The position numbers were made by a program, and so were the translations under genes. Positions 1 to 64,000 of a stretch of 64,000 nucleotides of DNA are shown one piece after another. This DNA comes from Candidatus Multivoradales bacterium. GTDB taxonomy: Bacteria; Acidobacteriota; Thermoanaerobaculia; Multivoradales; J023. The stretch lies in the NCBI GenBank assembly GCA_965248925.1, contig CBDFLE010000006.1, positions 2,368,001 to 2,432,000 on the forward strand, in the 5' to 3' direction. Positions within the stretch are counted from its first letter, which is position 1, and each line of letters begins with the position of its first letter. The notes beneath the pieces are model-generated. The model made no database searches, had not been told where the DNA came from, and worked only from the letters and a program-made list of their open reading frames with translations.

Positions 1-882
1 GCTCGCCACTTGGGCGAAGACTGGCAGGACATGCTTCTCGGCCCCGAAGGCTGGGAGCAGGTGATGGCGATCCCCGATAGTGAAGTCTGGGAAGCACATC
101 TGGCACAGAAAGAACGCCTTGGCCGCTTCACCCGCGCCCGGCTGCGCGATCACCTGGCCCGACATGGTAGCTCGCCTGACGAGCTGCGCGAGGTCGACGC
201 CCTGTTCGATCCGGCGGCCCTGACCGTCGGCTTCGCCCGCCGTTTCGCTACCTACAAGCGGGCCAACCTGGTGTTCAGCGACCTGCACCGCCTGCGCAAC
301 CTGCTCTCGGACCAAGACCGGCCGATGCAGATCCTCTTCGCCGGCAAAGCCCATCCCGCCGACCAACCGGGCCAGGAGCTGATCCAGCACATCTTCCAGC
401 TCAGCCGCAGCGAGAGCTTGGCGGGCAAGGTCTTCTTTCTCGAAAACTACGACATGCTGCTCGGTCGTCGCCTGGTGCAGGGAGTCGACATCTGGCTCAA
501 CACACCTCGCCGACCGCTAGAAGCCAGCGGCACCAGCGGCCAAAAAGCCGCCGCCAACGGAGCCCTCAACCTGAGTATTCCCGACGGTTGGTGGCCCGAG
601 GGTTACAACGGCACTAACGGCTGGGTGATCGGCCACGAAGAAGCCTACGACGACCAAGACCACCAAGATCGCGAAGACGCCCAATCTCTCTATGAGACCC
701 TCGAATCGGTCGCCCTACCGCTCTACTACCAGCGCCAAGACGACCTCCCCCGGCAGTGGATCCAGCGGATGAAAGACTCCATCGCCACCCTGACTTGGAA
801 ATTCTCCGCCAGCCGCATGGTCCACGACTACACCGTCGAAGCCTACCTCCCCGCCGCCCGCCGGGGCAGCGAGGAAGGCTGA
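1..882 (+). CDS. glgP: alpha-glucan (glycogen) phosphorylase, C-terminal part (runs off window start)
   Basis: Motifs GFARRFATYKRA, FAGKAHPAD and DIWLNTPRRPLEASGTSGQK (PLP lysine region), then DGWWPE. Confidence 0.93.
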   Translation, partial: ARHLGEDWQDMLLGPEGWEQVMAIPDSEVWEAHLAQKERLGRFTRARLRDHLARHGSSPDELREVDALFDPAALTVGFARRFATYKRANLVFSDLHRLRNLLSDQDRPMQILFAGKAHPADQPGQELIQHIFQLSRSESLAGKVFFLENYDMLLGRRLVQGVDIWLNTPRRPLEASGTSGQKAAANGALNLSIPDGWWPEGYNGTNGWVIGHEEAYDDQDHQDREDAQSLYETLESVALPLYYQRQDDLPRQWIQRMKDSIATLTWKFSASRMVHDYTVEAYLPAARRGSEEG

Positions 883-1056
883 CGCTAGGATTCCTGATCT
901 GCCTGCCTGGCTCTCTGAAGGGCGGCTAATTTCAGAGCTGGTCGCTACCGTACACATGGTACGGGGAGGTTAGCGTGCCTGGCGTGTGGCCAGAGCCAGG
1001 CTGTTTCAGACTCTGGGCAGTTGCCCCGAATCTGACGCTACCGGAGGTTTGTAGGC

Positions 1057-1518
1057 GTGATGAGTAGTGAATTGATACTAGCCATTGTCGTTAGCTTGGC
1101 AACCACCCTCATTGGCACAGCGACAGTGTGTATTGCCTGGCAGCAGTGGCAGACCCATCGGCGCAAGGTCGCAATGGACTTGTTCGATCGAAGATTCAAG
1201 GTCTATTCGAAGGTCGAAGCTTTCATTTTCGAGGTTCTCGGGGGTGTGCACCCGTCTTTTGAAGAATCGATATACAAATTCATGATCTCAACCAAATCTG
1301 CGCTATTCCTGTTCGGCCCTGAGATCCCAGAATTTATCGAGGAGATTCGAGTTCGTGCTATCGAGCTTCTAGACCTGAAGAAGAAGCTCGATAGCAACGC
1401 CTTCCAAACGGATCAAGAGGTGCTGTTAAGGCGACAACTCGCTGTGAAGGAGTGGTTCCAGGAGCAAATCGACATTGCCTGTCGATTCAAGAAGTATCTG
1501 GATCTCAGCAAGATCTAG
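1057..1518 (+). CDS. hypothetical protein with N-terminal transmembrane helix
   Basis: 153-aa ORF, GGAGG RBS upstream, hydrophobic N-terminus followed by IAWQQW..DLFDRRF; visibly AT-richer than flanks. Confidence 0.65.
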   Translation: MMSSELILAIVVSLATTLIGTATVCIAWQQWQTHRRKVAMDLFDRRFKVYSKVEAFIFEVLGGVHPSFEESIYKFMISTKSALFLFGPEIPEFIEEIRVRAIELLDLKKKLDSNAFQTDQEVLLRRQLAVKEWFQEQIDIACRFKKYLDLSKI

Positions 1519-1675
1519 CGTCGATCAACAGACGTTGGGTCGGCCCATCGCCCTCGTCTTGGATCTCACGATGGCAATTACCCTGGCGCCGTGACCTATG
1601 TCAAACGGCCAGGACGGCGCAATGGCAGCAGGCAGACAATGAGGAGAGATCGGGGAGCGCACGGCGTGGCAGCCG

Positions 1676-2193
1676 CTACTCATCCTCCTGCGTCGCCGCG
1701 AAACCGATCGGGTGCTTCTGCGGTGGTTCAGCTGGAGCCAGCAACGCCTTGACATGCGCGAATAACGTGTCAATCTCCTGATCATGCTGGGCCACTTTGC
1801 GCGCCAGTTCTTCGCTGCTCGCCAGAACTTGACGGAGCCGGACGAAGGTACGCATGATCGCTATGTTCACCTCGGCGGCACGCGCACTGCGCAGAACCGA
1901 GGAGAGCATGGCTACACCCTGCTCAGTGAAGACTCGGGGAGCATAGCGACGGCCTCCACTTCCTTGGTTTGAGGTCACAGTTCGTGACCTCAAACCCTCG
2001 AACTCTCTCTTCGAGAGCCGAAACACGAAGTCATCCGGGAAGCGGGCCTTATTCCTCGTCACTGCCTGGTTCAGCGCCTTCGTGGGCACCCATACAGCGC
2101 AGCCAGATCGGAGTCGAGCATCACCTTCTCGCCGCGGATCAGAAAGACCTGGGCAGCGATGCGCTCGATCGGTACTAGGGAAGTCTTCGGCAT
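1676..2193 (-). pseudogene. ORF6N-domain DNA-binding protein, frameshifted near 2090
   Basis: N-terminus MPKTSLVPIERI..IRGEKVMLDSDLAALYG in one frame continues as (V)PTKALNQAVTRNKARFPDDFVF..FTEQGVAMLSSVL in another; one G missing in GGG-GTG (could be a sequencing indel). Confidence 0.85.
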
Positions 2194-2515
2194 CCGGCGA
2201 TGGTGCCCATGGGATCGTCCAGTGTCAAGCACCAATGGGCTGCTACTAGGACGATGAACAAATGGCAGGGAGTGAGAACGAAGAAAGGGCAAGCCGGCGG
2301 TCACCATGTGCCCATGGGGAGTGGTGCCCGAATAGGGTGCCACCCGCTTCGGGAAACAGAAATGGAGTGCCGCCTAACTCCCGGTCACCCACCGCGGCAA
2401 CTTGCCGGCCCGATCCCAGCTGGTAAGCCGACGCCGGCCGCCCACCGCCGAGATGCTATAAATAGCCCTTCGACCGTCGTCGAACCGCCATCGAGAAGAG
2501 AGAGGGGCGGAGCGT

Positions 2516-3946
2516 GTGCCTGAGTCCCATCGGGAGCCGAGCTTGTACCAGAAACCGAAGAAACGTCACCTCGGCGCTAGAGTGCCGTGGTTGGTAGCCC
2601 TGGCGGCGATTGTGCTGCTGGCCTTGAACCTGCTACGGGTGGGGGTAGCGCCGGAACTCACCCTGGAACCCGAGCTGCCCGGCATTGGCCCACGCACCGC
2701 GGTGAAGATTACCGCTCGAGCTCCGGGTCGCGGCCTGGGCCGTATCGAAGTCTATGCCGAGCAAGGATCGCGACGCGAGCTACTGCTGGAGCGCGATTAC
2801 CAGCCGCGACCCTTTTGGGCCTTTTGGGGTCCTCGAATCACCACTGAAGAAATCGACTTGGAGGTCGGCCACGAAACCTTGGAAGGGCTCGAAGAAGGGC
2901 AGCTGTCTCTACGGGTTAGCGCCGCGCGTGCCCCCACCTGGCTGCGCCGGCCAGCCGCGGCCGAGCTCACTCGGGAGCTGCCGGTACGACTTCGACCGCC
3001 GACCCTGGAGATCCTCTCGCGACCGGTGAGAATAGAGCAAGGGGGCGCTTCGGTGGTGGTCTACCGCCGCGGTGAGGGCACGGTGCGCGACGGAGTCGAG
3101 AATGGTGAGTGGTTTTTTCCCGGCTTCGCTCTACCCGGCGGCGCCAAAGGCGAGCGCTTCGCCTTGTTTGGCGCCCCCCACGACCAGCCGACCAGCGACG
3201 GCATGCGTCTGGTGGCCGCCGATGCGCTGGGAAATGTGGCCGCTCGCGGCTTCATCGACAACTACAAGAGGAAGCCCCAGCGCTACGACACCATCGCCCT
3301 ATCGCAGAAATTCATGGAACGGGTGGTGCCGGTAATTCAGGACCAAACCCCGAGCCTCGACCGCAAGGGCGATCTGCTGCAGCAGTACTTGCGGATCAAC
3401 CGCGAACTACGCCGCGGCAACGCCGCCGAGTTGCATCGACTGGCAAGCAGCTCCCGCGCCGAGCTGCTGTGGACCCGGCCTTTTATGCAGATGCCTTCAG
3501 CCCGCGCCATGGCCTCGTTCGCCGATCGGCGGACCTACACTTACCAGGGCAAGAATGTCGATCAGCAGGACCATCTGGGCTACGACCTCGCCTCGGTGCG
3601 GCGCGCCCCGGTACCGGCTGCCAACGACGGCGTGGTAGCCCTGGCGCGTTATTTCGGCATTTACGGCAACACGGTAGTGATCGATCACGGCTTCGGCCTG
3701 ATGAGCCTCTACTCGCACCTCTCGGAGATCGCGGTCGAGGAAGGGCAGCTTATGGTGCGTGGAGAAACCCTCGGCCGGACCGGCCAGACCGGCCTAGCTG
3801 GCGGTGACCATCTGCATTTCTCGATGCTGCTACACGGACTCCAGGTCAATCCTCTCGAATGGTGGGATGGCCACTGGATCCGCGACCGGATCGCCGCCCC
3901 CTTGGGTCCGGCGCTGAATTTTGACACTCCGGATCGCAACCGATGA
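2516..3946 (+). CDS. M23 family metallopeptidase, membrane-anchored
   Basis: HLGYD and HLHF zinc motifs, YGNTVVIDHG, N-terminal TM segment. Confidence 0.9.
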   Translation: MPESHREPSLYQKPKKRHLGARVPWLVALAAIVLLALNLLRVGVAPELTLEPELPGIGPRTAVKITARAPGRGLGRIEVYAEQGSRRELLLERDYQPRPFWAFWGPRITTEEIDLEVGHETLEGLEEGQLSLRVSAARAPTWLRRPAAAELTRELPVRLRPPTLEILSRPVRIEQGGASVVVYRRGEGTVRDGVENGEWFFPGFALPGGAKGERFALFGAPHDQPTSDGMRLVAADALGNVAARGFIDNYKRKPQRYDTIALSQKFMERVVPVIQDQTPSLDRKGDLLQQYLRINRELRRGNAAELHRLASSSRAELLWTRPFMQMPSARAMASFADRRTYTYQGKNVDQQDHLGYDLASVRRAPVPAANDGVVALARYFGIYGNTVVIDHGFGLMSLYSHLSEIAVEEGQLMVRGETLGRTGQTGLAGGDHLHFSMLLHGLQVNPLEWWDGHWIRDRIAAPLGPALNFDTPDRNR

Positions 3947-5472
3947 GCCATCAGCCGTCTGCGACCACTTCCCAGGCTTTGCTTGCCTGGGAAGTGGTCG
4001 CCATCGCCGTTGCCGTCCTGCTGGTTCTGCTGCCGATGTGCTCCAGCTTCTTGCGAGGAAGCGAGGAACACGCCGCCGAAACGCAGGCCGAGGCCAGCGA
4101 CACCAGCAAACATCATCCAGACTCTGCTTTACAACCCAACGCTGCGCTACCACCCGGCTGGTGGGTGGGCACTCTGCCTTTCATCGCCATCCTTCTGTGC
4201 ATTGCTTTACTGCCGTTATTTTCCTTCTCGCACATCTGGTGGGAGGAGAACACCCATCGTCTGGTGGTGTCTCTAGTCTGCGGACTCTGTACTCTGGCCT
4301 ACTATCTGGTGGTGCGCGGCCCAGGCGGCGTGATGCCGGTGCTGGAACACGCCATCGTCGCCGAGTACGTGCCGTTTATCGTCCTGCTCTTTTCTCTCTA
4401 CGTAATCAGCGGTGGTATCTCGCTGAGCGGCGATCTTGCCGCCCACCCCTCCACCAACACCGCTTTTCTGGCGATCGGCGCCGCCCTGGCCAGCTTTATC
4501 GGCACCACCGGCGCCAGCATGCTGTTGATCCGGCCGCTGCTGCAAACCAATTCGGAACGCCGCCACCGCGTGCATACGGTGGTGTTCTTCATCTTCCTGG
4601 TCAGCAACATCGGCGGCACCCTACTGCCGGTGGGCGACCCGCCCTTATTTCTGGGCTACCTCAAAGGGGTGGACTTCTTCTGGACCCTGGGGCTATGGCG
4701 AGAGTGGCTGGTCTGTTGCGGGGTACTGTTGGTGGTCTACTTCTGCCTCGACAGCTACTGGTACCGGCGCGAGACCGCACGGGACATTCGCCTCGACGAG
4801 CAGCAACAGATTCCCTTGAAGTTCTCCGGCATGATCAACCTGCTGTGGTTGGCCGGCGTGGTTTTGGCAGTGGCTTTCGTGGTGCCCGGAAAGAAGCTGC
4901 CAGGGTTGCAATTCGAGGCATTCGTCTACTTGCGCGAGCTGTTGATGCTCGCTTTCGTCGGTCTTTCCTTGCTGAGCACCCCGCGGGGCGTGCGCGAGCG
5001 CAATCGCTTCAACTATGCCGCGATCCTCGAAGTAGCGGCCCTCTTCCTGGGTATCTTCATCTGCATGCAGGTGCCGGTAGAGGTGTTGCGTGGTGCCGGT
5101 GCTTCCCTGGGGCTCACCCAGGACTGGCAGTACTTCTGGGCCACCGGTGGGCTGTCGGCGGTGCTGGACAACGCCCCCACCTACGTGGTCTTCTTCGAGA
5201 CGGCCAATGCCCTGACTACCCATTCCGGGCCAAATATCGTTGAACTCGGCAACGGTGGCGGTTTCATCCGCGCCGACCTGCTGACCGGCGTCAGCCTGGG
5301 GGCGGTGTTCATGGGGGCGATGACCTACATCGGCAACGGCCCCAACTTCATGGTCAAGGCCATCGCCGAACAATCCGGGGTCCGCATGCCCAGCTTTCCT
5401 GGCTATTTTTTCAAGTACAGTCTGCCCATTCTGGTACCGCTCTTCGCCATAGTGGTCTATCTGGTCTGGTGA
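3943..5472 (+). CDS. sodium:proton antiporter (IT superfamily, NhaD/ArsB-like)
   Basis: Polytopic membrane protein with GTTGASM, SNIGG..GDPPL, LDNAPTY and YIGNGPN motifs; ATGA overlap with upstream gene. Confidence 0.85.
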   Translation: MSHQPSATTSQALLAWEVVAIAVAVLLVLLPMCSSFLRGSEEHAAETQAEASDTSKHHPDSALQPNAALPPGWWVGTLPFIAILLCIALLPLFSFSHIWWEENTHRLVVSLVCGLCTLAYYLVVRGPGGVMPVLEHAIVAEYVPFIVLLFSLYVISGGISLSGDLAAHPSTNTAFLAIGAALASFIGTTGASMLLIRPLLQTNSERRHRVHTVVFFIFLVSNIGGTLLPVGDPPLFLGYLKGVDFFWTLGLWREWLVCCGVLLVVYFCLDSYWYRRETARDIRLDEQQQIPLKFSGMINLLWLAGVVLAVAFVVPGKKLPGLQFEAFVYLRELLMLAFVGLSLLSTPRGVRERNRFNYAAILEVAALFLGIFICMQVPVEVLRGAGASLGLTQDWQYFWATGGLSAVLDNAPTYVVFFETANALTTHSGPNIVELGNGGGFIRADLLTGVSLGAVFMGAMTYIGNGPNFMVKAIAEQSGVRMPSFPGYFFKYSLPILVPLFAIVVYLVW

Positions 5473-5501
5473 TTTCAATACTCTCCCAACGGATTATCGT
5501 C

Positions 5502-6329
5502 ATGCTCAAACGAATCCTGGTCGCTCTCGGCGGCACCCCCTACTCGCGCACCGCGATGCGCCGCGCAGTCGAGTTGGCCCAGAGTCACCACGCTACTGTC
5601 ACTTGCGTCACGGTCATCGACCAGGCGCGGATCGAGAAGGTCGGCAGCGTCCCGGCGGGCGGCGCCGCGGCAGCCAAAGAGCTGCGACTGCATCGCCGTC
5701 AGCGGGTCGAAGCGTCGATCGAGCAAGAGTTGGAACGCGCGGCTGAACTCTGCCAGCAAGCAAATATCGAATATCGCGAGGTGCGCGAGACCGGCAACAC
5801 CTTCAACGAGATGCGCTGCCTGTGGCGCTACCATGACCTAACCCTGATCGGTTTGCGCGGCCTATTCGACTATGGCGTGGTCAGCAACCCAGACGACGCG
5901 GTAGTCGAGTTGATAGCCAAAGGGGTGCGGCCGATTTTGGCGGTGGCCGAGAACTACCGCCCAGTGCATCGCGTCCTGGTGGCCTACAACGGCAGTATCG
6001 CATCCGCCCAGGCGATGAAGAGTTTCGTCCAAAAACGCCTTTGGCCCGACATCGAACTGCGCATCGTGGCTTTCCGCGGCGCGCGCAAGGAAGCCCCCCA
6101 GTTACTTGCCGACGCCGCCGCCTACTGCCGCGATCATGGTTACCACGTAGAAACCGACGTCATCGACCGCTCCGCCCGCGAGCACTTGGCAACCTACGCC
6201 GCCGGCTGGGACACCGACCTGATCGTAATGGGCTCCACCAGCCGCGCCCGCCTGTTCAAGCAAGTCCTCGGCGACACTGCCCTACGCATGCTACAAACTG
6301 CTGAGATCCCGCTCTTCCTGGCCCAGTGA
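5502..6329 (+). CDS. universal stress protein, two USP domains
   Basis: KRILVA.. and RVLVAYNGS..DLIVMG..LGDTA motifs. Confidence 0.88.
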   Translation: MLKRILVALGGTPYSRTAMRRAVELAQSHHATVTCVTVIDQARIEKVGSVPAGGAAAAKELRLHRRQRVEASIEQELERAAELCQQANIEYREVRETGNTFNEMRCLWRYHDLTLIGLRGLFDYGVVSNPDDAVVELIAKGVRPILAVAENYRPVHRVLVAYNGSIASAQAMKSFVQKRLWPDIELRIVAFRGARKEAPQLLADAAAYCRDHGYHVETDVIDRSAREHLATYAAGWDTDLIVMGSTSRARLFKQVLGDTALRMLQTAEIPLFLAQ

Positions 6330-6423
6330 AGGTGAACCGACTCGAAGACTTGGTGCACGCCGAAAACGGCCGCGCTGAGGAGACTGAGCGCCTACTGTGC
6401 GATTGGCCCCTCTGACCGGCCGC

Positions 6424-7542
6424 TTATTGATCGATCGAGATCAACTCGACCTCGGCCTCATGCGGTTGCTCGCCGAGCAACATCGACAAGCGCACTCGAG
6501 TTCCGATCCCGGCCTTCTCGAAGGCGTAAATCAGGTCGTCTACGGTGTTGACCGGCTGGTCGTTGATGGCGACGATCTGATCGAAACTGCGGACGTAACC
6601 ACGGCGGCTGAGACGCAGTCCCTGCAAGCCCGCCGCGGCGGCCGGACTGCCCCGGTTGACCTCTTGAATCACCACCCCTTTGGCCCGCAACCGTCGTGCG
6701 GTAGCGTCTGGCAAGGCGATGAATCCAATGCCTGCCCCCACCGGCCGGCCTCGCTCGATGAGCTGCGGCACCAGCCGCTTGATGGTGTCCACCGGCACCG
6801 TGAAGCTGATCCCCGCCGACGCCCCGCTGGGGCTGTAAATCGCCGTATTGACGCCGATCAGGCGTCCCATGGAATCGAGCAAAGGGCCGCCTGAATTACC
6901 CGGATTGATCGCCGCGTCGGTTTGGATAACATCGCGGATCAGGCGGCCGCCGGGCGAACGCAGCTCGCGGCCGAGAGCGCTCACCACGCCGATGGTGAGA
7001 CTCTGATCGAGGCCAAATGGATTGCCAATCGCCAACACCCGCTGACCCACCAGCAAGGCGGACGAGGAGCCGATCTGCACCGGTCGTAAATGCTCCGCCG
7101 GCGCCTCGATGCGCAGCACCGCCAGATCTTTGTTGGGGGCTACCCCGACCAATTTGGCGTCCCATTCACTTTGGTCGGCCAAGATCACCGAAACCCGGTC
7201 AGCCTGACCGATCACATGGTAGTTGGTGACGATGTGTCCGGCAGTGTCCCAGACGAATCCGCTGCCGCTGCCGCGCGGGATCTCGAAGACGTTGAGTGAG
7301 AACCTGTCACGCCGCAAGGAGCTGGTGGTGATGTAGACCACGGAAGGTGCCACCTCACTGAAAACCTCGATGTCGCGACGCTCGCCAGCGCTCAAGTCGG
7401 TGGGCAGAGAGGCCTCGCCGGCATGGGCCGTTTGCTGGCTGATCGCCTCGCCATCTCCCCAGCCCAACAGCAACAAGGCACTCAACGACCCGGCTAAGAA
7501 AACCAGGGCCACTAGGATCAGGTTCGATAGCCTGCTCATCAA
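6424..7542 (-). CDS. HtrA/DegP-like trypsin serine protease with one PDZ domain
   Basis: TNYHV, DLAVL and GNSGGPL catalytic-triad motifs, N-terminal TM segment, C-terminal PDZ. Confidence 0.92.
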   Translation of the reverse strand: MMSRLSNLILVALVFLAGSLSALLLLGWGDGEAISQQTAHAGEASLPTDLSAGERRDIEVFSEVAPSVVYITTSSLRRDRFSLNVFEIPRGSGSGFVWDTAGHIVTNYHVIGQADRVSVILADQSEWDAKLVGVAPNKDLAVLRIEAPAEHLRPVQIGSSSALLVGQRVLAIGNPFGLDQSLTIGVVSALGRELRSPGGRLIRDVIQTDAAINPGNSGGPLLDSMGRLIGVNTAIYSPSGASAGISFTVPVDTIKRLVPQLIERGRPVGAGIGFIALPDATARRLRAKGVVIQEVNRGSPAAAAGLQGLRLSRRGYVRSFDQIVAINDQPVNTVDDLIYAFEKAGIGTRVRLSMLLGEQPHEAEVELISIDQ

Positions 7543-7558
7543 AAGATGCTCCTCAAGA

Positions 7559-10500
7559 TCATTCTGGCAAATGCGACACCGCGCTGCTCAGCTGAGCGAC
7601 CGAGGCGTAGCGATCGGCCGGTTTCTTTGCTAACAAACGGCTGATGACTTCGACCCAGGGCGGCGGCAACTCGGGCCGAAAACCTAGGATGTCGGGCGGC
7701 TCTTCGTGCAGGTGCTTGAGCACCACCGCCGTCGTGCTGTCGCCCAGGAAGGGCTCGCGACCAGCGACCAGGGTGTAAGCGATCACCCCGAGAGCGTAGA
7801 GGTCGCTTGAACCACTGAGCGGGAGTCCTTGGATCTGCTCGGGAGACATGTACATCGGTGAGCCGACCACCTGGCCGGTACGGGTGAGGTTGGAGGGCCC
7901 CTCGCCCATCCGCGCGATTCCGAAATCCATCACTTTGGCACGGCCGTGGTGCAGAATCACGTTGCCGGGCTTGAGATCGCGATGCACCACTTCTAGTCGG
8001 TGGGCCTCGCCTAGAGCAGCACTAATCTCCAGCAAGAGGGCTTTGATGCGCCCCAAAGGCAGTGGCGCTTCGTCGCGTATCACCTGGTCCAGGCCGGGAC
8101 CGGCCAGCAGCTCCATGATGACGAACACACCGCCGGGAAAACGGCCGAAATCGTGGACTCGCACGAGGTTGGGGTGAGACAACTTGCGGCAGATTTGAAC
8201 TTCTCGCAGCAAGCGATCTTCGTCCGCTGAGCGACCGAAGGCCGGCGACAAGACGGTCTTGATCGCCACTTCTTCGTCGAGTTCACGATCGCGGGCTCGG
8301 TAGACCCGGCTCATGCCACCGCGACCGAGTTCACCGACAATCTCGTAACGGTCGGCCAGCACCTGGCCGGGCACCAAACCCACCGAGGACAACTCGGCCT
8401 TGAGCTGCTCGGCCGACGGGCGGCGCAGCGGATCGCCGGCCAGGCATTGGATCAGCACCCGGCGCAGGGCCGCGGGCGCCAGCTCTTCGACCTGCGGTGG
8501 CCAGCCCACCGTCTTGGGATCGAGCCGCTTCATCTCCAACCAACCAGCCGGCAGCTGGGCACGCAGCAACTCGGCACCGAGCAGCCCGAGGCTGAACATA
8601 TCGGTCGCCGGCCCGGCGGGAGCCTGATCTCGGGCCTCGGGCGCCAGGTAAGCCTGACCCGTGGTGTCGCGCGCGGAGAAAATCTCGGCCAAGCCAAAAC
8701 CCACTAATTTGCCGCGGCTGGCACTGTTGATCAAGATGGTGTTGGGCGACAGCCAATTGTGGGTTACCCCCATCCTGTGCGCTGCCGACAGTCCGTCTGA
8801 AAGCTGCACCAGCAGATTCAGCGCCGCCACTGGCGACAGCTTGCGGGTCGCCAGCACCCGGCTCAATGGCTTGCCCGGGAAAGGCTCGAAGAGCAGCAAA
8901 ACTCGATCCTCGGTAATCACCGTCTCCTCGAGCTTGAGGATTGTTGGCAATCTTAGCGCGCTGATCCGCGACATCTCCCGGCGGAAAGCGTCACGCTGAC
9001 CGAGGGACAACTCGGCGAGAGCGAAACTCAGCAGATGAATATGCTTCTGAGAACGCTGGTCGAGGGCCTTCGAAACCTCGATGCCGGGCCACCAAGCAGG
9101 CTGGGACTTTTCAATCTCAAAAGGCAAGGAGCCGGTCCCGGCACGCAGGGTGGTGCTCGACATGGAGGCCGTGGACTGCGGCCGGCTCGGCGCCTCATTC
9201 AAAGCCATCAGCTCGACTGCCTGCGCCATCAGCTCGTCCGCCGATACCACCGGTACCTCCAAGGTGTCGCGCAACGAGCCGGTGCGGGTCTCATCGAGCT
9301 GACGTTTAACCGCCTTCAGCCGCCGCGAGACATCGCGGAAACCAGGTTGCATGCGGGCAGCTTTTTCGAGCAGTTCACGGGCCTGTTCCCAATGCTCCTG
9401 GCGATCTTCAATGCGAGCTCGCCAGTAGACGCATTCGATCCGCGGCACGTCAGCGATCGAATCGCTGGCCTCGGCTGCCTCCAGGCGCTCAGCCGCGGCG
9501 GCAGCTTCGTCAGCATGCAGCAGGAGGGGAATCAACAGCACACAGGCTTTGGCGTAGTTGGCACTGTGCGCACCCACACACTCAAGAGCACCGCGGGCCG
9601 ACGGTCGCACACCGGCCTTGAGATAGCGCTCGGCAGCTTTGAGGAAGAACTGCGAATTGGCCAACGAATCGGCCGCGGCTTGGTAGGCATTGCCCGCCTC
9701 TTCATGGTCACCCGCCTGAGTGAAGGCTTCCGCCGCCCCTTCGTGCTGACCGGCCATCGCCAGACAGCGGGCTGCATCGCGGTAGCGCCTGAGCCGCAAG
9801 TAGAGATCGGCGGCGCGGTCGAGCACTTCGGCCCGTTCCCAGATAGCGGCGGCCTTGGCCCACTGCTCGGCGGCTTCGAAAGCTTCTGCAGCTTCCGGCA
9901 GGCTTTCAGCGACAAGCAACAGCTCGCCAGCATCTTGGTAGCGGCCAGAGCGGCGCAGAATCCGCGCGTGCAAGTCCGTGTCAAGGTCTTTGGCGCGCTC
10001 GGCGGCATGCAAGGCTGTCTCGGCTTCGCCGGCTTCGAGAAAAGCCGCGGCCGCTTCTGCAAAACGGCCGGCGCGCTCGAACGCCAGGCCGGCCCGTTTC
10101 GCTAAACCACACTCGCGCAGCAACTCACCGGCTTCGCCGTGGCGACCGAATTTGCGCAGTAGATCAACCCGGTGCAGGTCTAAACGGCGGATTTCGGCCA
10201 CCTGGGCCCGGTCCCTGGCTCCAGTCTTGGCTTTGAGTTCGGTGGATTGGCGCTCCCAGGCGCGCAGCGCTCGCTCCATGTCGCCCGCGCTGGCGAAGCA
10301 CTCGGCAGCCCGACCGTGGATACCCGCCTGCTCGTAAAGACGCCCAGCTCGCAATGGCTGCTGCGCCTGCAGGCAGGCGTCGGCCGCTTGTCGATAAGCG
10401 CCGGCGGTCTCGAAGCTGGTACTGGCCTCGCGGTGTTTGCCTTGGGTCACCAACAGCTCACCGGCTTCGAGATTCATCCCGGCATCGGCAAACACCGCCA

Positions 10501-10672
10501 GGGCCTTGGCGGTTCTTCCCAGTTGTTGGTAGATCTTGGCGCTCTGATGGAAGTGACCGCCCTTGCGATAGAGCTCGGCCGCCTTCTCTAGCTGACCACG
10601 CTGAAAGCACAGGTCCGCGGAGCGCTCGTAATCGCGACCGAACAACGAGCCCAAGATAGATTTAGAGGCCAC
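7559..10672 (-). CDS. Ser/Thr protein kinase with N-terminal TPR-like repeats, a degenerate kinase domain and an intact kinase domain
   Basis: C-terminal GRGGMS, VAIK, HRDLKPGN, DFG, YMSPEQ; preceding domain has HNWLSPNT/VGFG/YLAPE; A-A..Y..AG repeats in N-terminal ~450 aa. Confidence 0.88.
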   Translation of the reverse strand: MASKSILGSLFGRDYERSADLCFQRGQLEKAAELYRKGGHFHQSAKIYQQLGRTAKALAVFADAGMNLEAGELLVTQGKHREASTSFETAGAYRQAADACLQAQQPLRAGRLYEQAGIHGRAAECFASAGDMERALRAWERQSTELKAKTGARDRAQVAEIRRLDLHRVDLLRKFGRHGEAGELLRECGLAKRAGLAFERAGRFAEAAAAFLEAGEAETALHAAERAKDLDTDLHARILRRSGRYQDAGELLLVAESLPEAAEAFEAAEQWAKAAAIWERAEVLDRAADLYLRLRRYRDAARCLAMAGQHEGAAEAFTQAGDHEEAGNAYQAAADSLANSQFFLKAAERYLKAGVRPSARGALECVGAHSANYAKACVLLIPLLLHADEAAAAAERLEAAEASDSIADVPRIECVYWRARIEDRQEHWEQARELLEKAARMQPGFRDVSRRLKAVKRQLDETRTGSLRDTLEVPVVSADELMAQAVELMALNEAPSRPQSTASMSSTTLRAGTGSLPFEIEKSQPAWWPGIEVSKALDQRSQKHIHLLSFALAELSLGQRDAFRREMSRISALRLPTILKLEETVITEDRVLLLFEPFPGKPLSRVLATRKLSPVAALNLLVQLSDGLSAAHRMGVTHNWLSPNTILINSASRGKLVGFGLAEIFSARDTTGQAYLAPEARDQAPAGPATDMFSLGLLGAELLRAQLPAGWLEMKRLDPKTVGWPPQVEELAPAALRRVLIQCLAGDPLRRPSAEQLKAELSSVGLVPGQVLADRYEIVGELGRGGMSRVYRARDRELDEEVAIKTVLSPAFGRSADEDRLLREVQICRKLSHPNLVRVHDFGRFPGGVFVIMELLAGPGLDQVIRDEAPLPLGRIKALLLEISAALGEAHRLEVVHRDLKPGNVILHHGRAKVMDFGIARMGEGPSNLTRTGQVVGSPMYMSPEQIQGLPLSGSSDLYALGVIAYTLVAGREPFLGDSTTAVVLKHLHEEPPDILGFRPELPPPWVEVISRLLAKKPADRYASVAQLSSAVSHLPE

Positions 10673-10754
10673 GGAGTTATTTTACTAGACAATGCAGCCA
10701 CCCTGGGGAAGGTGGCCGCGAGGAAATGACCCAGCAATTTGCAGGCCGCAAGGA

Positions 10755-11858
10755 TCAACGCGAACGACGGTAGGCCATCGCTTCGGACACCCGCTGCTTG
10801 GCCAACGACAGAGCCGCTTCGGCAGGGATCTGGCTGTGCGCCTTGGCCAGCTCTAGAACCTCTGCGGTATTCTCCTTGATCTTCTCTTCGATGGTCTCGA
10901 AAGCCTGCTTCTGAGTGCCTCCCCGATACTCGACCGAAGCACAGATCACGCCGCCGGCATTGGCCACCACGTCCGGCACCGAGAGAATGCCGCGGTCGTG
11001 CAAGATACGATCTGCACGCGGCGTCACCGGAATGTTAGCGCCTTGCAGAATCACCTTCGTGTTGAGCCGCGGCGCGACCGTTTCGTCGACCACGTCGGGA
11101 CGGGCTGCTGGTACGAAGATGTCGCAAGGCAGATCGATCCAAGCATCGATCGCCAGCTTCTTACCGCCTTCGTATTCGGTCACCCGGCCGGTTTCGGCCT
11201 TGCTCTCGATCAGCCGTTCGACATCCAGTCCGGCGGGATCATAGATCGTCCCATCCAAGTCGCTAGCAGCGACCAAGACAGCTCCACGCTGCGCCAGATA
11301 GCGCGCCGCGTGGGTGCCCACGTTGCCGAACCCCTGGACGATCACCCGAGCGCCCTCGAGGGTCAGGTCAGCAAAATGCTCCACCACCTCGGCACAGATC
11401 GCCAAGCCAAAACCAGTGGCGCCGATCTGATCCAGAGGAATGCCCCCGAGCACCTTCGACAGGCCCACCGAGCGGCCGATCTCGTCACGCACCCAAGCCA
11501 TGGAAACCTCGTCGGTACCCATGTCGGGACCCGGAATATAGCCCTCGAGGCGCTCGATGGCCCGAGCGAACTGACGGATCAAGGTCTCTTTGTTGGGGGC
11601 CGACGGGTGTGCCAGTATTCCCGATTTGCCGCCACCGTGGGGAATTCCCGCCAAAGCGTTCTTCCAAGTCATCGCCCGAGCCAAGCGAAAGACTTCGTCA
11701 ACCGATACATCCGGCGCCATGCGAATACCGCCAATCGCCGGACCCGCGGAGACGTTGTCGATAACGACGATCCCCTTCAATCCACTGCGGGGCTCGTAGA
11801 TGTGGACTATTTTTTCCGGACCGTATTCGTCCGCAAACCGATCAAATGCATCGAGCAT
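10755..11858 (-). CDS. Glu/Leu/Phe/Val dehydrogenase
   Basis: GGIR, MTWK, GGGK, GPDMGT, GFGNVG, EGAN-like QGAN and NAGGV motifs; start set at ATG behind a GGGAG RBS. Confidence 0.92.
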   Translation of the reverse strand: MLDAFDRFADEYGPEKIVHIYEPRSGLKGIVVIDNVSAGPAIGGIRMAPDVSVDEVFRLARAMTWKNALAGIPHGGGKSGILAHPSAPNKETLIRQFARAIERLEGYIPGPDMGTDEVSMAWVRDEIGRSVGLSKVLGGIPLDQIGATGFGLAICAEVVEHFADLTLEGARVIVQGFGNVGTHAARYLAQRGAVLVAASDLDGTIYDPAGLDVERLIESKAETGRVTEYEGGKKLAIDAWIDLPCDIFVPAARPDVVDETVAPRLNTKVILQGANIPVTPRADRILHDRGILSVPDVVANAGGVICASVEYRGGTQKQAFETIEEKIKENTAEVLELAKAHSQIPAEAALSLAKQRVSEAMAYRRSR

Positions 11859-12046
11859 GTCGAGGTCTCCCTCTAGTCTTACCTGAGCCACCCCTGAAAA
11901 TGAGGTGGCCCGCAGCTCAGATCCCCCTCCGGGGCCCGGACGCAGGGATCGAAATCAAGTGATATCGCGATGGACGGCCGCGCTCCTCAACCTCTGTGCG
12001 CGGCCGCTGAGGGCCGGCACCGGTTGCAGCAAGGCTTGGTTGTCCG

Positions 12047-12084
12047 CTCTAGTGTTGCCGTAGAACTCTAGTGTTGCCGTAGAA
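12047..12084. repeat. perfect 19-bp tandem duplication (CTCTAGTGTTGCCGTAGAA x2)
   Basis: Read directly in the divergent dehydrogenase/yceH intergenic region. Confidence 0.9.
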
Positions 12085-12302
12085 ACAGCGTGGCCCGCAA
12101 CGACCGAACCCTGGGGCCCCTCGATCCACACCGCCGACTTGCTCTCTTACCAATCTTTCGGTCGACGTCAAACCGGGCGCTGATCTGTGCTCGACCGGCC
12201 GCTCACAGTAACAGCTTTACGGGCGCCGCGCGGCCCTGGCCGTGCTCTGAGTTGTGGTACAAGAAGCAAGCCACTCCATCTGACGCCCGACGAGGAGAGC
12301 CG

Positions 12303-12962
12303 ATGCCCAGAACCCGACTGCTCGACCGCCTGGAGATTCGCATCCTGGGGGCGCTGCTCGAGAAAGAGCAAACCACTCCGGACTACTACCCGCTGACCCT
12401 GAAAGCGCTGCGGGCGGCCTGCAACCAGAAGAGCAACCGCGAGCCGGTGATGGAGCTTAGCGAAAACGAGCTTCGCGACAGCGTCGAAGGTCTACAGCAG
12501 GACGTGCTGGTGTGGCGTAGTGCCGGCGCCCGCTCGGCCCGTTTCCAACATTCCCTCGATCGGCGCTGGGACTTGCAGCCGGCCTCCAAAGCGGTGATCA
12601 CCCTACTTCTGTTGCGCGGCCCGCAAACCGCTGGCGAGCTGCGCGCCCGCAGTGAGCGTCTGCACCCATTCGCCAATGTCGACGAAGTAGAACAAACCCT
12701 GGCGGTAATGGCCGGCGGCTTCGATGCTCTGGTGCGCGAGTTGCCCCGCCAAGCCGGCAAACGCGAGATCCGCTGGATCCACTTGCTAGCCGACGACGAA
12801 GCAGCCGCCGAAATCGCGGCCGCCACACCCGCGGCGTCGACCTCCCCCGGCCCGAGCCGCGGCGCCAGCAGCTCGCGCCTCGACCTCTTGGAAACCACCG
12901 TCGAGGAACTGCGCGCCGAAGTCGCCGAATTGCGCGGCCGCTTGGACGAACTCGGCGGCTAG
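12303..12962 (+). CDS. yceH: YceH / DUF480 family protein
   Basis: ILGALLEKEQTTPDYYPLTL..ACNQKSNREPVM and LLLRGPQTAGELRARSERL motifs; GAGGAG RBS. Confidence 0.9.
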   Translation: MPRTRLLDRLEIRILGALLEKEQTTPDYYPLTLKALRAACNQKSNREPVMELSENELRDSVEGLQQDVLVWRSAGARSARFQHSLDRRWDLQPASKAVITLLLLRGPQTAGELRARSERLHPFANVDEVEQTLAVMAGGFDALVRELPRQAGKREIRWIHLLADDEAAAEIAAATPAASTSPGPSRGASSSRLDLLETTVEELRAEVAELRGRLDELGG

Positions 12963-13357
12963 CCGCCTTCTCTCGCCAAGTTTCGACCGGACCGTCAAGC
13001 CTCCCGGCTCCTTCGCTAGTCGGGCCGGACTTGGGCCATCTATGCGGTTCGCCAAGGCTCGGCGCCCGTGTCCACCGCCGGCGCCGGCCAGGGCCAAACA
13101 AGGTTGGTGTACACGCATGGAGTCAACTGCTCCAGAGCCGCCACACCGCACAGACAGACTGACAATCTGCTGAGCGAAATGCACATGCAAGCTGCACATC
13201 CAAGCGTAGCGAAAGGACCGCGGGCCAGAGCAGCCAAAGAGAAGCCACACACCTAGGCGAAAAGGCTAATTGTTCTGCTAAAGTTGGCCGCGAAGTCGGC
13301 AAGCCATTGCAATTCAGGGGAGGGTCACCTTAAAGCTCGACCAGCACCATTCCATGC

Positions 13358-14425
13358 TTGAGAAAGCCGCGCAGGGGAGCCGGAAGCCGGCAGAAGATCC
13401 GGCGCGACAAGAAGAAGCTCAACAGCAAGCTCAAGCCGCTGCTAGAGCGTCTAGAGAAAGAGCTTTTTGTGCCCGGCCTGGACGCCGCTCAGCTGCGGCT
13501 GGCCTGCGGTATCAAGGATCGCACGGTAGGCAGCGAGTTTGGCCGCGCGGTGGGGGTGCCGCTGAGGGCCTATATGGAAGACTGCCGGTTGGAGACTGCT
13601 GTTCAGCTACTGCGTCACCAAGATCTTCAGATCTGTGAGATCAGCGAGCTGCTGGGCTACGCCAGAGTGTCGTCCTTTAGCCGCGCCTTCAAGCGTTGGA
13701 GCAGTTTGCAGCCAGGCGACTTCCGGCGTCTGCTGCAAGCCGACTCACCACTGGCGAGCGTGCCTGGCGACGAGCTGCTGACCAGCCCGTTCTGGTACGC
13801 AGCGATGCTCGGCGAACTCGATACGGAGCAAAGGTATCATTTCTGCCGCCATGTGCAGGCGCTCTACCCGCAGTTCCTGCAGCTAGCCACCAGGGTGCCG
13901 GAAAACGACTCTGAGCCACCACCAGAGCGCATTGACGGGCGCCAGTACGAGCGCTTCAAGGCCGCGGAGAAGTGGCAAGAGATCGCCGATCTACCCCAGA
14001 AAGAGCAGCGCCTGCGCGTGCTGGGGGTGCAATTTCGCACGCCGGAGTTCTTCGACCTTCTGCTGCGCAAGAGCCGTGAGGAAGGGCGGAAAGACCGACA
14101 GCGAGGGGTCGAGATCGCCCTCCTGGCCCTCGACACCGTCGACGCCAGCACCGGTCTGCTAGAAGGCGACACGGCGGAGTTGCACGCCAGGGCCTGGGCC
14201 TGGGTAGGCAACGCCCACCGCCTGGCGCTCAATTTTTCCGGCGCCGAACAAGCCTTCGACCGCGCGGAACTCGACTTGGCGGCGCGATTCGCCGGCCAAT
14301 CGCTCTTCGCCAAGGCCGAGATCTCCCTCTGCCGCGCCGGCCTCCGCCTCGATCAGCGACGGTTCGAGGAGGCCGGTCATAAGGTGCCTGGTACTTCTTC
14401 TCGGCACTTCTTCTCGGGTGCATGA
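13358..14425 (+). pseudogene. AraC-type HTH + TPR regulator, truncated at a repeat insertion
   Basis: AraC C-terminal HTH (RLETAVQLL..ISELLGY..SFSRAFKRW), then a TPR-like helical region that breaks off into repeat-derived GHKVPGTSSRHFF at 14372. Confidence 0.75.
14372..14417 (+). repeat. short palindromic (REP-like) repeat, copy 1
   Basis: GCCGGTCATAAGGTGCCTGGTACTTCTTCTCGGCACTTCTTCTCGG. Confidence 0.9.
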
Positions 14426-14490
14426 CCCGGCTGCCCTCTTGGATTTTGGGGAACCTTAGCGAGAATCCGGCCTTTTGCACATGCGAAATG

Positions 14491-14520
14491 GCCGGTCATA
14501 AGGTGCCTGGCACTTCTTCT
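14491..14520 (+). repeat. short palindromic (REP-like) repeat, copy 2
   Basis: GCCGGTCATAAGGTGCCTGGCACTTCTTCT. Confidence 0.9.
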
Positions 14521-14649
14521 TGGGGCGGATTGAGCAGAAGACCAATTTGACAATTCTTCTGCTAGAATCGCCCTCAGAAAGGCGAGTAGGCTCGCCCAAT
14601 CGCCGACTGGGAATCGACGAATGAAGGTAACCAGGGAGGAATCAAGAAA

Positions 14650-15843
14650 ATGAAGTACAAGACCCTCACTCTGCCAGCGCTGGTCTGGGCACTGACCCTG
14701 CCGGCGAGCTGGGCACAGACGGACGTATCCGAATCGCCAGGCGTGGTGGTTCACAAAGACGACAAACGCCAGATTACACGGATCGAGAAAGCCAACGATA
14801 TTACTGATTTCACTTACGACATCGCTGGAACTCTGCTCCAGAAAAACAGCACAAGATTTGGCATTACAGACTTCACCTACGTTCCAAGTAAGTCGACCGG
14901 CCCTTTTGCCCGCCGCCGAACTTCGAAGCAGACCAGTGAGCTTGGAACCTGGGAACGAACTTCAGTCTATGACCAAGAGGGCCAAAAGGCTCTCAACCTC
15001 GAAGGCTTCGACAGCACTACGTTGTCCCTTGTCGCAGATCGCCTACAGCCATACTGGTGGCCGGCCGGGCTTCGAGCAACAGACATCGAGAGTATGGACC
15101 CGATTCAAGGGGAGGATTTTGCGTCTATCTCTTTCTCCGAGGACGAAGATGGCACTGAGGTTCAGCGCATCAGGGTTTTCGATCAACAAATGGAGATCAG
15201 AGCGCGCTGGCTCGACAAAGATCGCCAGCGCCGGGAAGTCCGTGACGATGCTGGCGGCAAGCGAGTTGAGATCTGGTCTAACAACCGCACTTTGTTGAAA
15301 GCATACGACGATTTCGGCCCCCTCATCGAGGCCGAACTAGATGGCCACGGACGGCCTTATCGGGTGATCATTGGGGGCAACACAGTCCTGCGGTTTGAGT
15401 TTGAGAAAGGCAGCAGAGAATGGAAGGTAAGGCATGTCACCGACTTGATCGATGGTGAACTTGTAGGTACGTGGCGAAGACCGGACGATTTCGACAGTCT
15501 TGGCGATGCCCAGCTACCTGGAAGAAGAGCCCTGGCCTTTCTTCCAGGGTCGATACCCATCGCTGAATGGGACAGTGACCTGTGGGCTGAAGGCGCCATC
15601 CAGATCCGCCGCGACGGCGCGCCGTATGCGCTGATCCCCTTTGATGGACACGGAGAACTCTGGAGATCGATCTCAACAATGTTCAAAGGAGTTATCGATC
15701 GAGATCGCATCGACTACACAGATTCGCAAATCCGCATCCTGCTCTCACTGGGCACGTCATCCATCGCTGCCGGGAGCGAAGTGGTCATCCTGCTTGAGCG
15801 GGAGCGCCAACTCTCCCCACCGACCGAAGCAGCAGGCCAGTGA
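14650..15843 (+). CDS. secreted YD-repeat-like protein
   Basis: GGGAGG RBS, Sec signal ending ASWA, YD-like units TDFTYDIAG, TDFTYVP, SVYDQEG, ELDGHGRP. Confidence 0.7.
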   Translation: MKYKTLTLPALVWALTLPASWAQTDVSESPGVVVHKDDKRQITRIEKANDITDFTYDIAGTLLQKNSTRFGITDFTYVPSKSTGPFARRRTSKQTSELGTWERTSVYDQEGQKALNLEGFDSTTLSLVADRLQPYWWPAGLRATDIESMDPIQGEDFASISFSEDEDGTEVQRIRVFDQQMEIRARWLDKDRQRREVRDDAGGKRVEIWSNNRTLLKAYDDFGPLIEAELDGHGRPYRVIIGGNTVLRFEFEKGSREWKVRHVTDLIDGELVGTWRRPDDFDSLGDAQLPGRRALAFLPGSIPIAEWDSDLWAEGAIQIRRDGAPYALIPFDGHGELWRSISTMFKGVIDRDRIDYTDSQIRILLSLGTSSIAAGSEVVILLERERQLSPPTEAAGQ

Positions 15844-16502
15844 GTAGCAAGCGGCGCACCCGCCTGCTACGCATCTGTTTCATTGTCCTTCCAGCCCTTG
15901 CCGCATCGCTAGCGGAGGCTGGCTGCTACTTCGTGCAGAATCAGACTACAGTCTGTTCTACCGATTTCTCCGGGACCACTTGCGAGACCAACACTTACCA
16001 CGACCTCATCTGCTCTGGCGGCGGTGGCGGTGGTGGTGGCGGCAGTGGCAGTGGCAGTGGCAGTGGCAGTGGCAGTGGCGGTGGCAGTAGTTTGACTTCA
16101 GCTCAGCAAGTTGCGATCGGGAATGCGATGGAAGTCGCAATGGGTCGTCTTTCATCCCTGAATTCATGCGCGACCATGTATGACTATCAAACTCTGAGTC
16201 CCACGAATGGCAATTCAATTCTGATGAACACGACCTACGTGAACGACTCGTTCTCCCCCACATGCAATCTCTACCCGAAGGCTATGTGGACATACAACGG
16301 CCCTCCATACAACAACGGCCCCCCTTATGTTGTGAGGGTTTGTCAGGGTATCAATAGTGGTTTTCGAACCATCGACATCGCCATGCTCATGCTTCACGAG
16401 TCTCTCCATTCGGCCGGCCAGCTCGAGGCGCCAGGCAATCCCGGGGCGCCAACTTCAGCTGACCTAAGCGGCTTTGTGCGCGACCGCTGCAACCTCGACT
16501 GA
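15840..16502 (+). CDS. secreted protein: Cys-rich N-domain, Gly/Ser linker, zincin-like HExxH domain
   Basis: GTGA overlap with upstream gene, signal peptide ending AEA, 4-Cys segment, poly-G/GS linker, HESLHSAGQLE. Confidence 0.72.
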   Translation: MSSKRRTRLLRICFIVLPALAASLAEAGCYFVQNQTTVCSTDFSGTTCETNTYHDLICSGGGGGGGGGSGSGSGSGSGSGGGSSLTSAQQVAIGNAMEVAMGRLSSLNSCATMYDYQTLSPTNGNSILMNTTYVNDSFSPTCNLYPKAMWTYNGPPYNNGPPYVVRVCQGINSGFRTIDIAMLMLHESLHSAGQLEAPGNPGAPTSADLSGFVRDRCNLD

Positions 16503-16529
16503 GGCGACGCCTTGGAGTTTCGCGCTTCT

Positions 16530-16575
16530 GCCGGTCATAAGGTGCCTGGCACTTCTTCTCGGCACTTCTTCTCGG
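16530..16575 (+). repeat. short palindromic (REP-like) repeat, copy 3
   Basis: GCCGGTCATAAGGTGCCTGGCACTTCTTCTCGGCACTTCTTCTCGG, abutting the yceH remnant. Confidence 0.9.
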
Positions 16576-16926
16576 TTGCGTGGCCCACAAACCGCTGGCG
16601 AGCTGCGCGCCCGCAGTGAGCGTCTGCACCCATTCGCCAATGTCGACGAAGTCGAACAAATCCTGGGGGAGATGGCCGGCGGCTTCGATGCTCTGGTGCG
16701 CGAGCTGCCCCGCCAAGCCGGCAAACGTGAGATCCGCTGGATCCACCTGCTAGCCGACGAAGAAGCCGCTGCCGAACTCGCGGCCGCCACACCCGCGGCG
16801 TCGACCTCCCTCGGCCCGAGCCGCATCGCCAACAGCTCGCGCCTCGACCTCTTGGAAACCACCGTCGAGGAACTACGCGCCGAAATCGCCGAATTGCGCG
16901 GCCGCTTGGACGAACTCGGCGTCTAA
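16575..16926 (+). pseudogene. yceH: duplicated 3' half of yceH (direct repeat of ~12611-12962)
   Basis: LRGPQTAGELRARSERL..RGRLDELG nearly identical to the upstream gene at DNA level, with scattered substitutions; no 5' half. Confidence 0.92.
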
Positions 16927-16944
16927 CCGCCCAGCCAGTGACCT

Positions 16945-17667
16945 TCAGAGAGCTGGTTTCAACCCAGCCGACGCTCCAGCAGCGGCTGCCAAGCGGAAGC
17001 CATAGTCGCGGTAGCGCAGCCGCGGCGGGATCGAGCTGCGGGCGGCGCAGCGGCTGGCCTTGATGGCGTGGCGCCAAGAGCCACCGCGCGAAGCTCGCCG
17101 ATGGCCGCTGGCGGGTCCCCGCGGGTCGTGCTGCGGCGAACTGGCGTAGTAATCGGCTGCATACCAATCAGCACACCATTCATGGACGTTCTCGCCCAGG
17201 CCGAGAAAGCCCCACGGATGCAGCGAAGGGTAGGCATCTACCGCCTCCGGACCCTCCGACCAGCGTGACGCGTAGTCCGGCAACTGCTCGGGCGGCTCGT
17301 CGCCCCACGGATAGAGCACCTCGCGCCCAGCTTTGGCGGCGTACTCCCACTCTGATTCGGTGGGCAGTCGCAGAGGGTCCTGCAACTGCTCGCCGCGCCA
17401 CCGACAGTAGGCCACGGCATCTTCCCAAGACGGCCCGACGGCCGGCAGACGCGGGCCGACAAAGGCGGGCTCATCCCAGAACGGTGGTGGAGGATGACCG
17501 CTGGCATCGAGAAAGTGCTGGTATTCAGACCTGGTGAGGGACGCCCGCGCCAAGCGAAACGGTCCTAGCCGCACCCGATGCCGAGGGTTCTCGTTGTCCC
17601 GCAGGCCGCCGCCCATCCAAAACTCGCCAGCGGATACTTCGATCCAGTAGTTCTTTTCGTTCTGCAA
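16945..17667 (-). CDS. formylglycine-generating enzyme family (SUMF1/EgtB-type) protein
   Basis: GEFWMG, RLPTESEWEYAA, NVHEWCADWY, RGGSW, GFR motifs; TTG start inferred behind GGGAG. Confidence 0.85.
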   Translation of the reverse strand: MQNEKNYWIEVSAGEFWMGGGLRDNENPRHRVRLGPFRLARASLTRSEYQHFLDASGHPPPPFWDEPAFVGPRLPAVGPSWEDAVAYCRWRGEQLQDPLRLPTESEWEYAAKAGREVLYPWGDEPPEQLPDYASRWSEGPEAVDAYPSLHPWGFLGLGENVHEWCADWYAADYYASSPQHDPRGPASGHRRASRGGSWRHAIKASRCAARSSIPPRLRYRDYGFRLAAAAGASAGLKPAL

Positions 17668-17684
17668 CTTGGCTCCCGGCCTGC

Positions 17685-20600
17685 TCAGGCGAGCTCTTCG
17701 ACCGTCTCCGCCGACGTGGCTGGCGGACTCGAGGGATTCGAGTGCCGCCACAGCCCACTCATCCAACCCCCCACGACTTCGAAACGGACGCTGATCCAAG
17801 GCAGCACCAAGAGGGTCAGCAAAGCCGAGCTGATCAACCCGCCCATCACCGTCAGGGCCAGTGGGTAGTAGAGCAGGTCAGCAACACTGGAGCCACCGAG
17901 GGCCAGCGGCAGCAGACCGATGATGGTGGTCGAAGCGGTCATCAAGATCGGCCGCAAGCGATCGCGCCCTGCCTCCAAGATAGCCTCTTCCCGCCCCATT
18001 CCAGCTTGCCGCAAGCGGTTGACGTGGTCGAGCAGGACAATACCGTTGTTGACCACGATTCCCATCAGGATCAGCAAGCCGATCTGTGCCATCAGGTTGA
18101 ACGGCGAGTCGGTGAGCGCCAGCAGCCAGAGCGCCCCGGGCAGCGCGAAGGGGATCGACCAGAGAATGGCCAGCGGCTGTGACAGCGATTCGAAGAGCGA
18201 CGCCATCACCAGATAGACCAGGGCTAGAGCGAGCAGGAAGTTGATCCCCATCTGGGCGTTCTGGGTGTCCTGTTCGAGCATCCGCGCGCCCCACGACCAG
18301 GAGTAGCCACTCGGCAGATCGAAGGCGTCCATCAGCGCGGCGATCTGCTGGCGGGTGTCTTGCCAATCCTCACCTTCATAGGTGGCAGCCAAACGCAGCC
18401 GCACTTTGCGGTTCTCGCGGCGGATTTGCTGCGGTTTCTCGATCACCTCGAAAGTGGCGATATCCCCCAGGGTGACCGGGCGGCCAGCGACCTCGCGGAA
18501 CTGTAGGGCACTGAGGTCGGCCAAGCTGGCGCGATCTTCGAGGCGCAACGCCAACCATGTCTCGACTTCCCGATCGGCGGCCCTGAAGCGGGGCAAACGT
18601 AGCCCACCAAGGGTAAAGCCGAAGACCTGCGACACTTCCTCGGCGGTCAGTCCCAACCGCGCCGCCTTGTCGCGGTCGATCCGCACCTGGATCTCCTGCT
18701 GGCCACGGCGGTGGCTGCTCGATAGGTCGACCACCCCGGCGACCGTCTCTAGCCGGCGCTCGGCTTCTTCCGCCAGGGTAGTCAGCAGTGCCGAGTCCTG
18801 GCCGTAGAAATTGACCGAGAAGAAGGTGCTGCCGCCGCCAGAGTCCTCGTCCTCGTTGAAACGCAGATCGACGCCGGCGATCTCGGGCAAAAGCTCGCGA
18901 ATGCGACCGCGCAGCCGCTTGAACTGCTTGGCGGAGAGGCTCTGTTGATCGTCCAGGCTGAGGGTGGTCTGCGCCCGGTTGGAGGCGAAGAAGCTGTACA
19001 TCGACGACAGGCCGAGGTCTTCCAGCCGCGGTCCCAGCACCGCCTCGACTTCTTCTACTGCCTGCTTGGCCGCGGACTTGTAGGTAAAGCCGGAGAAATC
19101 GTAGACCAGAAAATAACGATCGTTGACCCTCGCCGAGAACATCCCGGTCTCCACCATGCCGGTAAAGAGGGGCAGCAGGCCCATCGCCAACGCCAGCAGT
19201 AGCAGCAGCGCGGTCCACCCATTTCGCCGCAGGGTCCAGCGCAGGGCCGCGACATAGAGTCGCTCCAGGCGAACCAAGCTCTTCGGCGGCGCGGCTGCCG
19301 GGCCGCGCAAGAACCTGGAACTGACCAAGGGAATCAAGGTAAGCGAGGCGAACAACGAGCAGACCAGAGCCAGCGAGATGGTCAGGCCCACTTCGCCCAA
19401 CCAGGTGGTGAGGTCGCTCTTCGAGCCGATGATCAGCGGCAAGAAAACGATCAGCGAAGTCAGGGTCGAAGCGCTGACCGCCAACCACACCTGGCTGGCG
19501 CCGACCTCGGCAGCACGCTTCGCATCGCCATCTTCACGGCGCCGACGGTCGATCGATTCCAACACCACGATGGCGTTGTCCACCAGCATGCCCACGCCGA
19601 GCATCAAACCCATCATCGACAGCACATTGAGGGTCTTGCCAAGGAAGTACATCACGCCGCCGGCAGCGACAATCGAGAACGGAATCGACAGCGAGACGAT
19701 CAGCGTCGGCCCCAGACGGCGGAAGAAAAGATAGAGCACCACAATGGCCAGCAAGGCACCCAGCAGCCCCGCTCGAGTGAGGCCATTGAGGGCGCTGGTG
19801 ATCTGCTCGGCCTGGTCGTCGAAAACAAATAGGTCGATGCCCTGCAACAACGGATCGGTGTTGATGTCGTTGTGGATCACCGCCATCACCCGGTGGACGA
19901 CCTCGACGGTGTTGGCGGTCGACTCTTTGAACACCGTCACCGCCACCGCGTCCTTGCGATTGAGATGCCGGCTGTAGGCGATCGCCGGTTCCTCGAAACG
20001 CACCCTGGCGACGTCGCGCAGGCGTAGGCCGCGCGGATCGATCACCAGCTCTTCGAGGTCGGCTATGGAGTTGAGTTCGCTGACCGCACGGGCGGTGTAC
20101 CGCATGCCGCCGGCGCTGACCTCGCCCAACACCAGATTGGAAGTGGTGCCAAACATGCGGTCGATCAGGTCGCCGATATCGACCCCGTGGCGTTTGATGT
20201 CGTCGAGCACCAGCTCGATGTAGATCTCCTTTGGCGCCACCCCATCGAGATCGACCCGCGCCACCCCTGGCACCCGCCGCAGACGATTCTGCACCCGCGC
20301 TTCGAGCAGCTCATAGCTCGCCGAGAGGTCCACCCCGTCGGCCGACAGGCGGGCCTCGACCACTGGAATGTCGTTGGTGTTGAACGAGGCAATGAGAATC
20401 TCGCCAATGCCCGTGGGTAGTTCGGAACGCACCTGCTCCATCTTCTCGGAGACCTGCATGCGCACGATATCGATCTCGTGTCCCCAGTCGAACTCGAGCT
20501 GAAATTGGGCCTGGTCGGCGCTGGCGTCCGAGCGCATGCGTTTGACCCCGGAGAGGGTCGCCAACACTTCCTCGACCGGCTTGACGACCTCGCGCTCGAT

Positions 20601-20804
20601 CTGCCCCGGACTGGAACTCGGATAGGGGATCTGGATCGAGATGAAGGGGATATCCACCGTCGGCAAAAAGGCCAACTTGAGGCGGCCGAAGGCGATACCA
20701 CCGAAAAGCAGCACGCTGAGCAACACCATGCAGGTGGTGATCGGCCGGCGTACCGCCAGGCGCGGCAGCTCGAGCCCGCCGCGGCCTTTCTCGACCGTAC
20801 TCAC
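17685..20804 (-). CDS. RND efflux permease (AcrB/AcrD/AcrF family)
   Basis: 1039 aa, GMLVDNAIVVLE, RLRPILMT, 12-TM architecture. Confidence 0.93.
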   Translation of the reverse strand: MSTVEKGRGGLELPRLAVRRPITTCMVLLSVLLFGGIAFGRLKLAFLPTVDIPFISIQIPYPSSSPGQIEREVVKPVEEVLATLSGVKRMRSDASADQAQFQLEFDWGHEIDIVRMQVSEKMEQVRSELPTGIGEILIASFNTNDIPVVEARLSADGVDLSASYELLEARVQNRLRRVPGVARVDLDGVAPKEIYIELVLDDIKRHGVDIGDLIDRMFGTTSNLVLGEVSAGGMRYTARAVSELNSIADLEELVIDPRGLRLRDVARVRFEEPAIAYSRHLNRKDAVAVTVFKESTANTVEVVHRVMAVIHNDINTDPLLQGIDLFVFDDQAEQITSALNGLTRAGLLGALLAIVVLYLFFRRLGPTLIVSLSIPFSIVAAGGVMYFLGKTLNVLSMMGLMLGVGMLVDNAIVVLESIDRRRREDGDAKRAAEVGASQVWLAVSASTLTSLIVFLPLIIGSKSDLTTWLGEVGLTISLALVCSLFASLTLIPLVSSRFLRGPAAAPPKSLVRLERLYVAALRWTLRRNGWTALLLLLALAMGLLPLFTGMVETGMFSARVNDRYFLVYDFSGFTYKSAAKQAVEEVEAVLGPRLEDLGLSSMYSFFASNRAQTTLSLDDQQSLSAKQFKRLRGRIRELLPEIAGVDLRFNEDEDSGGGSTFFSVNFYGQDSALLTTLAEEAERRLETVAGVVDLSSSHRRGQQEIQVRIDRDKAARLGLTAEEVSQVFGFTLGGLRLPRFRAADREVETWLALRLEDRASLADLSALQFREVAGRPVTLGDIATFEVIEKPQQIRRENRKVRLRLAATYEGEDWQDTRQQIAALMDAFDLPSGYSWSWGARMLEQDTQNAQMGINFLLALALVYLVMASLFESLSQPLAILWSIPFALPGALWLLALTDSPFNLMAQIGLLILMGIVVNNGIVLLDHVNRLRQAGMGREEAILEAGRDRLRPILMTASTTIIGLLPLALGGSSVADLLYYPLALTVMGGLISSALLTLLVLPWISVRFEVVGGWMSGLWRHSNPSSPPATSAETVEELA

Positions 20805-23800
20805 GAAGCCACCTCCGGCGCCGCCGCCAACTCACCAGCCGAGTCCGGCGCCGCCACCGGCGCTCGCCGCGGCGAACGCGATTGCAGCAACGAACAGACC
20901 ACCGGAATCACCACCAGGGTCAGCACCGTCGCCACCGCTAGGCCGCCGATGACAGTGATCGCCAGCGGCGCCCGCAGCTCGGCACCCTCACCCAGGCCCA
21001 GCGCCATCGGCAGCAAACCGAAGATGGTGGTCGCCGAGGTCATCAAGATCGGCCGCAGCCGCTGGCGACCAGCCTCGATCAAGGCGGCGTGCAGCTCCAG
21101 GCCCTGGTCGCGGCGCAGGCGGTTGACGGCATCGACCAAGACGATGGCGTTGTTGACCACGATGCCAGCCAGCATCACCGCGCCGATTAGGGCCACTACA
21201 TTGACCGTCCGGCCGCTGAGTGCCAGCGCACCGATCACCCCGATGGCCCCCAACGGCAAGGTGAAGATGATCACCAACGGTTGCACGAACGACTCGAATT
21301 GCGACGCCATCACCAGATAAACCAGGAAGACCGCCAAGGCGAGGGCAAAGAGCAGGGAATTCAACGAACGCTCCATCTCCTGCTGCTGGCCACCCAGGTC
21401 GGCGGTGACCCCGGCAGGCAGCGGGGCTTTGGCTATCAGCCGCCGCAGGTCAGCCGCCACGGCGCCCATGTCGCGGCCCGCCAGGTCGGCTGAGATCAGT
21501 GCCGCGCGCTTCTGTCCAAGGCGGCGAATCTCGGCCGGCCCTTCCGCCAGCCGTAGATCGGCCACCGCCTTGAGCCGAATCGGCACCCCATCACGTTCGG
21601 CCAAGATCAGATTGCCGACATCGTCGAGGGTCGCTTCTCCCAGCTGCACCGAGCGCACCAGGATGTCGATCTCGCGCTCACCTCGGGTCAGGCGGGTGGC
21701 GACATCGCCCTGCACCTTGTTGCGCACTGTCGCGGCCACCGCCGCAAGATCCAAACCGAGACGGGCGAGTTGGTCGCGGCGAAAACCGACCTGCAACTCG
21801 GGATTGCCCAGCTCGGCCGAGGATTTGACATCGACCAGGCCGGCGACCTCTCCGAGCTCGCCTTTGATCAACTCCGCGGCAGCGTGCAGTTCCTCCAGCC
21901 GGTCGCCGTATAGTTCAATCTCGACCGGCGTTCGAAAACTAAATACCGATGGGCGCTCGAGTTCGAAGCGCGCTTGCTCAACCTTCTCCAGATTTTGACG
22001 CAGCTGCGCAATCACCGCCGCCTCGTCTTCCTGAGAGGTGCCTGAGGCCATGCGGACCTGGAGACGGCCCACGTTCTCGCCCTCGGTACCGGTATTCGAC
22101 AACGCCAGGCCCGCTCCGCCGGCGGTGGAGGCAAAAGTCTGGATTCGAGAATCGTCTGCAAGCCCACTTTGTAGTTCCGCCAAATAGCGATCGGTCACCG
22201 CCAGCGGCGTGCCCTCGGGTAGCTCGACCCGGAAGGCGAACTCACCCTGGGAAATGGTCGGAATCAGATCAAGTCCCAGTCGCGGCACCAACCACAAGGC
22301 TCCGGCAAGCAGCACCAGGGCGGTCAGCATGACCACCGCGCGCGCTCCCAGAGCACGTTGCAGGAGGCGGGGATAGGCTGCGCTCACGGTGCCCAGCAAT
22401 TGATCGAAGACCCAGCCAAACGGCCGCAGGAGACGACTCAGCAAGTAGCCCAAACCGCCCACCAGCCGCCTCGTCCCGAGCAGCAGGAAAGTCGGCAGGC
22501 GGACGGTGAAAAGATGAGCCCCACGGCGCCAACGGCCGGCCGTCGCCGCGAGCGGCGGGACCGCCACCCTCCCGCTCTCACCGCCGGCCAGCGCTGCCAA
22601 CATTGGAATGACGGTCAGCGACACGGCCAGTGACGCGATCAGTGAGAACGATACGGTGAGAGCCTGATCGCGAAACAGCTGTGCCGCCACCCCTTCGAGA
22701 AAAACCACCGGCAAGAACACCGCCACTGTGGTCAAGGTGGAAGCCGCCACTGCCCGGCCGACTTCGGAGGCACCCTGACGCGCCGCGGCGAAGGCTTCCT
22801 CGCCCGCTTCGCGACGCCGGTGGATAGCCTCTAGCACGACGATGGCGTTATCCACCAGCATGCCGACCCCGAGAGCTAAACCACCCAAAGACATGATGTT
22901 GAGACTAGTGCCGGTGCGGTACATGAGAAAGAAGGTAGCGATGATAGACAGAGGGATCGACAGGCCGATGATCAAGGTCGAGCGCAGATCCTTGAGGAAG
23001 AGCAAGAGCACCAAGATGGCGATCAAACCGCCGACCAGGGCATTGCTGAGCACCTCGCGGATCGAGGCTTCGATGAAATGCGATTGATCGACACCAGTGG
23101 CCAGTTCGACTTCCGCGGGCAGCTCGTCGCTCAGTTTTTCGAGCCGCGCGCGCACCGCTCGGGCCATCGCCACGGTGTTGGCATCGCCCTCCTTGTAGAG
23201 CGCCAGCTCGACCGCCTCGCGACCGCCGAAGCGGGTCACCACCTGACGCCGCCGGTGACCGCGGCGAACGGTGGCGACATCGGCCAGGGTCACCAGGCGA
23301 TCGCCCTCGGCGCGCACCACGGTGGCTCGAATGTCGTCGAGGTTCTCGAATTCGTTGCGGGCGCGCACCAGATAGCGCGCTTCTTTCTCGTACAAGCTAC
23401 CGCCAGCGCGGTTGACATTCTCCCGCGCCAGGCGATCGCGCACCTCTTCGATGCTCAATCCCAACAGCGCCAGCTGATCCTGGTCGACCTCGACTTGGAT
23501 CTCTTCCTCGAAGCCACCCAGTACCTTGACTGCCGCCAGACCAGGGGTCGATTCGAGGTCCTTCTTCAACACCTCTTCAGCCAAGTAGCGCAGCTGATAG
23601 AGGTCTTCGCTGCCACCCTCTTCTTGGTTGTTGCTGAGGTAGAGCCGCAGCACCGGATCGTTAGCGGGATCGAAGCGCAGCAACACCGGCTTGGAGGATT
23701 CGCGCGGCAGGCGCACCAGATCGAGCTTCTGCCGCACATCGAGGGCGGCAAAGTCCATCTGCCGGCCCCAGCCGAACTCCAGAGACACTTGCGACAGGCC

Positions 23801-24058
23801 GGGACGGGACACTGAGGTCAGCCTTTCGACCCCGCTGACCACCCCAGCCGCCTCCTCGATCGGTCGGGTCAGCAGCGCCTCAACCTCGGCCGGCGCGGCC
23901 CCGGGCAGGCGAGTCTCCACGGTCAGGCTGGGATAGGTAAGATCGGGTAGCAGATGAACCGGCAGACGGGAGAAGGCCACGCCGCCGAACATCATCAGGG
24001 CAAGCGCCACCATGGCGACGGTCACCCGACGCCGGAGAGAGAACTCGACGATACCCAT
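20801..24058 (-). CDS. RND efflux permease (AcrB/AcrD/AcrF family)
   Basis: 1085 aa, GMLVDNAIVVLE, GIVVNNAIVLVD, RLRPILMT. Confidence 0.93.
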   Translation of the reverse strand: MGIVEFSLRRRVTVAMVALALMMFGGVAFSRLPVHLLPDLTYPSLTVETRLPGAAPAEVEALLTRPIEEAAGVVSGVERLTSVSRPGLSQVSLEFGWGRQMDFAALDVRQKLDLVRLPRESSKPVLLRFDPANDPVLRLYLSNNQEEGGSEDLYQLRYLAEEVLKKDLESTPGLAAVKVLGGFEEEIQVEVDQDQLALLGLSIEEVRDRLARENVNRAGGSLYEKEARYLVRARNEFENLDDIRATVVRAEGDRLVTLADVATVRRGHRRRQVVTRFGGREAVELALYKEGDANTVAMARAVRARLEKLSDELPAEVELATGVDQSHFIEASIREVLSNALVGGLIAILVLLLFLKDLRSTLIIGLSIPLSIIATFFLMYRTGTSLNIMSLGGLALGVGMLVDNAIVVLEAIHRRREAGEEAFAAARQGASEVGRAVAASTLTTVAVFLPVVFLEGVAAQLFRDQALTVSFSLIASLAVSLTVIPMLAALAGGESGRVAVPPLAATAGRWRRGAHLFTVRLPTFLLLGTRRLVGGLGYLLSRLLRPFGWVFDQLLGTVSAAYPRLLQRALGARAVVMLTALVLLAGALWLVPRLGLDLIPTISQGEFAFRVELPEGTPLAVTDRYLAELQSGLADDSRIQTFASTAGGAGLALSNTGTEGENVGRLQVRMASGTSQEDEAAVIAQLRQNLEKVEQARFELERPSVFSFRTPVEIELYGDRLEELHAAAELIKGELGEVAGLVDVKSSAELGNPELQVGFRRDQLARLGLDLAAVAATVRNKVQGDVATRLTRGEREIDILVRSVQLGEATLDDVGNLILAERDGVPIRLKAVADLRLAEGPAEIRRLGQKRAALISADLAGRDMGAVAADLRRLIAKAPLPAGVTADLGGQQQEMERSLNSLLFALALAVFLVYLVMASQFESFVQPLVIIFTLPLGAIGVIGALALSGRTVNVVALIGAVMLAGIVVNNAIVLVDAVNRLRRDQGLELHAALIEAGRQRLRPILMTSATTIFGLLPMALGLGEGAELRAPLAITVIGGLAVATVLTLVVIPVVCSLLQSRSPRRAPVAAPDSAGELAAAPEVAS

Positions 24059-24061
24059 GGC

Positions 24062-25198
24062 TTAGCCGACCACTACCGGGTTGGCAGGTGGGGAGGCGGC
24101 GGAGTCCGCATCGAGTTGCTTGACCGTGCTGCCGTCCTCCAGGCCGCCCTGGCCGGCGACGATGATCTGCTCGCCAGCAGCGACGCCACTGAGCGCCTCG
24201 ACCTGGTCCCCTTCCTCGATCCCCAGAGTCACCAAACGGCGTTCGGCTTGGCCATCCCGGTAGACGAAGATGAAGGCTTTTTGCAGTTCGCGAACCACCG
24301 CACCACGGGGGATCAAAGCGACTTCGGTACGGGTTTCGCGAACGATGTCGACCCGCACAAAAGCACCGGGGCGAACCTCTGCCGGCGGTGAACCCACCTC
24401 GATGGTGACTTTGACCGTGCCGGTGGCGGTGTCCACCACCGGGCTGATCTGCCGCACCCGGCCGACAAACTCGGTCGCCTCGTTGGCTTTGAGCGCCAAC
24501 CGCACCCGCCGTCCGAGGTCGAGCGCCAGCACGTCGCGCTCGGGAAGGTAGATGCGCGCCACCAGCGGATCAAAATCCGCCACGGTGAAGAGTTCGTCAC
24601 CGATCCGCACATGCTGTCCGGGCTGCACCATGCGCTGGGTAACACGGCCAGCAAAGGGAGCGCGGATCTGCGTCTTGGTCAGCCGCCAGCGAGCTTCGGC
24701 AAGTTCCTGGCGCGCGATCTCGCTCTCCAGTCGGGTTCGCTCGAAAGCTTCCGGGCTGAGCAGCTCTTGCTCGTGGAGGTGAGTGGCCCGAGTGTAGACA
24801 TGCTGCTGAGTCTCGGCTTTGATCCGCGCCTTCTCGACCGCGATTTCTCCGTCTTCGGGGGCCAGCAGGGCAAGAAGCGCCCCCTTCTTGACCCAATCGC
24901 CTTCCTCGACCCGCAGCTCGGTCAGCCGTCCCTGCCACTCGGCCAACACCTTGACTTCGTTCTCGGGCACGAGGTTGGCGGTGGTCGAAATGTAGGACGA
25001 GACAGCGCCAGTGCCGACCGCGGTGGTGCGCACTGGAATGGCGACCGTGGCCGGCGTCGCCTCCTCGACCGGCGACGATCCAACGGCAGGGTTAGAGCCG
25101 GCGCTAGCCGCGTTGACCAGGTAGAAAACGGATATGACGATTACTAAACCACCGAGCGCCGCGGACAGCATCGGTAGATTCTTGCGAGTTTTGACCAT
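24062..25198 (-). CDS. RND periplasmic adaptor (MFP) subunit
   Basis: N-terminal TM segment, lipoyl-like VEEGDWVKKG and IRAPFAG, ISPVVDTATGT. Confidence 0.92.
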   Translation of the reverse strand: MVKTRKNLPMLSAALGGLVIVISVFYLVNAASAGSNPAVGSSPVEEATPATVAIPVRTTAVGTGAVSSYISTTANLVPENEVKVLAEWQGRLTELRVEEGDWVKKGALLALLAPEDGEIAVEKARIKAETQQHVYTRATHLHEQELLSPEAFERTRLESEIARQELAEARWRLTKTQIRAPFAGRVTQRMVQPGQHVRIGDELFTVADFDPLVARIYLPERDVLALDLGRRVRLALKANEATEFVGRVRQISPVVDTATGTVKVTIEVGSPPAEVRPGAFVRVDIVRETRTEVALIPRGAVVRELQKAFIFVYRDGQAERRLVTLGIEEGDQVEALSGVAAGEQIIVAGQGGLEDGSTVKQLDADSAASPPANPVVVG

Positions 25199-25251
25199 GA
25201 CATCTCCCTCGGTGGGCCTGAGACCGGGGTGAACAAGCAGTTGCGAGTGCG

Positions 25252-25274
25252 GTGTAAGAAGGCAGTGTAAGAAG
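25252..25274. promoter_or_regulatory. direct repeat GTGTAAGAAG x2, candidate operator
   Basis: 10-bp repeat at 25252 and 25265, between the predicted promoter and the MFP start. Confidence 0.4.
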
Positions 25275-25306
25275 AGCGAGCGTTAGAAGTCGCTCTGCTA
25301 AGACAC

Positions 25307-25331
25307 TACGCCGCCATTCGGCAATTGTTAC
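25307..25331 (-). promoter_or_regulatory. ECF-sigma-type promoter for the RND operon
   Basis: Minus strand reads GTAAC-N16-CGTA, matching the AAC/CGT consensus of ECF sigma promoters. Confidence 0.55.
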
Positions 25332-25565
25332 CAGCGCTCTTCACCAAGATAGACGCTGGTGGGCGGCTGAAAGTTCCCGGGCCAGCTGCGCTGCGCCTTC
25401 AGCGGTTTGGTCTCGACGTCTCGACGGCAGGCCGGCGCGCTTGCTATCCTGCCGCGAAGTCATGCACCGGATCAGCAAACGGCGGCAGCCGAGCGCTGCC
25501 CACCTGGAATCCAGAACGTGAAACCCAGACTGTGCAACCCGTGAGTTGTACGAGGAGCCCAAGCG

Positions 25566-26039
25566 ATGAAGATCAAGACTTGCCTCGCCTTTGCGACGAT
25601 CGCAGCCGTGCTACTGACGGCTGCACCGGTACTAGCGGCGGGTGGCGACGACATCCTCGGCATCTGGGTGACCCCGGAAGGCCGCACGCACGTCGAGATC
25701 TATAAAGACGGCGAGACCTATTCCGGCAAGATAATCTGGCTCGGCGAGCCCGATTACCCCGCCGACGATGACCGCGACATGGCCGGCAAACCCAAGGTCG
25801 ACCGCGAAAATCCAGACCAGAAACTGCGCGATCAACCGCTGGTCGGCCTGCAATTACTGCGCAACCTGCAAGCCTCGGGAAGCTCGTGGAAAAACGGCTC
25901 GATCTACGATCCGAAAGAGGGCAAGACTTACAAATGCAAGGCTTCGCTCAAGGGCGACACCCTGCACCTGCGCGGCTACATCGGCTTCTCCCTGATCGGC
26001 CGCACCTCGCTGTGGACACGGCTACAAGAGGACGGCTGA
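25566..26039 (+). CDS. DUF2147 family secreted protein
   Basis: Signal peptide, ILGIW, GKIIWL, GSIYDPKEGKTY, LRGYIGFSLIGRT. Confidence 0.88.
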   Translation: MKIKTCLAFATIAAVLLTAAPVLAAGGDDILGIWVTPEGRTHVEIYKDGETYSGKIIWLGEPDYPADDDRDMAGKPKVDRENPDQKLRDQPLVGLQLLRNLQASGSSWKNGSIYDPKEGKTYKCKASLKGDTLHLRGYIGFSLIGRTSLWTRLQEDG

Positions 26040-26057
26040 CGGCTGCACAGGAAACGT

Positions 26058-26095
26058 AAATGGCGGTTCCCCTGCTGCGGGGAAGCGCCATTTTT
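26058..26095. terminator. intrinsic terminator (possibly bidirectional)
   Basis: AAATGGCG-GTTCCCC..GGGGAA-GCGCCATTTTT hairpin between convergent genes. Confidence 0.7.
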
Positions 26096-26111
26096 CTGCT
26101 TTGCATCCTGG

Positions 26112-27443
26112 CTAGAGGCGTCTAGAGGCGCTGGCCGTTGATGGCCGGGTCACCCGCCGATTGCGTGGGTTGAAACTCGGATCGCCGAACACGCCACGGA
26201 AGTTCGGGTTATCGAGCCGCTGGGTGAGGATCTCGGTGAGGATGTCGCGGTAGTCGATAGTGATCTGCAGGTCCTGGCCGTCGTAGAGTTCGTCATTCTC
26301 CAACCCCGGCCAATCAGTCAACACCCGGCCACCCCGAATCCCGTCCCCCAGCACCAACATCAGGCCGCCATGACCGTGGTCGGTGCCGGCGCTACCGTTC
26401 TCGAAGGCGTTGCGGCCGAATTCAGAGGTCGTGATCGTGGTGACGTTGTTGACCGAATCGCCCTCTAAGTCGGCATGGAAGGCACCGAGTGAGCGGGCAA
26501 ACCCCTGCATCAGGGCGTTCATCCTACCGTCGGTGGGACCTTGGTTGTCGTGGGTATCCCAGCCGCCGATGTCGATGGCGATCGCCTCGACTCCGAGCTG
26601 CGCCTTGATCAGCGCCGCGGTGGTGCGCAGAGCGTAGCCAAAGGCATTCTCCGGGTACTCCGCGCCAGCGGCCGGCTGATAACCGTCGAAACCGATTCTA
26701 TTGAGCAGATTGATGGTGTCGAAAGTGGTGCGCGCAGCGGTCTTCAGTGGCTCGTCGAAGCGCCGGTACATATTCGACAGGGCGAGCCGGCGCTCACTTT
26801 CGGTTGAACCATTTCCTTCCAAGCCGAAATTGGCTAGATCGCTGATTGGCAAGGTCTTGGGCGCACCCGCCAGCGAGCGTTGCAGGCCAAAGCCCAGGCC
26901 CACCGCCCGCAGTACGCCACTTTCGGCGGTCGGCGCGGTGACCTGTAGATGACGTCCCAACCAACCGGAGAAGAGGTTGGCCGGTGGCTCGTCTTGGCCA
27001 ACCTCCATGTTGTGCATGGCCGCGAAATGAGAACGGGTGCTGGAAGGCAGGCCGCAGGCGTGCACCACCAGTAAGTCATCGTTGTTGTAGGCCGCCATCA
27101 GCGGCTCGAAGGCGGGCGGAAAACCGAAGCGCCCGTTCAACCGCAGTGCCCGGTTGGGGTCGCTCGAATCCGGCGGCGGAATGGCGATGGTGGGACGAAG
27201 GCGGTAGTAATTCGGCTCTGCATAGGGCACACACAACGACAACGAGTCGGCGCCGCCGCGCATGAAAATCGCCACCAGCACGTCGCGCGAGCTGTTCTCA
27301 CTATCGGCCAGCACCACTCGCGGCAGCCAGGCCGGCACCGCGGCGGCGGCGGCCAGGCCGGCACCCATGCCAACGAAGTTGCGGCGGGTGAGCTGCCGAG
27401 ACAGCTGGTCGTATTCGCGGCATCCGCGGCATTCATCGGACAT
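26112..27443 (-). CDS. DUF1501 family protein, Tat-exported
   Basis: TRRNFV Tat motif, FMRGGAD, RSHF, GGWDTH, SEFGR, GTDHG. Confidence 0.9.
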   Translation of the reverse strand: MSDECRGCREYDQLSRQLTRRNFVGMGAGLAAAAAVPAWLPRVVLADSENSSRDVLVAIFMRGGADSLSLCVPYAEPNYYRLRPTIAIPPPDSSDPNRALRLNGRFGFPPAFEPLMAAYNNDDLLVVHACGLPSSTRSHFAAMHNMEVGQDEPPANLFSGWLGRHLQVTAPTAESGVLRAVGLGFGLQRSLAGAPKTLPISDLANFGLEGNGSTESERRLALSNMYRRFDEPLKTAARTTFDTINLLNRIGFDGYQPAAGAEYPENAFGYALRTTAALIKAQLGVEAIAIDIGGWDTHDNQGPTDGRMNALMQGFARSLGAFHADLEGDSVNNVTTITTSEFGRNAFENGSAGTDHGHGGLMLVLGDGIRGGRVLTDWPGLENDELYDGQDLQITIDYRDILTEILTQRLDNPNFRGVFGDPSFNPRNRRVTRPSTASASRRL

Positions 27444-27509
27444 CTGAAAACTCCTCAGTCAACGGCTGGTGATGCTGGTGATCAACGTCTGAGGTTTGCG
27501 GCAACATGC

Positions 27510-29045
27510 TCAATACCTCTGGAAATCGGGAGAGGCCAGCGCCAGACCCATCGCCTCGCGGACCCGACCTTCATCAATCGGCCGACGCTCGAGGAACATT
27601 CGCAATTCGGCCCGAGTGGGCTGTGACATGGTCTCGTCAAGGAGCAGGATGTCGAGCCGCCGGGCCAACTGGCCAGCGTTCAGTTCAGGACGCAGGAAAG
27701 GCCCTTGGGAGACGTCGACACCGCTCTGTTGCTGGTGCGGCAAAACGGCGGAGAAGTTCCACCGCGGAGTAATGTAGCCCGACCAATAACCTTCGCTGTC
27801 GGGGAAGCCGTTGGGCGGACGCCAGGTGAAAGGCAAGTGGCCAGCGGCAAAGAGCGAGTCGAGGGTAAATTGCGGCGATTCGATGCGCGCTTCGAGAGCC
27901 CGCAGTGACGACACTGCGAGGTGGAATGGCCTCTTCAGCTTGGGCTCGCTGCGCTCGATCCGGCCCCGCTTGAGAACTTCTCTGACCACCGCCTGGATGT
28001 CGCCATCGCTGGAGCGAAACACCGACGCCACCTGGTCGACCAAGCCTTGGCCAGGATCGTAGCGGATAAAGAAGCGCAGCAATTTGCGGCAGACAAAATC
28101 CGCGGTCAGCGGATGATCCGCCAAGATGCGCAGCACCCGCTGGCCATCGCGTTGGCCACCACCGGCAGCGATTTCTCGGCCAAGCACCACTTTGCGGCCA
28201 AAATCATGCTGCGATTCGTCGAAGATAAACTCGCCCAGCGCCTCGCCATCACTGCGATACGCCACCCGCCAACCGGTGAAGCAACGCGCCACTTCGCGCA
28301 CGTCTACCTCGGTGTAACCACGGTCGGCGCCCAAGGTGTGCAGCTCCATCAGCTCACGGGCGTAGTTCTCGTTCGGATGCTCCTTGGTGTTGCTGTTGTT
28401 GGTCAGGTAGGTGAGCATGGCGGGGCTGTGGGCACTGGCCCGCAGCAGCTCTAAGAAGTTGCCCAGCGCATGCTTCCGGATCACTTCGCGATCATCCACC
28501 GGCTTGAGGAACTCGACCCCGCCGGCGGCAAAAAAATCTATATTAAAGTGATCGGTCCAAAACACCACCATGCGCTCAAACAGCTGCCGCGGGCTGTAAA
28601 CCGCCCGTAAGAGAGTCGCGTACCACAGCTCCACCGCTATCTGGAATGGCTCGCCTTGGTAGTTCTGAAACAGTTGCGCGGCGCTCATCGACAGAGTCGG
28701 GAAAGCACTTTGCAACAAAGTTTCGAGTTCACTGTCGTCGTAGAAGCGGTAGTTGAGCAAACGATTCAAATAGCGGTTGTAACCGAGCTCTTCGGCCCGC
28801 GCCGCCTCGGCCCGGGTCCAACCCATCGTGGCCCGCTGAATAAGCCGCCGCTGCGCTGCGAGCTCGCCGGCGTCTTTCGCCGAGGCTGCTCCCCCGGCCA
28901 AGGTCTTGGCGGGGGTTGGCTCAATCCACGACTGGGGAATCGCGGGTCGCAACAGCCCTGCCGGCAATCGGGGCAGCACTCTCGCCCCTAGCGCCGGATT
29001 CTGTGGACCGGAGAAGCCAAAGGAAGGAGTTGAGGCAAGTGCCAT
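27510..29045 (-). CDS. DUF1800 family protein
   Basis: QLFERMVVFWTDHF, PNENYARELMELHTLG, SPDFQ; typical partner of DUF1501. Confidence 0.9.
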   Translation of the reverse strand: MALASTPSFGFSGPQNPALGARVLPRLPAGLLRPAIPQSWIEPTPAKTLAGGAASAKDAGELAAQRRLIQRATMGWTRAEAARAEELGYNRYLNRLLNYRFYDDSELETLLQSAFPTLSMSAAQLFQNYQGEPFQIAVELWYATLLRAVYSPRQLFERMVVFWTDHFNIDFFAAGGVEFLKPVDDREVIRKHALGNFLELLRASAHSPAMLTYLTNNSNTKEHPNENYARELMELHTLGADRGYTEVDVREVARCFTGWRVAYRSDGEALGEFIFDESQHDFGRKVVLGREIAAGGGQRDGQRVLRILADHPLTADFVCRKLLRFFIRYDPGQGLVDQVASVFRSSDGDIQAVVREVLKRGRIERSEPKLKRPFHLAVSSLRALEARIESPQFTLDSLFAAGHLPFTWRPPNGFPDSEGYWSGYITPRWNFSAVLPHQQQSGVDVSQGPFLRPELNAGQLARRLDILLLDETMSQPTRAELRMFLERRPIDEGRVREAMGLALASPDFQRY

Positions 29046-29309
29046 GATCGAATCCCCTTTCACGGGTGGGTGTCTGCATGGGCTGGGCCGTTTCCGCCAG
29101 CGGCTAGCGGCAGCGATTCAGCAACTCCACACTATCTATGCTCGCCAGGCATCCATCGGTTGACAAAACTCTGCCAGCAAACCGTTCTAGCGCCAACATG
29201 TGCCGCGGCCGCGATCAAAACATTACAACATCTCTATTTATAGACCAGATTCATTCCCGAGTAAAGTAGCCATCCGACCGATTCACCCGTCTGCCGCGAG
29301 GAGCTGCCG

Positions 29310-30290
29310 ATGTCTCTATCGAACCGTCACACCGTATTGCCCTTGTTTAGAGTTCTGATCCTGCTGGGGGTTGTTCTCGGCCTCTGCGGCCCGCTCGCAG
29401 CCGAACCGACAGCGCCCTCGATCCACAACGCAAGCCAGCCCGAGGAGGGTCTAATGGCCGCGGGTCAACCCACCGCCGAGCAACTCGGCGCCCTCGCCGA
29501 GGCGGGATTTCGCAGCGTGATCGACATGCGCACGGCGGCCGAGGATCGCGGCTTTGACGAAGCCGCGGAGAGCGCCCGTCTGGGCCTCGCCTACCGGTCG
29601 ATTCCGATCGGCAGGGAGCTGGCCAGTGAGCAGCTGAGTGAAGTGTTCGACGCTCTTGATCAAGCCGAACGTCCCCTGCTGGTGCATTGCGCCAGCTCCA
29701 ACCGGGTTGGCGCCCTCTACTACGCCTATTTGGTGGAGCGAGGCGGCGTGGATATGGCGGTCGCCAGCCAGCGTGCAACTGCTGCTGGCCTGCGCAGCGC
29801 CGCCTTGCGGCAGCAGGTGGAAAGGTTGCTCGAACAGCGCAGCACCACCACCGTGATCCTGGTACGACACGCCGAGAAAACCTCCCCCCACGGTGACCCG
29901 CCGCTGAGCGCCGCTGGCCAGCAGCGCGCAGCGGCCCTGGCCACCCTGCTGCGAGACGCCGAGGTGAGGGCAATCTACGCCACCCAATTCGCCCGCACCC
30001 AGCAGACCGCGGCGCCGCTGGCCACCGTCCTGGGTGTAGAAGTGACGGTGGTGGCGGCTGGCGATTCCTTCGCACCACGGATGGCCAAGCTGCTCAGCCA
30101 GCGGCATGGCGGCGAAGTAGTGGTCAGTATCAGCCACAGCAACACCGTGCCGGCGATCCTGGCCGAACTCGGCATCGCGGACCCACCGCCAATCGCGGAC
30201 CACCAATACGACGGTTTCTACATGGTGACCTTGAGCCGCGCCAAACCCGCCCGTCTAATGACCCTGCGCTACGGAGCGCCAACTCCCTGA
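29310..30290 (+). CDS. secreted fusion of a DUF442/PTP-like domain and a histidine phosphatase domain
   Basis: Signal peptide; AGQP..VIDMR..HCASSNR, then ILVRHAEK..RTQQTA..SHSNT. Confidence 0.8.
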   Translation: MSLSNRHTVLPLFRVLILLGVVLGLCGPLAAEPTAPSIHNASQPEEGLMAAGQPTAEQLGALAEAGFRSVIDMRTAAEDRGFDEAAESARLGLAYRSIPIGRELASEQLSEVFDALDQAERPLLVHCASSNRVGALYYAYLVERGGVDMAVASQRATAAGLRSAALRQQVERLLEQRSTTTVILVRHAEKTSPHGDPPLSAAGQQRAAALATLLRDAEVRAIYATQFARTQQTAAPLATVLGVEVTVVAAGDSFAPRMAKLLSQRHGGEVVVSISHSNTVPAILAELGIADPPPIADHQYDGFYMVTLSRAKPARLMTLRYGAPTP

Positions 30291-30414
30291 GTCTGAACCC
30301 AGCTCTTCTTCGGAGGGGCGGGTGACCCCCCTCTTGGACTGCCAGAACCGGAACCGCCTAGAGCACAGTGATCCATGACCCGGTGAGCCATAAGACACTC
30401 TGTCGCATAGTTTG

Positions 30415-31572
30415 CTAGCTCCTCAAAGGGGTGAATTTCTCGCCACCCAGCGCCTGGCGAAGACGCTCGCTGAGTGGGCTAGTCTCACCTTCTCTGCGGC
30501 AGCGCGCACGCTGCCAAGTCTGATCGTCGATCTGCAACACGATCGCCGCAACTTTGGGATCGAACTGCTTTCCGGACTGGCGCGCAATCTCAGCCCGAGT
30601 GGTTTCCAAGCTCAGCGCCGGGCGATAGGGGCGATCCGAAGTCATCGCATCGAAGGTATCGACCGCGGCAAAGATCCGTGCCGGTAGGGGAATCGCTTCA
30701 CCTTCGAGCCCGTTGGGATAGCCGTTGCCATCCCAACGCTCGTGATGGGAAAGAACGATGTCGAGGCCGATTCTTGAGATCGACGACATGTGTTGCAACA
30801 TGCGGTGGCCCATCTCGGGATGCTTGCGCATGACTGCCTTCTCCGCCTCGTCAAGCCCCCCGCGCTTGCCCAGGATGGCATCTGGAACCCCGATCTTGCC
30901 AACATCGTGCAGCACCGCGCCCCAGCAAATAGCGCTAAGGTCGGGCTCGACAAATCCCATCCTTCGAGCGACATTGACCGCGTATTCGGCCACCCGCCAT
31001 GAGTGACCTTGGGTCTCGTTGTCGCGCAGGTCTAGAGCGGTGACCAGAGCTTCCAACGCCTCTTCAAACGACCCCTGGAGCTGGACATAAAGATCGCGGA
31101 TCTCTTCATTCTTGGTCACTAGCTCCCGGGTGCGCTCGTCGACCAACAGTTCAAGCTCCTGTCGATAGGCTCGATTCTCGCGCAGCAGACGGCGCTTCTC
31201 GAGCGCCCGCGCGACGATGATCTCGACTTGCTCTAGATCGAATGGCTTGGTGATGTAGTCGGTGGCCCCTTGACGGATCGCGCCAAGAGCAACGTGGGTG
31301 TCGACCACGCCGGTGACCATCACTACGTCAAGATCCAAATCGCGCGCGGCCACCCAACACAGAAGATCGAGCCCGCTTCCATCGGGAAGGTCGATGTCGA
31401 CCAAGACCAGGTCGAGGCGTTCTTGCAGCAGGCTTTGCTTCGCTTCCGCGACCGAGCCCGCTTCGCACACCTCGTGCCCGGCAACACGCATCATTTCACC
31501 CATCAGAGTGACCACCGTCGGTTCATCGTCGACGATCAAGATTCGGCTGGAAATGGCAGCTGGCGAACTCAT
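30415..31572 (-). CDS. response regulator with HD-GYP c-di-GMP phosphodiesterase domain
   Basis: REC domain (IVDD, D-I-D-LP, KPF), HDVGK, HHERWDGNGYP, RPYR. Confidence 0.93.
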   Translation of the reverse strand: MSSPAAISSRILIVDDEPTVVTLMGEMMRVAGHEVCEAGSVAEAKQSLLQERLDLVLVDIDLPDGSGLDLLCWVAARDLDLDVVMVTGVVDTHVALGAIRQGATDYITKPFDLEQVEIIVARALEKRRLLRENRAYRQELELLVDERTRELVTKNEEIRDLYVQLQGSFEEALEALVTALDLRDNETQGHSWRVAEYAVNVARRMGFVEPDLSAICWGAVLHDVGKIGVPDAILGKRGGLDEAEKAVMRKHPEMGHRMLQHMSSISRIGLDIVLSHHERWDGNGYPNGLEGEAIPLPARIFAAVDTFDAMTSDRPYRPALSLETTRAEIARQSGKQFDPKVAAIVLQIDDQTWQRARCRREGETSPLSERLRQALGGEKFTPLRS

Positions 31573-31644
31573 TCAACGACGATCCTACATCAGCCGGAAA
31601 TCGCCCTGGCAGAATCCTAGCGAAGCCTGACAAATGACCGCCAC

Positions 31645-33480
31645 TCACCCCTCTCGGCCGCTGGTGGGCTGCTCTCGTTGCAGTGCAGGTGGCACATCCA
31701 ACACTCGCAGAATCGGCAGCAGACCCACTGTATCGTCCCAGAAAACGGTTCGTTGGTACCACCACGCCCAGCGAGCAAACGGGTCGGCGGCGAAATCCTC
31801 GTCGGCCAGTGCTTGTTGCCAGGCCTGACGCTGCTCCGGCTGACCTAGCAAATCATCGACCAGACCCTCCAGGACTCGACTCTCGATGTACTCCTTGCGC
31901 TCGAAGACTGACGACAGAAAACCCCAAGCAAGCAGCGAGTCGGGTGCCTCAGGCTCGAGCAACTGCACGGCTACCTCGAAGTCCGGTTGGTCCGCCGGCA
32001 CCCACAATGCTCCAGCCGGCACCTGCAAGCGACGGCGAGACCGCTCCACCTCGAAGGCTTCGACCCGGTGCCGCCCCTGGTAGGGGAGAGGGGCAAATTG
32101 GGGCTCTGACAAATGCGCAAGCTCAGCCTCCAGCTCGCATGGCTGCTCGATGCGCCGCCACTCGAGACCGTGCGCCGCCAGCCGCTGCTCGATCGCCGGC
32201 CAACCCGGCAGGATCAAATAACCCCTGGGCCGGGGCAAAGTCAGTACCGCCTCGGCGATGTGGATCCACGGCACCTCGAGACCCACCGGGTCGAGCAGCT
32301 CACCCCGCTGGTAGTGCAGCAGGGGCACTCCAAGCACCTTTGATGGCCGATGTTGCCAACGATAGACCGGCCAGCGGATGGTGTCGCCGGTGTCCTGCTG
32401 CTGCCAGGAGACGACGATTTGCGAGGGCTCGGCCTGGGCCGCGCCGCGCTGTTTAGTCTCGTCTCTGGCGCGCAGAATCGCCCGCCGCAATGCAGCGCCA
32501 TCGCTCGACAGTCGCGAGACCAGCGCGCGGAGAAACTCCGCCAGCGCCCCCACCCGCTGCCGGTAGGGTTTGTAAGAGTGCATTTCCACCAGGATCGAAG
32601 GGCGGTGGCGGAGGGGGAAATAGCCACCCGAGTAGCGCGGTTCGCCGACCCAGGAACTGAAGCCGCGAGCGGGGTCGTTGCGGTCGTTCAGGCCGGCATA
32701 GGGCCCGGTCGGATAACCCGCCGCTGTGACCCTCGCCAAGGCTGGCGGCAAGTTGGCTCGCAACCAGTGATCGATCGCCGGGTGAATCTGCGGCGCTTCG
32801 ACCCACGACCAGGTGAGTACCCAGGCATGGTCCGAGCCATCGGTGACGTGGTTGTCGACATGCAGATCCGGCTGCCAGTCGGCGACCAGACGCAACAAGG
32901 CGCGGGCTTCGACCGATTCGGCCTTCAAATGGTCGCGGTTGAGGTCGAGGCCAGCGGCGGTGGTGCGAAATCCCATGCCCTCGACCGGCCCGTCTTGATT
33001 GGGTCGGTTATGGGGGGAGACCCGCTCGTGGCCATCGACGTTGTAGATCGGAATGATCAGCAAGATCACCCCTCGGATCAACTCTGGCCGCCGCTCGAGG
33101 GCGATATCCCGCAACAGCTCGAGCGTGGCGTCCTTACCGTCGATCTCGCCCGCGTGGATACCGCTCTGGATTAGCAGGATCGGCTGGCCGCTACGCCGCG
33201 CCGCGGCGGCGGAGAAGTGGCCGTTCGCCGAGACCACCACCAAGGGCAGCGCCCGCCCCGAAGCCGAACGGCCGAAAGTGTCGAGATGGATCTTGGGCGA
33301 GTGGCTGGCCAAACGCTCGAGATAGGCCAGGGTCTCGGCATAAGAAGGGGTAGAACGGTAGGACGCCAACTCCGCCGGGGTGGCCCACTCCGGGTCGCTG
33401 GCTTGCGCGACAGCCACCCCTATTTCGGCAAGCAGACAGAACAAGACAAGAACCCGCAACAACATCGGCCGATTGAGCAT
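31645..33480 (-). CDS. M14 zinc carboxypeptidase family protein, secreted
   Basis: Signal peptide, IHAGE, NVDG, DLNRD, HVDNH. Confidence 0.87.
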   Translation of the reverse strand: MLNRPMLLRVLVLFCLLAEIGVAVAQASDPEWATPAELASYRSTPSYAETLAYLERLASHSPKIHLDTFGRSASGRALPLVVVSANGHFSAAAARRSGQPILLIQSGIHAGEIDGKDATLELLRDIALERRPELIRGVILLIIPIYNVDGHERVSPHNRPNQDGPVEGMGFRTTAAGLDLNRDHLKAESVEARALLRLVADWQPDLHVDNHVTDGSDHAWVLTWSWVEAPQIHPAIDHWLRANLPPALARVTAAGYPTGPYAGLNDRNDPARGFSSWVGEPRYSGGYFPLRHRPSILVEMHSYKPYRQRVGALAEFLRALVSRLSSDGAALRRAILRARDETKQRGAAQAEPSQIVVSWQQQDTGDTIRWPVYRWQHRPSKVLGVPLLHYQRGELLDPVGLEVPWIHIAEAVLTLPRPRGYLILPGWPAIEQRLAAHGLEWRRIEQPCELEAELAHLSEPQFAPLPYQGRHRVEAFEVERSRRRLQVPAGALWVPADQPDFEVAVQLLEPEAPDSLLAWGFLSSVFERKEYIESRVLEGLVDDLLGQPEQRQAWQQALADEDFAADPFARWAWWYQRTVFWDDTVGLLPILRVLDVPPALQREQPTSGREG

Positions 33481-33642
33481 GACAAGACCTCCTGATCCGG
33501 AAGCAACAAGAGCTGTACCGCGAGTGGACTCTACCCGGCTCTACGCCGTTTGCGGCCAGGAGTTGCGCGGTGCAGGGTTCTCATCGACCCGAGGCTCTGG
33601 CAGACTGCGTTTGCTGCCGCGCTCGATCTTTGGAGACCGTTG

Positions 33643-34653
33643 ATGCCCACCATCCCACGACCGCTTGTAACCCCTGAAGACGCCGCCGTCTGGGCCGCCG
33701 AGCACTATGGCATCGAAGGCCAAGTGAAGGAGCTGCCGAGCTACGCTGACCGCAACTTCATGATGGACTCCGCCGCCGGCCGGTACGTCCTGAAAATTTC
33801 CCACAACGACACCTTCCGGCAAGACCTGGAACTCGAGAACGCGATCATGGCTCGCCTCGCCGAGAGCGACTTGGGAGTTGCCGTAGCACGGGTCCTGCGG
33901 GATCGCGGCGGGCAGCGAATCGGCGAACTGGACACCGCGGAAAGCTCCTATCTAGCTCGAATGCTGACCTTCTTACCTGGCCGGCCGCTGGCCGAATCGC
34001 CGCCCAAAGAGCTACGCCAGTTCGAAAATCTGGGCGCCTTGGTCGGCCGCTTGGACGCGGCGCTGGAGGACTTCGTACATCCTCGGGACGGGCGGCGGCA
34101 CAGCTGGGATCTTCGTCACGGCGCCGCTCATCGCGATCTGGTGCGCTGGGTCGAAGATGGCGTGGATCGGCGGCTGGCCGAACGAGCCTTCACCCGCTTC
34201 ACCGACCTTGCCTGGCCGCGCCTACCCAGCCTGCGCCAGTCGGTCATCCACAACGACGTCAACGACTACAACCTGTTGCTCGACGACCCGGGTGAACTCT
34301 GCGGCCTGATCGACTTCGGCGATGTGGTGCGCACCGCAACGGTCTGCGACCTGGCCATCGCCTGCGCCTACGCCGCGTTACGCCAGCAAGAACCTTGGCC
34401 CGTGGTCGAGGCTGTGGCGCGGGGCTACCACGCCGTCTATCGCCTGCGAGAAGAAGAGATCGAGCTGCTCCACCCGCTGCTCCTCGGCCGGTTGGCGATC
34501 AGCGTGGTGATGTCCTTCAAAGAGCAACGGCAAGAACCCGACAACAAATACCTGACGGTCACCCAACGGCCGGCCCTGACCGCCCTGGCCAAGCTGATCG
34601 AACTGCCCCCGGCCGACGCCGCGAGCCGCTTTCGCCAGGCTTGCGGCGGATAG
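33643..34653 (+). CDS. APH-superfamily phosphotransferase (hydroxylysine/homoserine kinase-like)
   Basis: DRNF, VLKI, HNDVNDYN and IDFGD motifs; GGAG RBS. Confidence 0.85.
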   Translation: MPTIPRPLVTPEDAAVWAAEHYGIEGQVKELPSYADRNFMMDSAAGRYVLKISHNDTFRQDLELENAIMARLAESDLGVAVARVLRDRGGQRIGELDTAESSYLARMLTFLPGRPLAESPPKELRQFENLGALVGRLDAALEDFVHPRDGRRHSWDLRHGAAHRDLVRWVEDGVDRRLAERAFTRFTDLAWPRLPSLRQSVIHNDVNDYNLLLDDPGELCGLIDFGDVVRTATVCDLAIACAYAALRQQEPWPVVEAVARGYHAVYRLREEEIELLHPLLLGRLAISVVMSFKEQRQEPDNKYLTVTQRPALTALAKLIELPPADAASRFRQACGG

Positions 34654-35069
34654 CGGCAGCACTTCAGAGCAGATCCAGCCAGCTGGCGTTGGCTCAAGGT
34701 AGCAGCTACTATCTGAGTAGCGGCCTTGATCGTCGTAGCTAACTTAGGGGAGTTCCCGGCTTCGCAGCGGCCGCAAAACCGTATAGCCTATGTGGTTATC
34801 TGCACTTTGGTTGATTTCGTTCGGTTCTTCTTCGGCAATATGGCGCGCTGAGCGCCTGCACTGAGTCGAGTTGCCTGGCGGCCATTCGACCGTGTTTCGC
34901 CCATAGTGGCCGCTTGTCGGTGGCCCAGCAGCGCTAGTAGAGCGTAAGAATCGTAACTATACGCAGATACATAATGCTAAGTGGCACACTGCGTACCACT
35001 TTCACCCTAAATGAAGCCACGGGTCTTGGGAGAGAACCCTGGCTTCCTCTTGCACTCAGGAGACGGCTC

Positions 35070-35147
35070 ATGATTCGCGTCAACCTTCAGCTCTGTCAGC
35101 CGAACACCCATCATAGCTACCATCCCAACTTCGATCCCCTCGGCTAG
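35070..35147 (+). CDS. putative 25-aa peptide MIRVNLQLCQPNTHHSYHPNFDPLG
   Basis: AGGAG RBS 7 nt before the ATG, hairpin at 35013-35046 upstream; below ORF-track cutoff; no homology evidence. Confidence 0.4.
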   Translation: MIRVNLQLCQPNTHHSYHPNFDPLG

Positions 35148-35208
35148 TCTAAAGAAAAAACCAGAGACCGCTGAAAAGTCCTAGACTCAGGCCAGTTTCC
35201 GATTTGGC

Positions 35209-35237
35209 TTGGTGCTGGACGCAACTTCCGGTATACT
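35209..35237 (+). promoter_or_regulatory. sigma70-like promoter candidate
   Basis: TTGGTG-N17-TATACT upstream of the TPR gene. Confidence 0.35.
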
Positions 35238-35305
35238 TCCCGGAACTTAGTGTCCTGGAATTCCTCTCATCCGCTGTGATTGTGTCTAGTCTCGTTGCGT
35301 CAGTA

Positions 35306-36331
35306 ATGGAAGATCTAGTAGATAGCACTCGCCGAAGCCCGGCTTTTTTGGAGAGATACCTGAAAGCCGTTGAGTCTGTGCGCCTAGAGAATCCTAAAGA
35401 GGCTTTCGAGATGGCCGAGACGGGTCTTCAGCTGGCAGCGCAGATCTCCCAAACCGTCTACGGATATCAGACTTGCCAATTGGTGATCGCCAAAGCTTGG
35501 GGCGCGCTGGGCGGCACCTTTCGTGCGATAAACCGGTTTGACGAGGCCGAGTGGTCTTACCGTACAGCAGCCTGCTATCTGAGATGGGCCGCAGCAGGGA
35601 AAGTCGAGAAGGCTGAACTCTGCCGTCGTCTGGCATTCCTGAGAAGAGACCAGGGAAAATTCCGGGAATCACGCCGCTTGCTAACCCTTGCAATCGAATT
35701 CTACCGCTCGGAACACCAAACCAGCCTCCTCGGCCAAGCGTTCGCCGATATGGGCCGAGTCCTTCTTACCGAGAGTGAAGATCCTCGGACGACTGAGCGC
35801 TACCTACTGCGCGCTCTGGATTGCTTGTCCGAAGAAGACGAGGCGTACGTCCTCTCGGTCCGTTTCAGTTTGCTTGCCCTCTACTGTGAACACGGCGGCG
35901 GTTTGGGCGAGCCCCAAGCGCTTCTAGAGCTGGTGCAGGAGATCAAGACGCACCCCATGTTCACCGAAGGTTCGGCTCTCCAGGCCGATGTTTTGCGGCT
36001 AGAAGGCTTAGCCCTCAACCGGGCCGGCAGACCGACCGAAGCAATTCGGATACTCGGCAGGGCACGGGATCTATTCCTCTGTCACGAAAATGGACTGCAC
36101 GTCGCAATAACGTCTATGGAGTTGGCAATGATCTGGCTTCAGCTCGGTTCCTACGAGGAATGCCAGCGCCTCGCTGGCGAGCTGTTCCCAATCTACAAGT
36201 CCCTGAAGAAGGATCGTGAAGCAGCAGCGGCCCTTGCGCTTTTCATCAAGAGCGCAACCGACGGCCAACTGGATGCGGCGGTCACTCGTCAAGCGTTGGC
36301 ACGCCTACAAACGCAAGTCAAAAATTCCTGA
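35306..36331 (+). CDS. tetratricopeptide-repeat protein
   Basis: Repeated TPR-like helices (AKAWGALGG..FDEAEWSY, GKFRESRRLL, GRPTEAIRIL); start uncertain. Confidence 0.8.
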   Translation: MEDLVDSTRRSPAFLERYLKAVESVRLENPKEAFEMAETGLQLAAQISQTVYGYQTCQLVIAKAWGALGGTFRAINRFDEAEWSYRTAACYLRWAAAGKVEKAELCRRLAFLRRDQGKFRESRRLLTLAIEFYRSEHQTSLLGQAFADMGRVLLTESEDPRTTERYLLRALDCLSEEDEAYVLSVRFSLLALYCEHGGGLGEPQALLELVQEIKTHPMFTEGSALQADVLRLEGLALNRAGRPTEAIRILGRARDLFLCHENGLHVAITSMELAMIWLQLGSYEECQRLAGELFPIYKSLKKDREAAAALALFIKSATDGQLDAAVTRQALARLQTQVKNS

Positions 36332-36333
36332 CC

Positions 36334-36738
36334 TTATTCTCTCCTGATTTGCTGCGCCTCAAGCTTGGTCCTGAGCCATCGGACCTCATCCGGTGCCAAC
36401 CGACCTGCATACATCTGATCCAGTCTTTCTAGGGTCTTGGCCAGCGCCGCTCGGACCTCCGGATTGTCCTCGGGAGTCCCCATGAACTCATCCAGCCAAT
36501 CCACCGGAACAGTCTCGGGACTCGCGTCAATGCCTTCAAGCGCGTTCTGTAAATCATGAAAATCGTACCCTAGCACTTCAAGATAGGCATTCAGACTCAT
36601 CACGTCGGGGGTCTCTTCGCCGCTCTCCCAGCGCTCTAGAACCTCGGCACTAGGGGCCGTATCGGCCAGCGCCGAGGCCTCGGCGCGGGTCATCTTGATC
36701 GAATCTCTCAGGGCTTTCAAGGCTTCAGCAACTCGCAT
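36334..36738 (-). CDS. XRE-family HTH protein
   Basis: LKALRDSIKMTRAEAS..VLERWESGEETP pattern. Confidence 0.7.
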   Translation of the reverse strand: MRVAEALKALRDSIKMTRAEASALADTAPSAEVLERWESGEETPDVMSLNAYLEVLGYDFHDLQNALEGIDASPETVPVDWLDEFMGTPEDNPEVRAALAKTLERLDQMYAGRLAPDEVRWLRTKLEAQQIRRE

Positions 36739-36758
36739 CTTGACGATAGCCTAGCAGG

Positions 36759-39203
36759 GTGTCTCAACCGCCTGCCAAATCGACTCGCAGCTCTTCCTCC
36801 GTGAGCCCTGACGCTCTGCCGATCGAGGCTCTTCGTCAGCGTTTCCTGATCGCCCTGGAGCAGGGTCCAGTGGTGGTGACCTCCCCTACTGGTTCAGGCA
36901 AGTCCACCTGCGTGCCGCGCTGGTGCCCTGGCAGGGTGCTGGTGGTGGAACCGCGGCGGGTCGCTTGCCGGGCGTTGGCGCAGCGAGTGGCCGAACTCGA
37001 AGGCCGCAAGCTGGGACAAGAGGTCGGTTATCAGGTGCGCGACGAGCGTCGTTTCGGCCCCAACACCCGCATCGTCTTCGTCACTCCGGGCATCGCGCTG
37101 CGCCTCGGCGATGCCGCCTTGGCTCGCTTCAATACCGCCATCCTCGACGAGCTGCACGAGCGTAGCCTGGAGGTCGATCTGCTGCTGGCCTTGCTGCGCC
37201 AGCGCTTCGGCGGCAGGCTGGTGGCGATGTCGGCCACCATCGATGGCGAGCGGGTGGCGCGGTTCTTGGGCGGCGAGCACCTCCAGTCCGCGGGCCGGTT
37301 GTATCCGGTGGAAATCCATCACTTGGCGGGAAATGCGCTGCTGCCCGATTCTCGCGGCCTCGAGGAACGGCTGCAAGCAGCTCTCGCTCACAGCGGCCAG
37401 CTAGCCGGTGACGTGCTGGTGTTCTTGCCCGGCAAAGGCGAGATCGAGAACTGCGCGGCGATCCTGGCCGGGCGCGCCGAGATCGAGGTGCTCAAACTGC
37501 ACGGCGGTCTGAGCCTGGCGCAGCAGAACCGGATCTTCGCTCCATCGGCCAAGCGCAAGGTGGTGCTGTCGACCAACGTCGCCGAGACTTCAATCACCCT
37601 CCCCGGCACCACCGTGGTGATCGACTCGGGACTGGTACGCCAGACCCGCTACCACCGGGGCCGCGGTTTTCTCACTCTGGTGCCGATCGCCCGCGACAGC
37701 GCCGAACAACGGGCCGGCCGCGCCGGCCGCACCGCGCCAGGGGTGGCCTACCGACTGTGGGACTCCGCCGCACAGCTGGAGGCGCGCACGCCACCAGAGA
37801 TCTTCCGCGAGTCCTTGCTGCCGCTGGTGCTCGGCGCCGCCGAATGGGGCGTGCCGGCGGACCAGCTGACCATGCTCGATCCGCCGCCAAGCCACGCCCT
37901 CGAAGCTGCAACCGAGGAGCTTCGAGCCCTACAAGGCCTTGATTCGGCAGGCCGGATCACCGCGGTCGGCCACAAGCTTCACGGTCTGCCCCTCGACCCA
38001 TCGATGGGCCGCTGGCTGGTGGAGGCTCAGCGCCGCGATCCTGAGCAACAGCTCGGCCTGCTCGCCGACACGATCGACTTGACCGCCGCCCTGGCGGTGG
38101 ACCGGCCCCTGCTGCGCAAGCTGCGGCCGGACCCTGATGCCGACGATCCGATCGAACGGTCACCCTGCGATGCGGTGGCGTTGATCGCCGCGCTGCGCTG
38201 CCGCGAGTACGGAGCACTGCTGTGCTTCCCCTCTTCCTTGAACGAGGCCCAGCGCCATCGCCGCCGTCTGCGGCAAGTCTTCGCTATCGAAGGTCCGCTG
38301 ACCGAGCTAGCTCCCAAGGCCCTCGATCGGCAACGTCTAGCCGCCGCCCTACTGGCGGCCGACCCCCGCCTGGCCCATCTCGCCCGGGTCCGCGGCCGGC
38401 GCACCGGCTGGAGCAACGGCGGCACCGAGATCGAACTCGGCCGCGACAGTCGGGCCAAGGGCGCCGAGGGGGTCGAAGCCATCCTGGTGCTCGAAAGCCG
38501 GGCGCTGGGCCTCGCCGGCAAAGAGACGCGGATCCTGGCCAGCCGAGCGATGCCGGTGCCAATCCGCTGGCTGGCCGATGCTGGCCTGGGGCGTGAGAGG
38601 CTGGCCGAAGTGAGCCTGAAGGACCATCGGGTCGTCACCAAGATCGAACGGGTCTTCGCCCGCCGAACCCTGGGGACCCGCGAAGAAGTTCCCCAGGGTG
38701 CCCTCGCCCTGCAAGCGATGACCCAGCTCTACCTCAGCGGAAAGCTGTTCGCGGCCGCGGCCGAACGTAGCCGCCAGCGGCTCGCTACCGCCCGTCGTGG
38801 TCAGCTGGGAGCAGCTCTGCGAACGGGTCGTGAGCATTGGCGCGAGGCCGTGGGGGAGATCTTCGGCAAACCGGTCCCTGAGCTAGAACCCTGGGTGAGC
38901 GAGCGACTGGCCCAGCTCGGCGTCGAGCACGGCGAGGACCTGGCCCTGCTATCCCCCGGCGACCTGCTGGCACCTGAGCTGCCCACTTGGATCCACCAAG
39001 AGATCGAGCGCGAGCTGCCGGCTGAGATTCAGCTACCGACCGCCAGGTATGGCCTGGACTATGACTTCCCTGCCCGCCAAGTCACCCTGCGAGCGGTGGA
39101 GGGCAAGCCGCGCCAGCCTCCAGATCCGCTCTACCTACCGCGTCTGACCGGTCTCGCCGTGCTGTGCCTGCACCGCGGTAGCTTGCTAACCCTACGTTCT
39201 TGA
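36759..39203 (+). CDS. HrpB-like DEAH-box RNA helicase
   Basis: PTGSGKST, PRRVA, DELH, SAT, TNVAETSIT, QRAGRAGR. Confidence 0.9.
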   Translation: MSQPPAKSTRSSSSVSPDALPIEALRQRFLIALEQGPVVVTSPTGSGKSTCVPRWCPGRVLVVEPRRVACRALAQRVAELEGRKLGQEVGYQVRDERRFGPNTRIVFVTPGIALRLGDAALARFNTAILDELHERSLEVDLLLALLRQRFGGRLVAMSATIDGERVARFLGGEHLQSAGRLYPVEIHHLAGNALLPDSRGLEERLQAALAHSGQLAGDVLVFLPGKGEIENCAAILAGRAEIEVLKLHGGLSLAQQNRIFAPSAKRKVVLSTNVAETSITLPGTTVVIDSGLVRQTRYHRGRGFLTLVPIARDSAEQRAGRAGRTAPGVAYRLWDSAAQLEARTPPEIFRESLLPLVLGAAEWGVPADQLTMLDPPPSHALEAATEELRALQGLDSAGRITAVGHKLHGLPLDPSMGRWLVEAQRRDPEQQLGLLADTIDLTAALAVDRPLLRKLRPDPDADDPIERSPCDAVALIAALRCREYGALLCFPSSLNEAQRHRRRLRQVFAIEGPLTELAPKALDRQRLAAALLAADPRLAHLARVRGRRTGWSNGGTEIELGRDSRAKGAEGVEAILVLESRALGLAGKETRILASRAMPVPIRWLADAGLGRERLAEVSLKDHRVVTKIERVFARRTLGTREEVPQGALALQAMTQLYLSGKLFAAAAERSRQRLATARRGQLGAALRTGREHWREAVGEIFGKPVPELEPWVSERLAQLGVEHGEDLALLSPGDLLAPELPTWIHQEIERELPAEIQLPTARYGLDYDFPARQVTLRAVEGKPRQPPDPLYLPRLTGLAVLCLHRGSLLTLRS

Positions 39204-39264
39204 GCCTTCGCCGCGAATAGAAAGAGCCGCGGCCTTGGCGCCGAGGCTCGTTGGCCAGCACCCT

Positions 39265-39576
39265 CTAGCTGTCGTCGCTCGCTGACATCTCGGTGCTATC
39301 GCGAATTTTCTTCTGCACCGCATCACCGAGGAAGGGAGAAACATAAGCGGCAACGATCAGCGGCAGACCAAGAATCAAACCAAAGCCGGTCAGGCACAGC
39401 AGGAAGCCCACCATGATCAGGCAACCCGGATTGCAACCGCCGGCCTCATCCTCTTTGGCGCGACGCCTCCTTCTCTTGCGACGCTTTCCATCCCGCTCGT
39501 GGTCTACTTCCGCAACTTCGATTTCTTCGGGTTCTTCCATCGGCTGGGTCTCTCCGGCACTGGGGCCAGCGGCCAT
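39265..39576 (-). CDS. small membrane protein
   Basis: Charged N-terminus and hydrophobic GCLIMVGFLLCLTGFGLILGLPLI hairpin. Confidence 0.6.
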   Translation of the reverse strand: MAAGPSAGETQPMEEPEEIEVAEVDHERDGKRRKRRRRRAKEDEAGGCNPGCLIMVGFLLCLTGFGLILGLPLIVAAYVSPFLGDAVQKKIRDSTEMSASDDS

Positions 39577-39677
39577 TGGTTGTCGCAGCTCTTGCAGGGT
39601 TCGGATGCAGGGTTAAACGCTGCCTCAGTCTAGCAGAGCGGCAGCTCTGAGCCGACCTTGGCCGGCGGTTCCAGGAG

Positions 39678-42600
39678 TCAAGGGGTAGCCTCGCCCGTGG
39701 CGCTCACCCGCAGTCGCGCACCGGCCGAATAAGCGGCGAATTCGGGCGCATACATCGACTGCACCTCGGCGGGGCCAACCCTGAAGGTGCCGGCATGAGT
39801 GGCTCGCAGTCGGTAGCGCAAGACCACCTCGCCGACCGGCAACCGCTCGAAGAAGAAGTTGGTAGCGCTGTCGCGCGGCTCCTCGTAATACCCCACACCC
39901 GTCTGCCAACGGTATCCCGAGCGTGGATTCTCGGGCTCGAATCCCGCCGCCCGCGGATCGCGCAGATGGACATACTCGGCGGCATGCTGGGTACGCAGCA
40001 CCAGCTCGACTTGCAGCTGGTCGCCGACCGCGATCTCGGCCGCGGCGACGAGCGGCTCGATCAACCACTCATGCCCATCGTGCCAACGGCGGAAGTAGCG
40101 ACGCTCGACGGCAAAGAAATCCCCCACCGCGGTTTCTGGCAAGCGTTCGCTAGAGAAATGCCAAGTCGCAGACGCGAACATCAAACCCGGGGTCTTCTTA
40201 GCCACCTCGATGCGGGCCATGGAAGGCTCGATCGCGGCTCCTTCGACCACCAACTGACGTCCTTTGCCGGTATAGCTATCGGGCTCGAAGACGAAGCGCC
40301 GGCGGCGTGAGCCGATTCGCACCACCGCTTCCTCGCGCACCGCCAGGCTCTGTTCGTCGGCCAAGTAGTGGGCCAGGGCGTAGACTACTTCGGCGGTGGC
40401 ACGGGTCGATTTCCAATGATTGAGCTTCTTGTTCAACATCAGCCATTGGGCTAGGCCGTGGCGGCGTGAGTCTTCGGGATCGATCTCCATCAGCGCGCGC
40501 AGGGCGAAAGCATGGCTCTCGATGGTGTCGTTGTACCACAGCCAAGAACGCTCCTCCGGCGCCCAATAAGTACCGAGTCGCGGATCGCTCTTGGCCGAAT
40601 CCATCAGACTGTCGAAAAGCAGCCGCGCATCCTGCTGCCGTCCCTGGCGATGGAGGGCCAAGGCCAGGTACGCCTTCAACCGCGGCGCCGCTTGGCGCCA
40701 GTGCTGGAAGCCGTGGTCGAGTAAGGCCCGCCGATCGTCATCGCTGAAGACTCCGTCGGTCCACGACGCGTCGGGATAGCTCGACAGCACGTAAGCCAGG
40801 TAGGCGCCAGTTGGCCAAGGTAAATTCTCGGCAAGACGCTCATCCCGGTCCAGGCGATAGCTCTGCTCGACATAGCGCCAGGCGCGGGCAACCAGCTGCC
40901 GCGGCACCTCGACGTCGTGTTCCAATGCCCGCGCTAGACCGTCGAGCAAATAGAGGGTGATGTAGGGCGAAGGCGGCCCGCCTGGCCACCAAGGGAAGCC
41001 GCCAGCGGCGGTCTGGACGCGCTCTAGTTCAGCCAAAGAAGTATCGCGCTGGGCGCGAGCGATCACCGGGTCCAACACCTTGATCAAGCCCTCGGCGGCG
41101 GCCTCGCCACCAGCTGCCGCCACCCTCCAGGGGGTTTCTTCGAGCAGCAACTGGCGGTTGGGATCCTCCTGCCGCCAAGCTTCCAGCCGCGTCTCGCGCT
41201 TCGCAAGATTCTCTGCCAGGCGGCTGATCGCCGGATATTGATCGAAGAGGGTGGCCACAATCCCGGTCGACAAGAAGCGATTCAGGGTTTGCTCGACACA
41301 CTCATAGGGGTATTCGACCAAGTAAGGCAAGGCGGCTAGTACGCCGTAGAAGAGCTGCCCGTCCAGGGTGACCACTAACTGCTCGTCGATCCGCGTCGGA
41401 TCGTCTTGGCGCGCCAAGTCGGCAAACTCCAACCGCTCGACCGCGTCACCCGACAGGGCGACGAAGCGACTTTGGGTCAAGTGCAAGCGGCTAGGCAGCA
41501 CCGCCAACGGCCGCACCTCGCCATCGCCCAGCGCACCCGCTCGAGCCATAACCCGCACCGCAAGGGGACCAATCCTTGGCGGTACGGTAAGCGCAAAGCG
41601 CAGCTCGCTGCCAGCGCCAGGTTCAACCGCGAAGGTCCGCCGCGCTTGCGCCGCGGTGAGGCCAAATTCCTCGAGCAAGCTGACCTCGGTCCGAGGATCA
41701 AAGAGCTCGAAGGTCAGCTCGCCGGCCAAGGGTCGGTCGCCAGCATTGTTGACCACAACCTCGATGGCGGTCTGGTCGCCGGCACGCAGGAAGCGCGGCA
41801 AGTAGGGCCGAACCAACAGATCCTTGACCGTCCGCGTCTCAGCCTGCGCTCGGCCCGAAGAAAACTCGCGGGTCAATGCGTGCGCCCAAACCCGCCACTC
41901 GGTCACCGAGTCCGGCACGGTGAACTGCAAAGCAACTCCTCCTTCCTCATCGGTCAGCAGATGGGGAAACCAGAAGGCGGTTTCGGAGAAATCACTGCGC
42001 AGTTCTGGCGCCGCGGTCGGCGGCGGCGCGGCGGGAGGGCGGGCCGATAAATCGGCCATTTCCGCTTGCACAACGACCGGAGTTTGGGCGCTGACCACCA
42101 CGGCCTCCGCCATCTCCTGCCCTTCTTGGGCCATCGCAGAAGAGCCGAAGACCTTCATTACCTGCCTTCCACGACGCCCGAAACCACCGATCGGATAGCT
42201 GTCGAAGAATTTCAGTCGATCGCCCTGAAAACTTGGAAAAGGAGGCAAATCGATCCACCCCTCGGCCCTATTCCACACCTGAGATGCATGGCCCAAAGAG
42301 CTACGAAAACCCAGACCACCGCCGTACACCGGATATACCGATCGCGGATCATGGGGGCGATGCTGAGCGAAGAGATCCAGACTGCGATCGTACATGTAGG
42401 CCAAGATCTCGGCCTCCCCAGCTCCTACCGGCTGTCCATCCTGGCGCCGCACCTCAAGTCGCCAGGTTTCGGCGCCGCCCGGCCGCAGGCGGTCGCGGAA
42501 GGTAGAGAAAGCCAGCTGCAAGTGACGGTTATCCCACGGCACGGCGATCTGCCGACTCAACGTCATCATTTGATGATCGCGCAGCGCTCGCAGCGTAACG

Positions 42601-45600
42601 CTGAACCCACCGCGCAGGCTGTCGTCGATAGATAGCTCTACAATTGCAGAGTCGTCGCCCGCCCGCAGCCGGCGGCGCTCGATCAGCGTTCCGTTACGCG
42701 CGATTTCGAGTTCGAGCGACAGGCCGTCCAGGGCCGAGAAGGCGAACACACGCAGCGTCTGGCCTACCCGCACCGTGCCTTCGTCGACCCCCAACAGCAG
42801 GGGCAAGGCCAGAGGCGTTGAGCGGTCGGCGACGACCACCAGTTCGCGCGCCACCTCGCAACGCTGGCCCCAGGCGTCGAGAGTCGAGTAGCGCAAGCGG
42901 TAGGCGCCCGGCGCCAAGTCACCAAGTTCGATCTCGGCCCGCCCACGCGCATCGTGGTTGAGTTCGCCCCGTGCCAACTCGGCACCATCCGGCCAACCGT
43001 GCAGCACCGCCTCGGGCTGGTAGGTAGGCTGCCAGCGAGGCCGCAGGAGATCGCCGGGGGTGTGAAACCAGTGCTCAACCGCGGCGCCGTGGGTTGGCGT
43101 AAAGGGCTGTTCGGCCGGCAACAGCGCTTCCTCTGGCTGCTGCAAACGCAGCAGTCGCCATTCCCCGCTGCCGGCTCGCGGCACCCTTTCGAGATCACGG
43201 CGCAAGACGCTCAGCGCCAGCGAGCGGCCGGCAAAGTGTGGGCTCGGACCTTCGATCTGCGCTTCGATGGCAATCAGGCCAAGGCGGAAAGCACGTTCTG
43301 CCGAGCGAGTCTCGCCACCTTCGTCGGTGACCTCGGCACTCAGCCGGTAGCGGTAGGAAAGCGCTTGATCTTCACCTTGCTCGTCTGCCTGCGGCAGAAA
43401 GCGCACCTCGAACCGACCCGCCGCGCTGAGTTCCGCGCGACCGGCGGCAACGGTCTGGGCCGGACCGCGCGGCCGGGGATTCCAGCCCCGCCACCAGGGC
43501 GGATAGACCGGCTCGCGCACCACCCGCCAATCGACCTTGCCAGCGCTGACTGGCAGGCCGAAGTAGTAGCGCGCGGAGCCTTCGAGCAGCGCTTCACGGT
43601 TGAGCCGCAAAGCACCGGGCGGATCGTCGATGGCGACCTCGAACGTGGGCCGCTTGTACTCCTCGACTTGCAGCGTGACCCAGCCGCCCAGGTCGGTGCC
43701 GAGGCTCCAGCTACCGAGCAAGCGACCCGCGGGCAAAGCAAACTCACCAGCGGCCGACCCAAAGGAGTTGGTCTCGGCCTCCACCTGGGCGATTTCCTCG
43801 CCATTGGCATCGCGCAGAACAACCTGCAAAGTGCGTTCGGGCAGCACTTCGAAACGCCCCGCCTCGCCGTTGCCGCCGTAGGCCACCACTTTCCACTTCA
43901 GCTGCTGGCCCGGCCGGTAGGCGCTGCGGTCGGTGTAGATCAGAACGTCTGTGCGTTGCTGCTGACCTACCCCCCGGTGCTGGCGGGGATAGGCATCGAG
44001 AAAGGCCACCTCGCGGCCACGCCGAGCCAGCAAGAACAGCTGGCCGCCGCCTCGCATCTCGGGCTGCGGCAGGATCAGAGAGCCGTCGCGGCGACTGCTC
44101 TGCTGCGCCAGTAAGCGCGGCGACCGCTGCCAGTCCATGACATAGAGCCCCACCTCGACGCCACCCACAGGCTCGCCGCTGGCTCCCGAACGCACCGCCA
44201 CCTCGGTGCGCCTCTCGGCGGTCGAAGTGCTCAACACCAGATCGCCAATGAAGATTTGAACGGCGGTCAATTGGTTGCGCTTGACCTCGAAATCGGCCCG
44301 AGCGGAGGCGACGACCAAGTAGGCGCCGGGCTCTTCGAAGGGAGGGTTGACGTAGGTGTGGTGGCGGCGCAAATCGAGGCTTTGAGGCAACTCGACGGAC
44401 CACTCGTGGATCGGCTGGCGCTTGGCAACCCACTGCCGCACCCGCTCGCCGCGGGGTAGCAGAGTACCCCGAGCATCGGCCAGCACACGATCCATGTCGA
44501 GCGCATAGGCGCGAAAAAATAGCCGTTCCAGATTGGCGTGGCCAAGCCGCATGGAGCGCTTATCCAATCCGTCCGAGAGCATCGCTTCGAGCTGGTAGGA
44601 CGGGGCGGTCAGCGACGCCATCAGATTCGCACAGCGGTGCCCACCCGGGCTCTGGGGATGCGCCTGCTGGCCTGCGCGGGCCACTTCGAGAGCCTGGACT
44701 AGGCTGTCCGGGGCGTTGCCGGAGCGGATCAACTCCGCCAGCTCCGCCTGACCCACCGCCCACCAGGGCAGGTGTCTACCGCTGCGCTTCAGGGCGGCTC
44801 GCAGATCAGCCTCGAGCAGCTGACGATCGGGCTGGCTGTCGAGATGAGGCCGCAGTCGCCGATGGCGCTCGAGGCGCGCCTCAAGAGCTGCTTCGGGCCG
44901 TTCGGCAGCAGCGTGCCAGGCCTCCAGATCACCCAAGATGGTGGCAACTTCGAGAAGTGGATGGGGGGCCGGCTCGGCCACCTTCGCGGTCGCTTGCGGC
45001 AACGAGCCAGCGGCGGCCAACAGGATCTTCCGGTCAAGACTGAAGACTCCATTGGCGGCAGCCGGACTCCATAATGAGGCGTCGGCGAGCAGCTCCACCC
45101 ACAGGTAGGTGAGGACATCGCGCAGCGTCCCTCGAATGCGCGGCGGATAGTCGTTGGACACCAGATACTCGGCCATTCGGCCCACCGGCCCGTCACCCCA
45201 CTGCTGGCGCCTGAGCCAGACCTTTTGGTAGCGGCGCTGGGCCGCGGTGACGATTTGCTCTTGGGTCCAGGTAGCTAGATCGATCTCCCCATCACCGGCC
45301 ACCCGCTCGCGCTGAGCAATCTCCCAGGAATAAGCGTGAAAGTAGTTCAGCAAGCTGCGGCCGACGAAGAGGTCCAGGGCTGACCGCTCGGGGTCGGCTT
45401 GCGGCCAAGACTCGGTGAGCAGCTGGCCCACCGCCTGCTCATAACCCCCCAACGAGGCGCGCAGCTGCGCCCCACGCACCAACGCCCGGCCCCAGGAACT
45501 TTGGTCACCGGCCGCGCGAGCCTTATCGAGCAGCCGCTCCACCCGCTCCAGCGCCGCCGCCATCTTCTGCTCAGAGATCAGCTGGTCGACCTGCTGCCAA

Positions 45601-45773
45601 TCGGCTTCGTACATCGAGCTTTCCCCCTGGCTCCGCGGACGGTGATCGAGCGGTTGACTTGCTTGGCTGACAGGTGCGGACTGGCAAGCAGCGAACAGCA
45701 GCCAAATCAGCCACCAACACCACCGCACGACGATCAACTCAGAACCTGACGAACGCACTCTCGATGATTTCAT
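39678..45773 (-). CDS. alpha-2-macroglobulin family (lipo)protein
   Basis: YTDRSAYRPG (MG2), FSETAFWFPHL, thioester YECVEQ, WKSTRATA, SMYAPE; lipobox-like FAAC; start uncertain. Confidence 0.92.
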   Translation of the reverse strand: MKSSRVRSSGSELIVVRWCWWLIWLLFAACQSAPVSQASQPLDHRPRSQGESSMYEADWQQVDQLISEQKMAAALERVERLLDKARAAGDQSSWGRALVRGAQLRASLGGYEQAVGQLLTESWPQADPERSALDLFVGRSLLNYFHAYSWEIAQRERVAGDGEIDLATWTQEQIVTAAQRRYQKVWLRRQQWGDGPVGRMAEYLVSNDYPPRIRGTLRDVLTYLWVELLADASLWSPAAANGVFSLDRKILLAAAGSLPQATAKVAEPAPHPLLEVATILGDLEAWHAAAERPEAALEARLERHRRLRPHLDSQPDRQLLEADLRAALKRSGRHLPWWAVGQAELAELIRSGNAPDSLVQALEVARAGQQAHPQSPGGHRCANLMASLTAPSYQLEAMLSDGLDKRSMRLGHANLERLFFRAYALDMDRVLADARGTLLPRGERVRQWVAKRQPIHEWSVELPQSLDLRRHHTYVNPPFEEPGAYLVVASARADFEVKRNQLTAVQIFIGDLVLSTSTAERRTEVAVRSGASGEPVGGVEVGLYVMDWQRSPRLLAQQSSRRDGSLILPQPEMRGGGQLFLLARRGREVAFLDAYPRQHRGVGQQQRTDVLIYTDRSAYRPGQQLKWKVVAYGGNGEAGRFEVLPERTLQVVLRDANGEEIAQVEAETNSFGSAAGEFALPAGRLLGSWSLGTDLGGWVTLQVEEYKRPTFEVAIDDPPGALRLNREALLEGSARYYFGLPVSAGKVDWRVVREPVYPPWWRGWNPRPRGPAQTVAAGRAELSAAGRFEVRFLPQADEQGEDQALSYRYRLSAEVTDEGGETRSAERAFRLGLIAIEAQIEGPSPHFAGRSLALSVLRRDLERVPRAGSGEWRLLRLQQPEEALLPAEQPFTPTHGAAVEHWFHTPGDLLRPRWQPTYQPEAVLHGWPDGAELARGELNHDARGRAEIELGDLAPGAYRLRYSTLDAWGQRCEVARELVVVADRSTPLALPLLLGVDEGTVRVGQTLRVFAFSALDGLSLELEIARNGTLIERRRLRAGDDSAIVELSIDDSLRGGFSVTLRALRDHQMMTLSRQIAVPWDNRHLQLAFSTFRDRLRPGGAETWRLEVRRQDGQPVGAGEAEILAYMYDRSLDLFAQHRPHDPRSVYPVYGGGLGFRSSLGHASQVWNRAEGWIDLPPFPSFQGDRLKFFDSYPIGGFGRRGRQVMKVFGSSAMAQEGQEMAEAVVVSAQTPVVVQAEMADLSARPPAAPPPTAAPELRSDFSETAFWFPHLLTDEEGGVALQFTVPDSVTEWRVWAHALTREFSSGRAQAETRTVKDLLVRPYLPRFLRAGDQTAIEVVVNNAGDRPLAGELTFELFDPRTEVSLLEEFGLTAAQARRTFAVEPGAGSELRFALTVPPRIGPLAVRVMARAGALGDGEVRPLAVLPSRLHLTQSRFVALSGDAVERLEFADLARQDDPTRIDEQLVVTLDGQLFYGVLAALPYLVEYPYECVEQTLNRFLSTGIVATLFDQYPAISRLAENLAKRETRLEAWRQEDPNRQLLLEETPWRVAAAGGEAAAEGLIKVLDPVIARAQRDTSLAELERVQTAAGGFPWWPGGPPSPYITLYLLDGLARALEHDVEVPRQLVARAWRYVEQSYRLDRDERLAENLPWPTGAYLAYVLSSYPDASWTDGVFSDDDRRALLDHGFQHWRQAAPRLKAYLALALHRQGRQQDARLLFDSLMDSAKSDPRLGTYWAPEERSWLWYNDTIESHAFALRALMEIDPEDSRRHGLAQWLMLNKKLNHWKSTRATAEVVYALAHYLADEQSLAVREEAVVRIGSRRRRFVFEPDSYTGKGRQLVVEGAAIEPSMARIEVAKKTPGLMFASATWHFSSERLPETAVGDFFAVERRYFRRWHDGHEWLIEPLVAAAEIAVGDQLQVELVLRTQHAAEYVHLRDPRAAGFEPENPRSGYRWQTGVGYYEEPRDSATNFFFERLPVGEVVLRYRLRATHAGTFRVGPAEVQSMYAPEFAAYSAGARLRVSATGEATP

Positions 45774-46022
45774 GACCACGAGTCTATCGGCTGCATGCTG
45801 CCCCGGCTGGAGGAAGGTGATTCTGAGCCAGCCAGCGTAAACTTCCATGCCGCGATATTCAACGGCGTAAGCGGGCATCGGCGGCAATTACGCCTGTGGG
45901 TGACCTGCTGAATGGAAGATCAGCGTAAGTACCCGTTTACAGAAGAGGGTGGCTGCTGCTCAGGCACTCGCCGACATCGACACCCGCTCTGGAGCAAAGA
46001 AGCCAGCTTTGTCTTCACGATT

Positions 46023-47604
46023 CTAGAGCGGAGGGCAGCCACCGAGTGTCCGTGCATCCGCTATCTCGGTGTGGTAGCTCCTCAGCATTTCGGGAGTCAG
46101 TCTGCCGCAGACAGCATCTTGCCGCAGACGCACCAGCGTCGACGCCATCGTCCGATTGTGGTCCAAGGCACTGACTAGCTGCGGGGTCTGCTCGGTGGCT
46201 CTCTTCGCTTCGTGACTCTTCCCAGCCAAGAGGAAGCACTCTACTCGGTTGATGGTAGCCATTGTCGCAAGAAGTGGACTGGTCGCGCTCAATAGGCCAA
46301 TCGCTTTTTTCTGACTCTCCTCAACTTGCAGTGGGTGATTTCAGCCGGCAAGGGTAGAGAAATGCCCTGAACACCGGTGTTTACGGCACCTGAGCCTCTC
46401 CCAGCTCCTTGCACACACGCCTGAGCCCCGATCGCCGCCGCCGCCGGCCCTGTGGGAGGGGCGGTAAGCCGCGGCAGGGCGGGGGTCTCCGGCTTTCCGC
46501 GCCGTCCACAGGGCATCTGCAAAGCCACGAAGGAACCCACTCCTATTTGAGGAGAGCCTTTTTTCCGGTACCTAGTGGCACTGCCTGGCTCGCCGATCTT
46601 TCGCAGCCAGAGCCCTTTCGTCACCGCCACAATTCCTTGGCTGTACGAGTCGGCGATGGTAACGCAACCCTCTGCGGAATCCAGAGCACCTCGAGCTCCT
46701 TCCAAGTTCCCCAGCGAGACAAGAGCCGATGCCAGGTTGTTGTAGACTCCAGCCTCGAATCGGGGAAGTAGGCTTCCTAAGTTCGTTGCTGTGAGGAGGT
46801 GCAGTTGAGCTGTACCTTGAGTGTAATTCCCGGAGTAGATGTGGGCCAGCGCCGTTGCAAAACTTAACCTCATACTGGCCGGTGAGTTCGGCTGCAATGC
46901 AGCAGCCGTGGACAGTAGATTATGTGCAGAGGAACTCTCGCCCGAGTCCATCAGTAAGTAGGCTGCCCGCACTATCAAACTCAGCCGCGCCTCATTCGGG
47001 AAACGCCCAAGAACCGAGAACGCCACGAGCAGCATTCTTGCTGCCATTTCCAGTGCTCCGCCGATGCGGCAGCAGGAGCTGAGGACTACGGTCGCCCGTG
47101 CAAAGACCTCCAAGGCGCCAGGGCCCGTCAGTGTGGGTGCCACACATTCTCGGCCAGCGACAGCACCTGGCATGCGGCAATCCAAGGCATCTTGTAGCGT
47201 AGCTCATCAGCTTCTTCAATCGTGCCAAGGTGTGCAGCAACCAAGCCGCTTGCAGTGCTAGTGGGGACATTGGACTGACCCACCAGCCATCGTGCCTTCC
47301 GTTTCAGCCTCACGATCACCGGCGGATCTGATAAGCCGGGTGGCAGGAACGCCTCAAGGAGGCTTTCCGCATCATTAACCTCACTCTTAGTGGCTAGCTC
47401 GCTGAAGCTCAGATTTACGGCGTCGAGGATTTTCAACAGCTTCCTGAAGGTGGGATTCACTTTGCCGGCAAGTAGCTTCGGCAGGTAGGACTTCGAAACT
47501 CCCATATTGCGCCCCAACTGAAGCTGGCTCAGCGGATGTCGCCGGATATGCGCCGTCAGCACGACCAGAAGTCGTCGATACTCCTCGTCAGTGCGGTGTC
47601 CCAT
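46023..47604 (-). pseudogene. XRE-HTH + TPR regulator, frameshifted and interrupted
   Basis: HTH (QLQLGRNMGVSKSYLPKLLAG), TPR region in another frame (VYNNLASALVSLGNLEGA), C-terminal piece resembling the 35306 protein; insertion at 46290-46577. Confidence 0.7.
46290..46577. mobile_element. MITE-like / IS-derived non-coding insertion
   Basis: Imperfect inverted ends CA(A/C)TAGG plus inverted CTCTCCTCAA boxes (46315-46324, 46547-46556); long internal hairpin GCCCTGTGG..CCACAGGGC (46447-46514); interrupts the TPR gene. Confidence 0.6.
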
Positions 47605-47865
47605 GTCCTGCCGTCCCCAAGATTTAAGTAGTGACCTGCATCTGCATGGCGGGAAATGCGGTGCTACTTCCCTCGTAGAGTCAAATCGCCAAGCCATTCC
47701 ATCAACAAACCCTCGCGAACTCGCTGCTGGCCGCAAGAAGTACGAAGTAGAGCTTTGGCACTATAGCAAGAGGGTAGACTGTACCCCACCAGGGTAAGAT
47801 TCAAGATCGTTGATTGGTTTCGACCTACCCTGCTCTAGGCTCCTCAAACCCCAAGAGGAGCCCCG

Positions 47866-48160
47866 ATGACCGACGACCAAATCCAAGCCGCCTTGAGCCC
47901 CCTAAGCGGCTGGCACCGCGCCGAAAACGTCCAAGCGATCGGCAAGCACTACCTGCTCGACACCTGGCGCGATGCCATGATCTTCGTCGACTTCGTGCTC
48001 TTCACCGGCGAGCGGCTGGCCATCACCCCGCGAATCGTCATCGTCGGCCGCCGGCTCAGTGTCCAGATCGGACCCCGACCCCCAGCCAGCCTGAACAGCA
48101 GGCATTTCGAATATGCCCACTCCCTCGACCTCCCATGCGGATCCGGCGAAGAAACCCTGA
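47866..48160 (+). CDS. pterin-4a-carbinolamine dehydratase (PCD)-fold-like small protein
   Basis: GAGGAG RBS; IQAALSPLSGW..IGKHY..WRDAMIFVDFV pattern; end inferred from a +1-frame TGA at 48158 just before a terminator (the ORF track reads through to 48564). Confidence 0.55.
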
Positions 48161-48176
48161 GGTCGCTGGAGCCCTC

Positions 48177-48218
48177 CCTCCGGGCCGGGCCTCTCTCCCG
48201 GCCCGGAGGCTCTTTTTT
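48177..48218 (+). terminator. intrinsic terminator
   Basis: 13-bp perfect stem CCTCCGGGCCGGG/CCCGGCCCGGAGG followed by CTCTTTTTT. Confidence 0.8.
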
Positions 48219-48250
48219 CACCCGGTCAGACCCTCACCAGGAGAACAGCG

Positions 48251-48574
48251 ATGAAACCAGAACGCATCCAACTCGGCTTGCAGGGCTTGGTCCACTGGCG
48301 TCAACCCAGTACCGCAGATCAGGTCATCAGCCGGCAGATCGGCCTCGCCAACTTCACCAGCGCCAGCGACCTGCTGCGCAAGAGCCTCGTGCTGGCCAAA
48401 AGGCTGGAGATGCAGCTCGATCTGCACCTCCAAGGCAGCACCTTGAAAGTGCGCCTGCCCTGTGCTCCCGAAACCGAACTCACCGAGCGCCATCTCTCCC
48501 TGGCCCGCGCCATCGAGAGCCTCGCCGCCGAGGAAGAGCAGCGGGCACCCCGCCAAGTCAATGACCGCCGGTGA
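48251..48574 (+). CDS. second PCD-fold-like small protein
   Basis: AGGAG RBS; ERIQLGLQGLVHW..ISRQI..FTSA..LTERHLSLARAIE resembles PCD topology and the upstream ORF. Confidence 0.55.
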   Translation: MKPERIQLGLQGLVHWRQPSTADQVISRQIGLANFTSASDLLRKSLVLAKRLEMQLDLHLQGSTLKVRLPCAPETELTERHLSLARAIESLAAEEEQRAPRQVNDRR

Positions 48575-48668
48575 GATTTTTCGACGCCCGTTGTAACGAA
48601 GCCATCCCATTTACGCCTATAGATACTGAAGCGACCGAAACCCGTGTCCGCGAAAGGACCAAACCCCA

Positions 48669-49340
48669 ATGCCGAGCCATCACCTCCCTCTTGCCCTACC
48701 GGTTCTTCTACTCACCGCCCTGCTCACCCTGCCATCCCCGACCCAGGCTCTCGACCTGACCTTCGACAGCCACGCGGCCACCGCCGCCGGTCTGGCCGCC
48801 GACACCCCGGTGGCCTGGCTGTGGACCGGGCGGGTGGTCGAGGGCTATTCCACCCGCGTCGAACTCGAAACCCGCGCCGGCCTGGCCGACCGCTCTGGGG
48901 CGGTGCGGCTCCAGAGTGAGCGCCCCTTGCCCGAGCAGTCGATCTGGGCATTGGCTGACCTCCGTAGCGGCGACCTGCTGCTCGACTGGCCAGCGGCCTC
49001 GCAAGCCAGTCTGCTGGAACTACCCGCCGTGGACCTAGAGCCCGACCGCCTGACCCTCGCCGGCCGCCGTTTCCAGGCCCTGCTGATCCGCCCCGGAGTC
49101 GGCGCTTGGACAGCCCTGGTGACCGATGGCGGCGACGCCGATGCCGACGGCGAGCAGAATGCCAGCGTCACCGTGGCGGTGGAGCACTTGCTGCCGCTGA
49201 ATGAGGAGACCCCCGCCGCCGCCGAGCGCTTGAAACCGGGTGATCGCCTGTTGCTGGCCGACCCCGACCACCTGCGGCTGTGGGTCGCCGCCATCGATCG
49301 CGAGTCGTTCAAGGACCCATCGCCCGACACTTCACGCTGA
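48669..49340 (+). CDS. secreted hypothetical protein, upstream of RHS
   Basis: Sec signal ending TQA; DGGDADADGEQN acidic loop; stops 17 bp before the RHS start. Confidence 0.75.
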   Translation: MPSHHLPLALPVLLLTALLTLPSPTQALDLTFDSHAATAAGLAADTPVAWLWTGRVVEGYSTRVELETRAGLADRSGAVRLQSERPLPEQSIWALADLRSGDLLLDWPAASQASLLELPAVDLEPDRLTLAGRRFQALLIRPGVGAWTALVTDGGDADADGEQNASVTVAVEHLLPLNEETPAAAERLKPGDRLLLADPDHLRLWVAAIDRESFKDPSPDTSR

Positions 49341-49357
49341 GCCCCGAGGAAAAGACT

Positions 49358-52193
49358 ATGAAAACCACCCCCCAGCCCTTCCGTCTGTTCTCCGCCGGCT
49401 GCCTGCCGGCTTTGATTCTGGCCCTGCTGCCAGTGCTCTTCCTCTTGTTCCCCGCGATCTCTCATGGCGCGCAGCAGCACCCCACCAGCGAGCGCGGCTT
49501 CGCCCCCGAGAAAGCCTACGCCTTTGGCGATATCGATCACGTAAGCCTCTACAACGGCGCCCTCACCCTGACCCTCCCCATCGGCCCCACCTACCGGGTG
49601 GGTCGCGGCCTGTCCTACTCGCTGACCTTGGTCTACAACTCCAAATTGTGGGATTGGGAGATCGAGTGCGGCACGGGTAACTGCGAGTCGGTGGCCTGGG
49701 CCAACCGCGATAGCAACGGTGGCTTGGGTTGGCAGCTTTCCCTCGGAAAACTAGTACCGCCGCTGACCCCGCCGCGCAACGACACGCCTCTCTGGCTGTT
49801 CGTCACAAGCGATGGCAGCGAGCACTTTTTTTACGACACGCTGGCCAACGAAGCCCCGGTGGCCAACGTCTACTACAGCCGCGACAGCACCTACTTGCGG
49901 CTGAAGAAGGCGGGTAGCCAGTGGAAGCTGGAGGACGGCGGCGGAGTGACCCACACCTTCAACGCCAACGGCGACCTGCGGCGGCAAGAGGACGCCTTCG
50001 GCAACTACCTGACCATCGGCTATGGCGCCAACACCTGGGATATCGCCGACAGCACCGGCCGCACCCACACCTTGACCTTCGCCAACAAGCTGCTCGACGG
50101 CGCCCAGGTACCGCATCTCATCCGCGCCGACTTGGCGGCCTTCGGCGGTCAGCGGGCGCTGTGGAGTTTCACCTACCAGCAAGCCACCGTCGACCGCCCC
50201 GCCCCATCGCCGAACGTGGGTGTCTACAGTCCGCCTGGGGCGCACTTCCTGACCAAGATTTCGCTGCCGCACGGCCAGAGCTACAACATGGGACCGGTGG
50301 CCCAGCGCTACCACTTGTCGCGGCTTGAGCACACTCGCAATGTCGGTCAGATCAAGGCCGTCGATCTACCCACCGGCGGCCAAGTGGCTTGGGAGTACAA
50401 GAACTACAATTTCTACACGTTGGGCGACCCGCCAATCGGCACTGGGCATCCGCGCCGTGAGTTGCAGCTTTCCTCCGGCGTCAAGTCCCGGCGCCTGATC
50501 GACACCACCGGCGGCGAGCTGGGCAAGTGGACCTACACCCAGGTACTGACCACCGAGGGCTTCGATCCAGCGGTCCAGTCGATCACCACGGTCAAGGCAC
50601 CTTCGGGACAAAGGTCGATCCACTACTTCTCGACCTACCAAGGTGGCCCCACCAGTGTCACCACCGCCAATGAACTCGATCTGGGGCTGCCCTTCACGCC
50701 GAAGAACCCGGTGGGTGAGCGGCGCCTGTCGCAGCGGGTACTCTCGGCCGGTGGCACCGACCTTCGCCGGGTCGAGGTGGGCTATCAACGCGACGCCGCC
50801 GCGCCGCTGGGTGAGGTGCATATCCGTGGTCAGCTCAACCCCGCGGCGCGCGATCGTAATCAACGAATGTTCGTTACCCGTACGATCTACAAGGACGACG
50901 GCAACCGGTACGCCGAGGACCGCATGTCGGGCTATGACGGCGTGGGCCACTATCGGCGCACGGTGCGCAAGGACAACTTCGACGGGGTGAAGACGCGCAA
51001 TCAGTTCACCCGCTACCATCCCGGCGGCATGCCCAACACCGGCCAAGCGTGGATCCTCGGCACCTACACTTACCAGACCACCGTCGACACCGGCGGCGCC
51101 ACCTTGCGCCGTGATACCTGCTTCGATTCCGCGACTGGCTTTTTGAAAGTGGAGCGGCTGCGCCAAGCCAACCCGGCGCCGAGTTCGGACGACGTGGTGC
51201 GCGCGATGAGCTACGTCCGCGATGCCGCGAGCAAGATCGAAACCGTGGTCGAGCGCCATTTCGGCGGAGATACGGGCGCCGTGGCGGCGCCCGGCGACGT
51301 CTGCGCGCTGAATCCGGCGCACAACACCAGCCACGTTGCCCTGGAGCACAAGTGGCAGTACGGCTCTGGCCGCTCAAGCCAATACTTGAAACTCGATGGC
51401 AGCCGCTTCCCCTTCTTCGAAGTGCTCCAGACGGTGGACCGGAAGACCGGCCTGATCAGTGCGAGCACCGACCGCGCGGCCTTAGTCACCGCTCTCAAGT
51501 ACGACTTTCTTGGCCGGCTAACCGAGTCCAAACCCTCCGCCGGCCACGGCGCCTGGACGCTCTACGCCTACACCAACACCTTCAACTCGGCCGGCCCCAA
51601 GGTCGAGATCCGTCAAATCGACCGCGATACCAGCGCCGCGTTGGCCAAGCGCGAGCTACGTTTCGACGGCATCGGCCGGCTGATCTTGGAGCGTCAGCGC
51701 CAGCCTAGCGGGCTGTGGGCCAAACGGGTAACCGCGCCTACAGCGGCGAAGGCTGGACCCAGAGCGAGTCCGAGTGGTACCGCTCCGCGGGCACCGTCCA
51801 CCGCACTTATTTCGACCACGATGCCTTTGGCCGGGTGACCAAGATCGTGCCGCCCGACGGCGCTACCCACGATGTGCGAGTGACCTACCTCGGCGACCGG
51901 CGAGTAGTGCGCCGGGGAAGGGTGGGCACTTCAGTAGCTGGCAACGGCAGCGTCAACCAAAGCCAGTTTGCCACCGAAGAGATCTACGATGCCTACGGCC
52001 GCCTGGTGCGGGTATCCGAGCCCGCGGGCGGCCTGCTGGCGACCTACTTCTACGACTCCGGCGATCGGTTGAAACAGGCTAATCTGAAGGGCGGAAGTAC
52101 CACCCAGATTCGCACCTTCGAGTACGATGGTCGAGGCTTTCTCCTCTCCGAGAATCACCCCGAGGCACAGCAGATCAACTACAGCAACTACGA
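49358..52193 (+). pseudogene. RHS/YD-repeat protein, frameshifted at ~51734 and interrupted by a group II intron
   Basis: Signal peptide, GGLGWQLSLG, YD repeats (YDFLGRL, FDGIGRL, YDAYGRL, YDSGDRL, YDGRGFL); extra GC in ACCGCGCCTAC; no core end or toxin domain in the window. Confidence 0.88.
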
Positions 52194-54455
52194 GTGCGGC
52201 AAGAAGCCGCTTTTCTATATGAAAGGAGTTGTCCTCCGAAATGCAATTATTTGATTTCCCATCCCATGAGCGAGGACCATCTGTACCGCCAGATGAACCT
52301 ACGGCCCTGAATAAAGAGCGGGCCAGACAATGCGCGAAGCACCTCGGTGCGGTCTTGACACCGCGAGGCGTCAAGGCTCCTGGGAGCCCCGATCCGGGAT
52401 AGCGTCTGGTAGTAGCCATGGCAAACACATGTGAATCAGCGCAGGGATCGTTATGATGAAGGGCCAAAGGGGCTGACAGGCCTGGCCAAACGGCAAGGTG
52501 GCAGGGGCCACGTTCTCGTAGTCGTGGCCCGCGGTCGTCGATCACCCGGTCTAAAGCTGATGCCTAAAGCTACGTACTCCGAAAGCGGAACTTGTAAACC
52601 TGGTATGTCCGCCTACGAAGGTGAGAGTCCGATCTTTCCCGCCCCACCGCGTCAGCGAACGGCCCGGGATCGTTCCGACTCCTATCGTCAACCAGGCAGG
52701 CTGACCGCAAGGGAGGCTATTGGATGTGCCGGAGTAGGACGCTGGAAGAAGCGAATGCCGGTCTGTAATGGATCGGATACGGGTTCGGAATTTGCCCGGC
52801 GCGAAAGCGAGCCAACGTCCAGCGGGTGTTTCTTTGTAAGAGCGCTTGGAGAACCGATTCTGCGGAGGAATGGCGATGGATGACCCGAAGAAATTCGCGG
52901 TCGGCGCACCTTCGGGCGGTGTCGAAAACTGGTCGGATATCGACTGGCGGTGGACGTACAAAACCGTTGAGCGGCTACAAGTTCGTATTGCGAAGGCAGC
53001 TCGGAAAGAACGCTGGGGGAAGGTGCGCTCCCTCCAGCGAATTTTGGTTCAGTCGCTGCCTGCGAAGCGGCTGGCGGTTCGTCGGGTGACGACGAACCAG
53101 GGAAAGCGCACGCCGGGAATCGACGGTGTTCTCTGGAACACCTCTCGGCAGAAGATGCAGGCCGTGGACGAGCTGAAGCGGCGAGGCTATCAGCCTCAGC
53201 CACTACGGCGAATCCACATTCCAAAACGCAACGGCGGAAAACGTCCGCTGAGTATCCCGTGTATGCACGATCGAGCGATGCAAGCTCTTCATCTGCTGGC
53301 TCTCGAGCCAGTAGCCGAGCAAAGGGCGGATCCAAATTCCTATGGATTCCGCAAAGCCCGTTCGATCCAAGATGCCCATGTGCGATGCCACATGGTATTG
53401 GCTAAGGGCAACGCAGCTGAATGGGTGCTCGACGCGGACATCGAAGCCTGTTTTGATCAAATCAGCCATCAATGGTTACTAGACCATATCCCGATGGATA
53501 GAAGTCTACTCCGGAAATGGCTGAAGGCCGGATATTTCGAAGGTGAGATGTTCCACCCCACTGAGCAAGGCACTCCCCAAGGAGGAATCCTCTCGCCAAC
53601 CTTGGCGAATATGACCTTGGACGGTTTAGAAGCTCATGTCCTTTCGGCGGTTCCACGCCCAAAAGGGAAGGAGCCCGCGGCCAAGGTCCATGTCATTCGG
53701 TACGCAGACGATCTCGTGGCCACGGCCAGAACCAGGGAACTCCTGGAAGAGAACGTCGTCCCCGCGGTTACCGCCTTTCTCAAAGAACGCGGTCTGAGAC
53801 TGTCCGAAAAGAAGTCCCAGATCGTGCATATCGACGACGGTTTCGATTTCCTTGGAGCCAATGTACGTAAGTACAACGGCAAGCTCCTGATGCGCCCAAT
53901 GCGGGCCAACGTCAAGGATCTCATCCAAAGAACGCGGAGCCTCATTCGTCGGAACTTCGGAACCAAGACGGAAAATCTACTGCACCAGCTCAACCGCGTC
54001 CTCCGCGGCTGGGCTCACCAGTTCCGTCATCTCGTTGCCTCGAAGACCTTCCAGAATATCGACCACTTCATCTTCGGACAGCTCTGGAGATGGGCGCGAA
54101 GGCGCCACAACAACAAAGGGCTACGATGGATCAAGACGCGATACTTTTCTCGCGTGGGAAACGCCAGGTGGCTACTCAATGCCAAGCAAATCCGAGCTGG
54201 AAGACGTCCACAGACGATCGTTCAGTTTCGAACGAGCAGCCTGAGAATCCGTCGGCACATCAAAGTTCGGGCCGAAGCTAGGTATCACGATGCCCGTTAC
54301 GCGGAGTACTTCAAAGAACGCTGGAGGCAGCGTCGCCGCCGCGAGCATTGGGACCGCCAAAGAACGAGGCCTGGGCAACTGGAGCTGTCATTCTGAACCC
54401 ACAAGCCCGACAAGCCGGGTCGGCAAGCAGCCGGCCTTTGGAATGCCTGAGCCGA
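52194..54455 (+). mobile_element. group II intron (3' ribozyme end truncated or degenerate)
   Basis: GTGCG 5' end; EBS1 TCGTAGT (52516-52522) in a hairpin loop complementary to exon ACTACGA (52187-52193); RT ORF; domain V begins GAGCCG at 54449 but does not complete. Confidence 0.9.
52876..54396 (+). CDS. ltrA: group II intron reverse transcriptase/maturase, no endonuclease domain
   Basis: RT_N (WSDIDW..LQVRIAKA..TPGIDG), PQGGILSPTLAN, YADD, GFDFLG, X domain RGWAHQF; no HNH motif. Confidence 0.95.
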   Translation: MDDPKKFAVGAPSGGVENWSDIDWRWTYKTVERLQVRIAKAARKERWGKVRSLQRILVQSLPAKRLAVRRVTTNQGKRTPGIDGVLWNTSRQKMQAVDELKRRGYQPQPLRRIHIPKRNGGKRPLSIPCMHDRAMQALHLLALEPVAEQRADPNSYGFRKARSIQDAHVRCHMVLAKGNAAEWVLDADIEACFDQISHQWLLDHIPMDRSLLRKWLKAGYFEGEMFHPTEQGTPQGGILSPTLANMTLDGLEAHVLSAVPRPKGKEPAAKVHVIRYADDLVATARTRELLEENVVPAVTAFLKERGLRLSEKKSQIVHIDDGFDFLGANVRKYNGKLLMRPMRANVKDLIQRTRSLIRRNFGTKTENLLHQLNRVLRGWAHQFRHLVASKTFQNIDHFIFGQLWRWARRRHNNKGLRWIKTRYFSRVGNARWLLNAKQIRAGRRPQTIVQFRTSSLRIRRHIKVRAEARYHDARYAEYFKERWRQRRRREHWDRQRTRPGQLELSF

Positions 54456-54524
54456 TTTAGGGTGCCAGCCTCGTCGCACTGCCGTAGTTTCAATGGTTTA
54501 CGCCACTCATTTGCCTGGACAAGT

Positions 54525-55145
54525 TGAGGTGCTCCTCGGATTCTGGTCCAGTCAGAATGAGAGGCTGGGCATGAGGAAGAGCCGATGCGCAAAAGCCGAT
54601 TTAGGGAAGAGCAGATCAACCATAGGCGCGTCTATCGGCTCTTCAAAGCCCTGGGGCTCGCTGTGCGGCGCAAGAAGCGAGCGGGTAGCACAAGGCGAAT
54701 CGGCATGCCGTGAGTCGTACCTCAGCTAGCCAATGAGCTGTGGTCGGTGGACTTCATCAGTGACAATTTGGCGGGCGGACGCAATTTCCGAGTTCTCGAC
54801 GTTGTGGACGATACAACGAGAGTGTGTGTGGCTATCGAGGTCGATTCGTCCCTGTCGGGTCATCGTGTAGCACGGGTGCTTGATCACTTTGCCGAGAGTC
54901 GTGGATACCCTCACAGGATAGTCGTGAACAACGGCCCGAAGTTCAACAGCAGAGCCTTGGAGGAGTGGGCCTACGAACACGCCGTCACCTTGCTGTTTGT
55001 TCGGCCAGGCAAGCCCATCGAAAGCTGTATTGCAGAGAGCCTCAATGGCCGCCAACGGGATGGGTGTCTCACACCTGCACCAGTTTACGAACTTGGCAGA
55101 CGCTGGCCGCAAGATCGAGCACTACCGACCGTCCCGGCCTGACCA
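54525..55145 (+). mobile_element. IS3-family relic, internally deleted
   Basis: TG-start left end; orfA start MRKSRFREEQI fused to orfB NHRRVYRL..WSVDF..NNGPKF..PGKP..ESLNG, with a stop codon and degenerate DDE residues. Confidence 0.85.
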
Positions 55146-55160
55146 CCGATCTGGATCATG

Positions 55161-55461
55161 GACCTCTCGGGCGGCCGACCGGGTCCAAACCTGCCGCCGG
55201 CCACGGTGCTCAGGTGATTTTCGCCTACAGCAACGCCGGTGTCTCTGGCGGTCCCAGGGTGGACATCCGCCAAGTCGATCGCAACACCACCGCCTCATTG
55301 GCTAAGCGTCTGCTACGACTCGATGGCAGCGGCCGCTCGATCCTCGAGCATCAGCGGCATCCCGGCGCGCTGCGAGCACACCGCCTGACCGCCCACAGCG
55401 GCGAAGGCTCGGCTCGGAGCGTGTCCGAGTGGTTCCGCGAGGGGGCGGACACCGTCCATCG
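55161..55461 (+). pseudogene. orphan diverged RHS fragment
   Basis: GRPTGSKPAAGHGA..VDIRQVDRNTTASLAKR..TAHSGEG..SEWFR..TVHR is paralogous to the RHS region at ~51503-51804. Confidence 0.85.
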
Positions 55462-55993
55462 CCCATCTTTGAGCGCTCCAGCCCTGGCGAACCCAAAAAA
55501 AAGCGGGACCAGACTCTCATCTGATCCCGGTTCAACTCGCATTTAAGCGAGCTTTCTAGCAACCGTCAGTGCCTATCGAGAAAGATCACAATGTCTTTCT
55601 GCAAATCATCCTTCCCAATTACTTTTCCGCTGGAACTCCAGCGAGGTATGAGACGCGACGAAAGCCTGTTTGCCCTTGGCTCCTTGTTTGCCGAAGTTGG
55701 GGGGACCGCAACAAACTTAAAAGGGGGGACAGCCATCAGGCACACCGCCAAAGAATCTGGCCCAGCGCAGCAGGTCTGGAAGCCGTCGCCGCTCTCTCAA
55801 CAGGGCTCTATCTTAGAAAAGGTGCTATGACCAGGTGAATCGGACAGAACACCATCCGCATGTCGGACATCTTCCCGGCAGCATAGGAAACATCCTACTT
55901 ATTACACATTCCGAATAAGACAGAGTTCACTCCCCGCTTCCCCACAGCTCAGGTGGCCAGGAAGTTCAGCGAACTGATCGAGTTGCGGGTCGA

Positions 55994-56293
55994 CTAGCCG
56001 CCGACAAAGACAAAACTGCGGGTGAGATAGTCACAGAGAGTGAAGACGAAGAGGATCGCCAGCCAGAAAACACCGCCCAAGACGGTCAACTTGACCACCG
56101 AGGTACTGCCCTTCACATGCATGAAGAAGAGCACCACCAGGGTGGCCTTGCTCAGCGCGATAGCCAGAGCCACCAAGTCGCTCCAGGGCTTGCCAAAATC
56201 GATCACCGCCGCGCCGACGGTCGCCGCGGTGAGGCCAAAGAGTGCCAACAGCACCAGGGCGTAGGGCTTGAGAGAGTGAGATTGCTCGGACAT
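55994..56293 (-). CDS. ctaF: caa3-type cytochrome c oxidase subunit IV
   Basis: 3 TM segments, KATLVVLFFMHVK motif, last gene of the operon. Confidence 0.85.
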   Translation of the reverse strand: MSEQSHSLKPYALVLLALFGLTAATVGAAVIDFGKPWSDLVALAIALSKATLVVLFFMHVKGSTSVVKLTVLGGVFWLAILFVFTLCDYLTRSFVFVGG

Positions 56294-56305
56294 CAGCTGG
56301 ACTCC

Positions 56306-56983
56306 TCAGGCGCCGCTCAGGCCAATCAAGTAGAGGAAGGGAAAGAGGAAGATCCACACCAAATCGACGAAATGCCAATAAAGGCCGAACCCTTCGACAA
56401 AATTGTAGTTCTTCGGCCCCCAGCGTCCAGCCAGAGCCGGGCGCAGCATGAACAGCATGATGCAGATACCCACCACCATGTGCAGGGCGTGCATGCCGGT
56501 CATGACGAAGTAGAGGGAAAAGAAGATCTGCACCGACGCACCCACTGGCTCACCATGCCACTCGAAGTGGTCGCCGGGCACCAAATGATGCTCCCATTTG
56601 CCTTTGTACTCGAAGTACTTAACGCCGAGAAAGACTCCACCGAGCAAAATGGTCAGGATCAGGCCAATCGCGATCAGCTTGCGCTTATTCTGCTGGGCCG
56701 CTCAAACCGCCATCACCATGGTGAAGCTGGAACCCAACAAGACGGCGGTGTTGAAGGTGCTGTTGAAGGTGCCAATCTTCCAGTTGAGCTGCCGGCTACC
56801 AGCCATGAAGGCTTCCGAGTACATAGATCGGTACACCACGTAGGTGATGAACAGGCCGCCGAAGAACATCGTCTCCTGCACCAGAAAGAGCCACATGCCG
56901 AGAAAGGAGGACTCCCTCTGCTGCTCATGGCTCTCGAAGTGATGCGCCAGTCCTGCGACATGTTGGGGGTGCGAATCGGACAA
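56306..56983 (-). pseudogene. ctaE: cytochrome c oxidase subunit III, in-frame TGA
   Basis: GMWLFL..E.MFF, TGMHALH, GLYWHFVD; stop at 56702-56704; 12-bp tandem duplication at 56749-56772. Confidence 0.9.
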
Positions 56984-57000
56984 CGGCTGATCTCCTTGAC

Positions 57001-58398
57001 TCAGGTCCCAGAACCGGCCACTCGGGGTTTGAGATTCTGACGGTCCGGCAACACCGGCTCCACGTACTGATAAGGCTCGAAGTCGACCACCGGCATCTGG
57101 TCGAAGTTATGCAGCGGCGGCGAGGTGGTTTCCCACTCCAGGCCGACGGCACCCCAAGGATTGCGCCCCGCCACTTCGCCCCACTTCAGCGACCAGATGA
57201 AGTACACCGTCGGAATCACATAGCCGACCGCGAGAATCGAAGCACCGGCGGTCGACATCACGTTCAGCACTTGAAATTCCTCTGGATAGACGTGGTAGCG
57301 CCGCGGCATGCCCAGGTAGCCGAGAATGAACTGGGGCAAGAAGGTCAGATTGAAGCCGACAAAGATAAACAGCGCCGACGGCACCGCGACCAGCATCGTC
57401 AGGATCGAGAAAACAGTGGCGGCGTAGGGGGCCTGGCTGGAGACGAACATATGGTGCCCCCAGACCAGAAAACCGAGCACGGCGATGGCGATCGAGGCAA
57501 AGGCGACGAACTTGTAGCCAAAAATCGGCTTGCGGGTAAAAGCAGCGATGATGTCGCTGATCACCCCCAACGACGGCAAGATCATGATGTAGACCGCCGG
57601 ATGAGAGTAGAACCAGAACAGGTGCTGGAAGAGCACCGGATCGCCGCCCAGAGCCGGATCGAAGATGCCCAGCCCGAAGGCACGCTCCAGGGCCAGCAAG
57701 GCGATGGTGATAGCCAGCACCGGCGTTCCCAGCACCATGATCAAGCTGGTGGCGTAATGCGCCCAGATGAACAGCGGCAGGCGGAACCAGGTCATGCCCG
57801 GCGCCCGCATGCGGTGGATGGTGACGATGAAGTTGACGCCGGTGAAGATCGACGAGAAGCCGTTGACGAAGATACCCAAGCCAACAGCCGTCACATGGCT
57901 GTTCGAGTAGGCGGTTGAATACGGCGTGTAGAAAGTCTAGCCGGTGTCGATACCTCCCGAGATCAGCGCGTACATGGTCAAGCTAGCGCCGATCATGTAC
58001 ATGTACCAGCTAGCCAGGTTGAGCTTCGGAAAGGCAACGTCCTTGGCACCGATCTGCAGCGGAATCAAGAAGTTCCCCAGCACCGCTGGAATCGACGGCA
58101 AGAGGAAGAAGATAATCATGACCACGCCATGCATGGTGAACATGCGGTTGTAGAGGTCGGGCTGTAGCAGATCCCCTTCCGGAGTCAGCAACTCGAGGTG
58201 GATGAGCGAGGCGTAGATCCCGCCGATGGCGACAAAGAAAGTGATCGACGCCAGGTATAGCAAGCCGATGCGCTTGTGATCGGTGGTCAACAACCACGAC
58301 TTCAAGCCGTGAGAGACGTTCAGGTAGTGCTCCCGGAGTAGCCTGCGAGCCGCTGCCGGCACAGCGTCCGAGAGGGAGCTGATCTCTGTGGTACTCAT
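57001..58398 (-). pseudogene. ctaD: cytochrome c oxidase subunit I, nonsense codon plus internal deletion
   Basis: TDHKRIG, TMHG, G*TFY (TAG at 57937-57939), HPAVY, WGHHM; AVPSA joins directly to [11 protein letters not shown], removing the HFH heme-ligand helix. Confidence 0.92.
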
Positions 58399-58403
58399 CG
58401 CTG

Positions 58404-59399
58404 TCAGTTCCTCGTCGGCGAGGACGGTTCGGCGGCGGCCGGAGCACCAGCACTGTCGTCGGAACCTTCGCCAAGTGATTTGATGTAGGCCACTAAGTGC
58501 TGCACTCCCTCTTCGCCGATCTGACCTTGGAAGGTCGGCATCAGCAGCGGATAGCCAGCGACCAGATGAGCACCCGGATTGAGGATCGACAGGCGGAGAT
58601 AGCTCGCATCACGAGCCACTTGGTGACCTCCGGCGAGGGCCACCGGCTGGCCCTAAATGCCATGCAGCGAGGGCCCGCGACCGCTTCCCCGCCGTTCATG
58701 ACAGGTGTTGCAGGCGTACTTCTTGAACAGCTGCTCGCCAGAAGCGATCGGGGTTAACCCGCCCGTGCCGCCGGCCAGCCAATCTTGATATTCGTCGGCC
58801 TGGAGCACGGTCACCGAGCCGATCATCTTGGAGTGCTCGACGCCGCAATATTCGGTGCAAAACAGGTGGTAGGTGCCCAATTTGGTGGCCTCGAACCAGA
58901 CCTCGGTGTAACGCCCCGGCAACACATCCTGCTTGACCCGGAAGGCGGGCACCGAGAAACTGTGGATCACGTCCTCCGAGGTCATCAACAACTTGATCTT
59001 CTGCCCGATGGGGATATGCAGCTGATTGATTTCTCGCGGTCCCTCGGGGTGCTGGAACTTCCACATCCACTGCTTGGCGGTGGCGTAGTATTCGATCGCA
59101 TCCTCGGGCGGAGTCACGGCGTGGAAAAAGACCTTGATGCCCCACACGCAGAGGATCAACGACACCACTAGCGGAATCACCGACCAGACGATTTCCAGCA
59201 GCACCGAACCACGGATCTCGGTACCCGCCTCGGTGTGCTCGCGGCGCCGGTATTTGACGAAGAAAAAGAAGATAAAGCCAGCGATCGCCAGGGAGCTGAT
59301 GGCGCTGATCGCCAAGGCGAAGAAGTAGATCGCATCTACTTCCCCGGCAATCGTCGAAGCGGCCTCGGGAAAGATTGGAAAATCGAAGATATCTATCAC
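58404..59399 (-). pseudogene. ctaC: cytochrome c oxidase subunit II with fused cytochrome c, in-frame TAG
   Basis: DVIHSF, CuA CTEYCGVEHSKM, CNTCH; stop at 58653-58655 cuts off the distal-Met part (LMPTF). Confidence 0.88.
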
Positions 59400-59410
59400 C
59401 TATGGCATTC

Positions 59411-60307
59411 CTAACGCGCGATCGCGCTCGGCGTTTCGGATCTTTCGCGGCGCCACATAAGCCACAGGAAAGACGCCATGAAAAGGGCGAAGGCGGCACC
59501 GGCGACGCGCAAGACGCGCATCGCCACCATGGTGTACTTACCGAGCTGCGGATCGTATTGGAAACAGTAGAGCAGAACCTGATCGATCAGCGACCCTCTC
59601 TTCTCCTCAGCAGCATCCACCAGCGCCAGCCGAATGCTCTTGGGGGAGTATTCGATGCCGTAGAAGTACTGCGCCACTTTGCCTTCGGGAGTCGCTATCA
59701 AGATCCCCGCGGCATGGGCGTATTCATCTTCGTCGGGTAAGTAAACAAAGCGAAATCCGGCCACTTCGGAGGTCCGGCTGACGCTGTCTTGGTCACCGAC
59801 CAGAAAGTGCCAATTGGCCTCGATCTCAGGTCGGCCATAGCGCTCGACCGCGGCGGCGCGAGCCTGCCGCGCCATCTCCGGCGTCTCCCCGGGATCGATC
59901 GAAATCGCCACCACATCGAACTCCCGGCCGACCTCGAAAGGCAGCACATCGAGAGACTTGGCAACCCCGTTCATCACCAGTGAGCAGAGCATCGGACGCT
60001 CGTAGTAGACGAAGGCCAGAACCACCGGGCGCTGGCCAATGACCTCGCCGAGTTGCAAGCGGCGACCCTCGGCGTCGGTAAACCAGGCATCGAGAGGCAA
60101 CTGGCCACCGAGATGCTGATCGAAGCCAACATCTTTCAGCGGCCCCGGCATATTCTCCGGCGCGATCCGACCGACCGCGGTCGACGGCGCTGGCGGATCC
60201 GGCGGCGCGGCTGGTTGGTCGGCGAATAGCTGGCCGCCACCGATCAAGCTCAGCAGGGCAGCCAAGGTCAACCAGCCGGGTAAGGCTCGCCGTGGCTGCT
60301 TATTCAT
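59411..60307 (-). CDS. SCO family protein (CxxxC motif mutated)
   Basis: YYERPMLC in place of the expected YYECPMLC; ISIDP, YAHAA. Confidence 0.85.
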   Translation of the reverse strand: MNKQPRRALPGWLTLAALLSLIGGGQLFADQPAAPPDPPAPSTAVGRIAPENMPGPLKDVGFDQHLGGQLPLDAWFTDAEGRRLQLGEVIGQRPVVLAFVYYERPMLCSLVMNGVAKSLDVLPFEVGREFDVVAISIDPGETPEMARQARAAAVERYGRPEIEANWHFLVGDQDSVSRTSEVAGFRFVYLPDEDEYAHAAGILIATPEGKVAQYFYGIEYSPKSIRLALVDAAEEKRGSLIDQVLLYCFQYDPQLGKYTMVAMRVLRVAGAAFALFMASFLWLMWRRERSETPSAIAR

Positions 60308-60803
60308 CGTTGGGAGGCTCCACCGCCACCGGCTCGGCATGCTCGCCGACGGCATTGGCCGGTGGCTCCAGACGCAGTGACGCTTGCTGTTCGAGCAGCA
60401 GGTCCATGGCTTCATAGATCGGCATATGCACCACCCCGGCAGCCTGGTCGACCCAACCCCAGCCGGCGCCGCTGTTGGCTAGCGGCTTCTTTGGACCAAC
60501 CGGCGCTCCGAGGTGGAAGGCCATCTCCTGCCACAGCGCCGCCATCTCGGCCTCCGGCTTGGGCTGGAGCAAGGGACCGGACAGCCGCGCGAGGTGCTCG
60601 ACGGCGAGCAGGGGTGAGGCCGTGGTCGGCTGCCGGCGCCCTTCGAGAAAGTTCAACACCCCCCAGGCCAGGACGATGCCCAGCAGACACATCAGGACCA
60701 GCGCGAGAGCTATCTGCAGCAGACTCTTGGTACTGATCTCGGCACCGAAGGTGTCGCCGAAACGTCCGTCCCAACCTGCCGGTACTTTCTCTTGCTCAGC
60801 CAC
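60300..60803 (-). CDS. single-TM protein of the ACIII/caa3 cluster
   Basis: GWGWVD..HMPIYEAM motif; overlaps both neighbours. Confidence 0.7.
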   Translation of the reverse strand: MAEQEKVPAGWDGRFGDTFGAEISTKSLLQIALALVLMCLLGIVLAWGVLNFLEGRRQPTTASPLLAVEHLARLSGPLLQPKPEAEMAALWQEMAFHLGAPVGPKKPLANSGAGWGWVDQAAGVVHMPIYEAMDLLLEQQASLRLEPPANAVGEHAEPVAVEPPNDE

Positions 60804-61995
60804 GGGCCACCGCCTGTTTAAGCAGCGGGTCCTCTACCGGCAGCGCCGGCCGGCCCTTGAACTGAGCCACCAACAACCACACCCAGATGCCGCCAATGGC
60901 GGCCGGCGCGGCCAAATCGAGCCAGTGAAAAGCAACTTTCTGATGGCTGAAGTTGGGCGTCACCTGCCAGTAGAAATCGAGCCAACGCATGGCCAACACC
61001 CATATCGCCACCCAGCGCAACCGCTTGGCGTGGGACTTCAGATCCTGCGATAGCAACAGGCCGAAGGGCAGTGCGAAATGCCCCACCACCAACAGCACTG
61101 AAATCAACTTCCAGCCATTGGCGTTGCGATCGATGTACCAGGTGATCTCCTCCGGCAAGTTGCCGGACCAGATAATCAGGTACTGCGACACCACGAAGTA
61201 GGCCCACAGCATGATGAAGGCGAGCATCAGCTTGCCGTAATCGTGAAAGAGCTTCGGCTTGACCAATTGGTCAAAGGGCTTGCCGCGGCGCAGGAAAAGC
61301 ATGAACAAGACAATGAAACAGAGGCCCGACAAGCCTTGACCAGCGACGAAGGAAATGCCGAAGAGGCTCGAGAACCAATGGGGGTCCAGGGACATCACCC
61401 AGTCCACCGAAGCCAGGGTGGAGGTCAGCATCCACAGCACCAAGCCGGCCGCGCTGAGTTTCTTCAGCCGCAGCCGAATTGCCTCGCTCGGCGCACTGTC
61501 TTGCCGCCGTGACAGGCTCGAGACAAGAAAAGCCAAGCCGCTCCAAATGGCGAAGAAGACCACCATCCGCACGGTGAAAGCGGTGGGATTCAGATAGCTC
61601 GCCTTATGCTGGATCAGGGGGTCATTCGCCGCTTCCGGGGTGGCCCAGGGAAAGAGTTCCTCCAACCCCAGCAGCAGGGGAATCGAAGCGATCAAGAAGA
61701 ACGGCAAGGTGCGTCCCGCGGCTTCCGTGACCCGGCGCATCATCACTCCCCACAGACCACCGGACACATGATTCAACATACCGAGCATGAAAAGGCCGGC
61801 AGCAACCCCGAACCACAGCAGCCAGCCCGTCAAGTAGGCGTGGTAGAAGTGCTCCGGCGCCAGAAAATAGCCCGCCGCAAGAGCTGCCGTGCCGACAGCG
61901 CCAACACCCAGGGCTCGGGCCTGCAGGCCGGTCAACTGAGCCTGGGGCTCGAAGATCGCTTGCTCGATCGTCAGGGTCTTCGCCTGATCACTCAT
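60796..61995 (-). CDS. actF: alternative complex III subunit ActF
   Basis: 10-TM protein, DWVMSLDPHWFSSLFG, HDYGKL..WAY..SQYLIIWSGNLPEE. Confidence 0.85.
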   Translation of the reverse strand: MSDQAKTLTIEQAIFEPQAQLTGLQARALGVGAVGTAALAAGYFLAPEHFYHAYLTGWLLWFGVAAGLFMLGMLNHVSGGLWGVMMRRVTEAAGRTLPFFLIASIPLLLGLEELFPWATPEAANDPLIQHKASYLNPTAFTVRMVVFFAIWSGLAFLVSSLSRRQDSAPSEAIRLRLKKLSAAGLVLWMLTSTLASVDWVMSLDPHWFSSLFGISFVAGQGLSGLCFIVLFMLFLRRGKPFDQLVKPKLFHDYGKLMLAFIMLWAYFVVSQYLIIWSGNLPEEITWYIDRNANGWKLISVLLVVGHFALPFGLLLSQDLKSHAKRLRWVAIWVLAMRWLDFYWQVTPNFSHQKVAFHWLDLAAPAAIGGIWVWLLVAQFKGRPALPVEDPLLKQAVARG

Positions 61996-62674
61996 GGTGA
62001 TCTCCCGCGGCGTCTGCATGCCCGTCGTCTCCTACTTCAGCCGCAGCAGCTTGCTGCTGCAAAGCGTCTTGGAAGTCTTGCTGCAAATGGCTCGGCAAGT
62101 CGGCCAACACCACGCTCTGACTCAATTGCAAAGCTTGAATGTAGGCCGCGACCGCCCAGCGATCCGCCACCGGCAACTGGCGGCGATAGCCCGACATGAC
62201 GCCGAATCCATTGCTAATCACGTCGTAGTAATAGCCCACCGGCATCTGCCGTAACCGCTCCTCGTGCATCGAGGAGGGCTGCTTGAAGCCGCGCCGCACG
62301 ATCATGCCGCGGCCACGGCCGGTGCTGTCGTGGCAGACGCCGCAGTAGATCTCAAAGCGACCGCGACCCCGTAACAGCAACTCACGAGTGAGCGGCAGCG
62401 GCAGCTCGGTGAGCAGTTCGCCAGCATCGTCTTTGCCGAGATACAGCCGGCGGTCAGCACGCAAGTGGCCACGCGCCACCGTGCCGGCGGGAATCGGCCG
62501 CGATGCCATGCCGTTGGCGAACAGCTCGCTGGCTTCGAAGGGCTCCAGCTTGGGTTGATCCTGCATGTCTTGCCGGCAGCCAGCCAGCAGCAGAACCAGC
62601 CAAGGCAACCCGGCCAGCGCCCATTTGCAGAGCCCGGACTTGGCGGCGGATTGTGCTCTACCAATCAACGTCAT
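61988..62674 (-). CDS. actE: alternative complex III monoheme cytochrome c lipoprotein ActE
   Basis: Lipobox LAGC-RQDM, CGVCH, DRWAVAAYI. Confidence 0.87.
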   Translation of the reverse strand: MTLIGRAQSAAKSGLCKWALAGLPWLVLLLAGCRQDMQDQPKLEPFEASELFANGMASRPIPAGTVARGHLRADRRLYLGKDDAGELLTELPLPLTRELLLRGRGRFEIYCGVCHDSTGRGRGMIVRRGFKQPSSMHEERLRQMPVGYYYDVISNGFGVMSGYRRQLPVADRWAVAAYIQALQLSQSVVLADLPSHLQQDFQDALQQQAAAAEVGDDGHADAAGDHHE

Positions 62675-63209
62675 GCACCTCGCTGGCACCGAGCTGCTCA
62701 AGGAAGTCGCAGGTCGACTCACTATCGAAACGCGAGTCTGCGGCCTCGATGAGCAGGAAGTAGGCATCCTGGGTGGCGCGCTCGAAGCGATCCACGTTGA
62801 ACACCGGGTGATAGGGCTGCGGCAGATTGTTGAGGGTGAACATGCCGATCACCGCGGCAAAGGCGGCGAACAGAATGGTGGTCTCAAGAGTCATTGGAAC
62901 AAAGGCTGGCCAGCTGAAGTAGGGCCGGCCACCCACATTGAGTGGATAGGCCACCACCGATACCCAGGTCTGCAACCCAAAGCCAAAGACCGCGCCAACG
63001 ATGCCGCCGAGCAAGACAAAGAGTGAAACCTTCGACTTCCTATGCCGCGCCACCAGATGGCAGACCTCCTCGATCGGATAAGGAGTGAAGGCGTCGAGAC
63101 GCTCGTATCCCACTTCCTGCGCTCGCTCGACCGCTCTTAGTAGCTGTCGCGGACCCGGCAGCTCGGCCAAGAGACCGTAGGTCGGCGTCGGATATTCGTC
63201 GTGCGCCAT
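62658..63209 (-). CDS. actD: alternative complex III subunit ActD (DUF3341)
   Basis: DAFTPYPI, YPLNVGGRP, WPAFVP..E.TILFAA. Confidence 0.88.
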   Translation of the reverse strand: MAHDEYPTPTYGLLAELPGPRQLLRAVERAQEVGYERLDAFTPYPIEEVCHLVARHRKSKVSLFVLLGGIVGAVFGFGLQTWVSVVAYPLNVGGRPYFSWPAFVPMTLETTILFAAFAAVIGMFTLNNLPQPYHPVFNVDRFERATQDAYFLLIEAADSRFDSESTCDFLEQLGASEVHDVDW

Positions 63210-63212
63210 CGC

Positions 63213-64000
63213 TCAGCTCTCCTCGTGCCGGCCCGGACCCACCTCGGCCTCGGGCAGCATCATCTTCATCTCAGACATGGCGATCATCGGCACGAAACGG
63301 ACAAAAAGGAACATCAAACTGAGGAAGAAGCCAATGGTACCGAGGTACAGCGCCCAATCCCAGAAAGTGCCGGAATAATAGTCCCATGAGGACGGCAAGA
63401 AGTCGCGAGACAGGCTCAGCACGCAAATCACCAAGCGCTCCAGCCACATGCCGACACTGATGATCGCCGAAATCACCCACAGCCAGACGGTCGAGGTTCG
63501 CACCTTCTTGAACCACAAGACCTGCACCGCCAGGAAGTTGCAGAAGATCAACGCCATCCACTGCACCCGATAAGGCCCAAAGGGACGATTCTCGGCAATG
63601 GCGAAGATCTCGTAGGGGTTGCCGCTATACCAGGCGAAGAAGAACTCCATCACGTAGCCGTAGGCGACGATCAGACCGGTCACCAACATCAACTTGGCCA
63701 TGTTCTGCAAATGGCGAGAGGTGATGAAATCTTCCAGCTTGAGGGCCTTGCGGATCGGGATGATCAGCAGCAGCACCATGGCGAAACCGGCGAACACCGC
63801 GCCGGCGACAAAATAAGGCGGAAAAATCGTCGCGTGCCCAGATCCGGCACCAGGCCGACGAACCAAAACATCAGCGACACCGTGCCATAGGTACTGATCG
63901 CGAACACATCCCAGATCAGCGGGCTGCGAAAGTTGGGCCAGATGTTCAGTATGGCCCGGCGCCAGGACGGCCCGGTCGAGATCGACCTCGGCCACCGGGG
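63213..64000 (-). pseudogene. actC: alternative complex III NrfD-type subunit ActC with internal deletions
   Basis: [18 protein letters not shown] fragment lies out of frame between two deletion junctions (~63950, ~63838); [13 protein letters not shown] and GMWLER retained. Confidence 0.85.

Follow-up and report, generated by a model that had tools for sequence, protein, structure and literature searches.

What kind of element is a short palindrome that recurs, always in one orientation, exactly where the genes around it have been broken? The question is raised by a 64,000-nucleotide stretch of the genome of a Candidatus Multivoradales bacterium (Acidobacteriota), hereafter the window, which contains three plus-strand copies of the repeat GCCGGTCATAAGGTGCCTGG(C/T)ACTTCTTCT (Table 1). 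Matches to AAGGTGCCNGGCACTT with at most two mismatches number three in the window against 0.11 expected, and none of 100 shuffles yielded three or more. The second and third copies are identical over 30 of 30 nucleotides, the first carries a C>T change (GGTAC), and in the first and third a 13-nucleotide tail is doubled (GG[T/C]ACTTCTTCTC GGCACTTCTTCTC). The exact 30-mer of the window copies is confined to this locus.

Table 1. Features of the composite locus (positions in the window)
Feature	Position	Strand	Remarks
Intact DUF480/yceH gene	12090..12962	+	Pfam DUF480 profile 1-149 of 149, E 6e-55
AraC-type HTH regulator gene	13358..14371	+	5' part only; HTH_18 E 2.8e-15
Repeat copy 1	14372..14417	+	GCCGGTCATAAG left, core GTGCCTGGTAC (C>T), TTCTTCTC right, half-core stutter GGCACTTCTTCTC
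68-nt remnant	14420..14487	+	homologous to region downstream of AraC-type paralogues
Repeat copy 2	14491..14523	+	single unit without stutter; border of AraC remnant and low-GC block
ORF, 397 aa	14650..15843	+	first gene of bracketed block; N-terminal signal-like segment; GC 0.557
ORF, 220 aa	15840..16502	+	second gene of bracketed block; Gly/Ser linker, HESLH motif; GC 0.566
Repeat copy 3	16530..16575	+	unit plus half-core stutter GGCACTTCTTCTC; joint with headless yceH duplicate
Headless yceH duplicate	16565..16931	+	DUF480 profile 100-149 only; ends 5 nt past yceH stop position
FGE-sulfatase family gene	16945..17799	-	convergent; Pfam E 4.4e-44; right-hand context of composite locus

Copy 1 marks the point at which the AraC-type gene has lost about 800 bp. 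The 355-residue ORF reads through the repeat as far as a stop at 14425. Its alignment with a 583-residue paralogue (L290:801-2552; HTH_18 plus a weak TPR match), at 70% identity, covers residues 32-362 of the latter and ends there with about 221 C-terminal residues missing, and at the DNA level about 800 bp of two AraC-type paralogues are absent between 14373 and 14420. The remnant beyond the joint matches C6:2764684-2764750 and C6:4872158-4872219 (BLASTN, 87% and 84% identity, with alignment by eye). Copies 2 and 3 bracket a block with a GC content of 0.558, compared with 0.625 for the genome; its 397-residue ORF matched no Pfam or NCBIfam family and its 220-residue ORF no Pfam family. Copy 3 abuts a headless duplicate lying 4 kb downstream of the intact yceH gene, whose 3' part (12603-12967) is its source or partner (BLASTN, 93.2% identity over 367 nt). 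Microhomologies are present at both joints, namely CTCGG between copy 1 and the remnant and ACTTCT/G between copy 3 and yceH. A sequence-only reading of this DNA had described the three same-orientation copies, the tandem 13-bp tail with a single C>T in copy 1, the truncation of an AraC-TPR gene by copy 1 and the ACTTCT microhomology between copy 3 and the headless yceH, and in all of these it was borne out. Its further description of a YD and HExxH gene pair framed by copies 2 and 3 holds for the bracketing and for the HESLH motif, whereas the YD label finds no Pfam or RHS/YD match. No ancestral empty state of the locus was found among its relatives, the best of which show 54-63% identity in yceH (63% for the best metagenome relative), and a comparison with 22 family relatives, at 49-57% identity, showed no conservation of the yceH neighbourhood.

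Copies of the repeat often sit where genes are cut, copied or interrupted by inserted DNA. Three further loci share the layout of the window: each has a copy placed precisely where a duplicate of 95-96% identity is cut off, the duplicated DNA lying 4-12 kb away and an inserted block between. The duplicated sequences are the 3' end of an M16 peptidase gene (695 nt, 95.5%), the pair C6:1083527 / 1090115 (96%), and a LOG gene together with codons 1-145 of an M28 peptidase gene (1210 nt, 95.5%), the block at the last of these comprising a TPR gene and a lanthipeptide-like cluster. All four loci, the window included, thus read [intact gene] - [inserted block] - [repeat] - [truncated duplicate], and joint microhomologies range from 1 to 5 nt, being CGG and G at two of the loci outside the window. 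The link to breakpoints proposed in the sequence-only reading therefore extends to other loci, and copies elsewhere are not randomly intergenic, even though at least three of the 17 non-master loci lie in ordinary intergenic DNA. A second pair of repeats, at C6:4371956 and C6:4373538, brackets one TPR gene. The GC content is clearly below that of the genome in the window block, in the TPR gene (0.575) and in the C6:1086518 block (0.581), and not clearly so in the two large inserted blocks. No transposase family was detected in the ORFs scanned from the blocks of the window, M16 and M28 loci, the block C6:1086518-1089096 lying outside that scan.

The repeat belongs to a family with a unit of approximately 23-30 nt, consisting of (C)ATAAK, the 11-nt palindrome GTGCCTGGCAC, a 5-1-5 dyad, and C-T-N-T-T. 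The full core C-ATAAK-GTGCCTGGCAC-C-T-N-T-T occurs in about 57 copies at about 20 loci of this genome; GTGCCWGGCAC alone occurs 70 times in 31 clusters, with the TAAK left flank in 56 of the 70 and conservation of columns -6 to +15. The 17-mer is found 50 times here, once in one of 40 relatives and never in a reversed control. The palindrome is flanked directly by (C)ATAAK and CTNTT, and a GTAG or CGTC foot is absent. Every locus displays its own stutter duplications of its flanks: at 45 of the 57 family cores a 9-mer of the flank is directly repeated within 80 nt, as against 6 of 96 cores in the loci of other genomes. The pieces that make up the stutters are [L core R], [L + left half] and [right half + R]. 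Flank duplications are of variable length, and some contain half-cores. Right-hand breaks are concentrated at +18/+19 and left-hand breaks at -5 to -12, positions that in our reading would be mirror images about the palindrome centre. Solo half-sites are stutter pieces or chance matches, and no transposon bounded by half-sites (ATAAKGTGCC ... GGCACC) was found in the genome. Several other readings of the core were set aside. The TAA of CATAAK serves as the end of long open frames only at the Y1 gene copies described below, and the spacing, judged by eye against the consensus sequences, is wrong for a sigma-54 promoter or a dif-like site. A literature search with the core sequence returned unrelated papers only, and it is absent from two supplements of PMC6006769.

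In Planctomycetota, Bacillota and deltaproteobacterial genomes (L145, L148, L150, L153 and L159), Y1 genes carry this 11-nt core on either side, an arrangement like that of a REPtron, and the tip is common to at least four phyla. With at most one mismatch it occurs in 14-111 copies in each of five genomes, the controls giving none. At L148 only 2 nt separate the Y1 stop codon from the core that follows it, and the hairpin is strong (-20.8 kcal/mol, z -7.2). The Y1 genes flanked by the core in these organisms are of another class (Y..LNP) with 20-30% identity to the candidate enzyme of the present genome, in which no close homologue of them was found.

That candidate, P0001, is a 313-residue RAYT-like Y1/HUH protein whose gene has its stop codon 1 nt before the palindrome; the sequence-only reading had suggested testing for adjacency to a RAYT or other recombinase. 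Its gene is present in two intact copies, two interrupted copies and one remnant, all five ending at the repeat, which is lacking at the 5' end. The genome has 14 PF01797 matches, and none other than the P0001 copies adjoins the repeat. P0001 matches PF01797 with an E-value of 6e-7 and the NCBIfam RAYT model with 1.3e-11, the latter at a score of 44.6, which is below the cut-off of 80. The residues H62, H64 and Y123 do not vary among 24 homologues, and the tyrosine motif YLLSQ (Y---Q) is IS200-like and not Y---NP. A family profile matches 2XM3, 2XMA, 2XO6 and 2FYX (E 6e-6 to 2e-3), with the HUH and tyrosine residues aligned to those of ISDra2 TnpA (2XM3, E 6e-6). No palindrome with arms of at least 6 nt lies within 30 nt after the stop codon at any of 21 homologue loci (19 in five other genomes and two paralogues here), and the P0001 family is therefore not generally REP-associated. 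The P0001 copies lie within larger repeats of 5-7 kb that have no common left end, and neither a left-end hairpin nor a defined left boundary was found at them. The adjacency of P0001 and the repeat could itself reflect a copy lying at the border of duplicated DNA. A Y1-less block at C6:3616145, considered as an empty site, proved to be merely cut by an IS of about 25 copies, and a related-locus search with P0001 alone as query returned no relative.

Based on these observations we lean, by a modest degree, toward a REP/RAYT-type element, whose copies would mark the closing joints of mobilised DNA blocks and whose unit would be the hairpin substrate of a Y1/HUH single-strand DNA nuclease-ligase of the RAYT / IS200 type. 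The enzyme would nick the hairpin at its tip and, on either strand, about 8-11 nt beyond the core, and short-range rejoining would yield the local stutter arrays. In a long-range event a block of DNA would be excised, one of its ends being fixed by the repeat and the other arbitrary, and closed into a circle. Homologous recombination through a gene fragment carried on the circle would then bring it into a chromosome, much as for ISCR1-type circles, the product being an intact gene, an inserted block, the repeat and a truncated duplicate of that gene. In the window a block ending in copy 3 and carrying the yceH 3' fragment would have been integrated at an earlier stage, and at a later stage, inside this block, the AraC-type deletion would have been sealed by copy 1 and the low-GC two-gene block would have come to lie between copies 2 and 3. 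The sequence-only interpretation stands in part: the palindrome is REP-like, a RAYT-like gene ends at it, the core accompanies Y1 genes in other phyla, and the association with breakpoints is not confined to the window. Its claim of an undescribed system falls away, as REP/RAYT systems are known and PMC3733652 already describes REPs reiterated in tandem together with flanking DNA. Trans-mobilisation, element-driven deletion and cassette swapping, which it had also put forward, may at most be suggested: neither a circle or excision joint nor a joint skipping 14491-16530 appears in the k-mer contigs of four sequencing runs, which cannot show rare forms. Counted against the REP/RAYT-type reading are the weakness of the hairpin in this genome, the 3'-only repeat at P0001, the missing palindromes at the homologues of P0001, the different class of the Y1 genes that the core flanks elsewhere, the joint microhomologies, the copies in plain intergenic positions at some loci, the want of an ancestral empty state among the relatives, and the lack of any strand bias of the copies relative to GC skew, unlike IS608-type elements.

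REP/REPIN sequences with RAYT (TnpA-REP) genes, known as REPtrons, are among the nearest described relatives of the family (Nunvar 2010, PMC2817692; Bertels and Rainey 2011, PMC3116915; Di Nocera 2013, PMC3733652; Quentin 2018, PMC6006769). The family shares with them a short palindrome repeated tens to hundreds of times, mostly outside genes, and, in the other phyla only, inverted copies on both flanks of Y1/HUH genes. It differs in the missing foot, in a stem of only 4-5 bp, in the Y---Q motif of P0001, and in P0001 being multi-copy, RAYT genes being usually single. By sequence profile the best structural relative of P0001 is an IS200/IS605 transposase (ISDra2 TnpA); with such elements (ISDra2, IS608) P0001 shares HUH and Y---Q Y1 transposase features and a hairpin just beyond the gene end, and the proposed cut about 8-11 nt 3' of the hairpin would resemble the right-end cut of IS608. 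However, P0001 is twice as long and has no left end of that kind, the repeats show no strand bias with replication direction, and short copies are moved or duplicated independently of the gene. Circles of ISCR1 have one fixed end (oriIS) and a variable other end and integrate by homologous recombination, and ISCR units themselves encode their transposase, a HUH protein of the Y2 type. The four loci described here reproduce the order typical of ISCR1 and IS91, in which the intact sequence is followed by an acquired block, an element end and a 5'-truncated duplicate of that sequence. Unlike those elements and the complex class 1 integrons, the present blocks involve no resistance genes and carry only the 23-30 nt repeat, and an enzyme would therefore have to act in trans. 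A MITE, or cut-down DDE transposon, would have terminal inverted repeats that match a full-length IS and target-site duplications of fixed length, whereas here no long element bounded by the two half-sites was found and the lengths of the flank duplications vary. The Planctomycetota and Bacillus Y1 genes flanked by the core resemble class 2 TnpA-Y1 proteins in their motifs as we read them (NH[VFD]H and Y[IV].LNP) and in length (193-330 aa). In PMC6006769, classes 2.6 and 3 likewise have no GT[AG]G / CGTC foot. Subclass 2.1, the TIRYT genes of that paper and PMC3733652, is reported to lack neighbouring REP-like sequences, and our core is unrelated to its TIR consensus GGGG[AT][CG]A[CG]. Each RAYT described in PMC6006769 has its own REP, in contrast to the identical 11-nt tip found here in at least four phyla.

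The main rival is replication template-switching at the hairpin, in which a passive palindrome stalls or misleads replication or repair and microhomology-guided switching or slippage of a FoSTeS/MMBIR-like kind, or else end joining followed by templated fill-in, takes place with no dedicated nuclease. We regard this as a serious possibility, though an unlikely one. It accounts for the stutters, for a deletion sealed by a templated copy of a nearby repeat and for the partial duplications; it likewise predicts the 1-5 nt microhomologies at the joints and the 1-2 nt ambiguity of several stutter junctions, and it agrees with the distance of only 68 nt between copies 1 and 2, as for templated insertion from nearby, and with the P0001 homologues without such hairpins elsewhere. 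Yet the hairpin in this genome is very weak (4-bp stem, -2.4 kcal/mol, z -1.85), and stalling of replication is therefore not expected. Moreover, the breaks are narrowly distributed and mirror-symmetric about the core despite differing flank sequences, and the identical half-core grammar recurs in unrelated phyla (loci L068 and L095). Across phyla the core is fixed to the base and the outer stems vary, which points to sequence-specific recognition.

The remaining explanations are much less probable. Roles as operators, terminators or mRNA stabilisers have been proposed for enterobacterial REPs, and a protein-binding or RNA-level signal, with the position at joints being secondary, would suit the location of at least three of the 17 non-master loci between complete convergent genes, the classical place of REPs and terminators, as well as a 5-1-5 dyad that could accommodate a dimeric binding protein. 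We consider it improbable: no T-run lies beside the palindrome, the stem is weak, Rfam has no match at gathering score in 14000-17000 (two lie far below, E 0.03 and 0.44), and the stutters, half-core pieces and cut genes are left unexplained. Still less probable are att- or attC-like sites of a tyrosine or serine recombinase, the two-gene block then being an integron-like cassette. Bracketing of a compositionally foreign two-gene block by same-orientation copies, and the second pair around the single TPR gene, would fit. However, an 11-nt 5-1-5 dyad differs from the R''-L''/L'-R' structure of attC, the window is free of PF00589 matches (37 were found for this model, which covers tyrosine recombinases only, the nearest about 115 kb off), stutter arrays and half-core pieces are no known product of conservative site-specific recombination, and the partners of the core in other phyla are Y1/HUH genes and not integrases. 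An origin of the stutters or copies in sequencing or assembly, which we hold to be the least credible, is favoured by the near restriction of the family to this assembly among 41 related genomes and by the error-proneness of tandem short repeats in some long-read assemblies. Against it, the k-mer contigs reproduce copies 1 and 2 in three of the four runs (run X1 has no contig over 13800-16079) and copy 3 in all four, both 13-nt tails included, with no differences, these runs belonging to one study and one sample, which is possibly the source of the assembly; the core and its stutter grammar are also present in assemblies from other projects and assemblers, and we know of no adapter sequence that matches the repeat.

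A broader form of the REP/RAYT-type reading, which we put forward tentatively and consider doubtful, is that a hairpin of about 25 nt, its 11-nt tip conserved to the base in at least four phyla, provides the fixed end for a HUH gene-capture system acting in trans, whose nuclease would close arbitrary neighbouring DNA into circles at the hairpin that then integrate by homology. If so, the repeats would assemble multi-gene blocks and rearrange them in the way of ISCR elements, though without an enzyme of their own, and the stutter arrays would be scars of abortive rounds that map three nick positions, one at the tip and one on each strand 8-11 nt beyond the core. REPs are abundant, and the present genome is an unusually readable record, with about 20 loci whose stutter arrays preserve the break positions. 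Should a Y1 nuclease make the joints, REP-type repeats would provide a way for genes to be gained or truncated outside Proteobacteria. An 11-nt tip conserved base for base beside Y1 genes of different classes conflicts with the accepted rule of one REP for each RAYT. Were the copying-error explanation true, the locus would still be a clear natural case of palindrome-driven rearrangement. The loci sharing the layout of the window include one that holds a lanthipeptide-like gene cluster, and a further copy of the repeat, at C5:1072672, lies inside a 110-nt gap between two mobile elements.

The short palindromic element of the window belongs to the REP-type repeats, as part of a Y1/HUH (RAYT-like) system; it represents a known kind and not the undescribed one for which the sequence-only reading had taken it to be a strong candidate. 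What is noteworthy about it is an 11-nucleotide tip shared across phyla, pervasive arrays of duplicated flanks, and a recurring layout in which a block of DNA is followed by a truncated gene duplicate.

Three plus-strand copies of GCCGGTCATAAG-GTGCCTGG(C/T)AC-TTCTTCT span 14372-16575, with a C>T change in the palindrome of copy 1 and a second GGCACTTCTTCTC, forming a 13-nucleotide tail, after copies 1 and 3, in agreement with the earlier description. With up to 2 mismatches allowed, a 16-nucleotide pattern matches these 3 sites and no others in the window, where 0.11 would be expected; a count of 3 is attained in 0 of 100 shuffles. Contigs assembled independently from 4 public runs, all of a single sample and study that may have given rise to the assembly itself, agree with it at every position they cover: 13800-16010 in three of the runs, 16094-16617 in all four. 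The data thus contain all three copies and both tails, which the assembler did not make, and this speaks against an assembly artefact. No excision joint was seen at the window locus in the contigs of these runs, to which this search was confined, and Rfam gave no match at a family's gathering score.

The copies lie at the gene junctions proposed for them. The alignment of the AraC-type ORF to its paralogue stops at residue 362, so that about 221 residues are missing, and copy 1 does cut this gene off. DNA homology to two AraC-type paralogues breaks off at 14373 and restarts at 14420; the 68 nucleotides after copy 1 correspond to the paralogues' downstream region, and therefore about 800 bp are gone, with copy 1 in their place. 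Copy 3 indeed abuts a headless yceH, a duplicate ending 5 nucleotides past the stop position. Copies 2 and 3 bracket a gene pair and the HExxH assignment of one member stands, but the 'YD' label of the other is unsupported, neither ORF matching a Pfam or NCBIfam family. The DNA between these copies has a GC content of 0.558, lower than that of its neighbours (0.64-0.67) and of the genome as a whole (0.625). The Gly/Ser linker of the smaller ORF is coded by a GGC/GGT run followed by (GGCAGT)n (16006-16075), and the contigs of all four runs break at this repeat (16011-16093, 'skipped repeats').

Repeat copies, adjoining genes and duplicate-edge loci (window coordinates unless prefixed with contig C6, which contains the window)
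Feature	Position	Description	Identity
Intact DUF480/yceH gene	12090-12962	source of comparison for the 3' duplicate	
AraC-type HTH ORF	13358-14425	aligned to residues 32-362 of a 583-residue paralogue (HTH_18 and weak TPR)	70%
Copy 1	14372 (start)		
Copy 2	14491 (start)	adjoins the AraC-type remnant on its 3' side	
Two ORFs		between copies 2 and 3; 397 residues, and 220 residues with HESLH	
Copy 3	16530 (start)		
yceH 3' duplicate	16565-16931	directly after copy 3; compared with last 365 nt of intact gene	93%
M16 peptidase locus		last 695 nt of complete 958-residue gene again 10.7 kb downstream, beside array	95.5%
Diverged duplicate	C6:1083527-1084002	duplicate at C6:1090115-1090590 abuts array	96%
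LOG/M28 locus	C6:4370737-4371946	LOG-family gene and first 145 codons of M28 peptidase gene; ends at repeat	95.5%

In the whole genome, a 27-mer that includes the local flanks is confined to the window locus save for one site with 3 mismatches. The 11-nucleotide palindrome (the core) occurs in 70 copies in 31 clusters, 56 of them with TAAK on the left, and columns -6 to +15 are conserved as C-ATAAK-GTGCCTGGCAC-C-T-N-T-T. The 17-mer has 50 copies here, occurs once in one of 40 relatives, and has none in the reversed control. At most loci the locus-specific left (L) and right (R) flanks are duplicated, or stuttered, around the core as [L core R]n, [L + GTGCC] or [(T)GGCAC + R]; the tail that copies 1 and 3 carry is a right-half piece of this sort. 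Defined by an exact flank 9-mer recurring within 80 nucleotides, stuttered cores make up 45 of the 57 family cores here versus 6 of 96 in loci of other genomes. Right breaks are concentrated 8-9 nucleotides past the core (+18/+19; also +21/+22) and left breaks at -5 to -12, and we read the two sets as mirror images around the centre of the palindrome, several junctions being ambiguous by 1-2 nucleotides. The same stutter grammar is found in Clostridia and Gammaproteobacteria MAGs (loci L068 and L095). Repeat orientation shows no bias relative to GC skew, whose sign changes at C6 ~2.6-2.95 Mb and C5 ~0.75 Mb are likely to mark the replication origin and terminus respectively, so that the window would lie ~0.25 Mb from the origin. 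At C6:2609085 the family has a degenerate member, CTCTTCATAATGTGCCGGATACCTATTTCTGG, in which the right half of the palindrome is mutated. A 1032-bp tandem duplication (C5:2057213-2059074, 99-100% identity) has the palindrome in each of its units, there accompanied by a right-half stutter (GCACCGCAGATCGCG) and a left flank that has diverged (GCACAA).

Scanning one genome per species with the 17-mer gave at least 107 stretches, a lower bound that is not comparable with the ~140 that chance alone would give across the entire collection. Counted as AAGGTGCCWGGCACCTT with at most 1 mismatch (reversed control 0 in all five genomes), there are 111 and 18 copies in two Planctomycetota MAGs (G334 and G333), 25 in Bacillus caseinilyticus, 17 in a deltaproteobacterial MAG and 14 in an Acidobacteriota MAG. 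In many-copy genomes the core caps perfect hairpins of greater length (e.g. 17 bp, -20.8 kcal/mol, z -7.2) and forms REPIN-like inverted doublets; across these genomes the 11-nucleotide tip is constant, whereas the outer stems vary yet stay complementary. Furthermore, Y1/HUH genes are flanked on both sides by the core at loci L145, L148, L150, L153 and L159, in L148 with a core 2 nucleotides past the stop codon. These genes have class-2-type motifs (Y..LNP) and only 20-30% identity to P0001, the candidate enzyme of the source genome, which itself contains no close homologue of them. According to Quentin et al. 2018 (PMC6006769), every tnpA-REP is paired with a REP family of its own, and subclass 2.1 with none. 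The core was not found in the literature searched, nor in the part of the PMC6006769 supplements covered.

P0001 is a 313-residue RAYT-like protein (C5:709130-710071) that matches Pfam Y1_Tnp (E 6e-7) and, with a score under the cut-off, the NCBIfam RAYT model (E 1.3e-11). Some of its 358 database relatives are named 'REP element-mobilizing transposase RayT' at source. An alignment of 24 sequences shows no variation at H62, H64 and Y123, and the profile of the family matches ISDra2 TnpA (2XM3, E 6e-6) with the HUH motif and catalytic tyrosine aligned. Of its copies, two are intact and two carry interrupting insertion sequences; a fifth survives as a 235-nucleotide remnant. The core directly follows the ORF end (...TCA TAA T) at C5:710073, C5:701464, C5:1440525, C6:3632699 and, for the remnant, C5:687886, so that the suspected adjacency to a RAYT-type gene is borne out at five sites, albeit for a gene scoring below the RAYT cut-off. 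Only the P0001 copies and remnant, among 14 Y1_Tnp matches in the genome, adjoin a repeat. There is no repeat upstream of P0001, and at 0 of 21 homologue loci (in five other genomes, plus two paralogues here) does a palindrome with arms of at least 6 nucleotides occur within 30 nucleotides past the stop; both observations argue against a simple cognate relation between P0001 and the repeat.

The surroundings of these genes are rich in repeated DNA. Rhs-repeat genes of ~1700 residues lie inside several 5-7 kb repeats of 96-99% identity (loci L001 and L002, C5:685000-718000; C6:3616000-3640000), with the P0001-type gene and repeat convergent to the Rhs 3' ends. The ORF just upstream, whose TGA overlaps the Y1 ATG, resembles by eye a ComM/YifB-type C-terminal part. 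An insertion sequence of ~1.5 kb has ~25 copies of 99% identity (C6:3614645-3616147 and others); one, together with a Mu-type/rve transposase pair, interrupts a Y1 gene (C5:696178-700723), and the block upstream of it is cut by another. No tyrosine recombinase occurs in the window; a ~372-residue tyrosine-recombinase gene has at least 14 near-identical copies in the genome (C5:923200-976003, C6:3501654-3517752, C4:72331 and others), seven of them on C5, 7.5-12 kb apart.

Comparison of the 350-nucleotide flanks of every family locus with the genome revealed, besides the window, three loci where a nearby diverged duplicate is cut off precisely at the repeat. At the M16 locus 9.3 kb of other genes intervene, and a second array lies 334 nucleotides past the intact gene. 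The full copy of the LOG/M28 duplicate lies 11 kb downstream, and the intervening DNA holds a TPR gene with a repeat on either side, as well as a lanthipeptide-like cluster together with transporters. The latter gene set (L289, C6:4373549-4382691), inside the repeat-bounded inserted block, comprises RamC_N, a kinase-like gene, LanC-like pieces, and ABC and MacB/FtsX transporters, its LanC-like and kinase ORFs overlapping as if frameshifted. A multi-copy Rhs-region repeat has a truncated copy that borders directly on the array at C5:1443400. Breakpoint association thus extends beyond the window, but not to three loci situated between complete convergent genes (DUF2071/FAD oxidase, an unknown ORF/MeaB and halogenase-like/EF-G); other loci have a mobile element next to them or a gene downstream. 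No close relative that could give the ancestral state was present in the collections searched.

Each of the four layouts has a single novel joint with the repeat on it, which is what closure of a circle followed by a single crossover gives. We propose that a circle closed at the repeat and carrying a gene fragment would enter by one homologous crossover within that fragment, yielding the order intact gene, block, repeat and truncated duplicate. ISCR1 in complex class 1 integrons is explained by this topology, and is like the four repeat loci in that respect. A Y1 enzyme that recognises the same hairpin on either strand and nicks at its tip and a fixed distance away would explain the mirror-symmetric stutter units, the half-core pieces and the recurrence of their grammar in L068 and L095. 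Circle, crossover and nicking are steps that we infer from sequence, and we lean towards the view that the element works through a Y1 nuclease in this manner. Incoming linear DNA ending at the repeat, joined by homology-facilitated illegitimate recombination, would produce the same picture and explain, in addition, why the duplicates have diverged by 4-7%. The main rival to circle closure by a Y1 enzyme is microhomology-driven template switching at the palindrome; the microhomology at the joints is 0-5 nucleotides.

Copies of multi-copy elements that also flank repeat loci elsewhere occur in the window at ~47896-48189, 52051-52400 and 53733-54121 (C6:2415896-2416189, 2420051-2420400 and 2421733-2422121). 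One of them is a group II intron with an RT and maturase ORF (C5:1072578-1073975), present in 100%-identical copies.

Follow-up and report, generated by a model that had tools for sequence, protein, structure and literature searches.

A group II intron in Candidatus Multivoradales bacterium (GCA_965248925.1) is inserted, in the sense orientation, immediately after the TAC-GA of a Tyr-Asp (YD) codon in an RHS repeat. Complementarity and covariation together show that the loop at 52513–52522 is its EBS1, predicted to form 7 bp with the last seven bases of the 5′ exon. The copy described here lies in the window, by which is meant the whole 64-kb stretch of DNA that was analysed, and coordinates given without a contig name refer to features on its + strand. 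The best explanation overall, which is considered highly probable, is that a mobile, endonuclease-less group II intron inserted on an RHS YD codon and persists in the window as a fragment that is now dead.

By direct reading, the 5′ exon ends AAC TAC GA at 52186–52193 and the intron starts GTGCG at 52194–52198, in agreement with the consensus 5′ end GUGYG, which is kept in relatives. IBS1, ACTACGA (52187–52193), spans the last base of an Asn codon, the whole Tyr codon and the Asp codon up to its second base, and the host frame at the junction reads ...INYSNYD, within an RHS_repeat protein. The EBS1 hairpin (52505–52530, centroid fold) has the stem strands GGGCCACG (52505–52512) and CGTGGCCC (52523–52530), which enclose the loop TTCTCGTAGT (52513–52522). 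Within this loop, TCGTAGT (52516–52522) is the reverse complement of IBS1 at all seven positions (7/7 bp). The heptamer occurs three times on the + strand of the window and five times on both strands together, against 2.3 expected, so it is unlikely that one would come by chance to lie within a loop of 10 nt, 320 nt further downstream.

Across 51 non-redundant related introns, the loop pairs with the intron's own 5′ exon end over a mean of 5.04 contiguous bp, and at least 5 bp are formed in 31 of them. Shuffling the exons among introns (2000 shuffles) gave 3.30 ± 0.18 bp, with a maximum of 3.90. As the loop covaries with the 5′ exon end across these introns, it is assigned as EBS1. Furthermore, compensatory changes are found in 6/6 predicted stem pairs (42 aligned of 76 distinct hairpin segments). 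The initial annotation had placed the intron in AAC-TAC-GA/GTGCG where a YD motif is expected, had described the perfect complement of ACTACGA in the hairpin loop, and had proposed that EBS1 reads Tyr-Asp codons, with EBS1–IBS1 covariation as the check; each of these points stands.

The window holds nucleotides 1–2261 of a 2330-nt intron (52194–54454); the missing 69 nt cover the whole of domain VI and the greater part of domain V. A conserved domain I substructure at 52277–52405 matches Rfam RF02012 (group-II-D1D4-7, covering D1–D4) with 64 bits (gathering score 34), and the domain I profile aligns 81 hits that start at position 5 or earlier. A reverse transcriptase/maturase (RT) of 508 aa, counted from its ATG, is encoded at 52870–54396 and matches Pfam RVT_N, RVT_1 and GIIM. 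Its best solved relative is chain C of PDB entry 6ME0 (E = 1.2e-149; residues 12–495 aligned), which we take to be the Thermosynechococcus T.el4h group IIB intron RNP, and the RT thus appears closest to a solved IIB-type maturase. Both introns carry the RT ORF in domain IV and EBS1 and EBS2 in domain I, whereas their targets are unrelated. No HNH family is matched in the RT at E ≤ 0.01, and its final 100 aa contain no Cys. As first described, the RT lacks an endonuclease domain, and by these predicted features it belongs to the endonuclease-less subgroup.

Six bases of domain V (GAGCCG, 54449–54454) precede the truncation point, where a sister copy elsewhere in the genome, designated copy c, goes on as TATGCGGGGAAAC.... 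BLAST matches to the other genomic copies stop at 54454, and contigs of the sample branch exactly at this position, extending 4.6–14.7 kb onward from 54425. Correspondingly, RF00029 (domain V/VI) has no match in the window, even at E ≤ 10; copy c scores 66.5 bits, and the close relatives L005 and L117, described below, score 61.2 and 56.6 bits. The domain V hairpin and domain VI are present in copy c, L005 and L117 and are lacking in the window copy. Judged from these predicted parts, the element type qualifies as a mobile group II intron, of which the window copy is a fragment (the 5′ 97%). This copy is judged to be dead, and predicted neither to splice nor to move.

The RHS host in the window is a pseudogene, both frameshifted and truncated. 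Its N-terminal part (49244–51736, frame 2) corresponds to aa 1–831 of an intact paralog, with 88.6% identity by tblastn, and has a weak RHS_repeat Pfam match under the curated cutoff. After the frameshift, the gene continues in frame 1 (51736–52193; aa 831–983; 91.7% identity by tblastn) and ends ...INYSNY-D(GA), forming the 5′ exon at the position termed site A. RHS_repeat (PF05593) is matched at E = 1.2e-12 over 51715–52254, which identifies the host as an RHS/YD-repeat gene, and a paralog of 1671 aa, in which 16 YD motifs occur, shares 88–92% identity with the host. A 70-nt segment (54455–54524) that separates the intron stump from an IS remnant has no other match in the genome by blastn. 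The remnant is a decayed IS3-family element (54525–55142) with a short transposase start and an rve integrase-core remnant (Pfam rve, E = 7e-15 on 54747–55142), and is 85–92% identical to C6:4116904–4117965 (blastn). A diverged RHS fragment at 55115–55501, with 54% identity to aa 739–866 of the intact paralog (tblastn; blastn), does not continue the interrupted gene.

The genome has three copies of the intron, all at site A but in RHS paralogs that have diverged from one another. Each copy is defective: in the window the sequence breaks off in domain V, next to IS debris; another copy ends at nt 1928; and an IS21 element interrupts the third. Over their shared lengths (1928–2261 nt) the three are 100% identical, as BLAST reports, and their 5′ flanks differ at 6–12 of 198 nt, including positions −12 and −16 from the junction. 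Identical introns in flanks that differ so close to the junction argue against co-duplication or gene conversion of the flanks. Their presence in diverged paralogs fits spread by retromobility, in line with the original suggestion that the intron may spread among RHS paralogs.

Alternatively, the three copies could stem from duplication or gene conversion of intron-bearing RHS segments, with no mobility involved. RHS loci recombine readily, and about 132 kb of RHS-like DNA is present in this genome; moreover, over its final 198 nt the window exon matches an empty paralog at C6:3283780 base for base, which points to conversion among paralogs. However, this same paralog carries no intron, and 100% identity of the introns is set in exons that differ by 3–6%, to within 12 and 16 nt of the junction. 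Such an origin is considered highly improbable, and retromobility is preferred.

Targeting is not promiscuous, and the intron shows no general spread across YD codons. The RHS-like DNA contains 52 ACTACGA sites, among which site A alone is occupied. Three of the five paralog sites reading AGCAACTACGA are occupied and two are empty, and both sites reading AACCACGA (2/2) are empty. One intact paralog contains 16 YD motifs, 11 of which are TACGA, and 0/11 carry the intron; its own site A reads CAC-GA and is not a YD codon. In a second RHS family, all 13 sites homologous to the insertion site of L005 are empty, one of them reading AACTACGA. A protein search with the exon-plus-read-through peptide gave three candidates, all of which (3/3) are proteins of this genome.

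Two close relatives of the intron were found elsewhere, L005 and L117, whose RTs are 85% and 75% identical, respectively. Each is likewise inserted behind TAC-GA in a YD codon, within a different RHS context. L005, present as one copy in its own MAG, is preceded by 427 open codons of YD repeats that end TAC AGC TAC GA, and L117 reads CAC TAC GAA TAC GA/intron/T GAT TTT GAC, in frame. All five close copies found (three in this genome, L005 and L117) occupy RHS-type genes, where each follows a YD-codon TAC-GA; the sample is small, with three lineages, and the sites of L005 and L117 may go back to a common ancestral site. The EBS1 core TCGTA, which reads TAC-GA, is common to the three lineage members, and positions 6–7 of EBS1 and the EBS2 differ. 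The initial annotation had proposed that the intron specialises on repeated YD codons, and had named a majority of non-RHS targets as evidence against this. Such a majority was not seen among the tabulated exons of close homologs, and the five close copies favour specialisation, but the occupancy of site A alone among 52 ACTACGA sites speaks against it within this genome.

Relatives were sought in several sequence sets. An RT-based scan of genome contigs confirmed 466 relatives and kept 80, among which L005 alone exceeds 55% RT identity. The 5′-end pattern gave three stretches in genome contigs: the L005 contig; L116, a truncated non-YD intron identical in sequence to L086; and L115 (Kribbella), which was dropped as a chance match within an apparent ATPase-type coding sequence. 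The same pattern gave one stretch in metagenome contigs, L117, and none in viral contigs, and a second conserved-core pattern gave the L005 contig only. A phylum sample of 401 genomes, with two candidates scored per genome, returned only the genome studied here. Distant relatives have unrelated targets. Seven sister introns from related genomes of the same family or order (L100, L096, L097, L092, L102, L111 and L088) share the domain I architecture, EBS1 hairpin and EBS2 position, and are 66–79% identical in parts of domain I. What sets these sister introns apart is a target downstream of a GC-rich palindromic sequence, with (C)CGTT or CGTTA as the reading of EBS1 and with exons other than YD codons.

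Ordinary single-site retrohoming would account for these observations by one extended homing site in an RHS repeat, inherited by relatives, with no YD specialisation. It would be in keeping with the restriction to site A in a genome where one intact gene alone offers 11 TACGA YD codons, with the 13 empty second-family sites, and with the exons of L117, which are too short to place and leave a shared ancestral site with L005 possible. Against it, the window family and the host of L005 are different RHS families (25% vs 55–59% protein identity), so at least two non-homologous YD sites have been used, and site B, described below, is a third such site. Furthermore, the cut always falls after TAC-GA, and the EBS1 core is kept as positions 6–7 and EBS2 vary. 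Single-site retrohoming is therefore regarded as possible but rather unlikely, and insertion guided to YD codons by EBS1 is the favoured explanation.

A covariation scan of 56 introns places EBS2, the second exon-binding site, of this intron class at nt 258–263 (z = 6.6), which corresponds to TGATGA at 52454–52459; a smaller scan of 13 sequences detected no EBS2. The candidate GGTAGT (52408–52413) was rejected, as it is kept in relatives with unrelated exons and the larger scan gives nt 258–263. Neither the window intron nor L005 has a convincing IBS2 partner at the usual positions −13 to −8, and consequently target choice is not wholly explained. Empty genomic sites with a better predicted IBS2 plus IBS1 match exist, for example TCATCACCACTACGA at C5:990705. 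In L117, the EBS2 CGTAG pairs over 5 bp with CTACG, at the first Tyr codon of YEYD.

Copy c alone has a 3′ exon. This exon begins exactly at another YD codon, termed site B, which in this copy is joined to YD site A. Site B lies 705 nt downstream of site A in four intact or near-intact paralogs, and the arrangement in copy c equates to an exact in-frame deletion of 705 nt (235 codons), both ends of which match the intron splice sites to the base. The assembly contains no site-B 5′ junction and no intron 3′ end joined to the site-A continuation TTCTCGCGG, such that a two-copy precursor of the chimera has to be postulated. The absence of both junctions would also suit a chimera (A–intron–B) unrelated to the intron. 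This could reflect an earlier deletion between YD repeats, which supply short homologies (CTACGA), or an assembler mis-join through the identical copies, as identical 2.3-kb repeats are difficult to assemble. Against this, the deletion ends coincide to the base with the splice sites, and no intron-free paralog has the 705-nt A–B deletion. A mis-join should also leave partner junctions in the assembly or contig ends; none are listed, the contig check covering the window stretch. An origin unrelated to the intron is accordingly judged unlikely. Copy c is instead a suggestive case, and the one case, of intron-linked RHS repeat deletion. This chimera, with 705 nt lost in frame, fits the shuffling of toxin genes that the initial annotation had envisaged.

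It is proposed that the intron RNA would reverse splice into DNA, guided mainly by EBS1, and would then be reverse transcribed from primers supplied by host replication intermediates, the route described for endonuclease-less introns. The 3′ ends may later have been lost through IS-associated deletions, and copy c may be the product of recombination in which introns inserted at two YD codons took part. Within this mechanism, the intron is always at the same codon phase, so that the 705-nt deletion would be in frame. The literature describes reverse splicing of endonuclease-less introns at replication forks (PMC8914252, PMC5010178) and the decay of bacterial introns through loss of the 3′ terminus (PMC4496777). 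By GC skew, from which the origin and terminus were also placed, the sense strand lies on the presumed leading-strand template in two of the three copies and on the lagging-strand template in one (n = 3); these data give no support for the lagging-strand bias described for endonuclease-less introns.

RmInt1 of Sinorhizobium meliloti represents another structural class, with an RT that is devoid of the D domain too. For the intron described here, the nearest solved RT is 6ME0 chain C. According to PMC4496777 and PMC8914252, RmInt1 resembles the present intron in having an RT without an endonuclease domain, in multiplying within a single genome as it homes to a target present in multiple copies, in decaying by loss of the 3′ terminus, and in reading its target through EBS/IBS pairing and protein contacts. 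The natural target of RmInt1 in these papers is an insertion sequence, ISRm2011-2, whereas here it is a codon motif of a repeat protein. A literature search found nothing that paired ‘group II intron’ with ‘YD repeat’, and for ‘group II intron’ with ‘Rhs’ nothing relevant was seen among the matches listed, judged from the listing and, for PMC4487195, from passages of its text. This is a known kind of element in a new target niche. Accounts of bacterial group II introns usually place them within other mobile DNA or at intergenic positions.

For an intron lineage guided to the codon pair that is best conserved across a large and recombining gene family, targets would be unusually plentiful, with ~132 kb of RHS-like DNA in this genome alone. 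In return, such a lineage could remodel toxin-family RHS genes. With its three diverged EBS1/EBS2 variants, and with both filled and empty sites in a single genome, the lineage offers a compact natural setting for the study of specificity drift, in which intron-caused, in-frame repeat rearrangements in bacteria could also be tested. It is tentatively suggested, as a doubtful extension, that the fixed Tyr-Asp phase of the lineage may turn copies at different YD repeats into portable, phase-matched recombination sites for the in-frame, in-register deletion or swapping of RHS blocks, with copy c as the first such product seen. If true, bacteria would have an equivalent of the exon shuffling mediated by introns, with a polymorphic-toxin family as its substrate.

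The window sequence reads ...ATC AAC TAC AGC AAC TAC GA/GTGCGGCAAGAAGCC... at the insertion point, with the exon–intron junction (slash) at 52193/52194. The ORFs upstream of the intron encode an RHS-repeat protein. Aligned with an intact 1671-residue paralog, residues 1–831 (49244–51736) occupy one frame and residues 831–983 (51736–52193) a different one, so that the host RHS gene is frameshifted and ends at the intron. A gene for a 2069-residue bacterial alpha-2-macroglobulin (MG2, A2M, bMG10; 39678–45887, minus strand) lies upstream of the RHS gene, and downstream of it, starting near 57000, are genes for cytochrome oxidase.

The hairpin assigned to EBS1, the intron loop that pairs with the 5′ exon end (IBS1), consists of a stem formed by GGGCCACG (52505–52512) and CGTGGCCC (52523–52530) around the loop TTCTCGTAGT. 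Loop bases TCGTAGT (52516–52522) are a perfect complement of exon bases ACTACGA (52187–52193), matching at 7 of 7 positions as the initial annotation had read them. A domain I profile was built from close and intermediate relatives, 115 hits from the collected loci were aligned, and EBS1–IBS1 covariation was assessed in a non-redundant set of 51 introns whose 5′ end was defined. Contiguous pairing between the hairpin loop and the 3′ end of the 5′ exon of the same intron averaged 5.04 bp, compared with 3.30 ± 0.18 bp when exons were shuffled among introns; the maximum of 2000 shuffles was 3.90 bp. Pairing reached at least 5 bp in 31 of the 51 introns, with examples from other introns including AACGACAA with TTGTTGTT, AAATGAC with GTCATTT, and AGATTGC with GCAATCT. 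Furthermore, compensatory changes were found at all six predicted stem pairs (42 of 76 distinct hairpin segments aligned). This covariation upholds the proposal that EBS1 reads the Tyr-Asp (YD) codons. The same approach placed EBS2 at intron nt 258–263, where pairing was observed in 45 of 56 introns against 26.1 expected (z = 6.6). The corresponding window segment, TGATGA (52454–52459), finds no convincing partner at positions −13 to −8, the usual place of IBS2, in site A, the YD codon of RHS paralogs after which the copies sit.

Domain I of a group II intron is matched at 52277–52405 (Rfam RF02012, 64 bits). The reverse transcriptase (RT) ORF (52846–54396, ATG at 52870) contains the domains RVT_N, RVT_1 and GIIM; an HNH domain is absent, and the final 100 residues include no cysteine, in agreement with the earlier statement that the RT lacks an endonuclease domain. 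Its closest solved relative is 6ME0 chain C, 'Maturase reverse transcriptase' (E 1.2e-149), which we take to be from a cyanobacterial IIB intron RNP. The domain V/VI test is negative for the window copy: only GAGCCG of domain V is present, and RF00029 is unmatched even at E ≤ 10. In all the features that the fragment can display, the window element conforms to a group II intron.

The genome, in which the window spans C6:2368001–2432000, carries three copies of the intron; where the copies overlap in length, BLAST reports 100% identity. Copy c (C6:4642655–4648295) is complete, and an IS21-family element (IstA/IstB, inverted ends TGTTAGCGGCT, 5-bp duplication CCAGC) interrupts it at nt 626–630. 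Copy c retains domain V (GAGCCGTATGCGGGGAAACTCGCACGTACGGTTC) and a domain VI ending ...CCTACTCGAC (RF00029, 66.5 bits); it thus supplies the true 3′ end and sets the full intron at 2,330 nt. The match already ends at nt 2261 (position 54454) in the window copy and at nt 1928 in the copy on contig C5. All three genomic copies are currently defective, and the window copy is an inert, dead fragment. Beyond 54454 lie 70 nt absent from the rest of the genome, then a decayed IS3-family element (rve) and a diverged, unrelated RHS fragment (55115–55501), which does not continue the interrupted gene. A passage of PMC4496777 describes loss of the 3′ terminus as the decay route of bacterial introns; in this genome, such loss coincides with IS elements adjoining two copies and lying inside the third.

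A 13-nt direct repeat, AGCCGATTTAGGG, occurs at 54450–54462, overlapping the cut domain V (AGCCG is the intron part), and at 54594–54606, in the start of an IS3-type transposase ORF (MRKSRFREEQI...). It suggests a microhomology-mediated junction at the truncation, yet the 131 nt between the repeats misfit a simple model. In the C5 copy, the cut at nt 1928 is followed by about 105 nt (CGGTCGAAAAGGTGCCAGG..., C5:1072589–1072693) and then by the left terminus of the IS21-family element also found inside copy c. A loose contig end with a similar GGTGCCAGGCACATTAT sequence appears at window position 51996.

Sample contigs over the window copy came from public runs that are possibly the assembly's own source and so lend no independent support. 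They branch exactly where the assembled copies predict: at 52193 into the empty paralog (TTCTCGCGG...), at 52819/52823, the IS21 ends, at 54121 into the C5 copy, and at 54454, going on TATGCGGGG.... Contigs of 4.6–14.7 kb extend from 54425 across the truncation. Among the contigs listed, one spans the RT region (52819–54121), at roughly three-copy depth, and differs from the window at 52928 (A>G), 53053 (T>G) and 53679 (G>C), in contrast with the assembly's three copies, reported as mutually identical. These differences could reflect assembly consensus or population variation.

The genome contains seven places paralogous to the final 400 nt of the 5′ exon. The intron is present at three of these, each time after AGCAACTACGA. 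The same 11 bases stand without an intron at C6:3283780 (T next) and C6:4916855 (C next), and two further places reading AACCACGA are both empty. Compared pairwise, the occupied flanks show 6–12 differences in 198 nt, positions −12 and −16 included, while the window flank and the empty paralog at C6:3283780 show 0 differences in 198. The introns are identical, their flanks have diverged and no exon tract is co-converted, a pattern that separate insertions fit and duplication of an intron-bearing segment does not. The intron has multiplied into RHS paralogs, as the initial annotation had supposed.

Copy c alone has a 3′ exon, C GGC TTG AAC CGA ATC..., and its junction is in frame (...NYD/GLNRIKVFED). 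Intact paralogs continue differently after site A, with TTCTCGCGGC.... The copy c exon instead corresponds to the sequence after another YD codon, here called site B (CAT TAC ACC TAC GA/C GGC TTG AAC). In four paralogs, the distance from site A to this downstream codon is exactly 705 nt, and two orphan modules contain site B as well. Copy c is therefore a chimera of 5′ exon A, intron and 3′ exon B, amounting to an in-frame deletion of 235 codons with both ends at splice sites. The A–B deletion was seen in no intron-free paralog of the genome. In the simplest reading, the chimera would have arisen either when intron copies at A and B recombined or when an insertion at B was resolved against a copy at A. 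The suggestion that the intron promotes shuffling of RHS genes gains one suggestive rearrangement, but the assembly contains neither a B-type 5′ junction nor an A-type 3′ junction, the expected precursors. The surrounding RHS locus (C6:4641766–4660023; L121 and beyond) comprises a main gene and an orphan module from residue 1112, with the intron-bearing module beginning at residue 918; transposases of four types (IS21, Transposase_29, DDE_Tnp_1, DDE_Tnp_1_4) are interspersed.

In species-representative genomes, the 80 best RT relatives included a single one above 55% identity. This intron, L005, lies on a MAG contig and has an RT 84.6% identical to that of the window. It is preceded by 427 open codons with classic YD repeats, ending ...TCC TAC AGC TAC GA/, and the contig stops at the last base of the intron. 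A search with a 5′-end pattern recovered L117, a complete intron of 2,334 nt on a metagenome contig (RT 75.3% identical), whose exons CAC TAC GAA TAC GA/ and /T GAT TTT GAC AAC ATC ACC join in frame as YEYD-DFDNIT. Both relatives have the EBS1 loop TTCTCGTAAT and share with the window the core TCGTA, which pairs with TACGA; at position 6 their A is mismatched to the exons, whereas the window G pairs with C at −6. The L005 EBS2 segment (TGAAG), like that of the window, lacks a convincing partner, and EBS2 of L117 (CGTAG) forms pairs with CTACG, at the first Tyr codon of the YEYD motif.

The L005 host shares only about 25% identity with the window RHS family and 55–59% with another family of RHS genes in the genome, a second one detected with the L005 exon in at least 13 copies. 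Sites homologous to the L005 insertion are empty in 13 of 13 second-family copies; most read ACC TAC ACC TAC GA/T GA, and one reads AACTACGA. The L117 exons are too short to place. Counting the three genomic copies, all five close copies occupy YD codons within RHS genes and use three or four different sites between them, and the mostly non-RHS targets that would have told against the earlier proposal did not appear. More distant relatives (domain I parts 66–79% or RT 46–54% identical) have unrelated targets. Sister introns in genomes of the same order (L100, L096, L097, L090, L088, L109, L111, L092 and L102, in G033, G052 and G048) occur in several copies per genome. They sit after (C)CGTT or CGTTA, some 10–15 nt past a GC-rich palindromic sequence (for example, GGCGCCGC...CAGCTC), and their EBS1 (AACGG or TAACG) covaries with the target.

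The proposed specialisation on repeated YD codons is supported in part: all five close copies lie on such codons, but in the genome itself only site A, and site B once, are used. The RHS complement is very large, with about 132 kb of the genome, in 62 intervals, RHS-like by similarity to one RHS protein; one such interval, C6:2439988–2456982, begins just past the right end of the window. The RHS-like coding strand contains 372 TACGA and 52 ACTACGA (4.6% and 5.6% of the genome totals), and in one intact paralog TACGA is the spelling of 11 of the 16 YD motifs. Sites outside RHS genes with better predicted IBS2 and IBS1 matches are empty. With few YD codons used and better-matching sites unoccupied, the behaviour of the intron is site-specific: a YD codon happens to form the core of what it recognises, and it does not land on just any YD.

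The element type, the EBS1–IBS1 pairing and the absence of an endonuclease domain can be regarded as established. For endonuclease-less introns, passages of PMC8914252 and PMC5010178 describe reverse splicing into transiently single-stranded DNA, with priming by replication intermediates. By analogy, the present intron may reverse splice into such DNA, and replication intermediates would prime its reverse transcription. Copy orientation relative to GC skew is mixed (two presumed leading-template, one lagging) and neither helps nor decides the mechanism. The closest functional analogue is RmInt1, which likewise lacks an endonuclease, uses a multi-copy target and decays from the 3′ end; the target in its case is an insertion sequence rather than an RHS YD codon.

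A literature search found no paper combining a group II intron with a YD repeat, and among the matches listed for group II introns and Rhs none looked relevant; a paper that also brought in retrohoming was unrelated. A chloroplast rhs gene interrupted by a 267-bp intron is mentioned in a passage of PMC4487195. The intron is a known element type in a target niche unreported so far, with one suggestive rearrangement. Its significance rests on the targeting of YD codons at the level of the lineage, seen in three lineages only, and on the chimera of exon A, intron and exon B.
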